Position numbers and translations under genes: made by a program. DNA of 64,000 nucleotides. It comes from Vicinamibacterales bacterium (GTDB lineage Bacteria; Acidobacteriota; Vicinamibacteria; Vicinamibacterales; UBA2999). The stretch lies in the NCBI GenBank assembly GCA_050250955.1, contig JBFWNR010000003.1:430250-494249 (forward strand), in the 5' to 3' direction. Position 1 is the first letter of the stretch. Each line of letters starts with the position of its first letter. This document shows positions 1 through 64,000 of the stretch, in pieces. The notes beneath the pieces are model-generated. The model did no database searches, was not told the origin of the DNA, and worked only from the letters and a program-made list of their open reading frames with translations.

Positions 1-2
1 GC

Positions 3-1091
3 TGGATCCTGGTGCTGGCCGGCGTCAGCCAGCCGCTGGAGTGGGCCGAGTTCCCGCTGGTGGTCGACGCGGTCGTGGTCGTCACCCTCGTCGCCGCCGC
101 CGTCCAGTTCCTGCCGCCCTTCTTCGGCCGCAGCCTCGAGTCGATGTACGTGTCGAGCTGGTACATCGTCGGCGCGCTGGTGTTCACGCTGCTGGCGTAT
201 CCGATGGGCAACCTGGCGCCGGAGTTCCTGCCCGGCGCCGCCGGCGCGGCGATGAGCGGCCTGTGGATCCACGATGCGGTCGGGCTGTTCGTCACCCCGC
301 TCGCGCTGGCCATCATCTACTTCGTCATTCCCGCCTCGACCGGCCGGCCCATCTACAGCCACTTCCTGTCGATGCTGGGGTTCTGGCTGCTGTTCTTCCT
401 CTATCCGCTCAACGGGACGCACCACTACGTGTTCTCGGTGATTCCGATGGCGGCGCAGATGGGCGCCATCGTCGCCTCGACGCTGCTCGGGCTCGACGTG
501 GTGATCGTGGTGGCCAACCTGTTCCTGTCGATGCGTGGCGCCGGCCTCCTGCCCCGTGATCCGGCGCTGCGCTTGGTCGGCACCGGCACGGCGTTCTACA
601 TCGTGGTGAGCCTCCAGGGCTCGGCGCAGGCGCAGATGGCGGTCAACCAGGCCGTGCACTTCACCGACTGGGTCGTCGGCCATTCGCACATGGCGATGCT
701 CGGCTTCGCCAGCTTCGCCGCCGCCGGCGGCCTGGTGCACGCCTGGCAGCGCATGCCCGACGCCCGCTACAACGCCCGCGCCATCGCGTGGGCGTACTGG
801 CTGCTGGTCGTGGGCCTGGTGTTGATGGTGGTCGACCTGACGGCGGCCGGCCTCCTCCAGGGCCGGTTGTGGAACAACGGCGCCTCGTGGATCGACTCGG
901 TGACGGCGTCGCGGCCGTACTGGGTCGCCCGGGCATACATCGGCCTGGTCCTGGCTGCGGGTTTCATCGCGCTGCTCGTCGGCCTGACCACCGGCCCGCG
1001 CGGCGCCGGCATGGCGGTGCGCCCGGCCCCTGCGCCCGATGCCGCCGATCCGGTGGCGCCGCGGCTGTCGCCGGCGACGGAGGGCGCATGA
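3..1091 (+). CDS. Divergent cbb3-type (C-family) heme-copper oxidase subunit I, CcoN-like; 5' end lies outside the window
   Basis: Aligns by eye to the canonical CcoN at 6298: WIHDAVG (vs WYGHNAVA), FLYPLNGTHHY (vs VYIWAGPHHL), HFTDWVVGHSH (vs HFTDWTIGHVH); many hydrophobic helices. Frame is open from the window edge. Confidence 0.85.
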   Translation, partial: WILVLAGVSQPLEWAEFPLVVDAVVVVTLVAAAVQFLPPFFGRSLESMYVSSWYIVGALVFTLLAYPMGNLAPEFLPGAAGAAMSGLWIHDAVGLFVTPLALAIIYFVIPASTGRPIYSHFLSMLGFWLLFFLYPLNGTHHYVFSVIPMAAQMGAIVASTLLGLDVVIVVANLFLSMRGAGLLPRDPALRLVGTGTAFYIVVSLQGSAQAQMAVNQAVHFTDWVVGHSHMAMLGFASFAAAGGLVHAWQRMPDARYNARAIAWAYWLLVVGLVLMVVDLTAAGLLQGRLWNNGASWIDSVTASRPYWVARAYIGLVLAAGFIALLVGLTTGPRGAGMAVRPAPAPDAADPVAPRLSPATEGA

Positions 1092-2341
1092 CCGACCCGG
1101 CGGGCCGCGCGCTGCGCATGGCCTACGTGGTGGCCGGCGTGTGCGGCGTGGCGTTCTTCGCGCTGTCGGTCGGGCTGCTCGGCGTGTGGCCGGCGCGGGT
1201 GCTCGACGCCGAGACCGAGGCGATGGCGCCGCCGCGGCCGCTGGAGCCGACGACCAGCGAACGCCGTGGCCGCGCCGTCTACGTTCGCGAGGGCTGTGCG
1301 TACTGCCATACGCAGCAGATCCGGTATCTGCCCGCCGACCGCGCCCGCTTCGGCGCGCCGACGCTCGCCTGGGAGACACGGCGCGACACGCCGCACCTGC
1401 TGGGCACGCGTCGCATCGGCCCGGACCTGAGCCGCTCGGCCGGCACCCGCAGCGCCGACTGGCACTTCGCGCACCTGTATGCGCCCCGCGAGATCGTGGC
1501 CGGCTCGGTGATGCCGGCCTTCGCGTCGCTCTTCGACGGCGGTGCCGACCGTCCGCGCCAGGACGCCCGCGACCTGGTGGCCTATCTCGACTCGCTCGGC
1601 CGGGCCCGCGAGCTGGCCGGGCCCGAAGGCGAGGCGCACGCCCGCGAGGCCTGCGACTGCGCCGACGACGAGCGGCGGTCGCTCGCCTTCGGCGGGCCGT
1701 TGAACGCGCATCCCGCGCAGGCGCGGCGTGCCGAGTCGCTGCCGGCGGCGCTGACGAGCATCCGTGGCGACGCGGCCCGCGGCCACGATCTCTACGGCCA
1801 GCACTGCGCGACCTGCCATGGCGACACCGGCGCCGGCGACGGACCGGGCGCCCGGTGGCTCACCCCCGCCCCGGCCAACCTGGCCGCCCACACCTACGCG
1901 ACGCCGCGGCTGGCCGAGGTGCTGTGGAACGGCGTTGCCGGCACCGCCATGCCCGCGTGGCGCGATCGCACGCCCGCCGACCTGGCCGATCTCGCCGCCG
2001 CCGTCCAGTCGTTTGGCGACACCCGGCCGGAACCGCCCGTGCCCGATCACCTGGTGGCGATGGGCGCCGCGGTCTACACCGCCAACTGCGTGCAGTGCCA
2101 CGGCGAGCGCGGCGACGGACGTGGGTCGGCCGCCGACAGCCTGGTGATGGCGCCGGCGAGCTTCCGGGGGCAGCGCATCAGCCTGGCCGAGGCGGTGCGC
2201 GTGCTGCGCGACGGCATCCCGGGCACGCCGATGGCGCCGTGGACGTCGCGGCTCACCGATGCCGAACGGCTGGCCGTCGCCCACCACGTCCGCGGCTTCT
2301 ACGACGCGCCGGCAGCGTCGACACAGGCGGCGGGGCGATGA
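1088..2341 (+). CDS. CcoO-like cytochrome c fused to two extra c-type heme domains (triheme)
   Basis: ATG at 1088 overlaps the upstream stop (ATGA). N-terminal TM helix; CcoO motifs EGCAYCHTQQIR, GTRRIGPDL, GSVMP; then CATCH...AMPAW and CVQCH...PMAPW. Confidence 0.85.
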   Translation: MTDPAGRALRMAYVVAGVCGVAFFALSVGLLGVWPARVLDAETEAMAPPRPLEPTTSERRGRAVYVREGCAYCHTQQIRYLPADRARFGAPTLAWETRRDTPHLLGTRRIGPDLSRSAGTRSADWHFAHLYAPREIVAGSVMPAFASLFDGGADRPRQDARDLVAYLDSLGRARELAGPEGEAHAREACDCADDERRSLAFGGPLNAHPAQARRAESLPAALTSIRGDAARGHDLYGQHCATCHGDTGAGDGPGARWLTPAPANLAAHTYATPRLAEVLWNGVAGTAMPAWRDRTPADLADLAAAVQSFGDTRPEPPVPDHLVAMGAAVYTANCVQCHGERGDGRGSAADSLVMAPASFRGQRISLAEAVRVLRDGIPGTPMAPWTSRLTDAERLAVAHHVRGFYDAPAASTQAAGR

Positions 2342-2514
2342 TCACCGACCTGGTGGTATGGACGTCGGTGGCCCTGGCCGCGGCGTTCGTCGTCGCCTGG
2401 GCCTGCTCGCCCCGACTGCGCGCGTGGATCGAGCGGCCCAGCCAGGTCTTCCTCGACGCCGTGCGGCGCTATGATCGCGACACCCGAGGCGAACGGGAGC
2501 AGACCAGGCCGTGA
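2338..2514 (+). CDS. Small single-TM membrane protein (58 aa), possible CcoQ-like accessory subunit
   Basis: MITDLVVWTSVALAAAFVVAWACSPRLRAWIERP...; 4-bp overlaps with both neighbours (ATGA, GTGA). Confidence 0.65.
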   Translation: MITDLVVWTSVALAAAFVVAWACSPRLRAWIERPSQVFLDAVRRYDRDTRGEREQTRP

Positions 2515-3536
2515 CTACCGGAGACGAGCGCGGATTGCCGGGACTGGCGATCGCCGGCCTGCTGGCCGCGATCGTGGCCGTGGCGGCGGTGGCAGTCGGC
2601 CTGCGGACAGCCGACGTGGCTCCCGGCGGGTCGTCCGACGCGGCCTCGGCGACGGCACCGGCCACCTCGGGCGCCGAGCGGCCGCGGCCGCCGCAGCCGA
2701 TCGGCGAGGTGCCGGCCCACGCCACCGAGGAGTATGGCCGCCGGCTGGTGGCGCAGACGGCGGAGCTGCTCGGCCCCGACTCGGCGGCCCGCTACACGCA
2801 GAGTCGCCTCAACTGCGGCTCGTGCCACCTGATGACCGGCACCGATCCGGGCACCCTGGCGCTGCTGCAGACGAGCGAGCACTACCCGCGCTTCTCGGGC
2901 CGGGCCGGGGCGATGACCGACATCGAGGATCGCATCAACGAGTGCATGCAGCGGAGCATGAACGGCAAGCCGCTGCCACTCGACAGCCCCGAGATGATGG
3001 CGATGGCGGCCTACCTGCGATCGCTCGGCTCGCGCTACGAGGCGATGGGCGCGTCGCTGCGCAAGGCCGACGAACCGCCCGGGTTTGCGACCCCGTCGCG
3101 CGCCGCCGACCCGGCGGCCGGCGAGACGGTCTACACCACGCGCTGCGCGGTGTGCCACGGCGCCGACGGCCTCGGGCTGCTGGCGACCGGCGATCCCGCC
3201 AAGGGCTATCTCTTCCCGCCGCTCTGGGGCCCGGACTCGTTCAACGACGGAGCGGGCATGCACCGCGTGCTGACCGCCGCCCGCTTCATCAAGGCGCGCA
3301 TGCCGCTCGGCGAGCCCACCCTGACCGACGACCAGGCGTTCGACGTCGCCGCCTTCATCAACACCAAGCCGCGACCGGCGATGCCGAATCTCGAGCAGGA
3401 CTACCCGGACCGCTCGACCAAGCCGGTGGACAACCCCTACGGCCCCTTCGCCGACGACTTCCCGGTGGAACAGCACAAGTTCGGGCCGTTCCAGCCGATC
3501 GAGGCGCACTACAAGGCGCTGAAGAGCCGGAAGTGA
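2511..3536 (+). CDS. tsdA: Diheme cytochrome c of the thiosulfate dehydrogenase (TsdA) family
   Basis: CGSCH and CAVCH; RINECMQRSMNG carrying the putative Cys heme ligand; YLFPPLWGPDSFNDGAGMHR; FIKARMPLG; N-terminal hydrophobic anchor or signal. Confidence 0.75.
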   Translation: MTTGDERGLPGLAIAGLLAAIVAVAAVAVGLRTADVAPGGSSDAASATAPATSGAERPRPPQPIGEVPAHATEEYGRRLVAQTAELLGPDSAARYTQSRLNCGSCHLMTGTDPGTLALLQTSEHYPRFSGRAGAMTDIEDRINECMQRSMNGKPLPLDSPEMMAMAAYLRSLGSRYEAMGASLRKADEPPGFATPSRAADPAAGETVYTTRCAVCHGADGLGLLATGDPAKGYLFPPLWGPDSFNDGAGMHRVLTAARFIKARMPLGEPTLTDDQAFDVAAFINTKPRPAMPNLEQDYPDRSTKPVDNPYGPFADDFPVEQHKFGPFQPIEAHYKALKSRK

Positions 3537-3559
3537 CGCCGAACTCGGCGGGACCGGGC

Positions 3560-3568
3560 TGCTAGACT
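3560..3568 (+). promoter_or_regulatory. Candidate extended -10 element for tRNA-Ser
   Basis: TGCTAGACT (TGnTAnnnT) about 25 nt upstream of the tRNA. Confidence 0.45.
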
Positions 3569-3592
3569 GTTTCCGACCCGCACACGTCCCGC

Positions 3593-3682
3593 GGAGGGAT
3601 GGCCGAGTGGTTGATGGCGGCGGTCTTGAAAACCGCTGTACCCGAAAGGGTATCGGGGGTTCGAATCCCTCTCCCTCCGCCA
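3593..3682 (+). tRNA. tRNA-Ser (anticodon UGA)
   Basis: Acceptor stem GGAGGGA/TCCCTCC, discriminator G, encoded CCA; anticodon arm GCGGT-CTTGAAA-ACCGC; long variable arm TACCC-GAAA-GGGTA; T-loop GTTCGAATC. Confidence 0.97.
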
Positions 3683-3819
3683 CTATCCGCCGTGCGGAAC
3701 CGAACCTGGAGCGAGGCGGCTGCAGGTGGCCCGTGCGCGGAGTTCCTGTCAGCGCTGAATAATCCCGGGGAGTGAAGCCGGCGGCACGCCGACGGACCAG
3801 CACCGACGGCGACCGGGAT

Positions 3820-3834
3820 TGGCACGCGACCTGC
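3820..3834 (+). promoter_or_regulatory. sigma54 (RpoN)-type -24/-12 promoter
   Basis: TGGCACGCGACCTGC fits GG-N10-GC and TGGCACG-N4-YTGC; followed by GGAGG at 3848 and ATG at 3858. Confidence 0.65.
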
Positions 3835-3857
3835 GTGGCCAACTGCCGGAGGGCGCC

Positions 3858-5468
3858 ATGGATCGTCCCTCGGCCGCAGCCACGGCAGCGGTGCGTCAAG
3901 AGGTCATTCGGAACCGTCTCGGGTGCTGCGGTGTGGTCCTCGCCTGCGGGCTGGCGCTCGGTGGGTCGAACTGCAGCATCAGGACGCAACAGCCAGCGCT
4001 GGTGGCGCCGACCGCGGCCCCCGCGCCGTCCAAGGAGAGCCCGTATCTCAAAGCACACCTCCACAGCGGTGAGGTGTACGTCCTCGACTCGTGGCATCTG
4101 AGCACGGACAGCTCGCACCTCGAAGGTACCGGCTCCCGCTTCACCGTGCGACGGGAGCCAGCCGGCACCGGCCCCCAGTCGATCGCCGTCGAGGCGATCG
4201 CACTCATCGAGACCAATGCCCCGGACCACGTCGTCTCGATCGGCGCGGGTGTGCTCGGCACGCTCACGGTCGTGATGGGCACCATCACGGGCGTCTGCCT
4301 GGCCGATCCCAAGTCGTGCTTCGGATCGTGTCCGACTTTCTATGTCGACCAGGAAAGCCAGGGTCGACCCGAGGCCGAGGGCTTCTCGGAATCGATCGCG
4401 CGGGTGCTCGAGGCCCGCGACGTCGATGCGCTGTACACGGCTCGACCGACGGGCCGACAGTTCGCCCTGACCATGCGGAACGAGGCCCAGGAGACCCATG
4501 CGGTCCGACGGGTGCGTCTGCTCGCCGCCGACCGGCCGCCGGATGGACGCGTCATCGCCGGCGTCGACGAGCGCTTCTACCCGGCGACCGGCCTGTCCCG
4601 TCCCGATCGCTGTCGGGCGGCGGAAGGGGACTGCCTGGCGGCAGTTGCGGCCCACGACGGCGTCGAGCGCCAGTCGCCGGCCGACGCCGACGACCTGGCC
4701 ACGCGCGAGGACGTGGAACTGGTCTTCCCGCCGATGAGCGGCCGGGTCGGTCTGGTCGTCGCGGCGCGGCAGACGCTCCTGTCGACGTTCCTCTTCTACC
4801 AGACGATGGCCTATCTCGGTCGCAGCGGCGGCGATTTCCTGGCACTGCTCGAGCGCGGCGGGACCGAGCACGCCGAGAAGGCGATGGGCATGGCCCGCGC
4901 CCTGGGCGGCATCGACGCCGCGGTGGACGACGGCCGCGGGTCGTGGGCGCCCATCGGCAGCTTCGACGAAGCTGGCCCCATCGCGGGCGACGTGCGGCTC
5001 CTGCCGTTCGACACGGACCGGCAGGCGCCGATCCGCGTGCGCCTGCGGATGGCCAAGGGCCACTGGCGGCTCGGCTGGGTGGCGCTGGCCCGCGTCGGTG
5101 AACCGGTGACGCCAACGGTGGTCGAAGCGACCGCGGTGCTGCGGGAGGGGCGGCCTGTTCCGACCGCACTCGCCCAGTTGCGCGGCCTCGGCGGGCGCCT
5201 GGCGACGCTGCCAGGCGACGCCTACCGAATCAGCTTCGAGCTGCCGCGGCCCGGTCCGGAACTCGAGCTGTTCCTGGAAACCGAAGGCTACTACTACGAG
5301 TGGCTCCGCACCGAGTGGCTGCACGAAGAGAACCCGTGGTTGGCGGCGCTCGCCCTGGGCTCGGCGGAGCAGGCGTTGCGCGTGCTCGCCAGGCCGTTCA
5401 AGGAGCGGGAGGCCACCCTCGAGGCCGCCTTCTGGGCGAGCCGGTTCAGGAAGGGAGGCGCGCAATGA
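3858..5468 (+). CDS. Hypothetical exported or lipoprotein-like protein with Cys-rich CLADPKSCFGSCP motif
   Basis: Long ORF with GC3-rich codons; SD GGAGG; hydrophobic segment ending GGSNC; second hydrophobic helix just before the Cys motif. Confidence 0.75.
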   Translation: MDRPSAAATAAVRQEVIRNRLGCCGVVLACGLALGGSNCSIRTQQPALVAPTAAPAPSKESPYLKAHLHSGEVYVLDSWHLSTDSSHLEGTGSRFTVRREPAGTGPQSIAVEAIALIETNAPDHVVSIGAGVLGTLTVVMGTITGVCLADPKSCFGSCPTFYVDQESQGRPEAEGFSESIARVLEARDVDALYTARPTGRQFALTMRNEAQETHAVRRVRLLAADRPPDGRVIAGVDERFYPATGLSRPDRCRAAEGDCLAAVAAHDGVERQSPADADDLATREDVELVFPPMSGRVGLVVAARQTLLSTFLFYQTMAYLGRSGGDFLALLERGGTEHAEKAMGMARALGGIDAAVDDGRGSWAPIGSFDEAGPIAGDVRLLPFDTDRQAPIRVRLRMAKGHWRLGWVALARVGEPVTPTVVEATAVLREGRPVPTALAQLRGLGGRLATLPGDAYRISFELPRPGPELELFLETEGYYYEWLRTEWLHEENPWLAALALGSAEQALRVLARPFKEREATLEAAFWASRFRKGGAQ

Positions 5469-6013
5469 GGCCGCATCTCTCGAAAGCCGTCGCGCTGCTG
5501 GTGGCCGCTGCGCTGCTTCACGGCTGCGCCATCGGGCGCATGACGCCGTCGGTGCTCGGCCGCGACGTCAAGGTGATCCCCCGCGCCGGCGGCACCAGAA
5601 CGCAAGGCGAGCTGCTGACCGTCACCCCCGAGCATGTCGTGGTGCTGGCGAAGCACGGGGTCCAGACCGTGGCCATTCCGCAGATTCGCGAAGTCCGTGT
5701 CCGGCGCCACGGCTTCGACGGCCGCAAGGCATGGGCGTGGACGCTCATCGGCGCCGCCGTCACCGGCATCGGTCTGGCCGTCGCATGCACCTCGGTCGAA
5801 GGGACGAGCGAGTGCGGCGGGGCCGGATTCGCCGGTGCGGTCCCATGGCTGGTCTTCGGAGGAATCGCATCCCTGGCGGCGGGGCGCACCGCGTTTCAAT
5901 CGTTGGATCCGGCCCGGCGCGACCTGCTGAGCCCGTTCGCCCGCTACCCGCAGGGGCCGCCGCCGGGGTTCGACCTTCAGCGCCTGACCACGCCGACGAC
6001 GACGTCACGGTGA
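5465..6013 (+). CDS. Hypothetical lipoprotein with two hydrophobic Gly/Ala-rich helices
   Basis: ATGA overlap with upstream gene; SD GGAGG; MRPHLSKAVALLVAAALLHGC lipobox-like signal. Confidence 0.75.
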   Translation: MRPHLSKAVALLVAAALLHGCAIGRMTPSVLGRDVKVIPRAGGTRTQGELLTVTPEHVVVLAKHGVQTVAIPQIREVRVRRHGFDGRKAWAWTLIGAAVTGIGLAVACTSVEGTSECGGAGFAGAVPWLVFGGIASLAAGRTAFQSLDPARRDLLSPFARYPQGPPPGFDLQRLTTPTTTSR

Positions 6014-6058
6014 CGCTCGGGCCGACCGCTCCGGTCGGATATCGGCGGTCGCACGACA

Positions 6059-6078
6059 CCGCGGGGCAAATCCCGCGG
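6059..6078 (+). terminator. GC-rich hairpin downstream of the lipoprotein pair (possible terminator, no U-tract)
   Basis: CCGCGGG-GCAAAT-CCCGCGG inverted repeat. Confidence 0.35.
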
Positions 6079-6136
6079 CGTTCGCGTAGTTCCCCACGGC
6101 TGCGGCGCCGCGTCACGCCCGCACCAGGGCATCGCT

Positions 6137-6174
6137 CGTGAAAAAGAGCACAAGTCGGTTGGAACGATGCTTGC
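6137..6174 (+). promoter_or_regulatory. sigma54-type promoter with adjacent CRP/FNR-family-like box upstream of the cco-act operon
   Basis: TGGAACGATGCTTGC at 6160-6174 (GG-N10-GC); CGTGA-AAAAGA-GCACA at 6137-6152 matches TGTGA-N6-TCACA at 8 of 10 positions. Confidence 0.55.
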
Positions 6175-6297
6175 CCTCCCCGGTCGCTGATCGCTGAGGA
6201 CGAAGCTGCGCCCCGGGGCCGGCTTCGCGGGTTCGGGTGTGGGCGACCGTGTGGTCGCGCGGCCGGTGCCGCCAGCGTTGACCGGGTGGGGGACTCG

Positions 6298-8550
6298 ATG
6301 GGCGACACCGTTCGATACGACGACCGCACCCCACGCCTGTTCTTCCTCGCCGCCGTGGTGTGGGCCGTGGTCGGCATGCTGGTCGGCGTGCTGATCGCCG
6401 CCATGCTCTTCATGCCGGCGTTGAACCTGGCGCCGTACCTGACCTTCGGCCGGTTGCGGCCGCTGCACACCAACGCCGTCATCTTCGCGTTCTGCGGCAA
6501 CATCATCTTCGCCGGCACCTACCACTCGATGCAGCGGCTGCTGAAGACGCGGCTCTTCAGCGACCGGCTGTCGGCGATCCATTTCTGGGGCTGGCAGCTG
6601 CTCATCGTCGCCGCCGCCGTCGCCCTGGTCAGCGGCGCGACCCAGGCCAAGGAATACGCCGAGCTGCCCTGGGTGCTCGACATCGTCGTCGCCCTGCTGT
6701 GGGTGACCTTCGCGGTCAACTTCTTCGCCACCCTGGCCATCCGCCGCGAGAAGCACATCTACGTCGCGGTGTGGTTCTACATCGCCACCATCGTCGCCGT
6801 CGCCATCCTGCACATCGGCAACAGCATGGCGATGCCCTACTCCTGGGTGGGCAGCTACTCGGCCTACAGCGGCGTCAAGGACGCCCTGATGCAGTGGTGG
6901 TACGGCCACAACGCGGTGGCGTTCTTCCTGACCACGCCGTTCCTGGGCCTGATGTACTACTACCTGCCCAAGGCGGCCGAGCGGCCGGTGTTCAGCTACC
7001 GGCTGTCGATCATGCACTTCTGGTCGCTGGTCTTCGTCTACATCTGGGCCGGTCCGCACCACCTCCACTACTCCGCGGTGCCCGAGTGGGCGTCCACGCT
7101 CGGGATGCTGTTCTCGCTGGTGCTGTGGATGCCGTCGTGGGGCGGCATGGTCAACGGGTTCTTCACGCTGCGCGGCGCCTGGCACAAGGTGCGCGAGGAC
7201 CCGATCCTCAAGTTCATGATCGTCGCCGTCACCTACTACGGCATGTCGACCTTCGAAGGGCCGATGATGTCGATCAAGTCGGTGAACGCCGTCTCGCACT
7301 TCACCGACTGGACGATCGGCCACGTGCACGCCGGCGCGCTGGGCTGGAACGCCTTCCTGTCGTTCGGCATCCTCTACTGGGTCGTGCCGCGGCTGTGGAA
7401 GACGCCGCTCTACTCGACCCGGCTCGCCACCTTCCACTTCTGGGTCGCCACCATCGGGCTCATCGGCTACCAGGTGTCGATGTGGGTGGCCGGCATCACC
7501 CAATGGGCGATGTGGCGGGCCTTCGAGCCCGACGGCCGCCTGGTCTACCCCGACTTCATCGAGACGGTGGTCCGCATCGTGCCGATGTACTGGGTCCGGC
7601 TGCTGTCGGGCCTGCTGTTCTTCTCCGGGCTGCTGGTCTTCTGCTGGAACCTGTTCAAGACGATCCGCAGCGCCCCGGCCGACTACGCCGTCGAGCCCGA
7701 GGTGGTGGCGCCGCCGCTGGTCCGCGACCTCGCCGCCCCCGGCGCGGTGACGCCGGCCAACACCTACGACCACGCCTTCTTCCGCCTGCAGCACGAGATG
7801 CGGCACGGCTTCCACCGCATGCTCGAGGGCCGGATGGTCACCTTCACGGTGCTCACGGCGCTGGCCCTGGCGGTGGGCTCGCTGGCCGAGACCATCCCGA
7901 TGTTCTTCAACAAGGAGAACGTCAAGGAGATCGCCAGCGTGCACCCGTACTCGCCGCTGGAGGTCGTCGGCCGCGACATCTACATCCGCGAGGGCTGCTA
8001 CAACTGCCACTCGCAGATGGTCCGGCCGTTCCGCTACGAAACCGAGCGGTACGGCGAGTACTCGAAGGCCGGCGAGTACGTCTACGACCACCCGTTCCAG
8101 TGGGGCTCGAAGCGCACCGGCCCCGACCTGCACCGCATCGGCGGCAAGTACCCGTCGCTGTGGCACGTGCGCCACATGCAGCAGCCCAGCTCGACGACGC
8201 CGGGCTCGGTCATGCCGGCCTATCCCCACCTGCTGACGTCGCACTACGACACCAGCCTCATCGGCGCCAAGCTGCGCGCCCTGCGCAAGGTCGGGGTGCC
8301 CTACAGCGACGGCGAGATCGCGACGGCCGTGGACGCAATGGCGCGGCAGGGCAGCGCGATCGCCGCCGAGGTCGAGTCGCAGCAGGGTCCGACCGGGCTG
8401 GGCGACAAGGAGATCGTCGCCCTTACTGCCTATCTGCAGCGACTCGGCACCGACATCCGCTGGAAGCGGCCGGACGCCCGGACGCCCTACTCGGCCACGG
8501 TGGCCGCGCCGGCGCCGGGCGGCGTGGCCGGCGGTGGAGCGGGGAGGTAG
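6298..8550 (+). CDS. ccoNO: cbb3-type cytochrome c oxidase fused subunits I/II (CcoN-CcoO)
   Basis: FGRLRPLHTNAVIFAF, WWYGHNAVAFFLT, YIWAGPHHL, HFTDWTIGHVHAGALGW; C-terminal EGCYNCHSQMVRP, WGSKRTGPDL, SVMPAY. Confidence 0.96.
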   Translation: MGDTVRYDDRTPRLFFLAAVVWAVVGMLVGVLIAAMLFMPALNLAPYLTFGRLRPLHTNAVIFAFCGNIIFAGTYHSMQRLLKTRLFSDRLSAIHFWGWQLLIVAAAVALVSGATQAKEYAELPWVLDIVVALLWVTFAVNFFATLAIRREKHIYVAVWFYIATIVAVAILHIGNSMAMPYSWVGSYSAYSGVKDALMQWWYGHNAVAFFLTTPFLGLMYYYLPKAAERPVFSYRLSIMHFWSLVFVYIWAGPHHLHYSAVPEWASTLGMLFSLVLWMPSWGGMVNGFFTLRGAWHKVREDPILKFMIVAVTYYGMSTFEGPMMSIKSVNAVSHFTDWTIGHVHAGALGWNAFLSFGILYWVVPRLWKTPLYSTRLATFHFWVATIGLIGYQVSMWVAGITQWAMWRAFEPDGRLVYPDFIETVVRIVPMYWVRLLSGLLFFSGLLVFCWNLFKTIRSAPADYAVEPEVVAPPLVRDLAAPGAVTPANTYDHAFFRLQHEMRHGFHRMLEGRMVTFTVLTALALAVGSLAETIPMFFNKENVKEIASVHPYSPLEVVGRDIYIREGCYNCHSQMVRPFRYETERYGEYSKAGEYVYDHPFQWGSKRTGPDLHRIGGKYPSLWHVRHMQQPSSTTPGSVMPAYPHLLTSHYDTSLIGAKLRALRKVGVPYSDGEIATAVDAMARQGSAIAAEVESQQGPTGLGDKEIVALTAYLQRLGTDIRWKRPDARTPYSATVAAPAPGGVAGGGAGR

Positions 8551-8552
8551 CC

Positions 8553-8747
8553 GTGCTGCAGGACCTGGCCACCGGGCTCTCCACCGTCCTCGCCACGGCG
8601 TCGCTGCTGTTCTTCATCGCGGTGTACGCGGTGGTCGTGGTGCGGATCGTCCGGGCCCGACCCGAGGACCTCGAGGCGCAGGCGCGACTGGCCCTCGACG
8701 ACGACGCCGCGCCGCGGCCGCGCCGTCAGGCCGTCACCCCCGAGTGA
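8553..8747 (+). CDS. ccoQ: cbb3 oxidase small subunit CcoQ
   Basis: GTG after GGAGG; SLLFFIAVYAVVVVRIV...QARLALDD; located between ccoO and ccoP. Confidence 0.8.
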   Translation: MLQDLATGLSTVLATASLLFFIAVYAVVVVRIVRARPEDLEAQARLALDDDAAPRPRRQAVTPE

Positions 8748-8759
8748 GGCGAGCGCGTC

Positions 8760-9347
8760 ATGGCTGAGTACGAGGACAAGGTTCTCCACGAACTCGACGG
8801 CATCAAGGAGTACGACAACCCGATGCCGGGATGGCTGATGGCCATCTGGTGGGGGTCGCTGGTCTTCTCGGCGGCCTACCTGATGTACTACGCCCTCAGC
8901 TTCGGCGAAGGCACGATGGACGCCGAGTACCGCCAGCAGACGGCGGCGGCGGTCGGCGAGGTGCAGGCCTACTTCGACGCCAACCCGCTGGTGCCGCCGA
9001 CCCCGGCCGAGCTGCTCGGCGGCGCCGCCAACCCGGCGGTGGTGGGCCTGGGCGCGTCGCGCTTCGCGCGTTCCTGTGCGGCGTGCCACGGCGAGCTGGC
9101 CCAGGGGCTCATCGGCCCCAACCTGACCGACGACCGCTGGATTCACGGCGGCTCGGTCGAGCAGATCTTCCAGAGCGTCGCCAAGGGCTGGCCGGCCAAG
9201 GGCATGCCGCCGTGGGGCCGCGCCGTGCCGCCCGAAGAGCTGGCGGCGCTGGTCTCCTACGTCCGCAGTCTCCAGGGCTCGAATCCACCCAATCCGCGGG
9301 CGCCCGAGGGCGATCCGTTCGCGGCGGAACCGCTGCCGGGGCGATAG
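8760..9347 (+). CDS. ccoP: cbb3 oxidase subunit III CcoP, short monoheme form
   Basis: HELDGIKEYDNPMPGW N-terminal motif; single CAACH; IGPNLTDDRWIHG; KGMPPW. Confidence 0.92.
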   Translation: MAEYEDKVLHELDGIKEYDNPMPGWLMAIWWGSLVFSAAYLMYYALSFGEGTMDAEYRQQTAAAVGEVQAYFDANPLVPPTPAELLGGAANPAVVGLGASRFARSCAACHGELAQGLIGPNLTDDRWIHGGSVEQIFQSVAKGWPAKGMPPWGRAVPPEELAALVSYVRSLQGSNPPNPRAPEGDPFAAEPLPGR

Positions 9348-9349
9348 CC

Positions 9350-10813
9350 ATGGGTGCCGCCGTCCGTTCCAGCGAGCCTCGCGCCGCCACACCGGCCACC
9401 CGCGAACGCATCTACGAGGTGGCCCCACCCGAGGAGCTGCTCTATTCGCTGTCGGCCGACGGCAAGCGCAAGTTCATGCACCCGGTGGTGCGGAAGGGGC
9501 ACTACTGGGCGATCCGCCGTGCCCTCGCCTACGCGCTGATGGTGCTGTTCTTCGCGCTGCCGCTCATCCCGATCGGCGGACATCCGGCGGTGCTGCTCGA
9601 CATCGCCACCCGGCGCTTCCACGTGTTCGGCGCGACGTTCCACCCCACCGACAACCTGCTGCTCGCCGCCTTCGGATTCGGCGTGGTCGTCACGGTGTTC
9701 TTCGTCGGCTCGACGTTCGGACGGGTGTGGTGCGGCTTCGGCTGCCCGCAGACGGTGTACCTCGAGTTCCTGTTCCGGCCGATCGAGGCGCTCATCGAAG
9801 GCGGCCCGACCAACCAGCGGCACCTCAACAAGTCGCCGTGGACGGCGCGGAAGCTCGCCGTCAAGGGCGCGAAGTACGTCGTCTTCGGGCTTCTCGCCGT
9901 GGTCATGGCCACCAACTTCGTGGCCTACTTCACCGGCTGGGCGGCGCTCGCCCCGGGGCTGCTGTACGCGCCGGGCGAGTGGACCGGCGCGCTCTTCACG
10001 ATCGCCTTCCTCACCGCGCTCATCAGCTTCGACTTCGGCTGGTTCCGCGACCAGATGTGCACGATCGCCTGCCCCTACGGCCGGCTGCAGAACGTGCTCT
10101 CCGACAAGGACACGCTGCTGGTCGCCTACGACACCGATCGCGGCGAGCCGCGGACCAGGTCGCGCGAGCTGGCGCCGGGCATGGGCGCGTGCATCGACTG
10201 CGGCGCCTGCGTCGCCGCGTGCCCGACCGGCGTGGACATCCGCCGCGGCCTGCAGGTGGAGTGCATCGGCACGGCCCAGTGCGTCGATGCCTGCGACGAG
10301 GTGATGCGCAAGCTCGGCCGGCCGACCGGGCTCATCACGTTCACCTCCGAGCGCGAGCAGCAGGGCGGCCGCCGCCACCTGTGGCGGCCGCGCAACCTCG
10401 CCTACCTGGGCCTGATGCTGCTCGCCTGGGGCACCTTCGGCACGCTGGTCTTCACCCGCGCCGACGCGCTGGTCGAGGTGGTGCGCGGCGGGCGTGAGCC
10501 GTACCGGCTGCTGCCCACCGGCGAGGTCGCCAACCAGCAGCGGCTGCGGTTCACCAACCAGCGCGACGAGACCCAGCGCTTCACCGTCGAGGTGCTGAGC
10601 CCGGCCGACGTCTCGCTGGTGCTCAGCCAGTCGCCGGTCGTCGTCGCCCCGGAGCAGGTCGTGACCATCAACGCGGTCACGACGGTGCCGCGCGGGATCT
10701 TCACCGACGGTCAGGCCACCGTGCGCTACCGCGTCACCTCGGACGGCGGCTTTGCCAGGGAGATCGAGTTCCTGCTGCTCGGTCCGTACGGCAGCGGAGG
10801 GCCGCAGCCGTGA
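9350..10813 (+). CDS. ccoG: cbb3 accessory 4Fe-4S membrane protein CcoG/FixG
   Basis: GRVWCGFGCPQTV, CTIACPYGRLQ, CIDCGACVAACPTGVDIRRGLQVECIGTAQCVDAC. Confidence 0.93.
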   Translation: MGAAVRSSEPRAATPATRERIYEVAPPEELLYSLSADGKRKFMHPVVRKGHYWAIRRALAYALMVLFFALPLIPIGGHPAVLLDIATRRFHVFGATFHPTDNLLLAAFGFGVVVTVFFVGSTFGRVWCGFGCPQTVYLEFLFRPIEALIEGGPTNQRHLNKSPWTARKLAVKGAKYVVFGLLAVVMATNFVAYFTGWAALAPGLLYAPGEWTGALFTIAFLTALISFDFGWFRDQMCTIACPYGRLQNVLSDKDTLLVAYDTDRGEPRTRSRELAPGMGACIDCGACVAACPTGVDIRRGLQVECIGTAQCVDACDEVMRKLGRPTGLITFTSEREQQGGRRHLWRPRNLAYLGLMLLAWGTFGTLVFTRADALVEVVRGGREPYRLLPTGEVANQQRLRFTNQRDETQRFTVEVLSPADVSLVLSQSPVVVAPEQVVTINAVTTVPRGIFTDGQATVRYRVTSDGGFAREIEFLLLGPYGSGGPQP

Positions 10814-11346
10814 AGGTGCTGCGCCTGCTCTCCGAGTACCGGTGGCCGATCTTCATCGGCGGCCACCTGACGATGTCGCTGGTCGCCAGTGGCGTGCTGG
10901 TCTACGTGGCGACCCGTCCCGACGTGCCGCGGCCGATCCGCGGCTACTACGAGGCGGCGCGGACGTGGGATGCCGACCGCGCCGTGGAGGAGGCCAGCCG
11001 CGCGCTGGGATGGACGGTGCGCTACGAGCTGCCCGTCGGCGTGCCGCACCTGGCCGGGATGCCGCGCCCCATCGACGTGAGCGTCGCCGACCGCGACGGC
11101 CGGCCGGTGCCCGGGCTGGTCGGCCAGCTCGTCGCGATGCGCCCGGCGGATGCCCGCTTGAACCAGCGCGGCGACCTGGTGGCGGTGCCGCGCGCCGACG
11201 GCAGCTACCGGACCCTGATGCGGCTCGACGAGGCCGGGGCGTGGGATCTGCGGCTGGAGGTGCGGCAGCAGGCCATGCGCTTCGTCCACAGCGCACGGTT
11301 CGTCGTGCCGGCCGGGGAGCCGGCGACGCTGGCGGGGGAGCGATGA
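10810..11346 (+). CDS. ccoH: FixH/CcoH family assembly protein
   Basis: WPIFI TM helix, GYYE motif, GAWDLRL; position between ccoG and ccoI. Confidence 0.8.
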   Translation: MKVLRLLSEYRWPIFIGGHLTMSLVASGVLVYVATRPDVPRPIRGYYEAARTWDADRAVEEASRALGWTVRYELPVGVPHLAGMPRPIDVSVADRDGRPVPGLVGQLVAMRPADARLNQRGDLVAVPRADGSYRTLMRLDEAGAWDLRLEVRQQAMRFVHSARFVVPAGEPATLAGER

Positions 11347-13850
11347 CGACCCCCGTCCCCGCCGACGCCGTTCGCGCCGTGGGCTGCGCGCACTGCGGCC
11401 TGCCGGTGCCGGCCGGCCTGATGCGGCCGCACGACGACGCGCAGTTCTGCTGCCCGGGCTGCCGCCAGGTGCACGCGCTGGTGCGGGCGTGGGGCTTCGA
11501 GCAGTACTACCGCCTGGTCGAGCGGCAGCAGGGCACGCTCGAACCGGCGCGGGTCTCGGGTCGTGCGTTCGACGACTTCGACGATCCGGCCGTGCAGGCC
11601 GCCGCCACCGAGACGCTCGGCGACCGCCGGCGCACCCGCCTGTTCCTCGAGGGCGTGCACTGCACGGCGTGCGTCTGGCTGGTGGAGAAGCTGCCGGCGG
11701 TGCTCGCCGGCGTGGACGAGGTGCGGCTGAACTACGGCACCGCCGTCGCCGAGGTCACCTGGCGCCCGGCCGAGACGAGGCTGTCCGCCGTGGCCCGCGC
11801 CCTCGACCGGCTCGGCTACACGCCGCACGTGCACCAGGCGGCCCGGGTGCAGGACGCCCGCCGCGCCGAGGACCGCATGGCGCTCGTACGACTCGGCGTA
11901 GCCGCCGCCTGCGCCATGAACCTGATGTTCCTCTCCGGCGCGCTCTACGCCGGGGAGTACTCCGGCATGGCCTCGCCCTACGCCGCCTTCTTCCGCTGGC
12001 TGTCGCTGGCGGTGGCGGCGCCGGTCGTCCTCTTCTCGGCGCGGCCCTTCTTCCAGACCGCGCTGGCCGGCCTGGCCGCCGGCGTCGTGCACATCGACCT
12101 GCCGATCGCCGTGGCCATCGCGATCGCCGCGGCAGCCAGCGCCTGGAACGTCGTGGTCGGCCACGGCCCGCTCTGGTTCGACTCGCTGGCCATGCTCATC
12201 GCCGCCCTGCTCGCCGCCCGCCAGCTGCAGCGCGGCGCCCAGCGTGCGGCGCTCGAGCGCGCCGACAGCCTGCGCGGCGTGGCCTTCCTGGAGTTCGCCC
12301 GACGCCTCGACGGCGACGGCGACCAGGCGGCTGTCGTCGAGGTGCCGCTCGCGGCGCTGGCGTCGGGCGACCGCGTCGAGGTCCGCAGCGGCGAACTCGT
12401 GCCGGTGGACGGACGGGTGCTGAGCGGACGGTCCGCGCTCGACAACGCCGTGCTGACGGGCGAGGCCACACCGCTGGCGGTCGCCGCCGGCGACGCCGTG
12501 CACGCCGGCGCCACCAACCTCGGTGCCCGTCTGGTGGTCCGCGTCGAGGCGGTGGGCGCGGCCACGCGCGTCGGCGCGCTGCTGGCGGTGGTGCAGGACG
12601 CCCTGGCCAGCAAGCCGGCGCTGCTCCAGATCACCGATCTGCTCGCCCGCCGCTTCGTCCAGCTGCTGCTGGTCGCGGCGGTGGCGACGGCGGCAATCGG
12701 CGGGTGGACGCTCGGACCCGACCAGGCGGTCCTGCGCGTGGTCGCCCTGCTGGTCGTGTCGTGCCCGTGCGCGCTGGGCCTGGCCGTGCCGCTGGCGCTG
12801 TCGGTGGCGCTGATGCGCGCCGCCACCGCCGGCATCTTCGTCAAGAACCCGGACGCGCTCGAGCGGCTCCGGCACGTCGGCACGGTGCTGCTCGACAAGA
12901 CCGGCACCGTGACCGACGGGCGGGTAAGCGTGGTGCGCTGGGTGGGCGACGACCGCGCCCTTCAGTTGGCCAGGGCGCTCGAGGCCGAGTCGTCGCACCA
13001 CGTGGCGCGGGCCTTCCAGGATGCCGAACCGCGGCAGCTGCATCTCGTGCCGACGGTCACCGGGGTCGTGGAAATGCCCGGCCACGGCATCGCCGGGCGG
13101 GTCGACGGCCACGACGTCCGCGTCGGGACGCTCGCGTTTGCGGTGGGCGCCGCCGCGATGGCGTCGCCGCTGGACGAGGCGCGGGCGGCGCTGATCGCCG
13201 AGGGGCTGAGCCCGGTGTGTGTCGGCGTCGACGGCCGCCTCGCCGGGATCGCCGGGATCGGCGACCGGCTGCGCCCCGACGCCGCGGCCACCGTCGCGGT
13301 GCTGCGGCGGCGCGGCATCAAGGTCCGGTTGCTGTCGGGCGATCACCCGGAAGTGGTCGCCCGCATCGGCGAGCGGCTCGGGCTCGATCCGGCCGACGCC
13401 CAGGGCGGGCTGACGCCGGAAGGAAAGCACGACATCGTCGCCGGGCTGGTCGCCCGGCGTGAACGCGACAGCTCGGGCGCGGTGGTCATGGTCGGCGACG
13501 GCGTGAACGACGCCGCGGCGCTGGCGTTGGCCGATGTCGGCGTGGTCGTGCACGGCGGCACCGGCGCGTCGATCCTCGCCGCCGATGTCGTGCTGGCCCG
13601 CGAGGGCGTGACGCCGCTGGTCGAGCTGCTCGACGGCGCCCGGCGGCTGCGCGGCGTCATCGGCCGCAACATCGGCTTCTCGCTCCTCTACAACGTCACC
13701 GCGTCGTCGCTGGCGCTGGCCGGTCTGGTCGGTCCGCTCGCCGCCGCCGTGCTGATGCCGCTGTCATCGCTGGCGGTCGTGCTTTCGTCGGTGCTGACCT
13801 GGACATTCGTGCCGGCGCGGGCGACCGCACCGCGTATTCGCGAGGCTTGA
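11343..13850 (+). CDS. ccoI: Copper-translocating P1B-type ATPase CcoI/FixI
   Basis: CAHCG...FCCPGC, GVHCTACVW, LTGE, SCPCALGLA, DKTGT, MVGDGVNDA. Confidence 0.93.
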   Translation: MTTPVPADAVRAVGCAHCGLPVPAGLMRPHDDAQFCCPGCRQVHALVRAWGFEQYYRLVERQQGTLEPARVSGRAFDDFDDPAVQAAATETLGDRRRTRLFLEGVHCTACVWLVEKLPAVLAGVDEVRLNYGTAVAEVTWRPAETRLSAVARALDRLGYTPHVHQAARVQDARRAEDRMALVRLGVAAACAMNLMFLSGALYAGEYSGMASPYAAFFRWLSLAVAAPVVLFSARPFFQTALAGLAAGVVHIDLPIAVAIAIAAAASAWNVVVGHGPLWFDSLAMLIAALLAARQLQRGAQRAALERADSLRGVAFLEFARRLDGDGDQAAVVEVPLAALASGDRVEVRSGELVPVDGRVLSGRSALDNAVLTGEATPLAVAAGDAVHAGATNLGARLVVRVEAVGAATRVGALLAVVQDALASKPALLQITDLLARRFVQLLLVAAVATAAIGGWTLGPDQAVLRVVALLVVSCPCALGLAVPLALSVALMRAATAGIFVKNPDALERLRHVGTVLLDKTGTVTDGRVSVVRWVGDDRALQLARALEAESSHHVARAFQDAEPRQLHLVPTVTGVVEMPGHGIAGRVDGHDVRVGTLAFAVGAAAMASPLDEARAALIAEGLSPVCVGVDGRLAGIAGIGDRLRPDAAATVAVLRRRGIKVRLLSGDHPEVVARIGERLGLDPADAQGGLTPEGKHDIVAGLVARRERDSSGAVVMVGDGVNDAAALALADVGVVVHGGTGASILAADVVLAREGVTPLVELLDGARRLRGVIGRNIGFSLLYNVTASSLALAGLVGPLAAAVLMPLSSLAVVLSSVLTWTFVPARATAPRIREA

Positions 13851-13851
13851 C

Positions 13852-14052
13852 ATGGACACGATCTTCGTCCTGCTGCCGCTCGCCCTGCTCATCGCCGCGA
13901 TCGCCGTCGGCCTGTTCGTCTGGGCAGCGACCACCGGCCAATTCGACGATCTCGAGACCCCCGCGGTGCGGGTGCTGTTCGACGACGAGGAGCCACGTGG
14001 CTCACGACCGTCGGGCCGCCCCACCGCGCCCTCCCGTGGAGTGCGGACATGA
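13852..14052 (+). CDS. ccoS: cbb3 maturation protein CcoS/FixS
   Basis: FVWAATTGQFDDLETPAVRVLFDD signature. Confidence 0.93.
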   Translation: MDTIFVLLPLALLIAAIAVGLFVWAATTGQFDDLETPAVRVLFDDEEPRGSRPSGRPTAPSRGVRT

Positions 14053-14669
14053 CCGGCCGGAGCACCTTCCGATTGCTGGCGTCGCTGTTGACCCTGGCGA
14101 TCCTCGCCGCGCTGGGCTACGCCTTCAGCCACGTACGCCAGGGCTACGAACCGCGGCAGCCGATCGCCTTCTCGCACAAGCGGATGGCCGGCGCGCCGGT
14201 GCTGCAGACCAACGAACGCGGCGAGACGGCGAACGTCGGCGGCTTCGCGATCCCCTGCGTCTACTGCCACACCATGCCCTACAAGAGCCGGCACTCGACG
14301 CTGCCGTCGACGGCGGTGTGCATGAACTGTCACTCCACCGTCGGCCTGAACAAGGAGTGGGTGCTGCGGATGAAGGACTACTGGGATCGTGGCGAGCCGA
14401 TCCCGTGGGTGAAGGTCCACGACCTGCCCGACTTCGTCTACTTCGACCACTCCGCGCACCTCAATGCGCGCGATGCCGCCGGCAACCTGAAGCTGCCGGC
14501 GGTGGACGCCGATGGCCGGCCGATGCCGCAGTGCCAGACCTGTCACGGCAAGGTCCAGGAGATGGACATCGTCTCGGTGCAGCACGAATTCAACATGCAG
14601 TGGTGCCTGAACTGCCACCGCCAGCCCGAGATCAAGGCCTCCACCGACTGCATCACCTGCCACCGGTAG
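14049..14669 (+). CDS. actA: Alternative complex III pentaheme cytochrome c ActA
   Basis: N-terminal TM; QPIAFSHK; five CxxCH (CVYCH, CMNCH, CQTCH, CLNCH, CITCH); PIPWVKVHDLPDFVYFDHSAH. Confidence 0.92.
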   Translation: MTGRSTFRLLASLLTLAILAALGYAFSHVRQGYEPRQPIAFSHKRMAGAPVLQTNERGETANVGGFAIPCVYCHTMPYKSRHSTLPSTAVCMNCHSTVGLNKEWVLRMKDYWDRGEPIPWVKVHDLPDFVYFDHSAHLNARDAAGNLKLPAVDADGRPMPQCQTCHGKVQEMDIVSVQHEFNMQWCLNCHRQPEIKASTDCITCHR

Positions 14670-14678
14670 GGAACGCGA

Positions 14679-17600
14679 ATGAGCGCACACGACCACCCGT
14701 CACCACCGGACGCCACCGGCATCGACCGGCGCGAGTTCTTCCGCCTGTCGAGCGTCGTGGCGGCGGCCGGCGCCCTGGCCGGCGCCGGCTGCCAGGTGCC
14801 GCCCGAACTCTCGGTGCCGTTCCACGACATGCCCGAGTCGCTCGTCGATGGCATGGGCCGGGCTCGCTACTTCCACACCGTCCTCGACGGGACGCCGGTG
14901 CGGGTCCGCACACGCGAAGGGCGGCCGATCCTGGTGACGCCTCCGGCCGACGATCCCGGCGGGCGCGGGCTGACCGTGCGGCATCACGCGGCGCTGATGG
15001 ATCTCTACGACCCGGATCGAGCGCGCGGACCGCTGTCGGTACGCCGCCAGCGAGAGACGGTGGTGCCGCTGACCTGGCACGCCGTGGGGGCCGACGTCGT
15101 CGGCCGTCTCCGCACGGCCGGCCGGCGCGCCGTGATCCTCACCGCCCCGGTCCACAGCCCGGCGCTTGCGGCGGTAATCGCCGGCCTCGGCCGCCAGACC
15201 GGGCTGCGTCACGTCCAATGGTCGCCGCTCACCGGCGATGCGGCGGCGATCGCCTCGGCCGAGGCCTTCGGGCACACCCGGCTGGCGCGGCCGCGCCTCG
15301 AGCAGGCCGACCTGGTGCTCGGACTGGGCGCCGAGTTCCTGGACGGCACCACCGACGGCCTGGATCGCGACTTCGCGGTTCGCCGGGCGCCCGAGGGCGC
15401 CGACGGCCGCGGGATGAGCCGCTTCGTGCAGGTGGAGAGCCGGCTGTCGCTCACCGGCGCCAACGCCGACAAGCGGGTGCGCGTCCGCGACTCCGAGCTC
15501 GCCACGCTCGGCGCCGCGCTGGCGCACGAGCTCGTCGTCGGGCGGCGACTCGGACCGCTGGCGGCCGACCCGGCCGTGAGCGGCGCGCTGGCGCCGTTTG
15601 CCATCGACACCGTGGCGGCCGGGATCGGCCTGACACCCGCGGCGCTGCGCACGCTGGCGGCCGAGCTGGCCGCCGCCAGCGGCCGGGCCGTGGTCGTGGC
15701 CGGCGGGTCGGCCAGTCGCGGGCCGAACGGCCCAGCCCTCGAGGTCGCGGCGCTGCTGCTGAACGTCACCCTCGGCGCCTTCGACGCCGGCCTGTTCGAC
15801 GTCACCGGCGACGCGGCGTCGACCGCCAGTGCGGCGCCGCTGGCAGCGCTGGTCGACGAGATGGCCGGTGGCGGCATCGACGTGCTCGTGGTGGCCGGCG
15901 CCAACCCGGTCTACGACGCGCCGGCCGGCGTGGCGATGGCCGAGGCGCTCGCGAAGGTCCCCTTCGTCGTCTCGCTGAACGATCGCCTCGACGAGACCGG
16001 CGAGCGGGCCGACGTCCTGGCTCCGACCAGTCACCCGTTCGAGAGCTGGGGCGACTGCGCGCTGCCGCGCGGCGTCTTCGCCGTGCAGCAACCGGTCGTG
16101 CAGCCGCTGCACGACACCCGCGGGCTGCTCGAGGTGCTGGTCGACTGGGCCGCCGCCGTCGGCGACCCGGACGCCCGCGCCGCCGTCGCCGCGGCGACCG
16201 CCCCGCAGGTGGCGCCGGCCGCGTCGACCGCCGAGCGGCTGCCCAGCACCAGCGTGGCCTGGCATTACTTGCGCGCCGCGTGGGCCGTCCGCCTCGCCGC
16301 CGACCCGGCCGATCCGCGCTTCGACACCACCTGGAACAGGACGTTGCGGACCGGCCGCTGGCAGGGGCCAGCACCCGAGGCGGCGCCGACCACGTTCCAA
16401 CCCACGGCATTGGCGCTGCTCGGCGCCAGCCCGGCGAGGGCTGAAGGCCTCGAGTTGCAGCTCTACCCGCACCTGGCCCTCGCCGACGGCCGCTCGGGCA
16501 ACAACGGCTGGCTGCACGAGCTGCCCGATCCGGTCACGCGTCTCACCTGGGGTGGTGCGCTCTCGATCGCGCCGCGACGGTTCGACGAGATGGGGCTGGC
16601 CAACGGCGACCTGGTGGAGGTCGCCGCCGGCGGCGCCACCCTCGTCGCTCCCGCCTATCGCCACGCCGGCCTGCACCACGACGTGGTGGCCCTGCCGCTC
16701 GGGCTGGGCCGGGCGGCGTGCGGGCCGATCGGCGACGGCGTCGGCGTCAACGCCTTCCCGCTCGTCGGCCTCGAGGCCGGGCGCCTGGTGGCCGCAGGCC
16801 TGCCGGTGACGCTGCGGGCGGTCGGCGGCCGCGAGACGCTGGCCCTCGCCCAGGGGTCCGACGTCATCGACCGCGCCGCCCGGCCGATCGTGCCGACCAC
16901 CACCCTGACCGCCTACCACGCCAACCCGGCCGCCGGCACCGAGCAGCCGGCCGGTGGACCGTCGGCGTGGGCGGCGCATCCCTACCCGAACACGCGCTGG
17001 GCAATGGCCATCGATCTCAGCAAGTGCATCGGCTGCGGCAAGTGCGTGGTCGGCTGCCAGGCCGAGAACAACATCCCGGTCGTCGGCCGCCACGGCGTCA
17101 TCGACGGCCGCGAGATGTCGTGGCTGCGCATCGATCGCTACTACGACGCGCCGGCGAAGGACGGCGGCTGGGACGCCGAGGTCTGGGACGGCCCGCTCGA
17201 GGTCGTCGAGGAGCCGCAGACGCTCTTCGAGCCCATGCTCTGCCAGCACTGCGAGAACGCGCCGTGCGAGACGGTCTGCCCGTTCGCCGCCACCATGCAC
17301 AGCGCCGACGGGCTCAACCAGCAGATCTACAACCGCTGCGTGGGGACGCGCTACTGCGCCAACAACTGCCCGTTCAAGGTGCGGCGCTTCAACTACTGGG
17401 AGCTCAGCAAGCGCCAGGACAGCAGCTTCTTCCGCTGGCTGGTGCCGCGGATCGCGAAGAACGCGGAACTCAACACCCGCGAGCCGATGCAGTTGAAGAA
17501 CAACCCGGAAGTCACCGTGCGCAGCCGCGGCGTGATGGAGAAGTGTTCGTTCTGCGTGCAGCGGATCAGCGCCGCGCGGGCCGAGGCCGGCCGCAACGGC

Positions 17601-17810
17601 GGCGCCAAGGACGCGCTGCCCGACGGCGCGGTGGTGACCGCGTGCATGGAAGCCTGTCCGACCCGGGCCATCACCTTCGGCAACGTGAACGACCCCACGG
17701 CGAAAGTGGCGGCACTCTCGACCCACCCGCGGGCGATGCGCCTGCTCGACGCGCTGGGCGTGAAGCCCGCGGTCTCCTACTTGACGAAGGTTCGCAATGA
17801 CAAGGCCTGA
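14679..17810 (+). CDS. actB: Alternative complex III ActB (molybdopterin-oxidoreductase-like domain plus Fe-S domain)
   Basis: Tat-like DRREFFRL and AGAGC; [17 protein letters not shown]; [55 protein letters not shown]. Confidence 0.92.
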
Positions 17811-19290
17811 CCTGAGTCCCTACGCGACGGTGATGGACGACCGGCAGCTCACCGGCCGGCCGATCGTCGTGCCCGGCGCCGGCCCGTACGGCGGCGACCT
17901 CGAGGTGCCTGAACCGCTGGTCACGGGCGGCAAACGCTGGAGCGACGTCGATCGCGACATCGCCCTGCCGGCCGAGCAGTTCCCGACCCGCCGCTGGTGG
18001 CTGGCCTTCGGCGTGGCCCTCGCGTTCCTGAGCCTGCTGGTCTTCTCGCTCATCACCCTCTTCTACAGCGGCATGGGCATCCTCGGCGTCAACCAGCCGG
18101 TCGGCTGGGGGTCGTTCATCATCAACTTCGTCTTCTGGATCGGCATCGGCCACGCCGGCACGCTCATCTCGGCGGTGCTCTACCTGTTCCGCCAGCAGTG
18201 GCGCACCGGCATCAACCGCGCCGCCGAGGCGATGACGCTGTTCGCGGTGGCGTGTGCCGGCATCTTCCCGGTGATCCACCTCGGCCGGCCGTGGTTCGCC
18301 TACTGGCTGGTGCCGTATCCGAACGCCCGCGGCCCGCTGTGGATCAACTTCAACTCGGCGCTGGCCTGGGACATCTTCGCCATCTCCACCTACGGACTGG
18401 TGTCGCTGGCCTTCTGGTACATGGGTCTGCTGCCCGACCTGGCGACCATCCGCGACCGGGCGACGCACCCGTGGCGGCGGCGCCTCTACGACGTCCTGAG
18501 CTTCCGCTGGAACGGCTCGGCCCGCGCCTGGCGGCACTACGAGTCGGCCTACATGGTGCTGGCGGCGCTGGCCACGCCGTTGGTCTTCTCGGTCCACACC
18601 ATCGTGTCGTTCGACTTCGCCACCTCGGTGATGCCGGGGTGGCACACGACGATCTTCCCGCCCTACTTCGTCATCGGCGCGATCTTTTCCGGCTTCGCCA
18701 TGGTCATCACGCTGATGACCTTCATGCGCGGCTACTTCGGCATGACCCACTACATCACCCTGAACCACATGGAGAACATGGCGAAGATCCTCATGCTCAC
18801 CGGCATGCTGGTCGGCTTCGCCTACTCGACCGAGTTCTTCATGGCCTGGTACTCGGGCAGCGAGTGGGAAGGCTTCGTGTTCCGCAACCGCGCCTTCGGC
18901 CCCTACTGGTGGGCCTACACGATCATGTTCACCTGCAACGCCATCGTGCCGCAGGTGTTCTGGTTCAAGGCGCTGCGCCGCCACACGCTGGTGCTCTTCG
19001 TGGTGTCGATTCTGGTCAACGTCGGCATGTGGTTCGAACGCTACGTGATCGTCGTCACCTCGCTGCATCGCGACTTCCTGCCGTCGTCGTGGGGCGTCTA
19101 CGCGCTGACCTTCTGGGACTACGCGATCCTCGCCGGCAGCTTCGGCCTGTTCTTCACGCTGTTCCTGTTGTTCGTGCGGGTGCTGCCGGTGGTGGCCATC
19201 TCCGAGGTCAAGGGCGTGATGGACCCGGCCGTGGCGCACGGCGGGCCGCGGCCGGCGACGCTGCCGGCGGCGGTGCCGCAGGAGGGATGA
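17797..19290 (+). CDS. actC: Alternative complex III quinol-binding subunit ActC (NrfD family)
   Basis: [55 protein letters not shown]. Confidence 0.95.
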
Positions 19291-19294
19291 GGAC

Positions 19295-19843
19295 ATGACG
19301 CCGATCTCGACGTCCGGCGTACTCGGGGACTTCCACCTCCCCGACGACGCCGTCGCCGCCGCGGCAAAGACACGTGCCGCCGGCTGGACCCATTTCGACG
19401 TGCTGACGCCGTTCCCGGTTCACGGCATGGACGAAGCGATGGGACAGCGGCGGTCGTGGGTGCCGTGGGCCACCGGCGCGCTGGCACTCGGCGGCATCCT
19501 GTTCGCGCAGGGCCTGCAGAACTACGCGATGGTCTGGGACTGGCCGATGAACTTCGGCGGCAAGCCCTTCGCGGCCTGGCCCGCGTTCGTGCCCATCACG
19601 TTCGAGGCGATGGTGTTCTGGGCGGCGCTGGGCAGCGCGGCGGTGGCGATCGTCGCCGGCAAGAAGGACACCGTGCCGCAGCCGCCGCCGGGCCTGGTGA
19701 CCGGTGCGACCGCCGACCGCTTCGTGCTGTGGATCGCGGCTACCGACCCGAAGTGGCAGGCCGACGAGGCGACGCGGTTCGTCGCCGCGCTCGGCGCCGA
19801 CCGGGTGCGCGTCGTGACTCCCGATGGAGGACGTGATGCGTAG
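19295..19843 (+). CDS. actD: Alternative complex III ActD (DUF3341)
   Basis: TPFPVHGMDEAM, DWPMNFGGKP, AFVPITFE. Confidence 0.92.
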   Translation: MTPISTSGVLGDFHLPDDAVAAAAKTRAAGWTHFDVLTPFPVHGMDEAMGQRRSWVPWATGALALGGILFAQGLQNYAMVWDWPMNFGGKPFAAWPAFVPITFEAMVFWAALGSAAVAIVAGKKDTVPQPPPGLVTGATADRFVLWIAATDPKWQADEATRFVAALGADRVRVVTPDGGRDA

Positions 19844-20483
19844 CCGGCCCGCTCACACCCGCAGCGGCCTCGCCGCAGCCGCGGTCGCGCTGCTGCTGGC
19901 CGGCTGCGACCTCGGTCTGCCCGCGGGCCGGGCCCCGCATCGCGAGGGCAACCGGCTCGACATGATCGACCAGCCGAAGCTCAAGCCGCAGCGCGCCGAC
20001 CTGTACGGCGGGCGTCCGACCGGAGGACTCGAACCGCCGGCCGGAGCCGTCGCCGACGACGAGACGCCGTATCCCTTCGCTCAGTCACAGGGCGCCGAGG
20101 CCGGGGCGTCGCTGGTGAACCCGCTCCCCGACACCCCCGCGGTCGTCGCCCACGGCAGGTTCGTGTTCGACAACGTTTGCATCACGTGCCATGGCCCACG
20201 CGCGGCCGGCGACGGGCATCTCACACTGCTGTTTCCCAAACCGCCGAGCCTGATGACCCAGAAGGTGCGCGACTGGCCCGACGGCGAGATCTTCCACCGG
20301 CCGATGCGCGGGCAGGGCTCGATGCCGAGCCACGCGCGCCAGATCGACGCCCGCGACGCCTGGGCGGTCGTGCGCTACATCCGGCAGCTGCAGGCGGAGG
20401 AACCGGTCGCGCCGCCGCCGCCCACAGCGGCGGTGTCGGCCGACCCGACCGCCGCGCACGCCGGGTCCGGAGAACGCCCATGA
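19836..20483 (+). CDS. actE: Alternative complex III monoheme lipoprotein cytochrome ActE
   Basis: SD GGAGG; lipobox LLLAGC; DMIDQPKLKP; CITCHG; DGEIFH...MPSHA. Confidence 0.88.
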   Translation: MRSRPAHTRSGLAAAAVALLLAGCDLGLPAGRAPHREGNRLDMIDQPKLKPQRADLYGGRPTGGLEPPAGAVADDETPYPFAQSQGAEAGASLVNPLPDTPAVVAHGRFVFDNVCITCHGPRAAGDGHLTLLFPKPPSLMTQKVRDWPDGEIFHRPMRGQGSMPSHARQIDARDAWAVVRYIRQLQAEEPVAPPPPTAAVSADPTAAHAGSGERP

Positions 20484-21694
20484 ACCATGCCCATCCCGTC
20501 GCCGTTCCCGATCCGCCGGCGCGCCTGCGGCTCCCGGCTCCGGTGCGCACCGGCGCCGGCGCGATGGCGCTCGTCGGGACGCTCGCTCTCGCCTGGGCCT
20601 TTGCGCAGGGCGAAACCGAGCTGGCCTGGAGCAGCTATCTCATCGGCGCGTTCTTCGCACTCGGCCTCGGCGTCTTCGGGCTGGCGTGGCTGGCCATCCT
20701 CCACCTGGCGGGCGGCGCCTGGTCGGTCACGATGCGCCGGGTGCCCGAAGCGATGACGGCGTGGATCGTCCCGGGCGGCGTGCTCGCGCTCGCCGTCGCG
20801 CTGGGGGCGCACTCGCTGTATCACTGGAGCGACGCCGCGGCGGTGGCCGGGGACGAGTTGCTGACCCACAAGGCGCCGTTCCTCAACCTGCCGATGTTCC
20901 TCGGGCTGGGCGGCGCGAGCCTGCTGCTCTGGGCGGCCTTCACGGCGATCATCGTCGGCGCGTCGCGCCGCCAGGACCGCGACGGCGGCATGCAGGCCAC
21001 CCGCACCGGCCGGGCGATGTCGGCGCTGTTCCTGGTCGTCTTCGCCGTGACACTGAGCATCGTCAGCTTCTACTTCCTGCTCTCGCTCGACGCCCACTGG
21101 TTCTCGACCATGTTCGCGGTGCTGGTCTTCACCGACGTCATGCAGGCCGGCACGGCGTTCGTCGCCGTGATGGTCGGCCTGCTGGTGGCCGCCGGTGCCC
21201 TCACGGGCTTCGTCAACGAGCACCACCTGCACAGCCTCGGCAAGATGCTGTTCGCGTGGACCGGGTTCTGGGCCTACATCTACTTCTGCCAGTTCATGCT
21301 GATCTGGTACGCCAACATCCCCGAGGAGACCATCTACTTCCTGCGCCGCGCCGACAACGGCTGGCTGCCGTACCTGCTGGTGCTGCCGTTCCTCAAGTTC
21401 GTGGCGCCGTTCCTGCTGTTGATGCCACGCGACGCCAAGCGGCGACCTCGGCGGCTGGTGCCGGTGGCACTGCTGGTGCTGTTCGCGCAGTTCTGGGAGC
21501 TCTACCTGATGGTCGCGCCCGCCGTCGGCCACGGCGAGGCGGCGGCCCACGGGCATCTGCCGGTCGTCGAGCTGGCCGGCACCCTCGGGTTCGTCGGCGT
21601 GTTCGTCCTGGTCTTCGGCGCGGCGCTGGCCCGTCACGACGCGGTGCCGCTGAAGGATCCCGCGCTCGCGGAGTGCCTGCAGTACCAGTCGTGA
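20480..21694 (+). CDS. actF: Alternative complex III ActF
   Basis: WSVTMRRVPEAM, SLDAHWFSTMF, HLHSLGK, FCQFMLIWYANIPEET. Confidence 0.92.
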   Translation: MNHAHPVAVPDPPARLRLPAPVRTGAGAMALVGTLALAWAFAQGETELAWSSYLIGAFFALGLGVFGLAWLAILHLAGGAWSVTMRRVPEAMTAWIVPGGVLALAVALGAHSLYHWSDAAAVAGDELLTHKAPFLNLPMFLGLGGASLLLWAAFTAIIVGASRRQDRDGGMQATRTGRAMSALFLVVFAVTLSIVSFYFLLSLDAHWFSTMFAVLVFTDVMQAGTAFVAVMVGLLVAAGALTGFVNEHHLHSLGKMLFAWTGFWAYIYFCQFMLIWYANIPEETIYFLRRADNGWLPYLLVLPFLKFVAPFLLLMPRDAKRRPRRLVPVALLVLFAQFWELYLMVAPAVGHGEAAAHGHLPVVELAGTLGFVGVFVLVFGAALARHDAVPLKDPALAECLQYQS

Positions 21695-22377
21695 GCCCGC
21701 ACGCCGTCCACGCCCTGCCGTCGCCATTCGACCTGGCGGCCTTCGTCACACTGGGGCTGCTGGGCAGCGCCGCGCACTGCGCCGGCATGTGCGCGCCGTT
21801 CGTCCTGCTGGTGGCGCGACGGTTCGCGGCACCGGCGGGACGCCATCAGCCCGTCGCGGCCCAGCTGTGGTATTCGGCGGGCCGGGTGACCACCTACGCT
21901 GCCCTGGGCGCGGCAGCCGCGCTCTTCGGCAGCGCGCTGCAGCGCGCGGCGGCGCTCATCGGGCTCCAGCGTGGTGCCGCGCTGGTGGCCGGTGGCCTGC
22001 TCGTCGTGTCGGCTGCCGGCAGCCTGCTCGCGGCGGCGCCGTGGGCGTCGTCGTCGCGAGGGCTGAGCCGTCTCACCACGCGCCTCGGTGCCCGCATGCC
22101 CGGCCACCCGCTGGCGGTCGGCCTGGTGCTGGGCCTGTTGCCGTGTGGGCTGCTCTATACCGCGGTGGTCGCGGCGATGGCGCGCGGCGGCGCGCTCGAC
22201 GGCGCGGTGGCGCTGGCGGCCTTCGGCGCCGGCACCACGCCCGCCTTGCTCGGCGTCGCCATGCTCGACCGCGTGGTGCTCGCTCGGCGCGTCGCGTTGA
22301 CCCGCCTGTCGCACGGGTTCGTGCTGGCCATGGGCCTCTGGTACCTCGGGCGGGCCGCGGGACTGCTCGGGAGCTAG
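21691..22377 (+). CDS. DsbD_2/UreH-like (TauE/SafE clan) membrane protein of the type found in cbb3 assembly clusters
   Basis: GLLGSAAHCAGMCAP, YSAGRVTTY, GLLPCGLLY, FGAGT; GTGA overlap with actF. Confidence 0.85.
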   Translation: MSPHAVHALPSPFDLAAFVTLGLLGSAAHCAGMCAPFVLLVARRFAAPAGRHQPVAAQLWYSAGRVTTYAALGAAAALFGSALQRAAALIGLQRGAALVAGGLLVVSAAGSLLAAAPWASSSRGLSRLTTRLGARMPGHPLAVGLVLGLLPCGLLYTAVVAAMARGGALDGAVALAAFGAGTTPALLGVAMLDRVVLARRVALTRLSHGFVLAMGLWYLGRAAGLLGS

Positions 22378-22512
22378 GTCGCTGACGAGCGCCCGATGAG
22401 GGCACGACGGTCGACTTCACGCTGTTGCAGTGTGTCGCTCCAGCTCGGCCTTACGCGCTATAGTGCCAGTCGGGTCGCGTCCGATCGGTCCCGGTTCGTG
22501 GAGGAAGGCGTC

Positions 22513-23910
22513 ATGCGCAAAACACTGGTCGTGGCCGTCGTGGCAGCTGCAGCGTTCTCGGCCGTGGCGAGGGGTGGAGCACAGGCACCGGCGGCCGGCC
22601 AGCCACCGCAGCAGGTGCTGCCGCCGGAGGCGCGCTACTGGATGGGCGCAACGACGGGTGGCGGGCTGCTCGCCATGTCGGGGTTCGTCGCCGGCGGCCG
22701 GCCGTCGATGGCCGCGATGATGAAGATGGCCGCGGGCGGCGTTCCGACCGAAGGGCACCTCGTGTCGCTCAAGCTCGGCAGCACCCTGGCACCGCAGGGC
22801 GACCCGGAGGCGTTTCACACCATGCCGCCCGGAGCGCAGGTCAACAAGCCCATCTACCTCGAGACGCCGGAACCGGGGAAGAGCCAGCCCGGCGCACCGA
22901 CCGGTTACCAGACACCCAAAGGGCAGATCTCGTTCTACTGGGGCTGCGGCGAGAAGGCCGGCCCCGGGCAGCCGGTCGTGCTCACGTTCGACAAGCTGAT
23001 GCGCGGTGAGAACGACCCCGAGCTGCAGGCGCTCGAGGGCGCCGTCTCGGCGCGCGGCGTGCGCACGCCCTCACCCGGCAACTCCAAGACCTACGGCGAC
23101 TGGCCGCACCCCGACCGCAAGGGGAAGAACCGCGACCTCGAAGCCCTCTTCCGGTCGCCGGCCACGCTGGCCGGCCTCCACGTCGTCGAGGGCACCTACA
23201 CGCCGAAGATCGAGTTCACGCTGCCGGCCGACAAGACGTTCATGGAGCCGGTCCGTTACACCTCGACCGCCGTCCAGGCGTCCGGCGCCATCGCGCTCAG
23301 CTGGGGCGCCACGGCCCGCGCCACCGGCTACTCGATCGGCGTGATGGCGCCCGAGAAGGTTGGCGACGACAGCGCCAACATCGTGATGTGGTCATCGGCC
23401 GATCGGCCGGCGACGTTCGTGGTGATGCAGGATCTGACCCCGGCCGAGGTCAACCGGTTGATCGGCCTGAAGGCCGTGCTGCCGCCGTCCACGACCGACT
23501 GCGCGGTGCCGGCGGAAGTCGTCAAGGCCACCAGGGACGGCTCGATGCTGATGTTCACCGCCTTCGGCGACGAGGCCACGTTCATCCACCCGCCGCGGCC
23601 CGCCGACCCGAAGATCGCCTGGGACCAGGAGTGGTTCTCGCGCGTCAACTTCAAGTCGGTGCGCATGGACATGGTGTCGCCGCAGGGGGTGACCGACATG
23701 TCGGCGATGATGTCGGGCGGGACCGGCGGCGGCGATGCCCCGGGCGCGCTGTCCGACGAGGAGTACTGCCGGCAGATCGACGCGCAGGCGGCGGCCAAGC
23801 CGTCGGTGGCCGACGCGATTCCGGGCGGCCGCCTGCTCGGGCGGCTGCGCAAGAAGCCGGAGCCGCCGTCGGCCAGCGATCCGCGCTGCGCGAACCTGAA
23901 GAAGAAGTGA
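22513..23910 (+). CDS. Hypothetical secreted protein
   Basis: SD GAGGAAGG; Sec-type signal MRKTLVVAVVAAAAFSAVA; typical codon bias; TATAGT -10 candidate at 22459. Confidence 0.8.
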   Translation: MRKTLVVAVVAAAAFSAVARGGAQAPAAGQPPQQVLPPEARYWMGATTGGGLLAMSGFVAGGRPSMAAMMKMAAGGVPTEGHLVSLKLGSTLAPQGDPEAFHTMPPGAQVNKPIYLETPEPGKSQPGAPTGYQTPKGQISFYWGCGEKAGPGQPVVLTFDKLMRGENDPELQALEGAVSARGVRTPSPGNSKTYGDWPHPDRKGKNRDLEALFRSPATLAGLHVVEGTYTPKIEFTLPADKTFMEPVRYTSTAVQASGAIALSWGATARATGYSIGVMAPEKVGDDSANIVMWSSADRPATFVVMQDLTPAEVNRLIGLKAVLPPSTTDCAVPAEVVKATRDGSMLMFTAFGDEATFIHPPRPADPKIAWDQEWFSRVNFKSVRMDMVSPQGVTDMSAMMSGGTGGGDAPGALSDEEYCRQIDAQAAAKPSVADAIPGGRLLGRLRKKPEPPSASDPRCANLKKK

Positions 23911-23935
23911 CCGGCGGCGGAGCTGAGGCTCCGCC

Positions 23936-25219
23936 CTACCTGGTGATGGCCTCGCGGCCGCCCATGAACGGCCGCAACGCCGCCGGGATCACCACCGATC
24001 CGTCCCTTTGCTGGTAGTTTTCGAGAATGGCGATGAGCGTCCGGCCGACGGCCAGGCCGGACCCGTTCAGCGTGTGCACGAACTCGGCCTTGCCGGTGCC
24101 GTCGGGTCGGAACTTGATGTTGGCGCGGCGGGCCTGGAAGGCCTCGCAGTTCGAGCACGAGGAGATTTCCCGGTAGGTCTTCTGGCTCGGCAGCCAGACC
24201 TCGATGTCGTAGGTCTTGGCGGCCGAGAAGCCCATGTCGCCGGTGCACAGGCACACCGTGCGGTAGGGCAGTTCGAGACGCTTCAGCACCTCTTCGGCGT
24301 TGGCGGTGAGCGCCTCGAGTTCGTCGTAGCTCTGCTCGGGCGTCGTGAACTTGACCAGCTCCACCTTGTCGAACTGGTGCTGGCGAATCAGGCCGCGCAC
24401 GTCGGCGCCGTAGGATCCGGCCTCGCTGCGGAAGCACGGCGTGTAGGACGCGTAGCGCAGCGGCAGCAGCCGGCCGTCGAGGATCTCGCCGCGATAGAGA
24501 TTGGTGACCGGCACCTCGGCGGTGGGGATGAGGAACAGGTCCCAGTCGCCGCCGATCTTGAACAGGTCCTGCTCGAACTTCGGCAGCTGGCCGGTGCCGA
24601 AGAGCGTCGCGCTGTTGACCAGGAACGGCGGTTCGATCTCGGTGTAGCCGTGCTCGCCGCCGTGCAGCGAGAGCATGAAGTTGATCAGCGCCCGTTCGAG
24701 CTGGGCGCCGGCACCGAGCAGCACCGCGAAGCGGGCCCGGGCAATCTTGGTGGCGCGTTCGAAATCGATGATGCCCAGCTGCGGCCCGAGGTCCCAATGC
24801 GCCAGCGGCTCGAAGTCGAACGCTCGCGGCGTGCCCCAGCTGCGGACCACGACGTTGTCGGCGGCGCTCTTGCCGACCGGCACCGAGGCGTGGGGCAGGT
24901 TCGGCAGTCCGGTCATCAGCCGTGAGCGCTGGTTCTCGACCCCGTCCAGCTCCACTTCGAGCTGCTTGATCTTCTGGCCGCGCGCCTTGTTGGCCTCGAC
25001 GATCGGCCGGGCATCCTGCCCCTGCCGCTTGGCCCGGGCGACTTCGTCGGCGGCGGTGTTCTGCTCGCGCTTGAGCCCCTCGATCTGCGGGATCAGGCGA
25101 CGGCGGTGTGATTCGAACCCGGCCAGCTGTTCGAGTTCGGCCGAGACGTCGAGACCGCGGCTGGCGTACCCTGCACGCACCGTCTCCAGGTTGTCGCGAA
25201 TGTAGGCGGGGTCCAGCAT
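23936..25219 (-). CDS. serS: Serine--tRNA ligase
   Basis: [48 protein letters not shown]. Confidence 0.98.
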
Positions 25220-25251
25220 GGGTCGGGGCTCAGCTGTGCAATCCTAATACG

Positions 25252-26136
25252 ATGTCTTCGTCGATTCGTAAGGCCGTGTTCCCCGCCGCCGGTCTCGGCA
25301 CCCGTTTCCTGCCCGCCACCAAGGCGATGCCCAAGGAGATGCTGACGCTGATCGATCGGCCGATCATCCAGTACGGCGTCGAGGAGGCGGTCGCCTCCGG
25401 CATCACCGACATCGTGCTGGTGACCGGGCGCGGCAAGAGCGCGATCGAGGACCACTTCGACGTCTCGAGCGAACTCGAGGCGTTCCTGGCCGCCAAGGGC
25501 AAGGTGGAGCTGCTCGAGGCCGTCAGGAAGGTATCGGGCCTCATCAACCTGGCCTACGTTCGCCAGGGCGAGCCGCTGGGGCTGGGCCACGCCGTCCTGG
25601 TGGCCCGCAGCCTGGTCGGCGACGAGCCGTTCGCGGTGGTGCTGGGTGACGACATCTTCGACGCGACGCCGCCGGCGCTGCAGCAGATGATGACGGTGTT
25701 CGACCGCGTCCACAGCCCGGTGATCGCGGTGGAGCGGGTGCCGGAATCCGAGGTGTCGAGCTACGGCATCCTGGCGGCGGAGGCGGCGCCCGAGGTCGGC
25801 CCGGGCGTGCACCGGATCCTCGACATGGTCGAGAAGCCACCCCGCGAGCAGGCGCCGTCGAACCTGGCGATCATCGGCCGCTATCTGCTGACGCCCGACA
25901 TCTTCCCCGCGCTCGACGCCACCCGGTCGGACAGCTCGGGTGAGATCCAGCTGACCAACGGGCTGAAGCGGCTGCTGGCGTCGCGGCCGATCTACGCCCT
26001 GGAGGTCGACGGGGTCCGCCACGACGCGGGCAACAAGGTGGGGTTCCTGAAGGCGATGGTGTACTTCGCGCTGCGGCGGCCCGACCTGGCCGAGCCGTTC
26101 CGGCGCTACCTGGCCGACCAGGGCTTCACTTCGTAG
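25252..26136 (+). CDS. galU: UTP--glucose-1-phosphate uridylyltransferase
   Basis: KAVFPAAGLGTRFLPATKAMPKEML, RQGEPLGLGHAV, GEIQLT. Confidence 0.96.
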   Translation: MSSSIRKAVFPAAGLGTRFLPATKAMPKEMLTLIDRPIIQYGVEEAVASGITDIVLVTGRGKSAIEDHFDVSSELEAFLAAKGKVELLEAVRKVSGLINLAYVRQGEPLGLGHAVLVARSLVGDEPFAVVLGDDIFDATPPALQQMMTVFDRVHSPVIAVERVPESEVSSYGILAAEAAPEVGPGVHRILDMVEKPPREQAPSNLAIIGRYLLTPDIFPALDATRSDSSGEIQLTNGLKRLLASRPIYALEVDGVRHDAGNKVGFLKAMVYFALRRPDLAEPFRRYLADQGFTS

Positions 26137-26479
26137 CGGAGGATTCCGGCTTGGCCGCCGGCGCGTCCGACTTCGTGTCGGTCGACGCCCCGGCCGCGGG
26201 TGCGGCGGCGCCGTCGCTCGTGGTCTTCGCCGCGCCACTGTCGGCCGCCGGCTTCTCGACCGCGTCGGCCTTGTCGGACTTGCCGTCGCCGCCCTTGCCG
26301 GCACGGGCGTAGTCGGTGATGTACCAGCCGCTGCCCTTGAACTGGATCGCCGGCGACGACAGCAGTTTCTCCACCGCGCCGCCGCAGGTCGGGCAGGTGG
26401 ATTCCGGCGGGTCGGAAAACTTCTGGATCTTCTCGAAGCGGTGACCGCACGACTGGCACTGGTATTCGTAGAGGGGCAT
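26126..26479 (-). CDS. FmdB-family zinc-ribbon protein
   Basis: MPLYEYQCQSCGH...CPTCGG...FKGSGWYITDY followed by a low-complexity tail. Confidence 0.92.
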   Translation of the reverse strand: MPLYEYQCQSCGHRFEKIQKFSDPPESTCPTCGGAVEKLLSSPAIQFKGSGWYITDYARAGKGGDGKSDKADAVEKPAADSGAAKTTSDGAAAPAAGASTDTKSDAPAAKPESSATK

Positions 26480-26489
26480 CGGGGTCGCC

Positions 26490-28142
26490 TCAGTCGAGGA
26501 CGTCGTCGGCGTGGCCGCCCAGCATCAGCTGGCGCAGCGCCCAGAACGGCGCCGCGCCGTGCGCCAGCAGCGCGTCGTGGAAGGCCCGCAGCGACGGCTT
26601 GCCTCCCTGCTGCTCCTGCCAGTCGGCGCGCAGCTTGAGGAGCATCAGCTTGCCGGCGGCGTAGACGACGTAGCCCGGATCGAACGTGCCGCGTTCGGCC
26701 TCACGTCGGGCGTGCGGTTCTTCGAGATAGGCTTCGTTCTGGAAGAAGCGGACGCCCTGCTCGACCGACCAGTCGTCGGCGTGGAGCCTGATGCCGACGA
26801 CGAGCCGGGAGAGGCGGACCAGGGCCTCGGCCAGCTGGCCGAGCTGCACCTGCGGATCACGCTTGCTGAAGCCGGCCTCGATCATCATCTGCTCGCCGTA
26901 ATGTGCCCACCCTTCGACATAGGACAGCGGTGCGATGAGGGTGGAGCGCCGCACTTTCGACTCCACCTTGCGCAGGTGCTGGAAGTGCAGGAAGTGGCCT
27001 GGAAACACCTCGTGCATCGAGATGCTCCACAGCGTCGGCAGATTCAGATCGCGCAGGTGCTCGAGCTGCTTCTCCTCGGGCCACGACCGCAGCGCGTCGG
27101 TCAGGTAATAGGTGGCGCCCGATGGCCGACTCTCGAAGGGTCCGGGCATCCACAGGCTGGCCGCCGACCAGCGCAGGAACCCGGGGCTGGGCGCCACCTG
27201 GACGTCGTCGCCATCGGGGACGTCGACGACACCGCTGCGGGCCAGGAAGGTGCGCAACTCGGCCACCTGGTCGCGGGCCGTGCCGATGAGGGCTCCGGGC
27301 GCGGGATGGGCCGACTTGGCGGCGCGCCAGGCTTCCACGGGATCGCCGCTGTCGAGGCGTCCGGCCAGGCTGCGGAACTCCTCCTGCACCCGGCCGAGTT
27401 CGCGTTCGGCGATGAGCAGCAGGCGCTCGGCGGAATGCGACAGGCCTTCGTCGAGTTCGAGTTTGCGCTCGAAGCGCTCGCGCCCGAGGCGGAACGACGC
27501 CTTGGCCTTCGGCCGGATGTCGGTCTCGAGCCAGTGGGCGTAGGCCGAGAGCGCCTGGGTGGCCTCGGCCGACGCGTCGGCGAGGTCGGCCAGCAGGTGC
27601 ATGTCGTCGAGTCCGGAGAAGGCCCGCGGCAGATCGGCGTCGATGAAGGTGACGACGCCACGGAACGTGTCGATGCCGGTCTTGACGAAGATCGGCGGCG
27701 GGTCCTTGATGTTGTCGCGCGCCGCCTGGACCAGGCGCGGCACCTGCCGCAGCTTCGACAGGACGCGGCGGGCCCGATCGGTTTCCGACGCGAACCCGAA
27801 GAGCGCCTGCGGGGCGAGACTGGCCGCGAGGATCTGGCCGTACTGGTGGGGGTCACGCTCCCACGATCGGATCGCCTCGGTTTCGAACTGGCGGGCCGCG
27901 ATATTGGCGGCGACGATCCGATGTTCGACGCGCTCGGTCGGACCGAGCGTGTCGGTGGGGATCGCCTGCAGACGACGGCCGAATCCGGCCAGCGCGCCGG
28001 CATGGCTGTCGATGGCGGTCCGGCTCAGGTCATCGAGCAGGTCGTCGTGGACGTGGTTGCCATCCAACGTCGCGCTGGTCGGGTGCGCTTCGTAGAGGTA
28101 GGCGAGGTAGTCGTCGATGAAGTGCTGGAAAGGCTCGGCCAC
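26490..28142 (-). CDS. DUF885 family protein (putative metallopeptidase fold)
   Basis: HEVFPGHFLH, YVEGWAHYGE, RAFHDALL; likely GTG start at 28142. Confidence 0.88.
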   Translation of the reverse strand: MAEPFQHFIDDYLAYLYEAHPTSATLDGNHVHDDLLDDLSRTAIDSHAGALAGFGRRLQAIPTDTLGPTERVEHRIVAANIAARQFETEAIRSWERDPHQYGQILAASLAPQALFGFASETDRARRVLSKLRQVPRLVQAARDNIKDPPPIFVKTGIDTFRGVVTFIDADLPRAFSGLDDMHLLADLADASAEATQALSAYAHWLETDIRPKAKASFRLGRERFERKLELDEGLSHSAERLLLIAERELGRVQEEFRSLAGRLDSGDPVEAWRAAKSAHPAPGALIGTARDQVAELRTFLARSGVVDVPDGDDVQVAPSPGFLRWSAASLWMPGPFESRPSGATYYLTDALRSWPEEKQLEHLRDLNLPTLWSISMHEVFPGHFLHFQHLRKVESKVRRSTLIAPLSYVEGWAHYGEQMMIEAGFSKRDPQVQLGQLAEALVRLSRLVVGIRLHADDWSVEQGVRFFQNEAYLEEPHARREAERGTFDPGYVVYAAGKLMLLKLRADWQEQQGGKPSLRAFHDALLAHGAAPFWALRQLMLGGHADDVLD

Positions 28143-28189
28143 GTCGATCCGTTGCTCGGTCCGGGGCGTCGGGGAACGAGCATCTCTCA

Positions 28190-28199
28190 ATGGTACAAT
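28190..28199. promoter_or_regulatory. Overlapping divergent -10 elements for rsmI (+) and the DUF885 gene (-)
   Basis: ATGGTACAAT reads TGgTACAAT on + and TACCAT on -, sharing the central TA. Confidence 0.5.
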
Positions 28200-28213
28200 A
28201 AAAAATCTCCACG

Positions 28214-29044
28214 ATGGCCGGCACGCTGTACGTCGTTGCCACGCCAATCGGCAACCTCGAGGACCTCACCTTTCGGGCGGCGCGGATTCTCCGCGAGGTG
28301 CCGGTGGTGGCCGCCGAGGATACCCGCCGCAGCGGGCAACTGCTGCGCCACCTGAACAGCACCGCCGCCCTGGTCAGCGTACACGCGCACAACGAGGCCG
28401 CCCGCACGCCCGGGTTGCTCCAGCGCCTGGCCCGGGGTGAGTCGGTCGCGCTGGTCAGCGATGCCGGTACGCCGGGAGTGTCCGACCCCGGAGCCCGGCT
28501 GGTCGCAGCGGCAGCCGGTGCCGGCATCCGCGTCGAACCGGTCCCTGGGCCAAGCGCGGTCATGGCGGCGCTGTCGGCTGCGGGCGTCGATGGGGGATGG
28601 TTCACGTTCGCTGGCTTCCCACCTGTTATGGGAAAAGACCGAAAAGAATGGCTGGCCAAGCTGGTGGATGCCCGGTCCAGCGGGCCGGTCGTTGCCTTCG
28701 AGGCGCCTCATAGAATCGTACAAACTCTTGTTGATATTGGACATATTGTGTATGACCAAATTGTCGTGTTTCGTGAGCTGACCAAGCTCCATGAGTCGCG
28801 CTACACGGGGTCTCCGGCTGAGTTGTCGACCCGGATTGATCCGGTTGCCGGCGAATTCACCCTGGTGATTCCGCAGCGCTCCGCACCGGACGAGGCGAGA
28901 CAGCGTCCTACGGACGACGAGATTGTGGTCATGTTCGGCCAAATGACCGATTTAACGGCTCGTGCCGCTGCACGCGAGGTGGCACGGGCGACCGGGCTGT
29001 CGGCCAACGAGGTTTACGCCATCGTCCAACGGCGCCGAGCCTGA
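28214..29044 (+). CDS. rsmI: 16S rRNA (cytidine1402-2'-O)-methyltransferase
   Basis: LYVVATPIGNLED, AAEDTR, LVSDAGTPGVSDPG, FEAPHR, RELTKLHE. Confidence 0.96.
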   Translation: MAGTLYVVATPIGNLEDLTFRAARILREVPVVAAEDTRRSGQLLRHLNSTAALVSVHAHNEAARTPGLLQRLARGESVALVSDAGTPGVSDPGARLVAAAAGAGIRVEPVPGPSAVMAALSAAGVDGGWFTFAGFPPVMGKDRKEWLAKLVDARSSGPVVAFEAPHRIVQTLVDIGHIVYDQIVVFRELTKLHESRYTGSPAELSTRIDPVAGEFTLVIPQRSAPDEARQRPTDDEIVVMFGQMTDLTARAAAREVARATGLSANEVYAIVQRRRA

Positions 29045-29108
29045 CGTTGGTCTCCACCTCGGCCGAAACTGGATTGGCGATGGTTCAGACCGGGAAGGAG
29101 CGTTCGAC

Positions 29109-30503
29109 GTGACCGACGACCTGCACGTCGTCGTATTGGCGGCTGGAAAGGGCACGCGGATGCGGTCCGCGCTGCCAAAGGTGCTACATCGGGCGGCCGG
29201 ACTGCCGCTGGTCGAGTGGGTCGTACGGGCGGCGCGCGGCCTGCGGCCGAAAAGCATCACCATCGTGCTCGGCCACGAGTCGGATCAGGTGCGCGACTGG
29301 TTCGCCGGCGCCGAGGACGTGCGGTTCGTCATCCAGGAGCCACAGCTCGGCACCGGGCACGCCCTGCTCCAGGCGGAGCGGGTACTGGCCGGGCGCCAGG
29401 GGACGGTGCTGCTGCTGTCGGGCGATGCGCCGCTCGTCACCAAGGCCAGCCTGGAGCGCCTGGTGGCACTGCGTCGGGAGGTCGGCGCGTCGGTGGCCGT
29501 GGCCACCGCCGAGCTTGCCGACCCGGCAGGTTACGGCCGGGTGATTCGTGACCCGGACGGCGCCCTGGCCCGCATCGTCGAGGACCGGGACGCCACGCCG
29601 GCCGAACGCGCGATCACCGAGATCAACAGCGGGGTCTATGCCTTTGCGCTGGCCTCGCTGTTCGATGCGCTGCGCAGTCTCGGCACGGGTAACGCCCAGG
29701 GCGAGTACTACCTGCCCGAACTGGTGGCCGTGCACCGCCGGGCCGGCCGGGTGGTAGTGGCCGACCGGGTCGGCGAAGCCGACGAGATCCGCGGCATCAA
29801 CACCCGGGCCGAACTGGCGGCGGTGGGCCGGCTGTTGCAGGAGCGCATCAACCGGGCACTCATGGCGACCGGCGTGACCCTGGTGGATCCGGCCACGGCG
29901 TACATCGGGCCGGACGTGACCATCGGCGCGGACTCCATCGTTCACCCGTTCGTGTGCCTCGAGGGGCGAACCGACGTCGGCACGGGGTGCGAGCTGCACG
30001 CCGGCGTCCGGATCGTGGAGTCGACGCTGGGGCGCGACGTCACGGTGTTCAACCACACGGTGATCGCCGACTCGACCGTGGCTGAAGGGGCTCATATTGG
30101 GCCGTTTGCCAGAATAAGGCCAAATTCGTACCTGGGAAGCGGATCTCACGTCGGAAACTTCGTCGAAGTGAAGAAGTCCAGCATCGGTGACGGGACCAAA
30201 ATTGGGCATTTGTCCTACATTGGCGACGCGTCGCTGGGAGCCGGGGTCAACATCGGTGCCGGCACGATTACCTGCAATTTCGACGGCCGCAGCAAGCACC
30301 ACACGTCTATCGGCGACAAGGCGTTTGTCGGCAGCGACTCCACTCTCGTCGCCCCGGTGACCATCGGCGCCGGCGCTTACGTCGCGGCCGGATCGGCGAT
30401 CACCGAGGATGTCCCGCCGGGCGGTCTGGGCATCGCGCGCGGCCGGCAGACCAACAAGCCGGGCTGGGCCACGGCCCGGACCGCCGCCAAGGACCACGGC
30501 TAA
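29109..30503 (+). CDS. glmU: Bifunctional UDP-GlcNAc pyrophosphorylase / GlcN-1-P acetyltransferase
   Basis: GTG after GGAAGGAG; [40 protein letters not shown], hexapeptide repeats. Confidence 0.96.
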
Positions 30504-30529
30504 CCGCCGGCTTCGGAGACCACCAGACC

Positions 30530-32374
<1,845 letters not shown>

Positions 32375-32489
32375 CTGGCGGCTAGGGTCTAGCGGCTAGC
32401 GGCTGGTGCTCTCAGCTCCGCGTTCCAGCACCCAGCTGGTTGGGAACTGAGGGTCGAGCCACCAGCCGCCGGCCGCCAGCCGCTAGTCC
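32375..32489. repeat. Two oppositely oriented 7-bp tandem arrays (CTAGCGG then CYAGCCG-type) forming a long imperfect inverted repeat
   Basis: CTGGCGG CTAGGGT CTAGCGG CTAGCGG CTGGTGC (32375-32409) and CCAGCCG CCGGCCG CCAGCCG CTAGTCC (32462-32489). Confidence 0.8.
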
Positions 32490-34751
32490 ATGGACCTCCT
32501 CTCCTCCCTCAACCCCGAGCAGCGCGCGGCGGCGTCGCACGTCGACGGCGCACTGCTCATCCTCGCCGGGGCCGGCTCGGGCAAGACCCGGGTCATCGCC
32601 CATCGGGTCGCCTGGCTGGTGCTCGCCGGCCATGCGCAACCCGACGAGATCCTCGCCGTCACCTTCACCAACAAGGCCGCCGAGGAGATGCGGACGCGCG
32701 TCGAAGGCCTGCTCGATCGCGACTGCCGGGCGATGTGGATCTCGACGTTCCACGCCCTCTGCGCCCGGCTGCTGCGCCGCGAAGCCCACCATCTCGGCCT
32801 GTCGCGCAGCTTCACCATCTATGACTCGGCCGACCAGCAGGCGGTCGTCAAGCAGCTGATCCGCGACTACCAGCTCGACGACGCCACCTACCAGCCACGC
32901 ATGGTGCTGTCGCGGATCAGCCACGCCAAGAACCGGATGGAAGGCCCCGAGACGTTCAGCGGCGCCTGGAATCCCCGCGACAAGGAGATCGGCCGGCTCT
33001 ACGCCGGCTACCTCAAGGCCCTGGCCGACGCCAGCGCCGTCGACTTCGACGACCTGCTGCTCAAGAGCGTCGAGCTGTTCGACCGGGTCCCGGCGGTGCG
33101 CGAACGCTACGCGCGGCGCTTCCGCTTCGCGATGATCGACGAGTACCAGGACACCAACCGGCCCCAGTATCTGCTGGTCAAGCAGCTGGTGAGCGTCCAC
33201 GGCAACCTGTGCGTGGTCGGCGATCCCGACCAGTCGATCTACAAGTGGCGCGGTGCCGACGTCCGCAACATCCTCGATTTCGAACACGACTTTCCCGACG
33301 CGGTCACGGTCAAGCTGGAGCGCAACTACCGGTCCACTCAGGTGATTCTCGACGCCGCGTCCGCGGTGGTCAGCCACAACCGCGGCCGCAAGGACAAGGT
33401 GCTGTGGACCGATCAGGCCGGCGGCGCGCCGATCGTCACTTACCGCGGCGCCGATGAGCTGGACGAGGCGGATTTCATCGTCAAGACCATCCGCGGCGGA
33501 CTGGCCGGCGACGCCCGGGCGACGGCGGCGGTGCTCTACCGCACCAACGCGCAGTCACGGGCGGTCGAAGACGGGCTGCGGATGGCCGGCATCCCCTATC
33601 AGGTCCTCGGCGGCACCGGGTTCTACGAGCGCAAGGAGATCAAGGACGCGCTCGCCTACCTCAAGCTGGTCCTGAACCCGCACGACGACGTCGCCCTGCG
33701 CCGAGTCATCAACGTCCCGCCGCGCGGCATCGGCAAGGGGGTCATGGACGCCCTCGAACGCATCGACCCCGGCGCCCCCGACATCGACGCGCCGCCGCTG
33801 CTGGCCGGCCTGACCGCCGTCGAGTCGGCGCAGTCGCTGTGGGCGAAACTGGATGCCGGCGTGACGCGGGGGCTGCTCACCGGTCGGCAGCTGGCGCCCG
33901 TGCAGGCCTTTCGCGACATGCTCCTCGAGGTCACCGCCCTGGCCGGCGAGCGCAGTGTGTCGGCGGTGCTGGGCGTCCTTCTCGATCGCAGCGGCTACCT
34001 GCGGGAGCTGCGTGAAGAGCGGAGCGAAGAGGCCGACGGCCGCATCGAGAACCTGATGGAGCTGGTGTCGGCGGCGCGGGAGTACGAACTGGCGACGCCC
34101 GAAGCGAGCCTGCCCGACTTCGTGGATCGGCTGGCGCTGCTCTCCGACGTCGACAAGCCAGAGGGGAGCCGGGCGGCCAAGGTCCTGCTGATGACCCTGC
34201 ACTCGGCCAAGGGCCTGGAGTTCCCGCTGGTCGTCATCGCCGGCCTCGAGGAGGGGTTGTTCCCGCATTCCCGGGCCGTGGAGGACGAGTCGGAGCTCGA
34301 GGAGGAACGACGGCTGTGCTACGTCGGCATCACCCGGGCGCGGCGGGAGCTGGTGCTCACGAGCGCGGCCCGGCGGCGGGTCTTCGGTGAGTACCAGAGC
34401 ACCGAGCCGTCGCGCTTCCTCGACGAGATTCCGCCGGAGCTGCGTCGTCATGAGGAGTCGCTGGTGGCGATGCAGCGCGCCGCCGCCCGCGACACCCGCG
34501 GCTGGGGCTACGCGCCGAATCCCTATCGGCACCAGGCGCCGGCGCGGCGCCGCGAGTACGCCGCCGAGGACGAGGACCAGTCCGGGCGCGGTGGCCTGCG
34601 GTCCGGCGGCAAGGTCCGCCACCCGATGTTCGGGGTCGGCACCGTCGTGTCGGTGGAGGAGCTCGACGACGACCTCAAGGTCGTCGTCAAGTTCGGGTCG
34701 GTCGGCCAGAAGACCCTGCGCGCCAAGTACGCCAAGCTGGAGCTGGCGTGA
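32490..34751 (+). CDS. pcrA: ATP-dependent DNA helicase PcrA/UvrD
   Basis: AGAGSGKTR, DEYQDTN, VGDPDQSIY, LERNYRS, TLHSAKGLEF, EERRLCYVGITRA, C-terminal VRHPMFGVG domain. Confidence 0.96.
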   Translation: MDLLSSLNPEQRAAASHVDGALLILAGAGSGKTRVIAHRVAWLVLAGHAQPDEILAVTFTNKAAEEMRTRVEGLLDRDCRAMWISTFHALCARLLRREAHHLGLSRSFTIYDSADQQAVVKQLIRDYQLDDATYQPRMVLSRISHAKNRMEGPETFSGAWNPRDKEIGRLYAGYLKALADASAVDFDDLLLKSVELFDRVPAVRERYARRFRFAMIDEYQDTNRPQYLLVKQLVSVHGNLCVVGDPDQSIYKWRGADVRNILDFEHDFPDAVTVKLERNYRSTQVILDAASAVVSHNRGRKDKVLWTDQAGGAPIVTYRGADELDEADFIVKTIRGGLAGDARATAAVLYRTNAQSRAVEDGLRMAGIPYQVLGGTGFYERKEIKDALAYLKLVLNPHDDVALRRVINVPPRGIGKGVMDALERIDPGAPDIDAPPLLAGLTAVESAQSLWAKLDAGVTRGLLTGRQLAPVQAFRDMLLEVTALAGERSVSAVLGVLLDRSGYLRELREERSEEADGRIENLMELVSAAREYELATPEASLPDFVDRLALLSDVDKPEGSRAAKVLLMTLHSAKGLEFPLVVIAGLEEGLFPHSRAVEDESELEEERRLCYVGITRARRELVLTSAARRRVFGEYQSTEPSRFLDEIPPELRRHEESLVAMQRAAARDTRGWGYAPNPYRHQAPARRREYAAEDEDQSGRGGLRSGGKVRHPMFGVGTVVSVEELDDDLKVVVKFGSVGQKTLRAKYAKLELA

Positions 34752-34752
34752 C

Positions 34753-34787
34753 TCCCTGGTCGCCGGTCCCTGGTTCCCGGTCCCTGC
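34753..34787. repeat. 7-bp tandem repeat (TCCCTGG type, five degenerate units)
   Basis: TCCCTGG TCGCCGG TCCCTGG TTCCCGG TCCCTGC between convergent genes. Confidence 0.65.
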
Positions 34788-34805
34788 GCGGAGCGGGTGC
34801 GAGGT

Positions 34806-35531
34806 TTACACGCCCGCGATCCTGGTGATGATCCAGCGCCCTTCGCGCGCCTCGCCGCCGAGCGTGCCGACGGCGCGCGTCATGGTGACCGTCAGGGTTG
34901 CCGGCGCCGTCTGCCCCTGCGGGTTGCGGATCTCGGCGTCGAGGACGACGTCCTTGCTCACCATCTCGCCAGTGAACGCCGACGGATCGAACGGCGGCTG
35001 ACCCGGCTGGGTCAGCGACGCCTCGGCCGGCCCGGTTGCGTCCACGACAGCCGCGCGCGCCGCCGACACCGCCCGGGTGTATGTGGCGCTGTCCTCGCGC
35101 CACTTGTCCCACGCGGCCTTTACCACCTGCTGGGCAGGTGTCAGCCGCGCCTTCGGATCGCGCTCGAGCTTCACGACCTGTTCGATCACCGGCAGATTGG
35201 CGTTCTGGTACTCCATCTTCCGCTTGGCGAACTCCGACTCGGCGTCGCGGGCCTGGCGCTCCGCTTCGAGCAGGGACTTGAGATCCAGCGGGGTGCGGTT
35301 CTCGGGGGTGACGCTGGTGATCGTGAAGTCCTCGACCGTGCCCTGCTCGCGCGGGTCGAGCGACACCGCCGACATCATCGCCAGCGTGGTGTTGTCGCGG
35401 GCCCGGGCGGCGCGGAAGAACTGGGTGAGGAACTGCTGCTCGGGCGGACGCGAGCAGGCCGCCGCCGTCAGGGCGAGGGGTAGCACTGCGGTCACGACGG
35501 CCAGGCCTGCTCGAAGTCGATAGCGGGTCAT
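34806..35531 (-). CDS. Hypothetical lipoprotein
   Basis: SD GGGAGGA; MTRYRLRAG...LTAAAC lipobox; coiled-coil-like middle; follows gyrA. Confidence 0.8.
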   Translation of the reverse strand: MTRYRLRAGLAVVTAVLPLALTAAACSRPPEQQFLTQFFRAARARDNTTLAMMSAVSLDPREQGTVEDFTITSVTPENRTPLDLKSLLEAERQARDAESEFAKRKMEYQNANLPVIEQVVKLERDPKARLTPAQQVVKAAWDKWREDSATYTRAVSAARAAVVDATGPAEASLTQPGQPPFDPSAFTGEMVSKDVVLDAEIRNPQGQTAPATLTVTMTRAVGTLGGEAREGRWIITRIAGV

Positions 35532-35586
35532 CTCGTCCTCCCTGCGCGGGCGCAGCTCGCCCAGGCGCTGTCCGGCGGCGCGGCCG

Positions 35587-38133
35587 TCAGCCCTCGGTCG
35601 GCGGCTCGGGTGGCACGTCGGGCGGCGTCCCGTCGGGCGGCACCTCAGCCGTGTCGTCGGGCACGGCCGGATCCTCGTCACGATCGACGAGCGCCACAGA
35701 CACTACCTTGTCACCACCCTCGAGGTCCATCAGGCGGACGCCCTGCGTGGCGCGGCCGATGATCCGGATGTCCTCGGTCGGGGTGCGGAGAATCTTGCCC
35801 TGTTCGGTGATGAGCAGCAGTTCCTTGTCGTCGCCTTCGACCCGCGCGATCTGGATCACCTTGCCGTTCTTCTCGGTGATCTCGACGTTCTTCAGGCCGA
35901 GGCCGCCTCGGCTCTGGACCCGATACTCGTCGAGCGGCGTTCGCTTGCCATAGCCGAGCTCGGTGACCGTGAGCAGGGTGCCGGCCGGCGTCACCACCTC
36001 CATCGCCACGACTTCGTCGCCCTCGCGCAGGCTGATGCCGCGCACGCCGTAGGCGGTGCGGCCCATCGGCCTCACGTCGTCCTCGGGGAAGCGGATCGCC
36101 ATGCCGTCGCGCGTGCCGATGAAGATCTCGCTGGCGCCGTCGGAGACCTGCACCGCGATCACGCCGTCGCCGTCGTCGACGCCCATCGCGATGATGCCGC
36201 CGGCGCGGGGATTCGCGTAGGCGGAGAGCTCCGTCTTCTTGATGACGCCCAGCCTGGTGCCCATCACGACGTAGTGGCCGTCGTCGAACTGGCGGACGGC
36301 GACCATCGAGGCGATTCGCTCGCCCGGCTCCATCTGCACCAGGTTGGCGATCGACTTGCCGCGGCCGTCGGCGCCGACGTCGGGAATCTCGTGCACCTTC
36401 AGCCAGTAGGCGCGGCCGCGGTCCGAGAAGATCATCATGTAGGAATGCGTCGAGGCCACGTAGAGGTGGTCGACGACGTCTTCGTCGCGGGTCCGCATGC
36501 CGATGCGGCCCTTGCCGCCGCGCCGCTGCTGACGATAGGTCGAGATCGGCGTCCGCTTGATGTAGCCGGTGTCGGTGACCGTGATCGCCACGTCCTCGTC
36601 GGCAATCAGGTCCTCGATGCTGAATTCGCTCTCGTCGTCGATGATCTCGGTACGCCGCGCATCGCTGAACGTCGCCTGGGCCGCCTTCAGTTCGTCGACG
36701 ATGATCTGCAGCAGCCGGGTCTGACTGCCGAGGATGCCGCGCAGCGTCTCGACGAGCTGGAGCAGCTCGGCCAGCTCGTCGAGGATCTTCTGTCGCTCCA
36801 GGCCGGTCAGGCGCTGCAGCTGCATGTCGAGGATGGCCTGGGCCTGGATCTCCGAGAGCCCGAATTGCGTGACCAGGCCGGCCTTGGCTTCGGCGGTGGT
36901 CTTCGAGGCGCGGATCAGGGTGATGGCGGCGTCGAGGTTGTCGAGCGCGATCCGCAGCCCCTCGAGGATGTGGGCGCGGGCCTCGGCCTTGCGGAGCTCG
37001 AACTCGATCCGCCGGCGGACGACGTCGCGCCGGAAGTCGATGAAGTGCTCGACGACTTCGAGCAGCGACAGCACCCGCGGCCGGCCGGCGACGATGGCCA
37101 GCATGATGATGCCGAAGGTCTGCTGCAGCTGGGTGTGCTTGTAGAGGTTGTTGAGGACGACCTCGCCGACCTCGCCGCGCTTGAGCTCGATGACGACCCG
37201 CATGCCGTCGCGGTCCGATTCGTCGCGGATGTCGGAGATGCCTTCGATGGTCTTGTCGCGCACCAGGTCGGCGATTCGTTCGACCAGCTTGGCTTTGTTG
37301 ACCTGGTAGGGGATCTCGGTGACGACGATCTGCTGGCGGTCGGCCTTCTTCTGCTGCTCGATCTCACAGCGGGCGCGCACCTGGATGCCGCCGCGGCCGG
37401 TGACATACGCCTCGTGGATACCGCGCCGGCCGACGATGAGGCCGCCGGTGGGGAAGTCGGGCCCGGGAATCAGCCGGATCAGCTCGCGCAGTTTCTGCTC
37501 GCGGGAGAACGTCGGGCCGCCGGCCGGCGCCATCAGCGTCTGCTCGATGACCCACACCACTCCGTCGATCACCTCGCGCATGTTGTGCGGCGGGATGTTG
37601 GTGGCCATGCCGACGGCGATGCCGGTCGAGCCGTTGACGAGAAGGTTCGGGTAGACAGTGGGGAAGACCGTCGGCTCGGTGGTGGTCTCGTCGAAGTTGG
37701 GGACGTAGTCGACGGTGTCCTTGTCGAGGTCGTCCATCATCGCTTCGGCGAGGGCTTCGAGCCGCGCTTCCGTGTAGCGATAGGCCGCCGGGGTGTCGCC
37801 GTCGATCGAGCCGAAGTTGCCCTGGCCGTCGACCAGGGTCTTGCGCATGTTGAAGTCCTGGGCGAGGCGGACCAGGGTGTCGTAGGCCGGGGCGTCGCCG
37901 TGCGGATGGTAGTTGCCGATGACCTCGCCGACGATCTTGGCGCACTTGCGGTAGGCGCGGTTGCTGGCCAGCCCCATCTGCCGCATCGCATAGAGCACGC
38001 GGCGATGCGCCGGCTTCAGCCCGTCGCGCACGTCGGGAAGCGCCCGCCCGATGATCACGCTCATGGCGTAATCGAGGTACGAGCGCTTCATCTCGTCTTC
38101 GATGTTGACCGGCAGTCGTGTCTCGGAACTCAT
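35587..38133 (-). CDS. gyrA: DNA gyrase subunit A
   Basis: [25 protein letters not shown], GyrA-box QRRGGKG. Confidence 0.98.
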
Positions 38134-38140
38134 GCGCTCC

Positions 38141-38208
38141 CTAGCCGCTGAGGCCTGCTGAGGGCCCGGTGTCCTAGCCGCTAGCCGCTGGCCGCTGGCC
38201 GCTAGCCG
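38141..38208. repeat. 7-bp tandem repeat CTAGCCG in the gyrB-gyrA spacer
   Basis: CTAGCCG at 38141, then CTAGCCG CTAGCCG CTGGCCG CTGGCCG CTAGCCG at 38174-38208. Confidence 0.85.
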
Positions 38209-38218
38209 CGTTCGAAAC

Positions 38219-41946
<3,728 letters not shown>

Positions 41947-41989
41947 GTCAGCGAAACCTCGAGACGCGGCGCGGCGGCCGCACGTTCCC

Positions 41990-42200
41990 TATAGAGACCT
42001 GGAGAGGGAAAGAGAAGATAGAAAAGTATACAGGAATGACCGTGGAAAACCAAATCAACCGAGACCGTAAAACCTTCTGTTGCAGTGGTTTAGATTGTTG
42101 AATTTTCTGCGGATCGGCCGGTGTGGTCAGGGCGCAGGCGGCGGTGTCGGCGCCGCCGTCCGCGGCCGTCCACAGGCGTGCGAATGCGGGCTGTGGAAAT
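41990..42200. other. oriC subregion between dnaA and dnaN (probable unwinding element)
   Basis: Purine-rich, AT-rich tract (GAAAGAGAAGATAGAAAAGTATACAGGAA) next to DnaA-box-like CGTGGAAAA (42041-42049); TGTGGAAAT at 42192-42200. Confidence 0.7.
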
Positions 42201-42233
42201 CAGCCGACGCGGTGGCCGGGCCGGCTGAAAGGC

Positions 42234-43562
42234 TCAGCGAAATGCTTCCAGGAAGCTCGTAATCAGGTTGTTGAAATCGCCGTCGTTCTTGCGCAGCTCT
42301 TCGATCTTCTTGATCGAGTGGATCACCGTGGAGTGGTGCTTGCCGCCGAAGGTCTTGCCGATCTCCGGCAATGAGGCATGCGTGAGCATCTTGCAGAGAT
42401 ACATCGCCACCTGGCGCGGCATGGCGACCGACTTGGCGTTGTTGCGCGACTTGAGGTCGCTGATCTTGAGCTGGTAGTAGTCGGCGACGTGCTTCTGGAT
42501 CTGCTCGAGGGTGACCGCGCGTTCGTCGTGGTCGATGACGTTGCGGAGGACCTCCTGGGCGAGTTCGAGCGAGATGGTGCGGCCGGTGAGGGACGCATAG
42601 GCCAGCAGGCGGATCAGCGAACCTTCCAGTTCCCGGATGTTCGACTTGATCTTCGTGGCGATGTACATGGCCACGTTGTCGGGGAGCGGAATCGCCTCGG
42701 TATCGGCCTTTTTCCGCAGGATCGCCACCTTGGTCTCGAGGTTCGGGGGCTGGACGTCGGCAATGAGGCCCCACTCGAATCGCGACCGCAGGCGTTCTTC
42801 GAGGCGGGGAATCTCGTGAGGGGGACGGTCGCTGCTGAGGACGATCTGCTTCTGCGCGTCGTAGAGGGCGTTAAAGGTGTGGAAGAACTCGTTCTGCGTG
42901 CCTTCCTTGCCGGCGACGAACTGGATGTCGTCGACGAGCAGCACGTCCACCGATCGATAGCGCTCGCGGAACTCGAGGATGCGGTCGAAGCGAACGGCGT
43001 TGATCATCTCGTTCATGAAGCGCTCCGACGAGATGTAGGTGAGGCGCAGCGCCGGGGCGTGCTGGACGACGTACTGGCCGATGGCGTGCATCAGATGGGT
43101 CTTGCCGAGGCCGACGCCGCCGTAGATGAAGAGCGGATTGTAGGAGAGCGACGGGGCCTCGGCCACGGCGCGGCAGGCGGCGTGAGCGAACTGGTTCGAG
43201 GGCCCGACGATGAAGGTGTCGAAGGTGTAGCGCGGATTCAACCCCTGCGCCGTCACCGGGGCGGCGGACTCACCGGCCGAGGGGGCGTCGCCGGCCTCCG
43301 GGGGAGGTTCCGGTGCCTCGGCGCCGGTGGCCTGAAACGTCAGGGCGACGTCGGGTCGACCGGACTCGCGGAGCGCCTCCGAGAGGACGACCGCGTAGTG
43401 CTTGGTGAGCCAGTCCTTGAACAGCGGGTTGGGAACGCGGATGGTCAGGGCCTGGCCGTCGTCGGCAACGAACGTCGTCGGCTTGAACCAGGTGTAAAAG
43501 CTGTGCCTGTTGATCTTGGCCTCGATCCTGGCCAGAACCTGATCCCAGACATTTGCAGACAT
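42234..43562 (-). CDS. dnaA: Chromosomal replication initiator DnaA
   Basis: MSANVW...SFYTWF; LNPRYTFDTF, YNPLFIYGGVGLGKTHL, LLVDDIQF, RLRSRFEWG, GGKHHSTVIH. True start is the ATG at 43562, not the track's 44249. Confidence 0.97.
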   Translation of the reverse strand: MSANVWDQVLARIEAKINRHSFYTWFKPTTFVADDGQALTIRVPNPLFKDWLTKHYAVVLSEALRESGRPDVALTFQATGAEAPEPPPEAGDAPSAGESAAPVTAQGLNPRYTFDTFIVGPSNQFAHAACRAVAEAPSLSYNPLFIYGGVGLGKTHLMHAIGQYVVQHAPALRLTYISSERFMNEMINAVRFDRILEFRERYRSVDVLLVDDIQFVAGKEGTQNEFFHTFNALYDAQKQIVLSSDRPPHEIPRLEERLRSRFEWGLIADVQPPNLETKVAILRKKADTEAIPLPDNVAMYIATKIKSNIRELEGSLIRLLAYASLTGRTISLELAQEVLRNVIDHDERAVTLEQIQKHVADYYQLKISDLKSRNNAKSVAMPRQVAMYLCKMLTHASLPEIGKTFGGKHHSTVIHSIKKIEELRKNDGDFNNLITSFLEAFR

Positions 43563-43585
43563 AGTCGCCGAGTTCCAACCCGCGC

Positions 43586-43617
43586 TTTTCCACAGGGTTT
43601 TCCACACCTGTGGAAAA
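43586..43617. promoter_or_regulatory. Cluster of three DnaA boxes upstream of dnaA
   Basis: TTTTCCACA (43586-43594), TTTTCCACA (43598-43606) and inverted TGTGGAAAA (43609-43617); all fit TTWTNCACA. Confidence 0.9.
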
Positions 43618-43775
43618 CCGGGCCATTTTCGGCCGGAAACAGCCTCCCAGCGGTTTCCCGGTCGAGGTGCCGAGTCGCCGACTGTAGCACACGCCCGCGC
43701 TCCCGGTCGGCGTCGGACCGGCGAAATTCCTAGGAAAATCCGCTGTTTGGCGGTCGAACCACTAGGGGTGGTGCG

Positions 43776-43805
43776 TTGACACCCTCCGTGAAGCAGGGCT
43801 ACACT
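43776..43805 (+). promoter_or_regulatory. sigma70-type promoter of the rpmH operon
   Basis: TTGACA-N18-TACACT. Confidence 0.7.
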
Positions 43806-43831
43806 GCGTGGTTTCAGGGACCTCATCGACA

Positions 43832-43987
43832 ATGGCCAAAGGGAAGCGCACGTTCCAACCCAACACCCGCCGCCGGAAGAAGACCCACGGGTTCCGCGTC
43901 CGGATGGCGACCAAGAATGGCCGTCTGGTGCTGAAGCGGCGTCGGGCGAAGGGTCGGAAGCGGCTGACGGTGTCCGACGAAGCCTGA
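43832..43987 (+). CDS. rpmH: 50S ribosomal protein L34 (below the ORF-track size cutoff)
   Basis: Manual translation: [51 protein letters not shown]. Confidence 0.97.
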
Positions 43988-44004
43988 TCCGTCCAATCCG
44001 GGTC

Positions 44005-44397
44005 ATGCCCCAGACTTTCCCGCCCGACGCCCGGTTGCGGCGCCGGAGCGAGTTCACTGGGGTGTTCGAGAAGGGCGTCAAGCGCCACGGTCGCCTGATG
44101 AGCGTGTGCGTTCGACGGGCCGGCTCCGGCCGAAGCCGGGTCGGAATCGCCGCCAGCCGGAAGGTTGGTGGCGCCGTGCAGCGCAACCTGGTCAAGCGCC
44201 GGGTTCGCGAGATCTTCCGCCGCCTCGTGCTGCCGGCGGGACTGGACATCGTGGTGATGCCGCGACAGGCGATGGTGGCTGCGCCACTGGATGCGTCGCG
44301 ACAGGAATTCGAGGCGCTCGTCCAATCAGCCGCCCGGCATGGCAGATCCGCTCCCCATTCCCAGTCGCCTCGTCCTGACCCTCCTGGCAGGCTATAA
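44005..44397 (+). CDS. rnpA: Ribonuclease P protein component
   Basis: RLRRRSEF, RVGIAASRKVGGAVQRNLVKRRVRE; follows rpmH. Confidence 0.94.
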   Translation: MPQTFPPDARLRRRSEFTGVFEKGVKRHGRLMSVCVRRAGSGRSRVGIAASRKVGGAVQRNLVKRRVREIFRRLVLPAGLDIVVMPRQAMVAAPLDASRQEFEALVQSAARHGRSAPHSQSPRPDPPGRL

Positions 44398-44575
44398 GTA
44401 TTTCATATCCCCTTATTTTTCAGGGACTTGCCGCTATGTCCCGGGCTGTGCCGACTACATGCGCGAGGCCGTAATGCGTCACGGTGTCGTCAAGGGTGGC
44501 TGGTACGGCTTGCGCCGACTGTCCAGGTGCCATCCGCTGGGCGGGGCGGGGCATGACCCGGTACCGCATCGGTAA
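44339..44575 (+). CDS. yidD: Membrane protein insertion efficiency factor
   Basis: YKYFISP, CRYVPGCADY, RLSRCHPLGGAGHDPVP. Confidence 0.9.
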   Translation: MADPLPIPSRLVLTLLAGYKYFISPYFSGTCRYVPGCADYMREAVMRHGVVKGGWYGLRRLSRCHPLGGAGHDPVPHR

Positions 44576-44684
44576 CGTCGACCGACCCAAGCGTGCCTCG
44601 CGCGTTGCACATGACCGACCTCGTCCGTAGCTCGATCCGCGACCTCGCCCACCCCCTGTTCGCCCTGGCGAGGTGGCACTAGCC

Positions 44685-46379
44685 ATGGAACGCCGGGTGC
44701 TGCTGGCCATCAGCCTGTCGTTTCTCGTGCTGTTCCTGTACCAGAGCTTGCTGCCTCCGCCTCCGGAGCCAGCGCCCAACACTGCCAGCTCGACGACAAC
44801 GGCCGGGGCCGCGGCGCCGACGGGACCTGCTGCTGCGGCCGGAGTGTCGCCCGCCCCGCCTGCCACCGCGCCCGCCCCTGCCGTCGTCTCCGTGCAAGGG
44901 GACGAACGCGAGCGGGAGTTTACGGTGACCACCGCCGACGTTGAGGCCGTGTTCACCAATCGGGGTGGACGGCTTCGCCACTGGCGCCTGAAGCATTACC
45001 GCGACGCCGCCGGTGCCCTCGTGGACCTGGTGCCGAGCGATGGGCCGGTCCTCCCGTTCTCGCTGTCGACGGCTGACGCCGCCGTGACCGCCCGTCTGAA
45101 CGATGCGCTCTATGCGGTGGACCACATGGCCCCCGAGCGCATCGACGCCAGTGCGACACCGGCAGTGCTGGCCTTCGTCTACGAGGGCGCCGATGGTCTG
45201 CGGGCCCGGAAGGAGTTCCGCTTCGAGCCGGCCGGGTACACGGTGACCTTCACGCCGCGGGTGACGCGGGCGGGAGCGGTGGTGAACGCCGGCCTGCTGT
45301 GGGGGCCCGGGCTCGGCGACGAGATCGCCCGCAGCGCCGGTTCCGGCGGGATGTTCTCCGGCAACTACGTGTATCCGGCCGAAGGGTTCGTCTACCGCGA
45401 CGGTGAGGTCACCCGCTACGCGGGGGCGGCCGCCGCGACCGCCGGGCAGCAGGCCGGTGCGTTCCGCTTCCTCGGCATCGATGACCACTACTTCGTCGCG
45501 GCGCTCGTCGATCCGCCGGGCGCCCAGCGGGTCGACTTCGCCCACCTGCCGCTGCCCGATCAGACCAACCCCACCGCCGTCCGGCAGCTGGTGTCGTTCG
45601 GCGCCAGCTTCGACACGCCACCCGAGTCGCTGCGTATCTTCGCCGGCCCGAAGCAGTTCGAAGCCCTGCGCGCGGTCGATCCCGAGTTCACCAAGGTGAT
45701 CAATTTCGGCATGTTCGCCGTGCTGGCGGTGCCGCTGCTCGGCGCGCTGCAGTGGGTGCACGGCTTCGTCGGCAACTACGGCTGGGCGATCGTCATCCTG
45801 ACCATCCTGATCAACCTGGTGATGTGGCCGCTGCGCCACAAGAGCGTCGTCTCGATGCGGCGGATGCAGGAGCTCCAGCCGCAGCTCAAGGCCATCCAGG
45901 ATCGCTACTCGCACCTGAAGATGACCGATCCAGCGCGGCAGAAGATGAACGAAGAGGTGATGGCGCTCTACAAGCAGAAGGGCGTCAACCCGGCCAGCGG
46001 CTGCGTGCCGATGCTGCTGACTCTGCCCGTGCTGTTCGCGTTCTACTCGCTGCTGTCGCAGGCGATCGAGATCCGCGGCGCGCCGTTCGCCGGCTGGATC
46101 ACCGACCTGTCGCAGCACGATCCGTGGTACATCACGCCCCTGCTGATGGGGGTGACCATGCTGTGGCAGCAGCGCCTGCAGCCCGGCACCGGCGATCCCG
46201 TGCAGCAGAAGGTGCTCATGTTCATGCCCGTGATGTTCACATTGATGTTCCTGTGGGCGCCGAGCGGGCTCGTAATCTACTGGTTCGTGAGCCAGCTCTG
46301 GGCGATCGGACAGCAGTACTTCACCAACTGGCTGATCGGCCCGGCCAAGGTGCCGGCGCCCGCGGGAGGCAAGCGATGA
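44685..46379 (+). CDS. yidC: Membrane protein insertase YidC
   Basis: MERRVLLAISLS, GNYGWAIVILT, GVNPASGCVP, PSGLVIYW. Confidence 0.96.
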   Translation: MERRVLLAISLSFLVLFLYQSLLPPPPEPAPNTASSTTTAGAAAPTGPAAAAGVSPAPPATAPAPAVVSVQGDEREREFTVTTADVEAVFTNRGGRLRHWRLKHYRDAAGALVDLVPSDGPVLPFSLSTADAAVTARLNDALYAVDHMAPERIDASATPAVLAFVYEGADGLRARKEFRFEPAGYTVTFTPRVTRAGAVVNAGLLWGPGLGDEIARSAGSGGMFSGNYVYPAEGFVYRDGEVTRYAGAAAATAGQQAGAFRFLGIDDHYFVAALVDPPGAQRVDFAHLPLPDQTNPTAVRQLVSFGASFDTPPESLRIFAGPKQFEALRAVDPEFTKVINFGMFAVLAVPLLGALQWVHGFVGNYGWAIVILTILINLVMWPLRHKSVVSMRRMQELQPQLKAIQDRYSHLKMTDPARQKMNEEVMALYKQKGVNPASGCVPMLLTLPVLFAFYSLLSQAIEIRGAPFAGWITDLSQHDPWYITPLLMGVTMLWQQRLQPGTGDPVQQKVLMFMPVMFTLMFLWAPSGLVIYWFVSQLWAIGQQYFTNWLIGPAKVPAPAGGKR

Positions 46380-46819
46380 ACACGGCTCCGATTGTCGACT
46401 TCGTCCAGCGCGTGGTGGATGCAATGGACCTGGACCTCACCGCGTCGGCCGAAGAAGAAGCCGACGGCATCCGCATCAACCTCGACGGCGAAGACGGCTC
46501 GGTGTTCACGCGTCGCCAGGGTGAGGCCCTGCAGGCGCTGCAGCAGATCGTCGGCGCGGCGTTCCGCGGCGACCGCCACGACGAGCGCCGGCTGGTCGTG
46601 GACTGCAACGGCTACCGACGCGACAAGGACACCGAACTGCACCAGATGGCCGCCTTCCTGGCCGAGAAGGCCAAGTCGACCGGGCTGGCGCAGGAGATCG
46701 GCCCGCTCAACCCCTACGAGCGGCGCATCGTGCACATGGCCGTGTCGGCCATCGAGTCGGTGACGTCCGAAAGCATCGGCGACGCGTTCGAGAAGACCGT
46801 CATCATCTCGGTGAAGTAG
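46376..46819 (+). CDS. jag: Jag/KhpB-like RNA-binding protein, short KH+R3H form
   Basis: GEALQALQ, VDCNGYRR, PLNPYERRIVH; position after yidC. Confidence 0.88.
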   Translation: MNTAPIVDFVQRVVDAMDLDLTASAEEEADGIRINLDGEDGSVFTRRQGEALQALQQIVGAAFRGDRHDERRLVVDCNGYRRDKDTELHQMAAFLAEKAKSTGLAQEIGPLNPYERRIVHMAVSAIESVTSESIGDAFEKTVIISVK

Positions 46820-46862
46820 GCGCGCCGCGACGACGGCGCCGACGAGGGGGCGGGCGGCACGC

Positions 46863-48206
46863 GTGTTCTCCACCGACGACACGATCGTGGCGGTGGCGAC
46901 CCCGGCGGGGCGGGGCGGGGTGGCGATGGCGCGCCTGAGCGGCCCGGCGGCGGTCTCCATCGCCCTCGGGATGGCCGGGCGCGCGGCGCCGCTCGAGCCT
47001 CGCCGGGCCACCCGGGTGCGCCTGCGGCAGCTCGACGTGCCGGACGACGCGTTGATGACCTACTTCCCGGCGCCGGCGTCCTACACCGGTGAGGACGTGG
47101 TCGAGATCAGCGCCCACGGCAGCCCGGTGATCATGGCGGCCATCGTCGCCGCCGCCACCACGGCGGGAGCGCGGGCGGCGCGCCCGGGCGAGTTCACGCT
47201 GCGGGCGTTCCTTCACGACAAGCTCGACCTGGTCCAGGCCGAGGCGGTGCAGGCGCTCGTCGACGCCGTCTCGCCGGCTCAGGCACAGGTGGCGACGTCG
47301 CATCTCGACGGCGGGCTCTCGCGGGTGGTCACCCGCATCGCCCGGGCCCTGGACGAGCTGCGGCTTCGACTCGAAGCGTCGATCGACTTCCCTGACGAGG
47401 GGTATCACTTCATCGACGCCGGCGGGGCCGCCGCGGCACTGCGCAGCGTGCACGAGGAGCTCGAGCGGCTGTGCCGGGGCGAGGGTGCGGCGCGGCGGTT
47501 GCGCGACGGCCATCTCGTCGTCGTCGCCGGGGCGCCCAACGTCGGCAAGTCGAGCCTGTTCAATGCGGTGGTCGGCACCGATCGGGCGATCGTGACGCCG
47601 GTGGCCGGGACGACGCGCGACCTGGTCAGCGAGCACCTGCTGTTGGGGGGCGCGCACGTTCGCCTCGTGGACAGCGCGGGTCTGCGCGGGGCCGACGACG
47701 ACGTCGAGCGCCAGGGGATTGCGCGGGCGATGGCGGCGATCGCGGAAGCCGACCTGGTGGTGGTGGTGCTCGATCGCTCGCGGGCCCGCGACGCGGACGA
47801 TCGACTGGTGCTGGAGCACGTGGCGGATCGGCCGCGGGTGGTGGTGGCGAACAAGTCCGACCTGCCGGCGGTCGATGACGGCGCCGATGTCGACGCGGCG
47901 ATCTCGGCCCGGACCGGCGCCGGTGTGGACGAACTGGTGTCGATGCTGGCGACACGCCTCACGGCCCTGCAGCCTCCGGACGACGTGCTGGTCGTCAACA
48001 GCCGGCAGCGCGCCCTGCTGGCGATGGCGCGCGACCGGCTGGCCGAGGCGTGCGCCGAGATCGATGCCGCCGGCGGACGGTTGCCGGAGGAGTTTCTCGC
48101 CGCCGACATCTCGCGGGCGCAGGACGCGTTGGAGGAGCTCATCGGCCGGCGAACGTCCGAGGACCTGCTGGCGGAGATCTTCGATCGGTTCTGCATCGGG
48201 AAGTAG
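46863..48206 (+). CDS. mnmE: tRNA modification GTPase MnmE
   Basis: DTIVAVATP, SYTGEDVVE, GAPNVGKSS, AGTTRD, NKSD, FCIGK. Confidence 0.96.
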   Translation: MFSTDDTIVAVATPAGRGGVAMARLSGPAAVSIALGMAGRAAPLEPRRATRVRLRQLDVPDDALMTYFPAPASYTGEDVVEISAHGSPVIMAAIVAAATTAGARAARPGEFTLRAFLHDKLDLVQAEAVQALVDAVSPAQAQVATSHLDGGLSRVVTRIARALDELRLRLEASIDFPDEGYHFIDAGGAAAALRSVHEELERLCRGEGAARRLRDGHLVVVAGAPNVGKSSLFNAVVGTDRAIVTPVAGTTRDLVSEHLLLGGAHVRLVDSAGLRGADDDVERQGIARAMAAIAEADLVVVVLDRSRARDADDRLVLEHVADRPRVVVANKSDLPAVDDGADVDAAISARTGAGVDELVSMLATRLTALQPPDDVLVVNSRQRALLAMARDRLAEACAEIDAAGGRLPEEFLAADISRAQDALEELIGRRTSEDLLAEIFDRFCIGK

Positions 48207-48237
48207 AATCTCTAATTGATATTAACTACATAAAACG

Positions 48238-50094
48238 ATGACTAAAATAGATGTAGTCGTCGTCGGCGGTGGACATGCGGGTTGTGAGGCAGCGTGGGCG
48301 GCGGCTCAACTCGGTTGTGCCGTCGCACTCTGCACGCTGACGCGAGACGGCATCGCGACCATGCCGTGCAATCCCGCTGTCGGCGGAACGGCAAAGGGGC
48401 AGCTCGTCAGAGAAATCGACGCGTTGGGCGGGTTGATGGGGCGAGCCATCGACGCCACCGGCATACAGTTCAAGGTCCTCAATCGGAGCCGCGGCCCGGC
48501 GGTCTGGGCGCCGCGCGCCCAGGCAGACAAGGCCCGCTACGCGGCGTGGGTTCGGGCCCAACTGCTGGGCCACGAGGGGATCACAGTGGTCGAGGGTCAC
48601 GTCGCGGCGCTGTGTCTGAAGGGACCCTCTGTGACTGGCGTCGAACTGCTCGACGGGCGGCGGCTCCAGGCGCCCGCCGTGGTCATTACGACCGGGACTT
48701 TCTTGAACGGCCTCATCCACGTCGGCGACGCCACTCGTCCAGCGGGACGAGTTGACGAGGCTCCGGCCGTCCGACTCGGCGAGCAACTCCGTAGCCTGGG
48801 CTTGCGCTGGGGCCGACTGAAGACAGGTACGCCTCCGCGGCTGTCGGCGGCGTCGATCGATTTCGCGCGCGCGGTCTCTTCGGGGCTGTTCCACGTGGAA
48901 CACGGCGACTCCGAGCCGACGCCGTTGTCTTTCATGACCCGTGGCCCCCTGGCCAACGCCGTCTCCTGCTGGCAGGTTCACACGAACGGCGCCGTGCACG
49001 CGGCGGTTCGACGGAACATCGAGCGATCGCCGCTGTACAACGGCGCCATCTCCGGTATCGGTCCGCGCTACTGTCCGTCGCTGGAAGACAAGGTGATGCG
49101 GTTCCCCGACCGGGAGCGCCACCTCGTCCATCTCGAACCAGAGGGTGTGGGCGCCGACGAAATCTACGTCAACGGGTTCTCGATGAGCCTTCCGGCAGAC
49201 GTACAACGCGAGGTGGTGGCCGCACTTCCCGGTCTCGAGCACGCCACCATGCTCAGGCCCGGTTACGCGGTCGAATACGACTTCATCCAGCCGACCGAGC
49301 TCTTGGCGACGCTTGAATCCAGACGCTTCGCCGGGCTCTACCTGGCCGGGCAGATCAACGGGACATCCGGTTACGAGGAAGCGGCAGCGCAGGGCCTGCT
49401 GGCTGGCGTCAACGCGGCCCGGCGGGCCCGGCGCCTCGAAGGTGTGTCTGTGTCCAGACAGGACGGGTATCTGGGCGTCATGGTCGACGATCTGGTGACT
49501 CGAGGCTGTCTCGAGCCCTATCGTCTGTTCACCTCGAGGGCCGAGCACCGCCTCCAGCTTCGCGCCGACAACGCCGATCTCAGGCTCACTCCGCTGGGAC
49601 GTTCGCTGGGACTCGTGGACGACGAGCGGTGGGATACGTTCTGCGACCGCCGCGATCGACTGGAGCGGAATCGGCAGCTGCTCGACCTTCACAGCTTCGT
49701 GCTCGCTGGTGGCGGGCGAGTCTCGGCGCGCCAGGCACTGCGGCACCCGGCGGTTCAGCCGGCGGCGCTCGTCGCCGCTGGTGTGCCGCTGGACGGCTCG
49801 ATGGATCCGCCAGGTGAGGCACTCCGTACGCTCGACACCGAGGTGCGGTTCGAAGGCTATCTGCGTCGGGAACGGGCCGAAATGCTGAGGACGAGGCGCG
49901 CCGACGGCCAGAAGATCCCCGACGATTTCCACTATCGCGGCCTGCCCGGCCTGTCGGCGGAGGTCGTGCAGCGCCTCGAGGAGGCGAAGCCTGCCACCGT
50001 TGGCCAGGCCTCACGAGTTCCTGGCGTGACTCCGGCCGCGACCGCGCTGCTTTCCGCTCATCTGGTTCGGGCCGCAACATCGGCGCAGCGGTAA
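48238..50094 (+). CDS. mnmG: tRNA uridine-5-carboxymethylaminomethyl modification enzyme MnmG
   Basis: [45 protein letters not shown]. Confidence 0.97.
48887..48902. promoter_or_regulatory. parS centromere site (perfect palindrome, inside mnmG)
   Basis: TGTTCCACGTGGAACA. Confidence 0.93.
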
Positions 50095-50103
50095 TATCCG
50101 CGC

Positions 50104-50760
50104 GTGAGCGCCAGGAAGCTGCGGGACCGCATCCTGCGTCGGGCGAAGGCGGCCGGCGCCGAGCCATCGACCGAGCTGGTCGACGGATTGGTCGGGTACT
50201 ACTCCGAACTGGCGAAGTGGAACGCGAAGGTCAATCTCACGGCCTTCTCGCTCGACCGCGAGGGCTCGGATCCCTCGGTGGACCGGCTGCTGATCGAGCC
50301 TCTGCTGGCGTCCAGACACCTGACCGACGGTGTCGAGTCCCTGATCGACGTGGGGTCTGGCGGCGGATCGCCTGCGATCCCGCTCAAGCTCGCCTGTCCG
50401 GAGTTGGCCCTCCACATGGTGGAAGCCAAGGTGAGGAAGTCCGTCTTCCTGCGTCAAGTCAGCCGAAGCCTTGGGCTGGCCAACACGACCGTGTATACGG
50501 CTCGATTCGAAGAGCTCCTCATCAGGTCCGACCTGCATGAAGGGATGGGAGCGGTCTCCATCCGAGCGGTGCGCCTCGATTCAAAGGTGCTGATGACGCT
50601 GCAGGCGTTTCTGCGCCCTGGCGGCGTCGTGATGCATTTCACAACCGGCGCCAGCCACCACGCACCGCCTCCTCCGCTCGTCGAATCAGGCTCCTTCGAC
50701 CTGATCCCGGCCAATCGCAGCCGCCTCGTGTTGTTCCGTAAGGAACTCATCGGCCGCTGA
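50104..50760 (+). CDS. rsmG: 16S rRNA m7G527 methyltransferase
   Basis: WNAKVNLTA, IDVGSGGGSPAIPL; position after mnmG. Confidence 0.93.
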   Translation: MSARKLRDRILRRAKAAGAEPSTELVDGLVGYYSELAKWNAKVNLTAFSLDREGSDPSVDRLLIEPLLASRHLTDGVESLIDVGSGGGSPAIPLKLACPELALHMVEAKVRKSVFLRQVSRSLGLANTTVYTARFEELLIRSDLHEGMGAVSIRAVRLDSKVLMTLQAFLRPGGVVMHFTTGASHHAPPPPLVESGSFDLIPANRSRLVLFRKELIGR

Positions 50761-50763
50761 GCA

Positions 50764-50779
50764 TGTTCCACGTGACACG
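50764..50779. promoter_or_regulatory. Degenerate parS upstream of parA
   Basis: TGTTCCACGTGACACG; two mismatches to TGTTNCACGTGAAACA. Confidence 0.6.
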
Positions 50780-50854
50780 TTTCCCGTTGACGAAGCACGC
50801 CAACACGGGTACTCTCCGGAAGCCGAACCATATTATTTGGTCAAACAACAGAAT

Positions 50855-51643
<789 letters not shown>

Positions 51644-51658
51644 CGCGGAGCCCCTGCC

Positions 51659-52543
51659 ATGGAGAAACGACCAGCACTCGGCAAGGGCCTGAGCGCCCTC
51701 ATCCCCGACGCGCCGGTGGCCGCGCCCACGCGCGCGCCGCTCGAACTGGACGTCGATCAGATCGAGCCAGGCGAGTTTCAGCCCCGGCTGCACCTCGACG
51801 ATGCGCGTCTCGACGGTCTGGCGGCGTCGATCCGTGCCAACGGCGTCGTCCAGCCGGTGGTGGTGCGCCGCGTTGGCGCCGACCGCTATCAGATCATCGC
51901 CGGCGAACGCCGCTGGCGGGCTGCCCAGCGCGCCGGACTGACCCGCCTGCCGGTGGTCGTCAAGGAGGTGCCGCCCGGGCAGGAGGGTCGCCTGCTCGAG
52001 TGGGCGCTCATCGAGAACCTGCAGCGCGAGGATCTCAATCCGATCGAAGAGGCCACCGCCTACCAGCGGTTGGCGACCGAGTTCCAGCTGTCGCACGAGG
52101 ACATCGCCGCGCGCGTCGGCAAGGACCGGACGACCATCACCAACACCGTGCGGCTGCTGAGGCTCGCGCCGGAGGTCCGTGCCGACGTCTCGGCCAACGC
52201 CCTGACGATGGGCCACGCGCGGGCGCTGGTGTCGCTGCCCACCGACGGCGACCAGCGACGCATCGCCCGTGAAGTGATCGCCCGCGGGCTCTCGGTCCGC
52301 GAGACCGAAGCCCTCGTCAAGCGCGCCTTGGCGCCGCCGGCCGGCCGGGCGACGCCGGCGACCAAGGCCAAGGACGCCGACACCCGCGCCGCCGAGGAGA
52401 CGCTGCACCGCGCGCTGGGCGCGCCGGTGGAGATCGTCCGCCGCGGCCGCGGCGGCCATCTCACGATCGGATTCGCCTCGGAGGCCGAACTGCAGCGCCT
52501 CTACGACCTGCTCACCGAGCAGCGCCTGAGTACGCACGGGTGA
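51659..52543 (+). CDS. parB: Chromosome partitioning protein ParB
   Basis: LGKGLSALI, IIAGERRWRA, ENLQREDLNPIEEA, HTH region. Confidence 0.97.
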   Translation: MEKRPALGKGLSALIPDAPVAAPTRAPLELDVDQIEPGEFQPRLHLDDARLDGLAASIRANGVVQPVVVRRVGADRYQIIAGERRWRAAQRAGLTRLPVVVKEVPPGQEGRLLEWALIENLQREDLNPIEEATAYQRLATEFQLSHEDIAARVGKDRTTITNTVRLLRLAPEVRADVSANALTMGHARALVSLPTDGDQRRIAREVIARGLSVRETEALVKRALAPPAGRATPATKAKDADTRAAEETLHRALGAPVEIVRRGRGGHLTIGFASEAELQRLYDLLTEQRLSTHG

Positions 52544-54555
52544 CGATCCGGCTGGGCCTCGTCATCGCGGTGGCGGCGACCGCGCTGTCGGCGCAGTCGC
52601 CTCCGGCCGGCGAGTGGCCGACTTACGGCGGCGACCTCGCCAGCACGAAATACTCGGCCCTCGACCAGATCACCGCGGCGAACTTCTCGTCCCTGCGGGT
52701 CAGATGGCGGACGCCGTCTCCGGACGGCCGCCTCAGCGTCACCATGCCTGGCGGCGGCGAGTGGAGCGGTCCGCCGCCGGCGGTCTTCGCCGAACTGAAC
52801 CGCCAGGACGCGAAACGGTGGCGGGACGGCGATCCGCCGATCCTCGCCAATCTCAAGGCGACGCCGCTCATGGTCGGTGGGCGCCTCTTCTTCAACACGC
52901 CGACCTCGCAGGCGGCGGCCGTCGACGCCGCCACCGGCCGCCTCGTGTGGGTCTACAACCCCAAGAGCTACGAAGCCGGCACGACGACGATGAGCCTGCG
53001 CTGGAACCAGCGTGGCGTCGCCTACTGGCGCGACGGCGACGACGAACGTGTGCTGTGGGGCACGGGTGATGGCCACCTCGTCGCCGTCGATGCCCGCACC
53101 GGCCGCCCGGTAGCCGGCTTCGGCGACGGCGGCAAGGTCGACCTGATGAGCGGCCTGCCGCGCGCCGTCCGCGGCGCGCGCGACTACCTGAACGCCCTGA
53201 CCTACTCGGTGCAGTCACCGCCGATCGTCGTCGGCGACGTCGTCGTCACGCCGGCGTCGATCTCCTCGCTCGTCATCAGGAAGGAGCAGATTCCCGGCTG
53301 GATTCGCGGTCACGACGTCCGGACCGGACGGCTGCTGTGGACGTTCCGCACCGTGCCGGGCCCGGGCGAGGACGGCCACGACTCGTGGAAGGGCGACTCG
53401 TGGCGCGACGCCGGCAAGGTCACGGTCTGGACGGCGATGAGCGCCGATCCCGAACTCGGCTACCTCTACGTGCCGACCAACACCGTGGCGCCCGACTTCT
53501 ACGGCGGCCATCGCCCGGGCGACAACCTGTTCGCCGAAAGCCTGATCTGTCTCGAGGTGCGGACGGGACGCCGGGTGTGGAGCTTCCAGACGGTGCATCA
53601 CGGCCTGTGGGACTACGACAACCCCGCCGCGCCGAACCTGCTCGATGTGACGGTCGGCGGCCGACGCGTCAAGGCCGTGGCCCAGATCTCGAAGCAGGGA
53701 TTCGTCTACGCGTTCGATCGCGTCACCGGCGCGCCACTGTGGCCGATCGAAGAGCGTCCCGTCCCTGCCTCGGACGTGCCCGGCGAACAGGCCTCGCCCA
53801 CCCAGCCGTTCCCGACCCGCCCGGCCCCGTTCGAGTACCAGGGCCTCACCGAGCCCGACCTGGTCGACTTCACCCCCGAACTGCGCGCCGCGGCCGTCGC
53901 GGCCATCACGGCGTATCGGAGCGGGCCGCTCTTCACCCCTCCGTCGCTGCAGGGGACGCTGCAGCGCCCCGGCACGACGGGCGGCGCCAACTGGGGCGGC
54001 GCCGCGCTCGACCCCGACACCGGGATCCTCTACGTCCCCTCTCGCAACGCATTCAGCGTGACGCGGCTGGCGCGCCCCGACGCCGGTCTGGACAGCAACC
54101 TCCAGTTCGTCCAGGTGCCAGGCGTCAGTCCACGCCTGCCTGGCGGCGTGCCGTTGCTGAAGCCGCCCTACTCGCGGATCACGGCCATCGACATGAACCG
54201 CGGGGAGCACGTCTGGATGGTGCCGACCGGGCGCGGTGACCGCATTCGTTCCCTCGAGGCGCTGCGCGGTCTCGATCTGCCTCCGCTTGGAGGCGACGTG
54301 ACGTTCAGCGGTCCGCTGCTCACCAGGACCTTGTTGATCTACGCCCTGACCGCCGGGGGCAGCCGCGGCGGCCCACGCCTGGTGGCGTACGACAAGGCCA
54401 CGGGCAAGGAGCTCGGCTCGGCCGACCTGCCGGCGCCGGCGCTCGGCACGCCGATGACCTACCTGGTCGACGGCCGCCAGCACATCGCACTGACCGTGCA
54501 GGGTGCAGGCACCGGCGCATTGCCGGAACTGGTCGCGCTGGCGCTGCCGGACTAG
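52540..54555 (+). CDS. Exported PQQ-dependent dehydrogenase (glucose/quinate family, beta-propeller)
   Basis: Signal peptide; WPTYGGD...YSALDQI, RGVAYW, FQTVHHGLWDYD, GGANWGG, TPMTY. Confidence 0.9.
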   Translation: MTIRLGLVIAVAATALSAQSPPAGEWPTYGGDLASTKYSALDQITAANFSSLRVRWRTPSPDGRLSVTMPGGGEWSGPPPAVFAELNRQDAKRWRDGDPPILANLKATPLMVGGRLFFNTPTSQAAAVDAATGRLVWVYNPKSYEAGTTTMSLRWNQRGVAYWRDGDDERVLWGTGDGHLVAVDARTGRPVAGFGDGGKVDLMSGLPRAVRGARDYLNALTYSVQSPPIVVGDVVVTPASISSLVIRKEQIPGWIRGHDVRTGRLLWTFRTVPGPGEDGHDSWKGDSWRDAGKVTVWTAMSADPELGYLYVPTNTVAPDFYGGHRPGDNLFAESLICLEVRTGRRVWSFQTVHHGLWDYDNPAAPNLLDVTVGGRRVKAVAQISKQGFVYAFDRVTGAPLWPIEERPVPASDVPGEQASPTQPFPTRPAPFEYQGLTEPDLVDFTPELRAAAVAAITAYRSGPLFTPPSLQGTLQRPGTTGGANWGGAALDPDTGILYVPSRNAFSVTRLARPDAGLDSNLQFVQVPGVSPRLPGGVPLLKPPYSRITAIDMNRGEHVWMVPTGRGDRIRSLEALRGLDLPPLGGDVTFSGPLLTRTLLIYALTAGGSRGGPRLVAYDKATGKELGSADLPAPALGTPMTYLVDGRQHIALTVQGAGTGALPELVALALPD

Positions 54556-54601
54556 CGGCTGGGGGCTCGCGGCGCGCCGCCCACACCTGTAAGATCTCGT
54601 C

Positions 54602-55642
54602 ATGGCGACAGCAAAGAAGCGGCTCACCGAACTGGTGAGCTGCGCTGGTTGAGCGAGCAAACTCGCCGCCGGCGAGCTCGCTCACGTGTTGAGCGACATA
54701 CCCGTCGAGACCGACCCGCGCGTCCTGGTGGACTTCAGGACGGCTGACGATGCCGGTGTGTACGCGTGGGAGGCCGGTCCGGCCCTCGTGCAAACGGTCG
54801 ACTTCTTCACGCCGATCGTCGACGACCCGTATGTGTACGGCGAAATCGCGGCTGCCAACGCGGTGAGTGACGTGTACGCGATGGGCGGGCGGCCGCTCAC
54901 CGCATTGGCGATCGCCGGCTTTCCAGAAGACCTCGTCGACGCCGAGACGATCGCCCAGGTCTTTCGCGGCGGCCACGATGCCCTGCGGCGGGCCGGGGTG
55001 GTTCTGCTCGGCGGCCACACGGTGCGCGACCGGGAGATCAAATTCGGCTACGCCGTGACCGGGGCGGTCGACCGCGCGCGGATCTGGACCAACGCCGGCG
55101 CGCAACCGGGGGACGTGCTGCTGCTGACCAAGCCGCTCGGCACCGGTATCGTCGGGACGGCCATCAAGTTCGCCCGCGTTCCGGAGGACGTGGCCGCAGC
55201 CGCGGTGGCGCAGATGCGCACGCTGAACGCCCCCGCCGCCGCCGCCCTCGCCGCGGTCGAGGTCCACGCCTGCACCGACGTCACCGGCTTCGGCCTCGTC
55301 GGGCACGCCAGCGAGATCGCCGCTGCCAGCGGCGTCTCGCTCGAGATCGAGACCGGCGCCGTGCCGCTCATCGCCGGCGTCCGGTCACTGGTCGCGAAGA
55401 ACCGGCCGGGAGGCCTGGCCAGCAATCGGGCCCATTTCGGCCCGGGGGTCGATCTGCCGCCCGACCTGCCCCCGGACCTGGCCGATCTCCTGTTCGATCC
55501 CCAGACGTCCGGCGGCCTTCTGGCGGCGGTGTCGCCGGCGGCGGCCGCGGAGGTGGTCGCCCTCCTCAACCGTTCGGGAGTCTCCGTTGCCGCCATCGGA
55601 CGAGTCATCCCAAGAGGCCCCACAGCGATTACAATTAGGTGA
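54602..55642 (+). CDS. selD: Selenophosphate synthetase (selenide, water dikinase), selenoprotein with Sec at codon 17
   Basis: MATAKKRLTELVSCAG-TGA(54650-54652)-ASKL continues in frame into ORF 54686..55642 (DDAGVY, TVDFFTPIVDDP, GGHT, TDVTGFGL, DPQTSGGLL). Confidence 0.94.
54650..54684 (+). promoter_or_regulatory. Bacterial SECIS-like hairpin
   Basis: TGAGCGAG pairs with CTCGCTCA; inner CTCGCC-GCC-GGCGAG stem with a small G-starting loop 15 nt after the UGA. Confidence 0.75.
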
Positions 55643-55728
55643 CATAGCCAAAATCAATGAGCCCGACGGGTCGAGAATCAGCCGACGCCCTGGCGGCGCG
55701 ACCGGCACCGCCCCTGAGACGCGTCGCC

Positions 55729-55758
55729 TTGTCCCGTGCCGTCACGGGATGGTATAAA
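55729..55758 (+). promoter_or_regulatory. sigma70-type promoter of the atp operon with an inverted repeat in the spacer
   Basis: TTGTCC-N18-TATAAA with extended TG; TCCCGTG-CCGT-CACGGGA at 55732-55749. Confidence 0.5.
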
Positions 55759-55805
55759 AGAGCGTTTTGGCCCGCCGTCGGCGGCGCCAGTGGAGGCCCC
55801 ATCCT

Positions 55806-56228
55806 GTGATTCCGGACCTGTCGGTCCTTTGGGTGATTGCGCTGTTCCTGATCTGCGTGTTCGTGTTGAACACGTTGATCTTCCAGCCGATTCTCGCCAT
55901 CTCGGAGTCACGCGCCAAGGCCGTTCGCGACGCCCGGGAGCTCGCCGAGTCGGCGGCGCAGAAGGCAGCCGACGCCTCCTCCACCTTCGACCGCACGCTC
56001 AACTCGGCCAGAGCCGATGTCTACGCCCAGATCGATGAGGCGCGCCGCGGCGCCATGGCCAAGCGCGCCGCGATCATGGCCGACACCAAGCAGGAAACCG
56101 AACAGGCCCTGCACACCGCGACCACCCGGCTGGCCGAACAGGCCGCCGCCGCCCGGGCCTCTCTCGAACGCGATGCCGAAGCGCTCGCTGGCGACATCGT
56201 CGGCCGGGTGCTTGGCCGCCCCGCGTAA
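55806..56228 (+). CDS. F0F1 ATP synthase subunit b'
   Basis: GTG after GGAGG; TM helix, LIFQPIL, Ala-rich coiled coil, ends VLGR. Confidence 0.88.
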   Translation: MIPDLSVLWVIALFLICVFVLNTLIFQPILAISESRAKAVRDARELAESAAQKAADASSTFDRTLNSARADVYAQIDEARRGAMAKRAAIMADTKQETEQALHTATTRLAEQAAAARASLERDAEALAGDIVGRVLGRPA

Positions 56229-56242
56229 CCGTTGGACGTCGC

Positions 56243-56920
56243 ATGCCTGCCGACACCTTCCGCCTCCCGGCTTGTGAATTAAGGCGCAAGCTCACGCGTG
56301 CCCTGGCGATCGCCGCTGTCGCGGTCGCGCTGGCGACAGCCGCCTTCGCCCAGGCGCCGGATGCGCACGCTCCAGCGACGACCGACGCTCACGCGACGCC
56401 GGCCGACCAGCATGGCGCCGCCGCTGAACACGGCGGCGAGCACGGGGGCCTCGCCGGTCTGCTGTGGCCGGTCGCCAACTTTCTGATCCTGTGCGGCGGC
56501 CTCTACTACTTCCTGCGCTCGCCCTTCGCCGAGTATCTCGCCGGCCGCTCCGCCCAGATCCGCAAGGACCTGATCGACGCGGCGGCACTCACCCGCGCCG
56601 CCACCGAACAGCTCGCCGAGGTCGATCGCAAGGTGAAGGCACTGCCGGAGGAAATCGCCGCGCTGCGCAGTCGCGGCACCCAGGAGATCGCCGCCGAAGA
56701 AGCGCGCATCGCCGCGGCCGCGACCGCCGAGCGCGAGCGGCTGCTCACCCAGACCCGCCGCGAAATCGACGTCCGGCTGAAGGCGGCCCAGCGCGAGCTG
56801 AGCGAACACGCCGCGACGCTGGCGCTCGACCTGGCCCGGCAGCGGCTGGCCACCGACATCACGCCGGCCGACCACGCCCGGCTCGTCGATCGGTACGTCC
56901 AGCAGGTGAAGGCGCACTGA
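56243..56920 (+). CDS. atpF: F0F1 ATP synthase subunit b with signal-like, His-rich N-terminus (start uncertain)
   Basis: WPVANFLIL...YFLRSP, coiled coil, DHARLVDRY. Confidence 0.88.
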   Translation: MPADTFRLPACELRRKLTRALAIAAVAVALATAAFAQAPDAHAPATTDAHATPADQHGAAAEHGGEHGGLAGLLWPVANFLILCGGLYYFLRSPFAEYLAGRSAQIRKDLIDAAALTRAATEQLAEVDRKVKALPEEIAALRSRGTQEIAAEEARIAAAATAERERLLTQTRREIDVRLKAAQRELSEHAATLALDLARQRLATDITPADHARLVDRYVQQVKAH

Positions 56921-56922
56921 CG

Positions 56923-57468
56923 ATGTCGAGCCGTCCCGCCGCCACCCGCTACGCCAAGGCCCTGCTCGATGTCGCGGCCAGCGACGCCGACGCGGCCGCC
57001 ATCGAACGCGATCTCGCCGTCGTCGTCGCCACCATCGACGGCCACCGCGAGCTGCACCAGGTCCTCACTTCGCCGTCGCTGCCAGCCGCCGGCAAGCGCA
57101 AGGTCGTCGCCGCCCTCGCCGATCGGCTGGCCGTGACCCCGACCAGCCGCCGCACCCTCGACCTGCTCGCCGAACGCGACCGGCTCGGTGACCTCGCCGA
57201 CATCCTGGCGGTGTACCGCGAACGTCTGCTCGCCCGCCGCAAGGTGCAACGCGCCGAGGTCCGCTCGGCGGTGGCGCTGTCGGCCGAGGCGCAGGCGGCC
57301 ATTCAGGCGCGGCTGAGCGCCGCCACCGGCACCACCATCGAGCTCGACACGGTCGTCGACCCGGCGCTTCTCGGCGGCGTGATGGCGACGGTGGGCAGCA
57401 CGGTCTACGACGGCACGGTCAAGACGCAGCTCGACAAGCTGCGCAGACAACTGGTTGGACAGGCATAG
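56923..57468 (+). CDS. atpH: ATP synthase F1 delta
   Basis: ATRYAKAL, VDPALLGG, GSTVYDGTV. Confidence 0.95.
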   Translation: MSSRPAATRYAKALLDVAASDADAAAIERDLAVVVATIDGHRELHQVLTSPSLPAAGKRKVVAALADRLAVTPTSRRTLDLLAERDRLGDLADILAVYRERLLARRKVQRAEVRSAVALSAEAQAAIQARLSAATGTTIELDTVVDPALLGGVMATVGSTVYDGTVKTQLDKLRRQLVGQA

Positions 57469-57477
57469 AGGTTCTTT

Positions 57478-57505
57478 CTCGCCGCTAGCCGCGAGCCGCT
57501 AGCCG
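57478..57505. repeat. 7-bp tandem repeat CTAGCCG in the atpH-atpA spacer
   Basis: CTCGCCG CTAGCCG CGAGCCG CTAGCCG. Confidence 0.75.
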
Positions 57506-57523
57506 CTGACGGGCGCACCCACA

Positions 57524-59050
57524 ATGGACATCAGAGCCGACGAAATCTCCAAGATCATCCGCGACCAGATCGGCGGTTTCGCCGTCGACGTCGACGTCGC
57601 GGAGGTGGGCACGGTCATCTCGCTCGGCGACGGCATCGCCCGCGTGCACGGCTGCGAACGGGCGATGGCCGGCGAGATGCTCGAATTCCCGCACGGCGTG
57701 TTCGGCATCGCCCTGAACCTCGAAGAGGACAGCGTCGGCGCCGTGCTGCTCGGCGAGTACCGCGCCATCAAGGAAGGCGATCCGGTCAAGCGCACCGGCC
57801 GCATCATCTCGGTGCCGGTCGGGGAGGAGATGCTCGGCCGCGTCGTCAACGCGCTCGGCCAGCCGATCGACGGCAAGGGGCCGATCACGACGACGCAGTT
57901 CGCGCCGATCGAGAAGCTGGCGCCCGGCGTCGTCGACCGTCAGCCGGTCCGCGAGCCGATGCAGACCGGGCTGAAGGCCATCGACGGCATGGTCCCGATC
58001 GGCCGCGGCCAGCGCGAGCTCATCATCGGCGACCGCCAGACCGGCAAGACCGCCGTGGCGCTCGACACCATCCTCAACCAGAAGGACACCGGGGTCATCT
58101 GCATCTACAACGCGATCGGTCAGAAGCAGTCGACCATCGCCCAGGTGGTGCGCACCCTCGAAGAGGCCGACGCGCTCCGCTACTGCATCATCGTCGCGGC
58201 GGCCGCCGCCGATCCGGCGCCGATGCTCTACATCAGCCCCTACTCGGCCACCGCGATGGGCGAGTACTTCCGCGACAGCGGCCGCCACGCTCTGCTCATC
58301 TACGACGACCTGTCGAAGCACGCGCAGTCCTACCGCGAGATCTCGCTGCTGCTGCGTCGCCCGCCCGGCCGCGAAGCCTACCCCGGCGACGTCTTCTACC
58401 TGCACTCGCGGCTGCTCGAACGCGCCGCCAAGCTGAACGACGCCAACGGCGGCGGCTCGTTGACCTCGCTGCCGATCATCGAGACTCAGGCCGGGGACCT
58501 CTCGGCCTACATCCCGACCAACGTCATCTCGATCACCGACGGCCAGATCTTCCTCGAGTCGGACCTGTTCAACCAGGGCGTCCGCCCGGCGATCAACGTC
58601 GGCAACTCGGTGTCGCGCGTCGGCGGCTCGGCGCAGATCAAGGCGATGCGCCAGGTGGCCGGCACCCTGCGCCTCGACCTGGCGCAGTTCCGCGAGCTGT
58701 CGGCGTTCGCCCAGTTCGGCAGCAGCGACCTCGACGCGGCGACGCAGAAGCAGCTGAACCGCGGCGCCAGGCTGGTGGAGCTGCTCAAGCAGCCGCAGTA
58801 CCAGCCGCTCGCCGTCGAACAGCAGGTGGTGGCGCTCTACGCCGGCACCAACGGCTTCTTCGACGACATCCCGGTGGCCGACATCCGCCGCGCCGAGGAC
58901 GAGCTGCACCGCTTCATGGGCGGCCGCTTCGGCACACTGCTCGCCGCCATCAAGACCAAGAAGACGATCGACGACGAGATCAAGGGCCAGCTCACCGCCG
59001 CGCTGAAGGAATTCGTCCAGACCTTCGCGTCCACAGGAGCGAGAGCATAG
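57524..59050 (+). CDS. atpA: ATP synthase F1 alpha
   Basis: [32 protein letters not shown]. Confidence 0.98.
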
Positions 59051-59083
59051 AGGACTTTCGAAGGCAGCGTGACTGCGGGCTTC

Positions 59084-59111
59084 CCAGCCGCTAGCCGCTA
59101 GCCCCTAGCCG
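59084..59111. repeat. 7-bp tandem repeat CTAGCCG in the atpA-atpG spacer
   Basis: CCAGCCG CTAGCCG CTAGCCC CTAGCCG. Confidence 0.8.
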
Positions 59112-59119
59112 CCGACAAG

Positions 59120-59983
59120 ATGCCATCCCTGATCGACATCCGCCGCCGCGTCCGCGCCACCAAGTCGACGCAGCAGATCACGAAGGCCATGAAGATGGTC
59201 TCGTCGTCGAAGCTGCGCCGCGCCCAGGAACGGATCGTCCGCAGCCGGCCCTACGCCCAGGAGATGCTGCGGGTCTTCAACAGCCTGGCCGGCCGGGTCG
59301 ACCCGGCGGCGCACCCGCTGCTCACCGACGACCCGCTGGCCGGGCGCACCCTGCTGGTCGTGATCAGCGCCGACCGCGGCCTGTGCGGCAGCTTCAACAC
59401 CAACGTCATCAAGACCACGGCGCAGTACGTGGTCGATCATCCGGGTGAACCGGGTCGCGAGGTGGCCCTGGCGCTGGTCGGCCGCAAGGGCCGCGATTTC
59501 TTCCATCGTCGTGGCTTCGACGTCAAGTACGAGGAAGTCGGCCTGTTCCAGAACGTCAAGTGGGCACACGCGCAGGCCATCGCCAACACCTGCATCAAGG
59601 AATTCCTCGGCCCCGACGTCAGCTCGGTGTACCTCGTCTACAACGAGTTCCGATCGGTGATGTCCCAGCGCGTCGTCCTGGAGCGGCTGCTGCCGATCCC
59701 GCGGCTCGAGGCCGCGGCCGGGTCGCAGGTGGACTACCTGTTCGAACCGTCGCCGGCGGAGCTGCTCGACACGCTGCTGCCGTTCCACGTCGCCGTGCAG
59801 GTCAACCGGGCCCTGCTGGAGTCGTCGGCGGCGGAGCACGCGGCGCGGATGACGGCGATGGACGCCGCGACGCGCAACGCCAAGGAGATGGTGGATCGCC
59901 TGACCCTCTACATGAACAAAGTGCGCCAGGCGGCCATCACCCGCGAAATCATCGAGATCGTCGCCGGAGCCCAGGCAACGTAA
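59120..59983 (+). CDS. atpG: ATP synthase F1 gamma
   Basis: QITKAMKMV, DRGLCG, RQAAITREIIEI. Confidence 0.98.
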   Translation: MPSLIDIRRRVRATKSTQQITKAMKMVSSSKLRRAQERIVRSRPYAQEMLRVFNSLAGRVDPAAHPLLTDDPLAGRTLLVVISADRGLCGSFNTNVIKTTAQYVVDHPGEPGREVALALVGRKGRDFFHRRGFDVKYEEVGLFQNVKWAHAQAIANTCIKEFLGPDVSSVYLVYNEFRSVMSQRVVLERLLPIPRLEAAAGSQVDYLFEPSPAELLDTLLPFHVAVQVNRALLESSAAEHAARMTAMDAATRNAKEMVDRLTLYMNKVRQAAITREIIEIVAGAQAT

Positions 59984-59994
59984 GCGACGCCCGA

Positions 59995-61500
<1,506 letters not shown>

Positions 61501-61510
61501 GACGGCGATC

Positions 61511-61924
61511 ATGGCGCTGCCGACCAAGCTCTCGCTGAGCGTCGTCACTCCCGACCGGGCCCACACCTACGAGGTGGACGAGGTGTCGCTGCCGGGTTCC
61601 GAGGGCGACCTCGGGGTCCTGCCGGGACACACGCCGCTGTTCACCGCGCTGCGCACCGGTCAGATGTGGTACCGGATCGGGGCCGCGCGGCACCATCTGG
61701 CGGTGTCGGTCGGGTTCGTCGAGATCCTTCCCGACCGCGTCACCGTGCTCGCCCAGGTCGCCGAGCGGGCCGAGGATCTGGATACCGCCAGGGCCGAAGC
61801 CGGCATGACCCGCGCCGAGGAGATGCTGGGGCCGATGCCGCACGAGATCGATTTCGAGCGCGCCCGCGTCGCCCTGCTGAAGACCCTGCAGCAGCTCCAG
61901 GCGGAATCGCGGCGCGGCGTCTGA
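61511..61924 (+). CDS. atpC: ATP synthase F1 epsilon
   Basis: VVTPDR, GDLGVLPGHTP, GFVEI. Confidence 0.95.
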   Translation: MALPTKLSLSVVTPDRAHTYEVDEVSLPGSEGDLGVLPGHTPLFTALRTGQMWYRIGAARHHLAVSVGFVEILPDRVTVLAQVAERAEDLDTARAEAGMTRAEEMLGPMPHEIDFERARVALLKTLQQLQAESRRGV

Positions 61925-61958
61925 CCGGGCCGTGGCAGACTAGGGCCGCCGCGACCTG

Positions 61959-62753
61959 ATGTTCCATCACCTGCGCGCCCTGGTGAAGTACCGGGGCCTC
62001 ATCCAGACGCTCGTCGCCCGCGATCTCAAGGCGCGCTACCGCGGGTCGGTGCTGGGGTTCTTCTGGTCGTTCTTCAACCCGCTGCTGCTGATGGCGGTGT
62101 ACACCTTCGTGTTCACCACGATCATGCCCGGCGCCCACCCGGCCGACATCCAGCCCTACGGCCTGTTCTTCTTCTGCGGCATCCTGCCGTGGACGTGGTT
62201 CAGCTCCTCGCTGAGCGAGTCGGCCAACGTCCTCATCTCGGGCGGCAACCTCATCAAGAAGGTGCTGTTCCCGGCCGAGGTGCTGCCGATCGTGTCGGTG
62301 CTGGCCAATCTCGTGCACTTCGTGCTCGGGCTGCCGATCCTGGCGGCGTTCCTCATCTACTACCAGCGGCCGCTGGACCCGGTGGAGCTGCTGTGGTTCC
62401 CGGTGATCGTCGCCGTCCAGCTGCTGTTCACCACCGGCCTGGCGCTGCTGCTGGCGGCGCTGACGGTCCATTTCCGCGACATCAAGGACATCCTCGCCAA
62501 CCTGCTTACGCTCTGGTTCTTCTCGACCCCGATCATCTACTCGATGCAGATGGCGCCGGAAGGCTACCGCCGGGTGCTCAACCTCAATCCGATGACCCAC
62601 CTGGCGATCTCCTACCAGGAGGTGTTGTTCCACGTCGGTCCGCACGGGCACTGGAAGTGGCTGATGGCGCTGGGTGTGGGGTCGATCGGGGTGTTCCTCG
62701 CCGGCTACTTCGTGTTCGACCGGCTGCGCGATTCGTTCGCCGAAGAGGTGTAA
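61959..62753 (+). CDS. wzm: Polysaccharide ABC exporter permease (Wzm/TagG family)
   Basis: RDLKARYRGSVLGFFW, LIKKVLFP, FRDI, TPIIY, LNPM. Confidence 0.9.
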   Translation: MFHHLRALVKYRGLIQTLVARDLKARYRGSVLGFFWSFFNPLLLMAVYTFVFTTIMPGAHPADIQPYGLFFFCGILPWTWFSSSLSESANVLISGGNLIKKVLFPAEVLPIVSVLANLVHFVLGLPILAAFLIYYQRPLDPVELLWFPVIVAVQLLFTTGLALLLAALTVHFRDIKDILANLLTLWFFSTPIIYSMQMAPEGYRRVLNLNPMTHLAISYQEVLFHVGPHGHWKWLMALGVGSIGVFLAGYFVFDRLRDSFAEEV

Positions 62754-62772
62754 CGGTGAACCAACACTCCGC

Positions 62773-62900
62773 GGAGCAGGTCCTGTCGCCGGGCCGGGGC
62801 CCCCGGCGCGGCAGCCGCGCTGGGGTGGCGATCACCCCCGTCCGTGCTCGCCAAAGGGCTGCGCGCGGCCGGGGCGCCCCCGCCCGGCGCCACCCGCTCC
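62773..62900. repeat. GC-rich nested inverted-repeat element (REP- or MITE-like) in the wzm-wzt spacer
   Basis: Hairpin CCCCGGCGCGG-CAG-CCGCGCTGGGG (62801-62825) enclosed by CGCCGGGC (62787) / GCCCGGCG (62882) and GGAGC / GCTCC. Confidence 0.5.
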
Positions 62901-62948
62901 CTGCACACCGGGAGATGGCCACCGCAGCCTCTCCGTCAGGACTCGCGC

Positions 62949-62976
62949 CTAGCCGCCAGCCGCTAGCCGCTAGCCG
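62949..62976. repeat. 7-bp tandem repeat CTAGCCG immediately before the wzt start
   Basis: CTAGCCG CCAGCCG CTAGCCG CTAGCCG. Confidence 0.8.
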
Positions 62977-62982
62977 CTGGTC

Positions 62983-64000
62983 ATGACCCACGCCATCGAA
63001 GCCGTCAACGTCACCAAGACCTACCGCAAGTACGCGCGGAAGAAGCAATTCGCGACCCTGAAATCGGCGCTGCTCTCGGGCAGCCTGGTGAGCGAGCTGC
63101 AGCCCGACGAGACGTTCGAAGCGCTGCGCGGCGTGTCGTTCTCGGTGCCGAAGGGCTGCACCTACGGGGTCATCGGCCGCAACGGCTCCGGCAAGAGCAC
63201 CCTGCTCAAGTGCGTCGCCGGCATCACCCGCCCGACGACCGGCGCCATCGCCGTCGATGGCCGCATCTCGGCGCTCATCGAGCTCGGCGCCGGCTTCCAT
63301 CCCGAGATCTCGGGCCGCGAGAACGTCTTCATCAACGGCATCATGCTCGGCCTGTCGAAGCGCGAGATCCAGCGGCGCTTCGACGAGATCGTCGAGTTCG
63401 CCGAATTGAAGGAGTTCATCGACGCGCCGGTGAAGACCTATTCGTCGGGCATGTACATGCGCCTGGGTTTCGCCGTGGCCATCCACGTCGATCCCGACGT
63501 GCTGCTCGTCGACGAGGTGCTGGCCGTCGGCGACCAGGGCTTCACCGTCAAATGCCTCGACAAGTTCGCCGAGTTCCGCCGCCGCAACCGGACCATCCTG
63601 CTGGTGACGCATTCGCTCGACCTGGTGGAGAAGTTCTGCGACCAGGCGCTGTGGCTCGATCGCGGCCGCACGCACGGCGAAGGCGACCCGAAGCGCGTCG
63701 TCACCGCCTACATCATCGACGTCGAGCGGGCCGAGGAGCAGCTCCTGGCCAGGGAGGAGGCGGCGCGGGTCGCCCATGCGGCCGACGGCGCAGCCGCGGC
63801 GGAGAGCGAGGCGCAACCGCAGAACCCCGTGGACACCGGCGAAGCGCCGCCCGACATGTTCAAGTCCACCGAAGGACGCTGGGGCTCGCGCGAGGTCGAG
63901 ATCACGACGGTGGCGCTGACCGGGCCCGGCGGCGACGCCGCCCACGTGTTTCACACCGGGGATCCGCTGACGGTGCATGTCGGCTTCCGCGCCCACGAAC
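62983..64000 (+). CDS. wzt: Polysaccharide ABC exporter ATP-binding protein (Wzt family); runs off the window end
   Basis: Manual translation: MTHAIEAVNVTKTYR..., GRNGSGKST, YSSGMYMRLGF, LLVDEVLAVGD, then GRWGSREVEI at the start of a C-terminal domain. Confidence 0.9.
   Translation, partial: MTHAIEAVNVTKTYRKYARKKQFATLKSALLSGSLVSELQPDETFEALRGVSFSVPKGCTYGVIGRNGSGKSTLLKCVAGITRPTTGAIAVDGRISALIELGAGFHPEISGRENVFINGIMLGLSKREIQRRFDEIVEFAELKEFIDAPVKTYSSGMYMRLGFAVAIHVDPDVLLVDEVLAVGDQGFTVKCLDKFAEFRRRNRTILLVTHSLDLVEKFCDQALWLDRGRTHGEGDPKRVVTAYIIDVERAEEQLLAREEAARVAHAADGAAAAESEAQPQNPVDTGEAPPDMFKSTEGRWGSREVEITTVALTGPGGDAAHVFHTGDPLTVHVGFRAHE

Follow-up and report, generated by a model that had tools for sequence, protein, structure and literature searches.

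A divergent cbb3-like oxidase conserved beside a TsdA-like cytochrome: a candidate thiosulfate:O2 module

Introduction

Why should a soil acidobacterium that already encodes a canonical cbb3 oxidase keep a divergent second copy in one operon with a TsdA-like cytochrome? The question is raised by the first 3.5 kb of the window (the whole 64,000-nucleotide stretch of Vicinamibacterales DNA analysed here). The first-pass annotation saw a separate oxidase dedicated to a TsdA-type enzyme, with electron entry at the cytochrome level. We find partial support for this: the linkage, the TsdA residues and the oxidase ligands are all conserved, and we hold with moderate confidence that the module is a dedicated, self-contained thiosulfate:O2 oxidoreductase that bypasses quinone. 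Through this pairing, thiosulfate oxidation is probably coupled straight to O2.

Results

Operon organization

The four genes of the module that lie in the window are chained by start/stop overlaps (ATGA at 1088-1091, ATGA at 2338-2341 and GTGA at 2511-2514), and every feature that the first-pass annotation listed for this chain was recovered where it had been placed. They are the distal half of a seven-gene operon, ordered as two Tat-exported DsrE-fold proteins, a two-repeat periplasmic protein, the catalytic subunit CcoN', the trihaem subunit CcoO', a small transmembrane (TM) peptide and the TsdA-like cytochrome. The operon's 5' end, comprising the DsrE-fold pair and the two-repeat protein with an unknown fold, lies outside the window, and these proteins are members of the same conserved module as the oxidase and TsdA. 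A tsdB gene hidden upstream of the window edge, for which the first-pass annotation had left room, is ruled out by the identity of the genes found there. Just upstream of the operon are a TauE gene and a TIGR01244-like sulfurtransferase gene. The window edge splits gene 1, whose frame opens about 330 nt before window base 1 (11664/11670 in the coordinates of locus L004). The full frame has 475 codons (L004 11664-13091), and its start is likely a conserved CTG at L004 11670 that is kept in 5/5 aligned relatives.

Table 1. Features of the operon and its surroundings in the window
Feature	Position	Strand	Basis
CcoN-like catalytic subunit (CcoN'), 3' part, 362 codons	1..1091 (frame 3..1091)	+	PF00115
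CcoO-like subunit with two C-terminal c-type cytochrome domains (trihaem CcoO'), N-terminal TM helix, 417 aa	1088..2341	+	FixO
58-aa single-TM peptide	2338..2514	+	ORF with ATGA and GTGA overlaps
TsdA-family dihaem cytochrome c, 341 aa	2511..3536	+	PF21342
tRNA-Ser(TGA), downstream boundary of the operon	3593..3682	+	ARAGORN
Canonical cbb3 genes (context): ccoNO fusion 6286-8550, CcoP-like 8760-9347	6286..9347	+	NF011053, TIGR00780, FixP_N

A profile search of the module genes found neither a ccoP gene nor a FixP_N domain. The canonical cbb3 cluster that the first-pass annotation had noted downstream is indeed present. It consists of the ccoNO fusion (NF011053, 1130.3 bits against a cut-off of 1080; TIGR00780, 667.6 bits against 583.15) and a monohaem CcoP-like protein with FixP_N and Cytochrome_CBB3 domains, followed by CcoG (TIGR02745, 389.9 bits against 316.7) and a heavy-metal P-type ATPase. 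The genome contains five other haem-copper subunit I genes, and thus the TsdA-linked oxidase is not the general one. To assess conservation, we used 57 genome loci that encode a relative of CcoN'; 50 of them are close (52-94% identity).

The TsdA-like cytochrome

The last protein of the operon scores 44.9 bits against the SoxA/TsdA family PF21342 (cut-off 27), matches the solved TsdA of A. vinosum (4wq7) across both haem domains with an E-value of 9e-42, and matches TsdBA (5lo9) at 1.6e-30. It has equivalents of the catalytic Cys 123 and of Arg 119, Ser 127, Arg 109, Gly 221, Arg 224 and the haem-2 Met, catalytic and ligand residues whose roles are described in excerpts of PMC4423706 and PMC5146829. 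Among 45 linked TsdA-like proteins, both CxxCH motifs and the equivalents of Cys 123, Arg 119 and Ser 127 are invariant, the Arg 109 equivalent is arginine in 37 and lysine in 8, and the haem-2 Met is present in 44. The N terminus carries a hydrophobic stretch (residues 13-31, Kyte-Doolittle 2.67) followed by a Pro/Ala/Ser-rich linker, an arrangement seen in 18/18 linked TsdA N-termini examined, and the C terminus is extended by about 50 residues. The second domain also matches Cytochrome_CBB3 and, weakly, the CcoP chain 3mk7_C (E = 2.3e-7). No second gene with a SoxA/TsdA domain occurs in the genome.

DsrE-fold partners and the sulfur context

The Tat proteins at the head of the operon share the fold of DsrE/YchN proteins (2pd2, E = 2.8e-5; also 3pnx, 1jx7 and 2hy5), and each combines its Tat signal with one invariant cysteine (C154). 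They match no Pfam family at E <= 0.01; homologues carry the JGI label 'intracellular sulfur oxidation DsrE/DsrF family protein.' The NCBIfam model NF052225, 'thiosulfate dehydrogenase,' is matched weakly by 27/27 members of the family (best E = 6.8e-12), with the operon's own protein at 19.9 bits, far under the cut-off of 300. From its name and length, we take this model to be probably the roughly 25-kDa thiosulfate dehydrogenase AFE_0042 of A. ferrooxidans. DsrE-fold genes belong to the module in 33 of the 50 close loci (17/18 Acidobacteria-type and 16/24 Gamma-type) and are missing from all 8 Thiobacillus-clade modules. They are possibly carriers or traps of thiosulfonate or sulfane sulfur, and the conservation of these and the unknown-fold partners suggests that the substrate or product may exceed free thiosulfate and tetrathionate.

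In the Thiobacillus clade, the cluster includes a homologue of tetrathionate hydrolase (6l8a, E = 8.4e-162) at 2/8 loci, and 8/8 have a tsdB-like dihaem gene adjoining tsdA (E = 1.3e-37 against the TsdB half of 5lo9) as well as the trihaem CcoO. No tsdB is found in the Acidobacteria-type or Gamma-type modules. The proposal that the two added haems of CcoO' stand in for TsdB as well as CcoP therefore fails as a general rule and, for TsdB, is only partly right; the tsdB-like gene kept in this clade implies that the electron path may include further carriers.

These partners also bring to mind a Sox-like carrier, in which the TsdA-like cytochrome, in place of pairing two free thiosulfates, would oxidatively attach thiosulfate (or a different sulfur anion) to the invariant DsrE-fold cysteine, as SoxAX does on SoxYZ, with electrons still passing to the dedicated oxidase. 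The cytochrome does belong to the SoxA superfamily, the exported proteins with C154 recur in most close loci, and a DsrE-like homologue directly adjoins TsdA in 6/20 Acidobacteriota loci that have no oxidase, which ties it to TsdA and not to the oxidase. Excerpts of PMC4175335 report a Cys-S-thiosulfonate on DsrE3A after reaction with tetrathionate, and excerpts of PMC9371685 describe a periplasmic DsrE-like sulfurtransferase in a sox operon. However, Ser 127, which is invariant in TsdA and absent from SoxA in the portions of PMC4423706 consulted, is invariant in the linked proteins; the cytochrome reaches just 39.4 of the 110 bits of the SoxA equivalog; the Thiobacillus-clade modules manage without a DsrE-like gene; and there is no SoxB-type hydrolase to unload the carrier, none scoring above cut-off in the genome. 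We consider such a carrier unlikely.

Structure of the divergent oxidase

CcoN' is a COX1/CcoN-type protein (PF00115, E = 1.6e-48 for the in-window part and 3e-60 for the full frame) that aligns over 12 helices with the CcoN chain 3mk7_A (E = 2e-40), placing H60, E122, H207, Y251, H257, H258, H345 and H347 in register. In the set of this protein and 57 relatives, no sequence lacks H207, Y251, H257, H345, H347 or the channel residues T215, S240 and Y317. H60 is missing once (a gap), H258 once (an X) and E122 twice (a gap and an S), and six sequences have phenylalanine at Y223. The CuB ligand H258 is thus found in 56/57 relatives, the remaining one being the unread X. Two changes, H243G and E323Q, are invariant. 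With metal ligands and cross-link tyrosine conserved, the active site is, judged by sequence, of the O2-reductase type. CcoN' is far below the NCBI ccoN equivalog cut-off (161.3 against 583.15 bits) and CcoO' is below that for ccoO (104 against 200.65). In one deltaproteobacterial locus, genes of alternative complex III (ACIII; NrfD and ActD) are immediately followed by a distant member of the CcoN' subfamily.

In CcoO', a FixO domain (114.7 bits against a cut-off of 29.6) precedes two class-I cytochrome c domains, matched in Pfam by Cytochrome_CBB3 (two stretches) and Cytochrom_C. The protein has its Kyte-Doolittle maximum at residues 15-33. It matches the CcoO chains 8smr_F and 3mk7_B with E-values of about 1e-25. 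All three CxxCH motifs (C70/C73/H74, C240/C243/H244 and C334/C337/H338) and the methionines M142, M288 and M382 are invariant in 35 aligned sequences. The primary sequence of the additional domains suggests CcoP-like or generic class-I cytochromes, and TsdB is absent among the 28 PDB matches of CcoO' at E <= 0.01.

The 58-residue peptide has one hydrophobic stretch (residues 5-23, Kyte-Doolittle 2.18 in a 19-residue window) and is probably a small oxidase subunit. It matches no Pfam family even at E = 10, FixQ included. The gene is matched by tblastn in 23/50 related loci, 17/18 of the Acidobacteria type and 6/24 of the Gamma type, and the Thiobacillus-clade locus L040 has a small ORF matching the same region of six Acidobacteria-type loci.

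Conservation of the linkage

The TsdA-like gene directly adjoins the oxidase genes in 44 of the 50 close loci, and the other six are all cut short by the end of their contig, either within ccoO' or right behind it. The linkage that the first-pass annotation had asked to be scored among homologues is thus conserved in 44/44 close loci with enough flank. These loci span Vicinamibacterales, Pseudohongiella-type Gammaproteobacteria and relatives of Thiobacillus and Sulfuriferula, that is, two phyla. In the sampled phylum, 32/401 genomes have a TsdA-like gene, including 9/11 of the window's own family, and in all nine this gene is immediately preceded by ccoO' and the small gene. The two family members without it, both 100% complete, gave no CcoN' match at E <= 1e-20, a search that recovered 4/4 positive controls. 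A close-family oxidase without TsdA was therefore never seen, either in the flanked loci or in these two genomes. In the other direction, no oxidase of this kind occurs within 1.5 kb of more distant TsdA homologues at 20 loci of the same phylum, and the CcoN' search found no match in three TsdA-carrying genomes of the same order, so TsdA does not need such an oxidase. The oxidases with a linked TsdA group together in a single clade (22 rows, SH-aLRT 99), whereas a single clade of their TsdA partners is rejected by the AU test (p = 0.0005 and 0.0001); the pairing thus either arose on two occasions or persisted while one partner was exchanged.

Conserved adjacency could mean co-regulation instead of one complex. 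The partners of characterised TsdAs are soluble (TsdB, HiPIP, cytochrome c); TsdA enzymes can run in both directions, and their usual acceptors are soluble or TsdB-type. An ordinary TsdA, acting as thiosulfate dehydrogenase/tetrathionate reductase, might trade electrons with the general pool of periplasmic cytochrome c beside an oxidase that is merely co-regulated, for example a co-induced high-affinity one. The tsdB case in excerpts of PMC9371685, the tsdB-like gene retained by the Thiobacillus clade and 25 longer TsdA-containing proteins, none of them a fusion to FixO or COX1 (weak evidence), would fit. Yet the linkage has survived a change of gene order and a different TsdA lineage without one close-family oxidase losing its TsdA, the overlaps imply translational coupling, and the module has no ccoP and a cytochrome whose anchor and flexible linker resemble those of a tethered subunit. 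This makes mere co-location quite improbable.

Discussion

Proposed mechanism

In the thiosulfate:O2 oxidoreductase that we favor, the membrane-tethered TsdA-like cytochrome would join two thiosulfates into tetrathionate at its His/Cys-ligated haem, via a Cys S-thiosulfonate intermediate. The electrons, too positive for the quinone pool at the +198 mV of the tetrathionate/thiosulfate couple (PMC6879331), would pass from TsdA haem 2 to the two CcoP-like haems on CcoO'. From there they would reach the CcoO haem, haem b and the haem b3-CuB site of CcoN', where O2 would be reduced; neither quinone nor bc1 would be needed. We infer the substrate, direction, physical complex, haem order and electron transfer, as well as the functions given to the DsrE-like proteins and any pumping of protons.

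It is very improbable that the cytochrome is instead a pure electron-entry subunit that lacks sulfur catalysis and stands in for CcoP, serving some other donor. It does occupy the ccoP position at the operon end with an anchor and two c haems like CcoP, and its second domain resembles Cytochrome_CBB3 and CcoP. Nevertheless, the invariant Cys 123, Arg 119 and Ser 127, with Arg or Lys at 109, are unexpected in a plain electron carrier, a His/Cys haem is of low potential and a poor relay to an oxidase, and such a role would not account for the sulfur-related neighbours (TetH, DsrE-fold proteins, TauE).

Slimmest of all is the chance that the haem-copper enzyme reduces an acceptor such as NO, or that the module runs in reverse to detoxify tetrathionate or sulfur: cbb3 oxidases have some NO-reductase activity and CcoN' diverges near its active site and channel (E323Q, H243G), but the three CuB histidines and cross-link tyrosine are an O2-reductase signature, NO reductases to our knowledge lack that tyrosine and CuB, and an oxidase cannot supply electrons for tetrathionate reduction. 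Thus, of the 'O2/NO' acceptor first suggested, O2 agrees with the active site and NO has no specific support.

If the proposed route is correct, thiosulfate is respired to O2 without quinone by a module common to many species of two phyla. Our literature searches found no description of an oxidase-TsdA module.

Comparison with known systems

CcoN' shares with the canonical CcoNOQP of Pseudomonas stutzeri (3mk7/5djq) the six histidine ligands, the helix-7 cross-link Tyr 251, the Ca-site Glu 122 and the channel residues T215, Y223, S240 and Y317, and CcoO' shares the FixO domain with its CxxCH and Met. As in the canonical enzyme, additional c haems would bridge the donor and the CcoO haem. The small peptide follows in the position of CcoQ and is of similar size, yet falls outside the recognised family. 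The differences are the two c-haem domains on CcoO' in place of ccoP/FixP_N, the TsdA-type enzyme as last gene, the invariant H243G and E323Q, the unreached equivalog cut-offs and an identity of just 29% between CcoN' and the window's canonical CcoN.

The two-domain dihaem architecture is that of TsdA from Allochromatium vinosum (4wq7/4v2k), the TsdBA fusion of Marichromatium purpuratum (5lo9) and the Campylobacter jejuni enzyme. Unlike these, the TsdA-like protein has the anchor and P/A/S-rich linker, a C-terminal extension conserved in the Acidobacteria and Gamma types, and a gene inside an oxidase operon. The residue before the Met ligand is arginine here, asparagine in the Thiobacillus clade and lysine in A. 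vinosum. With the DsrE/DsrF/YchN sulfur-transfer proteins, the Tat pair has the fold and one invariant cysteine in common, but those proteins are cytoplasmic and the pair is exported.

The same logic, an inorganic-substrate module encoded with its own terminal haem-copper oxidase, is seen in the rus operon of Acidithiobacillus ferrooxidans (cyc2-cyc1-coxBACD-rus), in Acidianus ambivalens, where the DoxDA thiosulfate:quinone oxidoreductase accompanies the DoxBCE oxidase, and in clusters where oxidase genes come after those of ACIII. The rus and DoxDA systems use A-type oxidases with another donor (Fe2+) or a quinone intermediate (DoxDA), whereas the TsdA-linked module pairs a C-family oxidase with a c-type cytochrome enzyme, for which the quinone step would be unneeded.

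Organization of the operon

The four-gene chain that the first-pass annotation described at window positions 1-3536 on the + strand is borne out, with its members joined by ATGA overlaps at 1088-1091 and 2338-2341 and a GTGA overlap at 2511-2514. Profile searches also recover the canonical ccoNO-ccoP-ccoG-ATPase cluster it had placed downstream, at a distance of 2.75 kb. The genome (5.85 Mb, G+C ~70%; Vicinamibacterales, Acidobacteriota, by its named relatives) contains six haem-copper subunit I genes, the divergent CcoN' and five others, with two canonical ccoN(O) copies, and a single gene with a PF21342 SoxA/TsdA domain, the TsdA-like cytochrome of the module. Upstream of the window, 12 kb of sequence (locus L004) reveals three further same-strand genes that precede ccoN' with short gaps between them.

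Genes and features of the module and its upstream extension (window coordinates unless L004 is named)
Feature	Coordinates	Strand	Basis
Two paralogous twin-arginine-signal (Tat) proteins, 211 and 233 aa	upstream of window	as ccoN'	
Two-repeat signal-peptide protein, 360 aa	L004 10581-11663	as ccoN'	
Gene 1 (ccoN'), COX1/CcoN-type subunit	window start to 1091	+	profile search
Gene 2 (ccoO'), FixO (CcoO) domain followed by two class-I cytochrome c domains		+	profile search
Gene 3, 58-aa peptide with a single hydrophobic helix		+	hydropathy
Gene 4, 341-aa dihaem cytochrome, SoxA/TsdA	to 3536	+	Pfam, solved-structure match
tRNA-Ser, closing the operon unit	3593-3682		

The CcoN' frame spans 475 codons and has no ATG, GTG or TTG ahead of the middle of its first transmembrane helix. 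A CTG codon lies 4-12 nt past the TAG that ends the preceding gene (L004 11655-11680, some 330-345 nt before the first base of the window), and it is kept in all five aligned Vicinamibacterales relatives, among which the spacer between TAG and CTG differs by 1, 3 or 4 nt; the database copy of CcoN' (473 aa) begins at the same codon. Because the CTG is invariant while the spacer length varies, ccoN' probably starts at this conserved CTG and is translationally coupled to the upstream gene. The two genes are in phase in this genome, separated by the in-frame TAG, but read-through of that stop to yield a fusion is rejected on the same variation in spacing around the invariant CTG.

The peptide encoded by gene 3 has no family match in Pfam (five homologues, E <= 10) apart from chance-level ones; a resemblance to CcoQ/FixQ found no support in this search. 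Past the tRNA-Ser and ahead of the canonical cbb3 cluster, window 3819-6013 holds a 549-aa open reading frame and an overlapping one of 182 aa, neither matching a Pfam or NCBIfam family beyond a sub-threshold DUF6232. A scan of window 3400-6400 for sigma-70 promoters and terminators gave nothing above shuffled sequence. Ahead of the operon, the L004 7631-8960 region encodes a TauE/SafE anion exporter (E 2.5e-47) and, in the reverse orientation, a TIGR01244/BLH-phosphatase-like 'sulfur transferase'.

Linkage of TsdA to the oxidase

Over 1100 database entries are related to CcoN' at E <= 1e-10, and those with a name are called only 'cbb3-type subunit I'. In species-representative genomes they occupy 57 loci: 18 of Acidobacteria type (72-94% identity to CcoN'), 24 of Gammaproteobacteria type (Pseudohongiella, Pseudomonadales; 58-70%), 8 in a Thiobacillus/Sulfuriferula/Nitrosomonadales clade (52-56%) and 7 distant ones in Planctomycetota and Desulfarculales/Desulfobacteraceae (33-38%). 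A TauE gene is near the module in 5 of the 18 Acidobacteria-type loci (L057, L015, L013, L016 and L017).

Of the 50 close loci, 44 have a TsdA-like gene adjoining the oxidase genes. It comes after ccoO' in the Acidobacteria and Gamma types, and in the Thiobacillus clade it directly precedes ccoN'. In the remaining six (L009, L018, L019, L033, L044 and L058), a contig edge falls inside or just past ccoO'. Since every exception stops at such an edge, the homologue search suggested by the first-pass annotation finds tsdA linked in 44 of 44 informative loci. None of the seven distant loci has a TsdA-like gene.

The search was also run from the TsdA side. Among 401 sampled Acidobacteriota genomes, a TsdA-like gene is present in 32, among them 9 of the 11 from the window's family, and in all nine of the latter ccoO' and the small gene lie just upstream of it. 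By comparison, 20 more distant TsdA homologues of the same phylum (34-56% identity) have no ccoO' within their 1.5-kb flanks. CcoN' was found in none of five genomes (two of the family lacking TsdA-like, three of the same order with an unlinked TsdA) at E <= 1e-20, with a positive control of 4/4. Some of the sampled genomes contribute loci already in the 57-locus set and relatives are non-independent, so these counts are to be read as a pattern, not as statistics.

With the window's canonical CcoN as the only outgroup, on a long branch, the oxidase tree unites the 22 sampled TsdA-linked oxidases in one clade (SH-aLRT 99), to which the Planctomycetota are sister. The TsdA tree (LG+G4 model; 31 rows picked from 73) has a different shape. 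The downstream-type partners group with weak support (57/16) inside a 100/100 clade that also holds an unlinked acidobacterial TsdA of the same order, with the gammaproteobacterial ones inside this clade as well, and the Thiobacillus-clade partners stand apart on a 100/100 branch of their own. Monophyly of all linked TsdAs is rejected in an AU test (delta lnL 48; p 0.0005 for the careful tree, 0.0001 for the quick tree), the tested group having been named after the first tree was seen. Taken at face value, the trees indicate that one oxidase lineage has been paired with two TsdA lineages, and that the module has moved between Acidobacteriota and Gammaproteobacteria. Together, these two features argue for a functional rather than a chance pairing.

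The TsdA-like cytochrome

The product of gene 4 has the two-domain organization of TsdA: it matches PF21342 at 44.9 bits (cut-off 27) together with PF13442/PF00034, and aligns with Allochromatium vinosum TsdA (4wq7) across both domains (E 9e-42). Its RINECMQRSMNG motif aligns with RIGDCFERSLNG of 4wq7. Both CxxCH motifs are invariant in the 45 linked TsdAs (the window protein and 44 homologues), as are the equivalents of Cys 123, Arg 119 and Ser 127 (45/45; precursor numbering). [quoted passage not shown] Position 109 is Arg in 37 of the linked TsdAs and Lys in the other 8, and position 224 is Arg in 36, Ser in 8 and a gap in 1. The haem-2 ligand M264 (RMPLG) aligns with KMPLG of 4wq7 and is Met in 44/45, preceded by Arg in 37 and Asn in 8; PMC5146829 describes this Met as strictly conserved in TsdA and the preceding Lys as variable. 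All 18 linked TsdAs inspected begin with a hydrophobic helix, which may be an anchor or else a long signal peptide, and a linker rich in Pro, Ala and Ser comes after it.

Tetrathionate/thiosulfate has an Em of +198 mV (PMC6879331). Electrons at this potential cannot reduce quinone, and energy conservation therefore needs their delivery to a terminal oxidase. As the best-supported reading, we consider it reasonably probable that the module is a thiosulfate:O2 system in which TsdA feeds CcoO'/CcoN'.

An alternative that the cytochrome's superfamily invites is a Sox-like carrier model, in which the upstream proteins described below would carry the sulfur. The TsdA-like protein reaches only 39.4 bits on the TIGR04484 SoxA equivalog profile (cut-off 110), and in a genome-wide search with PF21342 and SoxB profiles the best SoxB match scored 42.9 bits against a cut-off of 550. 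We regard this model as unlikely.

Proteins encoded upstream of the oxidase

No Pfam family matches either Tat protein at E <= 0.01. An AlphaFold model (pLDDT 86.9) matches 2pd2 (E 2.8e-5) and 1l1s (9.7e-5) in Foldseek, along with 3mc3, 3pnx, 1jx7 and 2hy5 (DsrEFH) at probabilities of 0.93-0.98, and JGI names their homologues 'DsrE/DsrF family'. Both exported proteins are thus predicted from the model to have a DsrE/DsrF/YchN fold with a conserved cysteine; by sequence conservation the latter is C154, invariant in 27 sequences. All 27 family members weakly match NF052225 'thiosulfate dehydrogenase' (best E 6.8e-12), yet the Tat protein scores only 19.9 bits against an equivalog cut-off of 300, and by sequence the two families are distant kin only.

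A Tat-signal DsrE-fold homologue, 39-44% identical to the operon's first Tat protein, directly adjoins TsdA in 6 of 20 Acidobacteriota loci that are free of the oxidase within 1.5 kb (L072, L074, L084, L086, L088 and L089, in genomes G351, G375, G021, G175, G215 and G094). Its presence beside an oxidase-free TsdA ties the protein to TsdA itself and suggests that TsdA and the DsrE-like protein form a partnership of their own.

The two-repeat protein is present with the module in 15/18 Acidobacteria-type and 9/24 Gamma-type loci. Its repeats are of about 165 aa, each with two invariant cysteines and a GAHxM motif with a conserved His, and a single repeat is found in Gammaproteobacteria-type loci. 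No Pfam or NCBIfam family matches it and its Atlas neighbours are all 'hypothetical protein'; searches with its model (pLDDT 89.7) returned nothing from the PDB at E <= 0.001 in Foldseek and a best Z of 3.4 in a wide VIA-align search.

A further reading enlists these proteins: a SoxA-superfamily cytochrome, tethered to its own proton-translocating C-family oxidase, would load thiosulfate-type sulfur onto the exported DsrE-fold carriers, with the two-Cys protein as a further partner. A cryptic sulfur cycle would then supply energy to abundant 'heterotrophic' Vicinamibacteria of soil and to marine Pseudohongiella. If true, this 'Sox on an oxidase' would be a hitherto unrecognized periplasmic pathway of sulfur oxidation, distinct from the Sox, S4I, Dsr and Hdr schemes. 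We hold it to be a doubtful proposal. At the Pseudohongiella locus L024, tblastn found no DsrE-like gene near the module, from which it follows that the minimal conserved core is the oxidase and TsdA.

Oxidase subunits

H60, H207, Y251, H257, H258, H345 and H347 of CcoN' align with Pseudomonas stutzeri CcoN (3mk7_A), which accounts for the six His ligands of haem b, haem b3 and CuB and the helix-7 cross-link Tyr of a C-family oxidase. H207, T215, S240, Y251, H257, Y317, H345 and H347 are kept in 57/57 relatives; H60 and H258 are each kept in 56, with a gap and an X, both from partial sequences, as the exceptions. E122 is conserved in 55 (a gap and Ser in the others) and Y223 in 51 (Phe in six). 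Because the CuB ligands and the Tyr are conserved, an NO-reductase reading of CcoN' is rejected.

CcoN' departs from the canonical subunit at two positions, with Gly in place of His 243 and Gln in place of Glu 323 in the protein and all 57 relatives, whereas the window's canonical CcoN has His and Glu. In canonical cbb3 oxidases Glu 323 lies near the haem b3 ligand; a literature search on Glu 323 and His 243 returned unrelated papers only. On the TIGR00780 ccoN equivalog profile, the 362 codons of CcoN' inside the window score 161.3 bits against a cut-off of 583.15, compared with 667.6 for the canonical copy, to which CcoN' is 29% identical. A score so far below the cut-off marks a divergent subfamily rather than an equivalog. 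Judged by its residues, CcoN' is predicted to have an O2-reductase-type active site in a distinct subfamily.

CcoO', joined directly to ccoN' by the ATGA overlap, contains the FixO domain (PF02433, 114.7 bits) with its N-terminal transmembrane helix, invariant CxxCH (C70/C73/H74) and Met (M142). Across 35 aligned homologues, three CxxCH motifs and three Met are invariant. It carries two further, fused haem domains and falls short of the TIGR00781 ccoO equivalog (104 vs 200.65 bits). FixP_N, present in the canonical cluster's protein at 8760-9347, matches neither CcoO' nor the TsdA-like protein, which score 50.9 and 16 bits on TIGR00782 (cut-off 179.95); no CcoP was thus recognized among the two.

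Proposed electron path and variants of the module

In the favoured thiosulfate:O2 reading, electrons would pass from TsdA haem 1 to haem 2 and on to the two CcoP-like haems of CcoO', and then through the CcoO haem and haem b to haem b3-CuB. TsdA would occupy CcoP's position in the structure, and the small transmembrane peptide would be a fourth subunit. Thiosulfonate or sulfane sulfur may be held by the DsrE-fold proteins; tetrathionate is reported to thiosulfonate DsrE3A (PMC4175335).

The module varies in composition among lineages. In L024 (7941-10643), CcoN' and trihaem CcoO' are fused in one polypeptide of ~900 aa, followed by TsdA, and an acidobacterial genome (G098:C81:5697-7076) has an open frame of 883 aa that suggests a CcoN'-CcoO' fusion likewise. 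TsdA itself was not found fused to the oxidase: among 25 TsdA-containing proteins of 598-2000 aa there is no FixO or COX1, and their Pfam lists comprise CCP_MauG/multihaem domains.

Thiobacillus-clade loci are arranged as tsdB-like, tsdA, ccoN', ccoO' and a small ORF, the tsdB-like product matching residues 5-192 of the TsdBA fusion 5lo9 (E 1.3e-37). The first-pass annotation proposed that the extra haems of CcoO' replace TsdB. As this clade keeps a tsdB-like gene, they are no general stand-in for it; by sequence the extra domains resemble CcoP or generic class-I ones. Two clusters of this clade (L040 and L037) include a tetrathionate hydrolase homologue that matches Acidithiobacillus ferrooxidans 6l8a (E 8.4e-162). 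Their full order (L040 5805-13415) is DUF202, tsdB-like, tsdA, ccoN', trihaem ccoO', small ORF, tetrathionate hydrolase and a 310-aa protein; the last, which belongs to no family, is kept in 6/8 Thiobacillus-clade loci.

Among distant relatives, a deltaproteobacterial locus (L056, 4264-10351) has the oxidase directly after alternative complex III (ACIII) genes (NrfD, ActD) and also encodes a multihaem cytochrome; in a Planctomycetota locus (L051, 7021-10595) it follows a dihaem cytochrome, and FixS and a P-type ATPase are encoded close by. Their gene order indicates that distant members of the Gly243/Gln323 subfamily are wired to other donors.

Relation to known systems

Carriers of the module include common soil Acidobacteriota, marine Pseudohongiella-type Gammaproteobacteria and relatives of Thiobacillus and Sulfuriferula. 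Given this wide distribution, it could mark a widespread capacity for thiosulfate-supported respiration, and pathway-based metagenome surveys of sox, dsr and S4I genes alone would miss such a link to oxygen use. It would also give structural work on respiratory supercomplexes a concrete target, and periplasmic DsrE-fold proteins a role that can be tested.

A full-text literature search found no description of a tsdA-oxidase operon in the titles, abstracts and passages covered; any comments on gene neighbourhood in PMC5122753 (Kurth 2016) and PMC4423707 (Brito 2015), which lie outside that set, may affect how new it is. In a survey of tsdA/tetH in Thiobacillus and Sulfuriferula, the word 'oxidase' does not occur.

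Both the cbb3 oxidase and TsdA are of known kinds. The module would mark a distinct cbb3 subfamily with a trihaem CcoO, no CcoP, and G243/Q323. To our knowledge, the coupling of TsdA to the respiratory chain is known in few organisms, where it involves TsdB, HiPIP or soluble cytochromes. TsdA with its own C-family oxidase in a conserved operon would be the shortest thiosulfate-to-oxidase chain.
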